Assembly: GCA_030141605.1 (NCBI GenBank)
Contig: JAQGDQ010002105.1
Location: 1-14,847, forward strand
Direction: 5' to 3'
Source of the DNA: Tubiluchus corallicola
Taxonomy: Eukaryota; Animalia; Priapulida
Length of the DNA stretch: 14,847 bases
The notes below the pieces were generated by a model, which worked only from the letters and a program-made list of their open reading frames with translations, was not told the DNA's origin and made no database searches. Each line of letters opens with the position of its first letter. Position 1 is the first letter of the stretch. The translations under genes and the position numbers were made by a program. Positions 1 to 14,847 of the stretch are shown in pieces.

Positions 1-686
1 CAGTAGTTTTTAGTTTGCACTGGATGCATTTGCCTTTAACAGTTGTGTGAATTTTTGAATTTTATTCTCATGCTGCGATGTTCTTTTATGCTTTTATAGT
101 TATGAATATCGATTTTTATGGCAAATAAAGATTATATTATATTATAATTATATAATACTAATGTGATTTTCAATATTATACTGCTAGTATTCAAACTATG
201 ATGCTTCTACCGTTGTAGTTGTTGCCTGCACTCTTGTAAGTGTTACGTTTCATCAGTTACATATTAGTGCCTGTTCAAGCCGTATGTTGCTATTACAGAA
301 AAACTACGTTCAAACTAAACCACTATCTTACAGAGCTGCAAAGTTAGGGAGCGATTACACAATATACAGTTTGGTGTAGCTAATCACTATTCGTCTGGAG
401 CTTCATTGAATAAAGACCTAGTTGTCTTGGCTACTACCCAGCTTGCTTCAGTGACTTACAGCACTTTGGATTAGAGAATTAGGGTACCGAGATCACGTTT
501 GCGCTGGTGTTTTGTTCACTATCGTCCATTGAACAGCATTCATGGGATTCCGTCTCTGTAGAAGCCATTTGAGGCTTTTTCTAGGAAAGACAATTAAAGC
601 TGTAAAAGTTTATGTTGCTCTATAAGATATTGCTCTCTCGCTTAACTGAATTAGCTTACTTTGGGAAATTAAAAAACTTTATAGTC

Positions 687-1001
687 AATGAATAAATGAA
701 AAAGTAATAATTTCAGTGATTGAATGACAGATGGATAAAAGGACAAACAAACGTCTACCTGAACGATTGAACAAATGAACGAACGAATGAACAAGGAAAT
801 AAACGAACAACTAAATGAATCATGAACAGATGAATGAATAAATAAATGAACGAAAGAATGAACGAACATATGAGTGAATAAATAAACGAACGAAAGAATG
901 AACGAACGAGCAAGCGAGTGGACATGTATGCTTATGAAAAACGAAAGAAGGAAGGAAAGAACGAACGAACGAAGGAATAAATGAGTAGACTAATAGATGA
1001 A
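687..1001 (+). repeat. Degenerate (GAAT/GAAC)n tetranucleotide microsatellite
   Basis: Runs such as aatgaacgaacgaatgaac and gaatgaacgaacgag. Explains the low-complexity minus-strand ORFs 669-869 and 820-1029. Confidence 0.9.
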
Positions 1002-1129
1002 TTATTGCAGGTCTACTAGCACGTTGCATGGCATGGAGACATTCTAGGGTTTTTTAAACATTCAAGCTGCAATTTAGAACTGGCTGTCGTCGTCTACTAT
1101 GTAGATAATTGTACAATATTATGAACCGG

Positions 1130-1249
1130 AACTACGGCCATATCACGTTGAAAACACCGGTTCTCTTGGGATCACCGAAGTTAAGCAACGTAGAGCCTGG
1201 TTAGTACTTGGATGGGTGACCGCTTAGGAATACCAGGTGCTGTAGGCTT
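1130..1249 (+). pseudogene. 5S rRNA-like sequence forming the SINE head, with type 1 Pol III internal promoter
   Basis: 120 nt from ctacggccatatcacgttgaaaacaccgg to gaataccaggtgctgtaggctt. Box A region (agttaagcaacg, ~1179-1190) and box C region (tggatgggtgaccgc, ~1210-1224) are present. No oligo-T terminator follows, and ttggg replaces the usual gtccg. Confidence 0.9.
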
Positions 1250-1680
1250 GCGAGATGCCCACACTGTATCTCGACACTGGGCGGAGGAGCTGTACAAGCA
1301 GCCAATGGCTAGACGGCGGAGGAGGTCAAGTGACCCAACTGCCATGTGTAGAGGAGTAAACCTTCCAAATCAGGAGTGGAGCCCCGATGGCGGACCAGTG
1401 CAGCATGCTCACTGACTGCGGCAGCTCCTGCAGCCAACCTGGTGCCAAACGTATCGCTCCGCTTTCCTTTGGACTACACCAGGGAGGAAGAGAGGGGGTT
1501 CCTGTTGTCTGGGCAACTCAGGATCTCCATACACCTTGCCCGGGCGTGCGCCCTGGAGACGTTCAAGGATCGCACTGCTCAGCCACAGTCGACGCTGCAG
1601 CTCCATCAATGTGATCAATAACTGACTCTCTTGGCGCACACTCCATTGTCTTCCGAGACAGAAGGATGCCAACAACAACA
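1130..1680 (+). mobile_element. 5S rRNA-derived SINE (SINE3-type), copy 1, full length
   Basis: Full 5S head (1130-1249), GC-rich body shared with 14251-14744, (CAA)n tail at 1670-1680, and a perfect 12-bp direct repeat attatgaaccgg at 1118-1129 and 1681-1692. No T4 run inside the element. Confidence 0.92.
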
Positions 1681-2695
1681 ATTATGAACCGGGTATTCGA
1701 ATGTAAACACATCTTTTCAACGAGGCAAAAAACCAGAACTGTATAATGAACAAAACCACCCAGAGGAAGTACTGAACCCGGCGACCACTCAAGCTAAGCT
1801 TCGGTCACAGAGGAGCAGTTGACTTTTCATCTCGCCGTCGTGTGTGGAATGGTTTAACTGTGGATCACATTATACATCGAACACATAACAAACGTACATA
1901 GATTAAATTACCCAAAAACAATGTGCACTTGCTTTAGGGCATAACTTAAACTTTGGCCAATTACAATTACATTACTGTACCATTACATACACGTTTCCCT
2001 ACCTGTTAAATTTGGTCTTGCCCCTTTTACTGCCATCAGTCATGTGACCAGGTAATGGCCAGGTAGATATTACCTGGTATGCAATTCAAGCTGATATGAT
2101 GTGAATGTTGTGAATTGATTTCTGTTGCTTTTTTGCAAGTTATAATCGCCAAAACTCAGGGAGACCACATGTAAGTGTCTAAATATCTTTACTGAACTGC
2201 TTTATACAATTAGGGCTATTTTGCTGTTATTTTTTTTGTATAATTATAGACGAAAATCACGTAACCTAATTTAGTAATTTACCTGTTTTAAACTTGTGTT
2301 TTTCGCTAAAAACTTGTTGCTTATTACAGATAAAACATACAATTGCTGCATATTAAACATATTTGATGTTCTGGAGTTTAAATGTAGTACAGTGCCATTA
2401 CTTTTTTGCTAACTGTTTACAAATAAAAGAACTGTACGCACAAGAAAACAAGCACGCTTTCACGCACAGCAAGAGCACGCACGCACACAACACAGAGACA
2501 ACAAGTCTTATTAAAGCCTTTCACGCGCGCAGCAAGTGGGAGGAAGACAAAGTTTCTGTTATGCCAGCGGAAGCCTGTCAAGTTTCATTAGAAAACCTGA
2601 CAGATCCACCTGCCTGGATTAGATGATTAAAACCGCGATCTATGAAAATTCAGTTTAAAGATAGTGTCTCGAAAGCACGATTGATTACCTGTATT

Positions 2696-2700
<5 letters not shown>

Positions 2701-2746
<46 letters not shown>

Positions 2747-2751
2747 ATATA
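2701..2751. repeat. (TA)n microsatellite, probably the tail of the adjacent LINE remnant
   Basis: About 25 TA units with one interruption. Confidence 0.97.
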
Positions 2752-3270
2752 AATTCTTTATTTGTCATTAAAATGGTTCACTCATTATAATAGAATTGAG
2801 TAAGCCTCAGCGTAATGTTAAAATAACAACACTGTTCAAGACAAATGCGTCCAGTGCATACTAAAAAAACTAAAGTGCAAAACTAAGGTTTAATTATATA
2901 CAATATATGAACATATTTTTACAAAACAATTTTACAAAAGTACATTAAATTTTACACGACATATTTTACACTATATATACATTTGACATGACACAATTAA
3001 CAGAAACATGCTTTACATTACATAAATTTCACTCATTACATTTACACTATTTATACATTTGACATTACAAAACTAACATAACACGTATTATATTACATAA
3101 TTTTTTAAAAATTTTACATTATTAATCGTTTTATGGAGTCAGGGGCGGGGGTAGATGAAAGTTGAGTCTGTGTAATTAGTATCAGATACACAATGTGGAA
3201 GTTGAAACCTGTTATATTGATATTCTTTTAATTTCTTTTTAAAGTGGAGAGATTCTATTTGTTTTATTTC
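2701..3270 (-). mobile_element. 5'-truncated LINE 3' end (CR1/L2-group-like)
   Basis: Minus strand 3270->3139 translates EIKQIESLHFKKKLKEYQYNRF...PRP*, resembling the ORF2 C-terminal 'EIK...SL..FKKKLK.Y' motif. It is followed by an AT-rich 3'UTR, AATAAA (2762-2757) and a (TA)n tail. No TSD found. Confidence 0.55.
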
Positions 3271-3545
3271 AAAATGTCTTCTCAAATTATCTAAATCTGT
3301 ATAATAAGAGCATTAGATAACATTATTTAGTTCTGTATGCTGAACTGATGCTACTATGAAACTGATTACCTAAAAGCACAAGAAAAGCCTTATTAAAAGT
3401 ATTAAAAAGTTAAGTTAACGCAAGGATCATGGTGATCATGCACATATTAGGGTATTAGGGCACCAGTATTGTCACTAACATGCCCGTTTAGCATATGAAT
3501 ATTGCAAATTTTAAAGCACAAGAAAACCCTCCACTTACATAAAGC

Positions 3546-4155
3546 TTAAAGAATTCGTCTTGAAATTTTATATCACTTACATACTGCCTTTTTGCATGCA
3601 GGAGTTCAATCGGCAGTCACGCTGTATAAAACATGTAAATTTAAACTCCTGCGATGACCGTTAGACGCGGCGATTTTGACGACAGGTCATTTGAAACAAG
3701 TTTAGATAACATTTTGTAAAGTTTTAAAAAATAATCAGAGCATTCGTAGCGCACAAGTCACTAACTAAATAAAATTTTAAATTAGTGTATCTTGTCAATA
3801 AGATTAAAAATACCTTTTTGTATAGTGAGTGGCACACCCTGGAGTGTGAGTCAGGTGGTGAAAACCAATTGGTGAAAACATTTTAAATAATTTAAAAAAA
3901 TTTTTATAAGTCTTTCTAGCAGGTAAGCGACAAGGCAAGCAATATAGATTTTCATGGAAAGTTTTTTGAGACATAATTTAACATTGCCGTTTCTTCCCCT
4001 GATTTACGTTGTGCGTGTATGACGTCATGTAATGGCGTTGTCGGAACAATATTGCGGGAGATTTAAAATGCAAAAGAACTTCGTTTCAACGCGAGTACGA
4101 TATAGGCATAAAATTGCTGTAAAGTCATATAATTTTTTAAGACGATTTTTCTGAA
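3546..4155. mobile_element. Degenerate non-autonomous DNA transposon with imperfect ~35-bp TIRs (Kolobok-like TTAA+AG start)
   Basis: The reverse complement of 3546-3580 (gtaagtgatataaaatttcaagacgaattctttaa) aligns with 4119-4155 (gtaaagtcatataattttttaagacgatttttctgaa). The interior is relatively CpG-rich. The right end is degraded. Confidence 0.4.
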
Positions 4156-4667
4156 ACCTACTTCACGTGCCCCTTTTCTTGTCCATTAAGAAGACAAAAA
4201 AGGCAGTGCACCGATGTAGACTCTTCAGTACTGTCTTATTTTATCTTTTTATTACCTTGTTATCTTTGTTATCTTTTTTTTGAATAGTGTATACATGATA
4301 GTATGTATACATTATAAGTTAAATTACTTTGTAAGTGAATTTATAGTTTAATAGTGAAGCTGTACTTGGATATCGTGTAATTGTAACTTTGTAAACTCTA
4401 TCATCTAATTCTACTTTACCCAAAGGTCGCTAAAAATATGTTATGTTGTAAAAAATAGTCAATAAAAACTACAACAACAACAACTACTACTGCTGTACAT
4501 GTTCGTCAGCAACGCCTGTCTATCCGAAGCCTAAAAATGGAATAATCTTGTAAGCTGCTCAAAAGATCACGTGTAATCTCGTGGATAAGTACTAATAACG
4601 AATAATGTCGTAATTATGATATTTAGATTTTCAATGAATTTCAGTTCAATTTTGTTACTGCTGCCAG

Positions 4668-5042
4668 CAGGGCCTATTTCAGCCTACGCGAGGCCCGGGG
4701 AAGTGGGGGCGTGTGAGGCCCCATCGGGGGGGGGGGGGGGCGAGCGCTACCATGGTTGGCGCCCAGAACATTTTTGAACTGCTAGAACAAGAAGAGAAAA
4801 TATGGAGTTATACAGTTGTTAAAGGAAAGAACAATTGAAAGAAAAACTGCTTTATTCTCAAGACCAGTCCTTAATACTTGTGTCAATACTGGCAAACGGC
4901 GTGCGTGCGGCAAGAGAGAAGGAGGGAGAGAGAGGAGGCAGTATGTTCGCTTAAGGCAAAAAATATTACCTTGGCGCGAGGCCCCCTGGAGGGTGAGGTC
5001 CCGGGGAAGTATCCCCACTTCCCTCCCTTGAAATAGGCCCTG
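4668..5042. mobile_element. hAT-like MITE, 375 bp
   Basis: Perfect 14-bp TIRs (cagggcctatttca 4668-4681; tgaaataggccctg 5029-5042) and a perfect 8-bp TSD gctgccag (4660-4667 and 5043-5050). Subterminal gaggccc-like repeats at both ends and a G15 run at 4726-4740. Confidence 0.93.
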
Positions 5043-5247
5043 GCTGCCAGCGTGCATTAGTGTTGCATTTTACTTCGCATGGAACAAAAAAATAGTAAAA
5101 AAATTAATGTACTACTCACATTGCATGCTTGGAACATACTATCTCAGTGCATATGTCGATGTTTAGACTTTTTATAGCTAGAAACTGCCTGTGAGGACCG
5201 GAAATAAACTTCGATTACAGCTAAGAAAAATTTAGCTACATACAAAC

Positions 5248-5671
5248 CTTGCAGATAAGCAGTGAACTTGCACATGAATTGACCATACACCCAGAGTTTG
5301 TAAACAGAGGTGCCCACAGCCATGGGCATGCAGACAAGAGTTACTAAAAGATCGGCCAAAGACAGATTGACCACTAGATAGTTGGTGGCACTTCTTGCGT
5401 GATGGTTTTTCAGAACGACCAGAATGACCACGACGTTGGCAGCAAACGATATAAGAAACATGGGAACATACAAACTGATCAGCGTTATACTGCCTGGGTT
5501 GCGATAGGTAAACAGTCCATTTTCTAATTCCTCGTAGAACACATCGGCAATGGAGGATAAATTTAAATCATCTAGAGAAGAATTGACATCGGATAAAATT
5601 CCAGCAATGTCGATGTAGTCGCTTCCTCCGTAATCCGCGAAGGTTGGACCGTTCGTGTGATAGTCGCACAT
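5248..5671 (-). CDS. First coding exon of a rhodopsin-like (class A) neuropeptide GPCR, orexin/allatotropin/QRFP/CCK-receptor-like (N-terminus to mid TM3)
   Basis: Acidic N-terminus with NSS and NLS sequons. TM1 with N1.50 (SFAANVVV), TNY..VNLSLADLLVTLVCMP (TM2), WVYGQFMCK (ECL1 and the TM3 Cys), then YLQ. GPCR-like sequence ends at a donor CAAG|GTTTGT (phase 1; 141 codons + 1 nt). I did not find the downstream exons in this window. Confidence 0.93.
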
Positions 5672-6310
5672 AATGCATTCACGTTGCTGCCTGATTTAAT
5701 AGTATTGCACAAAATCAACGCGCTGGAGTGTTGAATCTGAAGCAGTCGTCTAAAACCTGAATTACATCGTGCACGCATGCGCAGGTGTCTTCACATTCGA
5801 TTCCGTAATAGTATTACAATTGTTTAATATCCAATTCAAGGCAGCAAAGTTAGTTTTTGCTGTGTCAACATTTCGGCAGTTTTAATATCAAGTTTAAGTG
5901 TGAAAAGGTGTTTTTAGCTACTTGGTTGCCAATTTCTGTTACGAAATTTCTCTGCTTGTTCAATAAAAATAGACCGAGCAGACAGTATTGCAAGCGCAAC
6001 GCTCAAATTTAAATACTCGGTAAGACGTAAACCAGTAATTCTTGGCATATTTTTTTACAACAGCACTCGTGTTGCCTGCCACGAAGTTTTCGACGAAGCC
6101 ACTGACTCAGTTTCAGGTTCATATCAACCCCGGACGTCAGTTACAAAACTTCTACGTCCAGCGGTAACGCGAAAATTAAATTTTCAATAGGTCTTAAACA
6201 AATGTTTCTTTTTTAACATTCAGTAGCAAAACTTGTCGTAGCCAATGCACCAAGTTTCCTATCGTAAGACACAATATTACTGTAGCAAGCGCCGTTGCAA
6301 GCGCTTATTT

Positions 6311-6598
6311 TCTGTACTGTACTATACTGTACTATTACCGGTACTGTACTGTACTGTACTATTATCGGTACTGTACTGTACTGTACTGTACTGTACTATT
6401 ATCGGTACTGTACTGTACTATACTGTACTATTATCGGTACTGTACTGTACTGTACTATTATCGGTACTGTACTGTACTATTATCGGTACTGTACTGTGCT
6501 GTACTGTACTATTATCGGTACTGTGCTGTACTGTACTATTATCGGTACTGTACTATACTGTACTATTATCGGCACTGTACTGTACTATTATCTGTACT
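6311..6598 (+). repeat. (CTGTA)n / ctattatcggta composite satellite
   Basis: Blocks of ctgta pentamers alternating with ctattatcggta. Explains ORFs 6245-6661 and 6295-6600. Confidence 0.95.
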
Positions 6599-7202
6599 GA
6601 AACGCTGGAACGGTTGCCAACTGAAACGAGAATTTCCGACCTGACAGCTGAGCTTGCTTAGCCTTTGAAACACTGAAATGTTTTGGGAAAACGAGTAACG
6701 TTAAACTTAATGGTTATTTACAAGCGCTGGCTAATTTTCCAGCACATTTAGCGATAAATTACATGTTACAAGTCTGTCGTTCTAACGCCATTAAATAGGC
6801 TGTCACGGCCTCGTAGTCCAGATCACGTCGACCTAATTGTGAGCAGTAATTATATTCATTTGATACGGTCTTAATTGATCATAATTAGCTTGAGCTTGCA
6901 ACAGCTGCGTTCATCCTAGTGCAAGTTGTAGTCAAGAGTGACTCAAATCAGTAAAATCTCATTTGCAGTTATTAATGTATTACGCTGGTAACTGATGAAT
7001 CTGGGCTTGTAAGACATAGCAGAGGGACTTGAGTTTATAAATGCATTGTTATTCTGCGAGTGTGTGATATGAATTCACTTTGGTTTAGTATTCATGACGC
7101 ACAGTTCACAATTCTGCATTTTTAAGCGGCGTTGTATCCGGAATGTGTTGCGTTAGCGCGTAAACAATCTAGTACGCATTAACAACGCAATAACATGCGG
7201 TG

Positions 7203-7655
7203 TTAGTGGTGTGGTGTGGGTTGTGTTTGTGTAGTATGGTGAGTGTGGTGTGGTGTGGTGCGTTGTGGGTATTGTGGTGTTGTGGTAAGGTGTGGTGTGG
7301 TGTGCAGGGGGTGGTGTTTGTGTAGTTTGGAGAGTGTGGTGTGGTGCGTTGTGGGTATTGTGGTGTTGTGGTAAGGTGTGGTGTGGTGTGCAGGGGTGGT
7401 GTTTGTGTAGTTTGGAGAGTGTGGTGTGGTGTGGTGCGTTGTGGGTATTGTGGTGTTGTGGTAAGGTGTGGTGTGGTGTGCAGGGGGTGGTGTTTGTGTA
7501 GTTTGGAGAGTGCGGTGTGGTGTGGTGGTAAGGTGTGGTTGGTGTGGTATGGTGTGGAGAGGGTGGTGTTTGTGTAGTTTGGTGAGTGTGGTGTGGTGTG
7601 GTGTGTTGTGGGTACTGCGGTGTTGTGTTAATGTGTGGAGGGGTGGTGTGATGTG
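7203..7655 (+). repeat. (GTGTG)n-based GT-rich satellite with an ~86-90 bp higher-order unit
   Basis: gcgttgtgggtattg recurs at 7260, 7346 and 7436. Confidence 0.95.
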
Positions 7656-7703
7656 AAACAGATCAATGTTTCGCCAAGCTATTAAAAATTGCGTATCACT
7701 GAT

Positions 7704-8360
7704 GAGGTCGTGACCGCAGGTAGAGGTTGTGACCACAGATAGAGATTAGGTAGAGGTTGTGACCACAGGTAGAGATTGTGACCACAGGTAGAGATTAGGT
7801 AGAGGTTGTGACCACAGGTAGAGATTAGGTAGAGATTGTGACCACAGGTAGAGATTAGGTAGAGGTTGTGACCACAGGTAGAGATTAGGTAGAGATTGTG
7901 ACCACAGGTGGATATCAGGTAGAGGTTGTGACTACAGGTAGAGATCAGGTAGAGGTCGTGACTGCAGGTAGAGGTTGTGACCGCAGGTAGAGGTTGTGAC
8001 CACAGGTAGAGATTAGGTAGAGGTTGTGACCACAGGTAGAGATTAGGTAGAGGTTGTGACCACAGGTAGAGATTAGGTAGAGATTGTGACCACAGGTGGA
8101 TATCAGGTAGAGGTTGTGACTACAGGTAGAGATCAGGTAGAGGTTGTGACCACAGGTGGATATCAGGTAGAGGTTGTGACTACAGGTAGAGATCAGGTAG
8201 AGGTTGTGACCACAGGTAGAGATCAGGTAGAGGTTGTGACCACAGGTAGAGATTAGGTAGAGGTTGTGACCACAGGTAGAGATTAGGTAGAGGTTGTGAC
8301 CACAGGTAGAGATTAGGTAGAGGTTGTGACCACAGGTAGAGATTAGGTAGAGGTTGTGAC
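7704..8360 (+). repeat. 30-bp minisatellite built from 19-bp and 11-bp subunits
   Basis: Unit aggtagaggttgtgaccac+aggtagagatt, about 20 copies, with occasional lone 19-mers. Explains the STCGHNLYLI-repeat ORF. Confidence 0.97.
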
Positions 8361-8391
8361 GCATTACGTACACACTTTCACCTGTTTAAAT

Positions 8392-8651
8392 ATAAACTGT
8401 TGTATACGCATTACGCAATGCGGATCACGCACCACGCGCACATGGAGTCGTACCTTAACATAAAATGCGTGCTCACGACGACATAAAATAGTGAGAGAGA
8501 AATTTAAAGCCAACAAGGATAAACTGTTGTATACGCATTACGCATTGCGGATCACGCACCACGCGCACATAGAGTCGTACCTTAACATAAAATGCGTGCT
8601 CACGACGACATAAAATAGTGAGAGAGAAATTTAAGATCAACAAGGATAAAC
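8392..8651 (+). repeat. 127-bp tandem duplication
   Basis: Copies at 8392-8518 and 8519-8645 with only a few substitutions; ataaac occurs at 8392, 8519 and 8646. Confidence 0.95.
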
Positions 8652-9479
8652 AAAAACAAGCAAACAGCTGGTGTCATTATAGGAAGAATCTAGGTCTCTG
8701 TCACTACTTCTGGATTAAGTGAGCAATGCTAAAAACTCTGCCTTACATCAGGCTCATAGGAAAATAAACAAATGACGCAGTAACATAAACAAGCTACATC
8801 TGTAAACAAGTTAGCTTTATATTGATATTGATGTACATGTACATAATCATCATGCGATGCAATCAACATGCAAGTAAATAAAAAATAAAATACCAAAATC
8901 CTGGTACAGATTATGCAAAACAAGGCATCATTGATAAATCTTTAGAGCTGATGTCAACATAGTACAATCTATTATCTTTCTTCCTACCATTTCCACTAAC
9001 ACATCCTTCTACCCTTCCTGTGTGATCTAACCTTTCTCCCAGTTCTTCTTTTTGTTCACTCATCCATTCTTTTTTTTTATCGAGTTCACATGACTGTGGG
9101 CTTATACAAGCCTTTGCTTCTCTAGCCCACTGCAGTACAATTATTCTTTTATGATAACGATAGTGTATGAAACATAACAATTTAATACAGTAGATGTAAT
9201 AATTTTGATATCACTGTGTGCTTAATGTCATTATATTGTACTGAATGTGATAATAATAATAAATAAAAATAAAATAAAAAATAAAATACGTTTTGCTATC
9301 AGTTTTGTTAGTGGCGTCTCTTAATTGCATGCCATTACAAAAAAATAGTTCGTTTAGCTTTCCTTTTTGCTTGGTTTTCCGTTATTGGACTATAGAACTA
9401 CCTACCATTCACGTTTGCACAGTATTTACAGAAGACAGATGAGGCAACTTACACGGCCAAGTGGTCACGGCATCCGAAA

Positions 9480-10650
9480 TTAAGAATGGTGCTGAGATTG
9501 GTCAATGAATTGAAAGAACAATTCAGCTTACTCCGGTTAGACCACTTACAGCATGGGGGCGACAAATTCTGGAGCATGTCTTTCATACCCAGACCTGAGC
9601 ATTAGCATCACCACCAATTTTCGTTGGAGTGGACATTACCAGAACTTTGCTACTTGTGCAAAAAGGGCACTCAACGTTGTTCGCGAGACGTTCCACCCGT
9701 GTCATCAACAGGTTAAGGATATGAAGCCCTGGTCAGATCCAGACTAGAACATGGTATCGAAGCCAGGAATCCGTCATCAACAGGTGAAGGAAAGAGCATA
9801 TGAAGCCCTGGTCAGATCCAAACTAGAACACGGTATCGAAGGCAGGAATCCGTCATCAACAGGTGAAGAAAAGAGCATACGAAGCCCTGGTCAGATCCAG
9901 CCTAGAACATCGTGTCGAAGCCAGGAATCCGTCATCAACAGGTGAAGGAAAGAGCATACGAAGCCCTGGTCAGATCCAGACTAGAACATGGTATCGAAGG
10001 CAGGAATCCGTCATCAACAGGTTAAGGAAAGAGCATATGAAGCCCTGGTCAGATCCAGACTAGAACATGGTATCGAAGCCAGGAATCCGTCATCAACAGG
10101 TGAAGGAAAGAGCATACGAAGCCCTGGTCAGATCCAGACTAGAACATCGTATCGAAGGCAGGAATCCGTCATCAACAGGTGAAGGAAAGAGCATACGAAG
10201 CCCTGGTCAAATCCAGCCTAGAACATCGTGTCGAAGCCAGGAATCCGTCATCAACAGGTGAAGGAAAGAGCATATGAAGCCCTGGTCAGATCCAGACTAG
10301 AACATGGTATCGAAGCCAGGAATCCGTCATCAACAGGTGAAGGAAAGAGCATATGAAGCCCTGGTCAGAGCCAAACTAGAACATGGTATCGAAGCCAGGA
10401 ATCCGTACACAGATACTGACACCAAGGGCGTAGAGCGAGTTCAGTGGAATGCAAAACGACTTGCAGGCAGTGAATTATTCCTAAAATGCTGAAGTGTTTA
10501 AGATGGTCTCTGAATTTTGGGTGGGAAATGTTAGAAATTCGACAAAAACCATGCTAAACACCTTTCATGACATATATATTGCATCACAGCATAGGCATCA
10601 GTTTATCAACTCATATTAATCTGCTAAAACAATTTTTGCCTAGGGTATCC
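9480..10650 (+). mobile_element. Decayed non-LTR retrotransposon ORF2 fragment (region C-terminal to RT, CR1/L2-group-like)
   Basis: Frameshifted translation ...YPDLSISITTNFRWSGH...AKRALNVVR...VKERAYEALVRSKLEH...NPYT...VERVQWNAKR...GWEMLEIRQK parallels the typical YLGV.I...L.W..H...KA...L....VKE.AY..LVRP.LEY...WDPY...LEKVQRRAAR...LGW..LE.RR pattern. Boundaries are approximate. Confidence 0.8.
9701..10406 (+). repeat. 79-bp tandem array (9 copies) derived from LINE ORF2
   Basis: ccgtcatcaac at 9771, 9850, 9929, 10008, 10087, 10166, 10245 and 10324. The first copy (from 9701) carries a 7-nt deletion. Confidence 0.97.
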
Positions 10651-10722
10651 AACTTCCTAGAGCCTGCCCTCATTGTAAAAATATTTTGCACAACAGACAT
10701 TTTTTAAATTGCTTTCGTTGCT

Positions 10723-10946
10723 ATCATCACCATCACCGTCATCATCATTATCGTCACCATCATCGTCATCATTATCGTCATGATCATCATCACCATCGTC
10801 ATCATTATCATCATCACTATCATCACCATCATCATCACCGTCATCGTCACCATCATCACCATCACCGTCATCATCATCACCGTCACCATCATCATCATCA
10901 TCATCGTTGTCATCATCATCATCATCATCATCATCACCGTCATCAC
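10723..10946 (+). repeat. Degenerate (CAT)n trinucleotide microsatellite
   Basis: cat/cac/cgt triplets; produces the poly-His, poly-Asp, poly-Met and poly-Ile ORFs. Confidence 0.97.
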
Positions 10947-12189
10947 AATAAGTGATGAGTATGCTGTTCATGTAACAATGCTACTGTGTTAGAATACAGC
11001 CCCATCAACGATGTACAGTGCAGATGCCTACTGCATCAGCTCCCATCAGACAAAACTTGCTTTTCTCTTCGTCAAGTCTGTTGTATGATAGGTTGTCATA
11101 AGCCACCAAGAACACCAATCAACTTCAAGCATGATGGACGTTTGTTATATCAGTAATGAACAGACCTCGTCACAGCTTACTTAACGCTTCATAATTGGCC
11201 AAATTTAATGAGAAATTTATTAATGATAAATCCCCCCGTCCTTCAACAAAATAGAAAAGCAAAAGCACGAAAGGAGATTATTGTTTAGCAGTTTGTTTGA
11301 GGAAAATACAAGGCATAGTTAAAGTTTATTATGACTTCTTTATTCTATGGTCCAAACATTTATACACATAGTTGTATGTACACTTATACAAGGAGTAATA
11401 AAACACAGAAAAGACTTAAGCAAATTACGCACTTTTGTTAAAGACATCAAGACATCATTACAGGCTCAGATTATGTGGCACTGTCATTAATGAGATCAAA
11501 CTAGCTTTTTCTAGAGCAAAAAAGAGAGAATGCTTTCTCACAAACTCTACTTACTTAGACATCGGCAGTACCTGTGCAGTGACCAAGAAATACCATTATG
11601 ACAGAAACTCATTAGTCACAATTATCAAAAATACTTCATACATTATGAAAAAGTACAGAACTGTCAGCAAACAGAATCATTATGCGAAAGCTGCACTATA
11701 CACACAAAAACTAGAAAAACATTAATCTTAGAAATAATAACATTAAAATCATTTCCAAAATCTTTTCCAGCAAACAATAAAAACTAAAGTTAAGAAATCA
11801 ACAAATAAAGTAGTTGTCTATAAAAGCAGAAATTTGGTTATTACATTAAAAAACACTAGTTATACGTGCAATTTTAAAGTGCTCAGTTATTTTTAACAGT
11901 GTGAATGCAAAACAAAAATTAAAGCCACTGCAACTTTTGTAAAAGAACAGTTATTATTTATGACAAAATTCTTTGGTTATTAATATATCTTAGCCTCGAT
12001 GAACCAAAATTAAACAATCATATGGTTTACTAATTCTATCTTACAACAGTTAAGATTTGCTGTTGACTTGTTGCCAGGTAACTAGCTCATTAATCAATTA
12101 ACTGGACAAGCATTGGGTAGAGATAGTCGTCAATTACAAGGCCTCTTTCCAGGATATGGATACGAACAAATATACATGATTTGGCTAGA

Positions 12190-13098
12190 AGATTATTTTA
12201 CCAAGACAACATAAGGTAACATAAGGTAAGGCAGATTACTTTGTCAAGACAACATAAGGTAACACAAGGTAAGGTAGATTACTTTGCCAAAACAACATAA
12301 GGTAACATAAGGTAAGGTAGATTACTTTGCCAAAAAAACATAAGGTAACATAAGGTAAGGTAGATTACTTTGCCAAGACAACATAAGGTAACATAAGGTA
12401 AGGTAGATTACTTTGCCAAGACAACATAAGGTAACATAAGGTAAGGTAGATTACTTTGCCAAGACAACATAAGGTAACATAAGGTAAGGTAGATTACTTT
12501 GCCAAAACAACATAAGGTAACATAAGGTAAGGTAGATTACTTTGCCAAAACAACATAAGGTAAGGTAGATTACTTTGCCAAAACAACATAAGGTAACATA
12601 AGGTAAGGTAGATTACTTTGCCAAAACAACATAAGGTAACATAAGGTAAGGTAGATTACTTTGCCAAAACAACATAAGGTAAGGTACCAAGACAACATAA
12701 GGTAACGGTGGTAGATTACTTTCCAAGACAACATAAGGTAACAAAGGTAAGGTAGATTACTTTGCTAAAACAACATAAGGTAAGGTAGATTACTTTCCAA
12801 GACAACATAAGGTAACAAAGGTAAGGTAGATTACTTTGCCAAAACAACATAAGGTAACGTAGATTACTTTGCCAAAACAACATAAGGTAACATAAGGTAA
12901 GGTAGATTACTTTGCCAAAACAACATAAGGTAACATAAGGTAAGGTAGATTACTTTGCCAAAACAACATAAGGTAACATAAGGTAAGGTAGATTACTTTG
13001 CCAAAACAACATAAGGTAAGGTAGATTACTTTGCCAAAACAACATAAGGTAAGGTAGATTACTTTGCCAAAACAACATAAGGTAACATAAGGTAAGGT
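12190..13098 (+). repeat. 43-bp minisatellite with 33-bp deletion variants
   Basis: Unit caaaacaacataaggtaacataaggtaaggtagattactttgc (attacttt at 12321 and 12364), about 22 copies, some lacking one aacataaggt. Confidence 0.97.
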
Positions 13099-13710
13099 AT
13101 GAGTTAATGTCGTTAATTAATACATCACTAAATTTTATAGTTAGGCTCAAAGTTGGATAAGTTTTATCACAGTATATAATAGTTATTCACCTAAAAGAAT
13201 GGCCTTCAGTCTGTACAGTAGCATCTCGTTATCTCTGCAGCTTCCAGGGTCTAAATCACAAATTCTTGAGTCTAACAGGCATCAATTTAAAATGCAATTT
13301 GCTGGCTTTGTTGACGGTATCCAAAGTTACGCAGACAGACTTCAAGAGCTTTTATAACGAAGGATTATCTGAACGTTTCTGCCACATCTAATGGCTGAAT
13401 TTACTTTGATACACGATGTACAGCGAAAACAGGAAACCTGATTAGTCACAGACTTTAAAAAAAATTTAAACTGTTAAAAAACAGGTGCTTCTTGCCAGTT
13501 TAAAGCAGTTATTAAATCTACCTGAGTATATAAACGTTTTGGTCATAAATGAAATTCAGTTAACGCAGAAATTTACGCTTAATGATAAACAGCAAATAAA
13601 ATCAGAAAAATGCAAAACGTAGTAGAGAAAGTAAGAACAAGCAAAAACAGAATAAGAACAAAAAAGCCAAAGCAAAGCAAAGAAAAGAACTCGATGTACA
13701 ATTTGAATTT

Positions 13711-13796
13711 TTATCACAGATCACTTAAGGATGAGGAAGCAGCAGAATCCATTCCAATGTCTTTATCTGTACCAAAGAAGCGATCTCCGAAGTTTC
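13711..13796 (-). CDS. Candidate terminal coding exon of an unidentified upstream gene
   Basis: Acceptor ttccatttttgcag|G, phase-1 reading NFGDRFFGTDKDIGMDSAASSSLSDL, then tandem stops TGA TAA and a T-rich UTR-like tract. I recognise no homology. Confidence 0.25.
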
Positions 13797-14250
13797 CTGC
13801 AAAAATGGAATTTTGGCTCATCATTCTTTATGGATTCATTTGCTAAGTTTCAATCTAACCTTTTCAGCTAACCGACTCAAATATTTTAAACAAATGCGCC
13901 CCCCGTGGTAACAACTGTAACCAAAAATGAGTCTTAACTGTCATTAAAAATAAGATTATGCTCATCTCATCTCTACGTAGGCACGTTAAATCACTTTTGT
14001 AATACTTCTTTTATAAGATTTAACTATACACATAAACTAGCAGCACATGCCCAATCTAGTAAAAAAAATTGTATAGTAGAATGCGATAATGACAAAGTGT
14101 CTTGAAAATGTGTTCAGATCATTAACAAACTTTATTTTATCTGCAATTGGCATGGTTGACACTACCATCATTTGTTACAATGAACATTGCAGTAGCACTC
14201 AGAATACTTTTTTCACCTGCCCAATCTTTTTGTTCTTTCTACATATTTAC

Positions 14251-14744
14251 GACTATGGCCAAATCACGTTGAAAACACCAGTTCTCGTCCGATTACAGAA
14301 GCTAAACAACGTAGAGTCTGGTCAGTACTTGGATGGGTGACCATAGGAGGAGGACATCGGAAGAGCTGCACAAGCATCCAATGGGCGGAGGAGGTCAAGT
14401 GACCCAACGGCCATGTGTGGAGGAGTAAACCTCCCAAATCAGGAGTGGAGCCCCGAAGGCGGACCAGTGCATCATGCTCACTGACTCCTGCAGCCAACCT
14501 GGTGCCAAACGTATCGCTCCGCTTTCGTTTGGACTACACCAGGGAGAAAGAGAGGGGGTTCCTGTTGTCTGGGCAATTCAAGATCTCCATACACTTTGCC
14601 CAGGCGTGCGCCCTGGAGACGTTCAAGGATCGGACTGCTCAGCCACAGTCGACGTTGCAGCTCCATCAATGTGATCAATAACTGACTCTCTTGGCGCACA
14701 CTCCATTGTCTTCCGAAACAGAAGGATGCCAACCAACCAACAAT
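14251..14744 (+). mobile_element. 5S rRNA-derived SINE, copy 2 (shorter head)
   Basis: 5S positions 1-92 at 14251-14342, a different linker, then a body matching copy 1 (9 substitutions in the last 246 nt). Tail ccaaccaaccaacaa; direct repeat atatttacg at 14243-14251 and 14745-14753. Confidence 0.92.
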
Positions 14745-14847
14745 ATATTTACGTATTTTTGTTATCGAAATCCCCCAGACATTTATCAGAGCTTCCTTTT
14801 AAAGAAATTTCTCGTTCTTTTGGAAAATGTGACCTTTGTACATCGCA

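What the first reader, a model, noticed from the sequence alone, without database searches (positions are those of the whole stretch)
1118..1692. A 5S rRNA-headed SINE family carrying a complete 5S sequence, with two independent TSD-flanked insertions 13 kb apart
Seen: a complete 120-nt 5S sequence without its T-run terminator, fused to a ~430-nt GC-rich body and a (CAA)n tail, inside a 12-bp TSD. A second copy at 14251-14744 has an unrelated 9-bp TSD, so these are separate insertions rather than a segmental duplication. The element contains no TTTT in an AT-rich genome; the first T4 is at 1714-1717. Known: most SINEs have tRNA heads and 5S-derived SINE3 families are comparatively rare. Inference: an abundant, fairly young Pol III retroposon family that may be undescribed in this lineage and that rRNA predictors would mis-annotate as 5S genes.
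Basis: partly seen in the sequence, partly recalled or inferred. Interest (0 to 1): 0.8.

Follow-up and report, generated by a model that had tools for sequence, protein, structure and literature searches.

The report
5S-headed SINE built on RTE ends
This is a short, highly repeated parasitic DNA element of an invertebrate animal that joins a whole 5S ribosomal RNA sequence to the front and back pieces of an RTE-type retrotransposon, which likely copies it; the design is already known from fish, reptiles, birds and moths.

Summary
1130-1248 is a full-length 5S match inside a 12-bp duplication. Copy 2 has its own 9-bp duplication, but its 5S stops after box C. Contigs of two samples pile up on the element, thousands-fold above the flanks, with many unlike flanks at fixed ends.

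1349-1562 matches the 5' UTR, and 1563-1680 the last 20 codons, 3' UTR and tail, of single-ORF endonuclease/RT LINEs found in metagenomes. One contig continues upstream of 14623 into the expected cysteine motif of such an ORF.

This is a SINE3 with a bipartite RTE body, the design of CoeSINE5, HaSE3, SINE-1_Pmo and GymnSINE. The scan has noted the design in other genomes. Pol III transcription and mobilisation by RTE protein are inferred. I found no description of this family in nine completed paper searches, but Repbase, Dfam and SINEBase could not be searched. Verdict: new member of a known kind.

The parts
1118..1129 (+). 5' target-site duplication of copy 1 (12 bp, starts with A)
   Evidence: exact repeat of 1681-1692
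1130..1249 (+). Full-length 5S rRNA-derived head; box A, intermediate element and box C lie at about 1179-1221; only TT where a gene has its T-run
   Evidence: Rfam RF00001 104.5 bits, model 1-120; helix I forms in the fold; box positions from recalled 5S numbering, sequence printed
1250..1348 (+). Linker of unassigned origin; begins with a small hairpin at 1251-1274
   Evidence: no significant match to the upstream UTRs of L028 or L046 (42-663 of 1000 shuffles score as well); hairpin
1349..1562 (+). Internal segment of an RTE-type LINE 5' UTR
   Evidence: L046: 148 of 197 identical over 1367-1559; L028: 107 of 135 over 1428-1562; nhmmer extends the match to 1349, E 2.4e-25
1563..1625 (+). Last 20 codons and stop of the LINE ORF (S-R-I-x-L-L-S-H-x-R-x-C motif)
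   Evidence: translation and tblastn to residues 1022-1037 of P0005; motif at the end of 77 of 120 relatives; loose end at the equivalent place 14623
1626..1670 (+). LINE 3' UTR with a predicted stem-loop (1631-1672)
   Evidence: matches sequence behind the stop in L124, L057, L073, L028; fold z -2.04, 6 of 200 shuffles
1671..1680 (+). Short (CAA)n tail
   Evidence: L124 ends the same way
1681..1692 (+). 3' target-site duplication of copy 1
1714..1717 (+). First T4 in the flank; predicted Pol III stop for copy 1
   Evidence: position; function inferred
14243..14251 (+). 5' target-site duplication of copy 2 (9 bp, starts with A)
   Evidence: exact repeat of 14745-14753
14252..14342 (+). Head of copy 2: 5S up to the end of box C only, 79 of 91 identical to copy 1
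   Evidence: most other copies continue with the 5S 3' end (loose end at 14342)
14343..14744 (+). Shortened linker, RTE 5' UTR segment, ORF end (14623-14685), 3' UTR and tail of copy 2
   Evidence: 96 of 101 and 240 of 249 identical to copy 1
14745..14753 (+). 3' target-site duplication of copy 2

Best explanation
The element is a high-copy SINE made of a whole 5S rRNA sequence joined to a 5' UTR segment and the 3' end of an RTE-type LINE, and it is likely transcribed by RNA polymerase III and likely copied by that LINE's protein. Shown: the three-part anatomy, two insertions with different duplications, and many further copies with fixed ends. Inferred steps: (1) an RTE LINE lost its interior, joining its 5' UTR to the ORF's last 20 codons at 1562/1563; (2) a template switch or recombination put 5S in front, minus its T-run; (3) TFIIIA/TFIIIC would bind box A, IE and box C, and Pol III would read through the body to the first flanking T4 (about 585 nt for copy 1); (4) the RTE endonuclease/RT would bind the 3' stem-loop and prime reverse transcription on the (CAA)n tail at an A/T-rich nick, giving 9-12-bp duplications that start with A.
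For: 5S head. Two unrelated duplications of 12 and 9 bp starting with A; PMC6007223 (abstract and part 2 of Results read) gives 7-15 bp for RTE LINEs and an A start for RTE SINEs ending in (CAA)n. Summed contig depth 67,000-244,000 over 1159-1668 against 6-7 on unique flanks in X1, and 49,000-134,000 against 15-17 in X3; 1.2-2.3 million against 159-165 in X2. Unlike flanks at fixed ends: 59+32 contigs at 1131/1132 and 36+38 at 1673/1681 in X1, agreement 0.41-0.43. UTR matches to L046 and L028 score 114 and 111 bits, against at most 34.6 in 50 shuffles; these lie over 3 kb upstream of the motif used to fetch the loci. Both LINEs carry one ORF of about 1050 aa with endonuclease and RT domains. 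A contig in X3 joins at 14623 with 28 letters that read in frame as C-x2-C-x3-C-x before S-R-I-G-L (translated by eye). By eye, 1431-1531 shares six short words, in order and at like spacing, with the SINE2_Gav / RTE-11_AMi 5' UTR alignment in the supplement of PMC5786205.
Against: No transcript was seen. The partner LINE of this genome rests on one contig end of 28 letters; the full LINEs compared are 75-79% identical relatives from other samples. Only 2 of the 4 long-ORF loci (L028, L046; not L002, L023) match in the UTR. The tail peptide match in the 124 loci is partly by construction. RTE clade was assigned by architecture and by-eye UTR likeness, not by a tree. 1250-1348 has no assigned origin. 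No empty-site joint was listed (tables cut: 27 and 15 rows hidden). Copy 1 lacks the T stretch about 10 nt upstream of the duplication that PMC6007223 describes; copy 2 has one.
Confidence: 0.9

Rival explanations
1. The family is mainly a headless bipartite RTE derivative made by Pol II; 5S-headed copies are occasional template-switch chimeras, not a master unit.
For: Such derivatives are common for RTE (PMC5786205). Summed depth over the body is higher than over the head. The two heads differ more than the two bodies: 12 of 91 against 14 of 350, Fisher p 0.002, tested after the fact.
Against: Both window copies have the head. Depth over the 5S/linker junction bin 1210-1260 is 118,509 in X1 and 64,719 in X3, as high as over the head itself. 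The commonest 5' loose ends sit at 5S +1/+2, and none of the best-supported rows shown sits at the start of the body with an unlike flank (423 rows hidden).
Confidence: 0.05
2. These are dispersed 5S rRNA genes or simple 5S retropseudogenes, with the body as spacer or chance flank.
For: Copy 1 matches the whole 5S model and folds into helix I.
Against: There is no T-run after +120. The same 430-nt body follows in both copies and is LINE-derived. The duplications enclose head plus body. Flanks are unlike at both ends, with no tandem unit in the window.
Confidence: 0.02
3. The element is a SINE3, but it is now moved by a LINE of another clade, or the LINEs matched are not RTE.
For: No RT tree with named RTE references was built; the PDB holds only L1 and R2 relatives.
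Against: The extreme 3' end and tail match the same LINE group. L028 positions 586-637 agree at 45 of 52 letters, by eye, with the AviRTE-derived part of ManaSINE1.
Confidence: 0.03

Closest known systems
CoeSINE5 (coelacanth), SINE-1_Pmo (python), HaSE3 (moth): 5S head plus RTE 5' and 3' parts (PMC5786205; parts 1-4 of 5 of the text, part 1 of the supplement and searched passages read)
   Same: Same three-part design and the same inferred dependence on an RTE LINE
   Different: They are 225-349 nt against about 550. The CoeSINE5 head matches 5S only over about 16-88, and the HaSE3 head ends near box C (by eye). Their RTE segments share none of the window words searched. Here the tail includes 20 codons of the ORF.
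GymnSINE (antbirds), mobilised by AviRTE (PMC4844689; passages and supplement passages read)
   Same: 5S head running close to the 5S 3' end, bipartite RTE tail; the LINE L028 resembles AviRTE in its UTR
   Different: Different UTR segment and 3' end (window words absent from its supplements except in unrelated RT sequence); bird host
SINE2_Gav (crocodilians) and RTE-11_AMi (PMC5786205 supplement)
   Same: Carries what looks by eye like the same RTE 5' UTR segment (window 1431-1531)
   Different: tRNA head, 271 nt, unrelated 3' end; the likeness was not scored
Ante (tusk shell Antalis entalis; PMC5804259, section 5 and supplement passage read)
   Same: A 5S-headed SINE in a non-arthropod invertebrate, so that host type is not new
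   Different: Head ends near box C; CORE and V body, poly(A) tail, no RTE words found
Ajax (ribbon worms) and Cassandra TRIMs (PMC10886601, passages read)
   Same: Borrowed 5S promoter in a non-autonomous retroelement of an invertebrate
   Different: LTR elements with promoter-only 5S and 5-bp duplications; the element here has no LTR and 9-12-bp duplications
Ped-1 (springhare)
   Same: Listed as 5S-derived (PMC10946416, passage) and as bipartite (PMC5786205)
   Different: Mammalian; its sequence was not seen

Membership tests
SINE3 | Head derived from 5S rRNA with box A, IE, box C | tested here: met
SINE3 | Short, non-coding, composite | tested here: met
   about 550 nt; longest stop-to-stop frame over copy 1 is 90 aa, and none spans the element
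SINE3 | Interspersed multi-copy family with uniform structure | tested here: met
   depth ratios and unlike flanks at fixed ends in X1, X2, X3; summed depth is not a copy number
SINE3 | Variable-length target-site duplications | tested here: met
   2 of 2 copies available
SINE3 | Transcription by RNA polymerase III | not testable with these tools
   no RNA data could be laid; inferred from the promoter boxes
RTE-mobilised bipartite SINE | Segment of LINE 5' UTR in the body | tested here: met
   L046, L028
RTE-mobilised bipartite SINE | 3' end shared with the LINE, microsatellite tail | tested here: met
   14 of 124 loci match 1546-1680 by nhmmer; L124, L073, L057 match behind the stop
RTE-mobilised bipartite SINE | The LINEs belong to the RTE clade | tested here: inconclusive
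   single long endonuclease+RT ORF and short 3' UTR and by-eye UTR likeness to AviRTE fit; no RT tree with named references
RTE-mobilised bipartite SINE | Partner LINE present in the same genome | tested here: inconclusive
   one contig end of 28 letters at 14623 in X3
5S rRNA gene | T-run terminator right after +120; tandem array | tested here: not met
Ajax/Cassandra TRIM | 5S inside an LTR; 5-bp duplication | tested here: not met
   element starts at 5S +1, ends in a LINE tail, has 9-12-bp duplications
A catalogued Repbase/Dfam/SINEBase family | Full-length match to a deposited consensus | not testable with these tools
   databases not held; word searches in four papers' supplements gave no full match

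The most novel reading that the evidence does not exclude
The whole 5S fold is kept because it does more than promote transcription: the SINE RNA is packaged like 5S rRNA (TFIIIA, uL5/uL18) and delivered to ribosomes, where it captures newly made RTE protein, as Alu uses SRP9/14. Most copies retain the full 5S with helix I, whereas several known SINE3 heads stop at box C.
Probability: 0.1. Interest if true: 0.65.

Novelty: new member of a known kind. Interest (0 to 1): 0.3.

Why it matters
It adds an abundant SINE3 from an invertebrate that is likely not an arthropod, where few are reported. PMC7245038 lists vertebrates and some insects; PMC5804259 adds one mollusc; PMC10946416 puts 5S SINEs at 2.3% of the first SINEBase release. 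Its copies pass Rfam's 5S threshold, so they would inflate 5S gene counts. The LINE junction is resolved to the base (1562/1563). What looks like the same UTR segment was captured by a crocodilian tRNA SINE, which points to a candidate cis element for RTE mobilisation. None of this changes the known model of SINE origin.

Tried and rejected

RNA: no RNA holder was listed, and run X6 laid nothing; neither is evidence on expression. Run X5 (same species label, next to none of the words) covered only the 5S part and a neighbouring repeat, not the body; X3 gave no cover on the flanks of copy 2. Both blanks are left uninterpreted. No empty-site joint appeared among the rows shown.

DNA patterns from the element found nothing in viral contigs, in metagenomes or in prokaryote genomes. 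Protein searches with the tail peptide failed: none, and one chance hit to a repeat protein, P0004. An origin for 1250-1348 in the upstream UTRs of L028/L046 was not significant. No Rfam family, ribozymes included, was found in L002, L023, L028 or L046 or in the body. The body as a whole folds only slightly better than shuffles (z -1.81), and 1428-1570 not at all (z 0.72). The snoU25 match is below threshold; no tRNA; the sigma-70 scan is irrelevant here. The peptide-word paper search returned surname noise.

Paper searches behind 'not found described'. Supplements were searched by words only; long lines are cut or wrapped and one figure file gave no text, so matches may be missed.

Full report
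Observation. Rfam matches 1130-1248 to the whole 5S model (104.5 bits) and 14254-14371 more weakly (56.6 bits). Copy 1 lies between exact 12-bp repeats (1118-1129, 1681-1692), copy 2 between unrelated exact 9-bp repeats (14243-14251, 14745-14753). The bodies agree at 96 of 101 and 240 of 249 letters, the heads at 79 of 91. Copy 2's head ends right after box C and lacks about 50 nt. The element has no T4, but half of own-composition shuffles lack one too (2449 of 5000), so that point carries little weight.

Abundance. No host genome is held. Four of six listed runs hold the stretch or part of it, from two studies; one sample may be the window's own source. Summed contig depth over the element is thousands of times that of the unique flanks in X1, X3 and X2. 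The tool warns that this sum is no copy number, because overlapping contigs are counted repeatedly. My inference is an order of 10^3-10^4 copies. Firmer evidence is the set of contigs that leave the element into unlike sequence at fixed places: 91 at 1131/1132 and 74 at 1673/1681 in X1, and 59 at 14733 in X2. Of 10,342 X2 contigs laid on the copy 2 stretch, 6,139 are at least 95% alike, which fits a fairly young family. X3, a second sample, carries both junctions of copy 1. Most copies continue past box C into the 5S 3' end (loose end at 14342; depth falls to 7,745 in the copy 2 junction bin, against 187,586 and 583,841 beside it), so the full head is the family norm.

Origin of the body. The frame from 1563 reads S-R-I-x-L-L-S-H-x-R-x-C and stops at 1623-1625. 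One X3 contig joins at the equivalent place 14623 with 28 other letters that read, by eye and in frame, C-x2-C-x3-C-x: the end of a longer ORF. A pattern for that motif fetched 120 metagenome loci and 4 loci from prokaryote assemblies. Four of the 124 have open frames above 1000 aa, all four with endonuclease and RT domains. Two of these four match the element's middle in their 5' UTRs, over 3 kb from the motif: L046, 148 of 197 letters over 1367-1559, and L028, 107 of 135 over 1428-1562. They score 114 and 111 bits, against at most 34.6 in 50 shuffles. Fourteen of the 124 loci match the 3' end by nhmmer; that is partly by construction, but L124, L073 and L057 also match behind the stop codon, L124 through the (CAA)n tail. 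Among the best 120 relatives of the L028 protein, fetched by whole-protein similarity, 77 end in the S-R-I-G-L-x-S-H motif; the few with a species name are from a snail, amphioxus, a sea star and a prawn. The body is therefore a LINE 5' UTR segment fused at 1562/1563 to a LINE 3' end. 1250-1348 remains unassigned.

Which LINE. One long ORF, a 3' UTR of about 55 nt and a microsatellite tail fit RTE (clade traits from established knowledge and PMC4844689). By eye, L028 586-637 agrees at 45 of 52 letters with the AviRTE-derived part of ManaSINE1, and window 1431-1531 shares six ordered words with the SINE2_Gav / RTE-11_AMi 5' UTR alignment. No tree was built, so RTE is very likely rather than formally shown. 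Both duplications start with A and fall in the 7-15-bp range that PMC6007223 gives for RTE, where (CAA)n-ending SINEs favour A.

Mechanism. Shown: anatomy, separate insertions, abundance. Inferred: internal deletion of an RTE LINE; capture of 5S without its terminator; Pol III transcription from the internal promoter to a flanking T4; recognition of the 3' stem-loop (z -2.04) by the RTE protein; and target-primed reverse transcription. This follows the model in PMC5786205. The captured UTR part is internal, starting about 500 nt into L046, in line with that paper's remark that SINEs tend to omit the LINE's extreme 5' end, where a ribozyme may sit; I found no Rfam ribozyme in the LINEs.

Host. 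An exon on the minus strand at about 5247-5670 encodes the start of a rhodopsin-family receptor whose only named hit is a ribbon worm QRFP-like receptor at 46%. That shows an animal, likely an invertebrate, and no more. Earlier notes on this genome say the same (unchecked). Copy 1 lies antisense, downstream of that exon's splice donor, likely in an intron; copy 2 lies about 8.6 kb upstream.

Comparison and novelty. 5S head plus bipartite RTE is described for CoeSINE5, HaSE3 and SINE-1_Pmo (PMC5786205) and GymnSINE (PMC4844689). A 5S SINE in a mollusc is known (Ante, PMC5804259). The scan has recorded similar designs in other genomes, though no look-alike of this sequence. The family differs in its length, its complete head, the UTR segment used and the ORF remnant in the tail. 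It works like those SINEs and meets every SINE3 feature I could test. Whether it is already catalogued could not be checked.

Unexplained. Copy 2's head differs from copy 1's more than its body does (12 of 91 against 14 of 350, p 0.002, after the fact). It also ends where the Ante and HaSE3 heads end (by eye). It may be a chimera with an older head, or simply damaged.

Verdict. A real feature and a new member of a known kind; interest 0.3.

Noticed in passing
window 4668-5042: MITE-like element: 14-bp terminal inverted repeats inside an exact 8-bp duplication, as hAT-type transposons make (family trait recalled).
   Followed up: partly
window about 5247-5670, minus strand: First coding exon of a rhodopsin-family peptide receptor (QRFP/orexin-like); no further exon found in the window by tblastn.
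   Followed up: partly
window 1559-1561 and 14621: Both samples hold a longer variant of the SINE with about 13 extra letters just before the UTR/ORF junction, similar to the LINE UTRs at that place; both window copies lack them.
   Followed up: partly
window 14634-14733 (and 1574-1675): Some contigs return from the tail to the start of the ORF remnant: copies with a tandemly doubled 3' end, at depths of 300-1400 against 160 for single copy.
   Followed up: no
window 1131/1132: Two kinds of 5' start among copies (loose ends at 1131 and at 1132); one would pair fully in 5S helix I, suggesting two subfamilies.
   Followed up: no
window 1975-2200: A second, medium-copy repeat, also seen at 80-95% likeness in run X5, which showed no cover of the SINE body.
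   Followed up: no
window 7-137 and 2749-2867: Two diverged copies, in opposite orientation, of an AT-rich sequence ending in (ATT)n-like repeats, possibly a LINE 3' tail.
   Followed up: no
window 6282-6620, 7199-7694, 7658-8423, 9637-10489, 10691-10979, 12132-13098: Six minisatellite or simple-repeat arrays (units of about 30, 79 and 43/33 nt among them).
   Followed up: no
L121-L124: Animal-type LINE ORF ends on contigs of three prokaryote assemblies, likely host DNA contamination.
   Followed up: no
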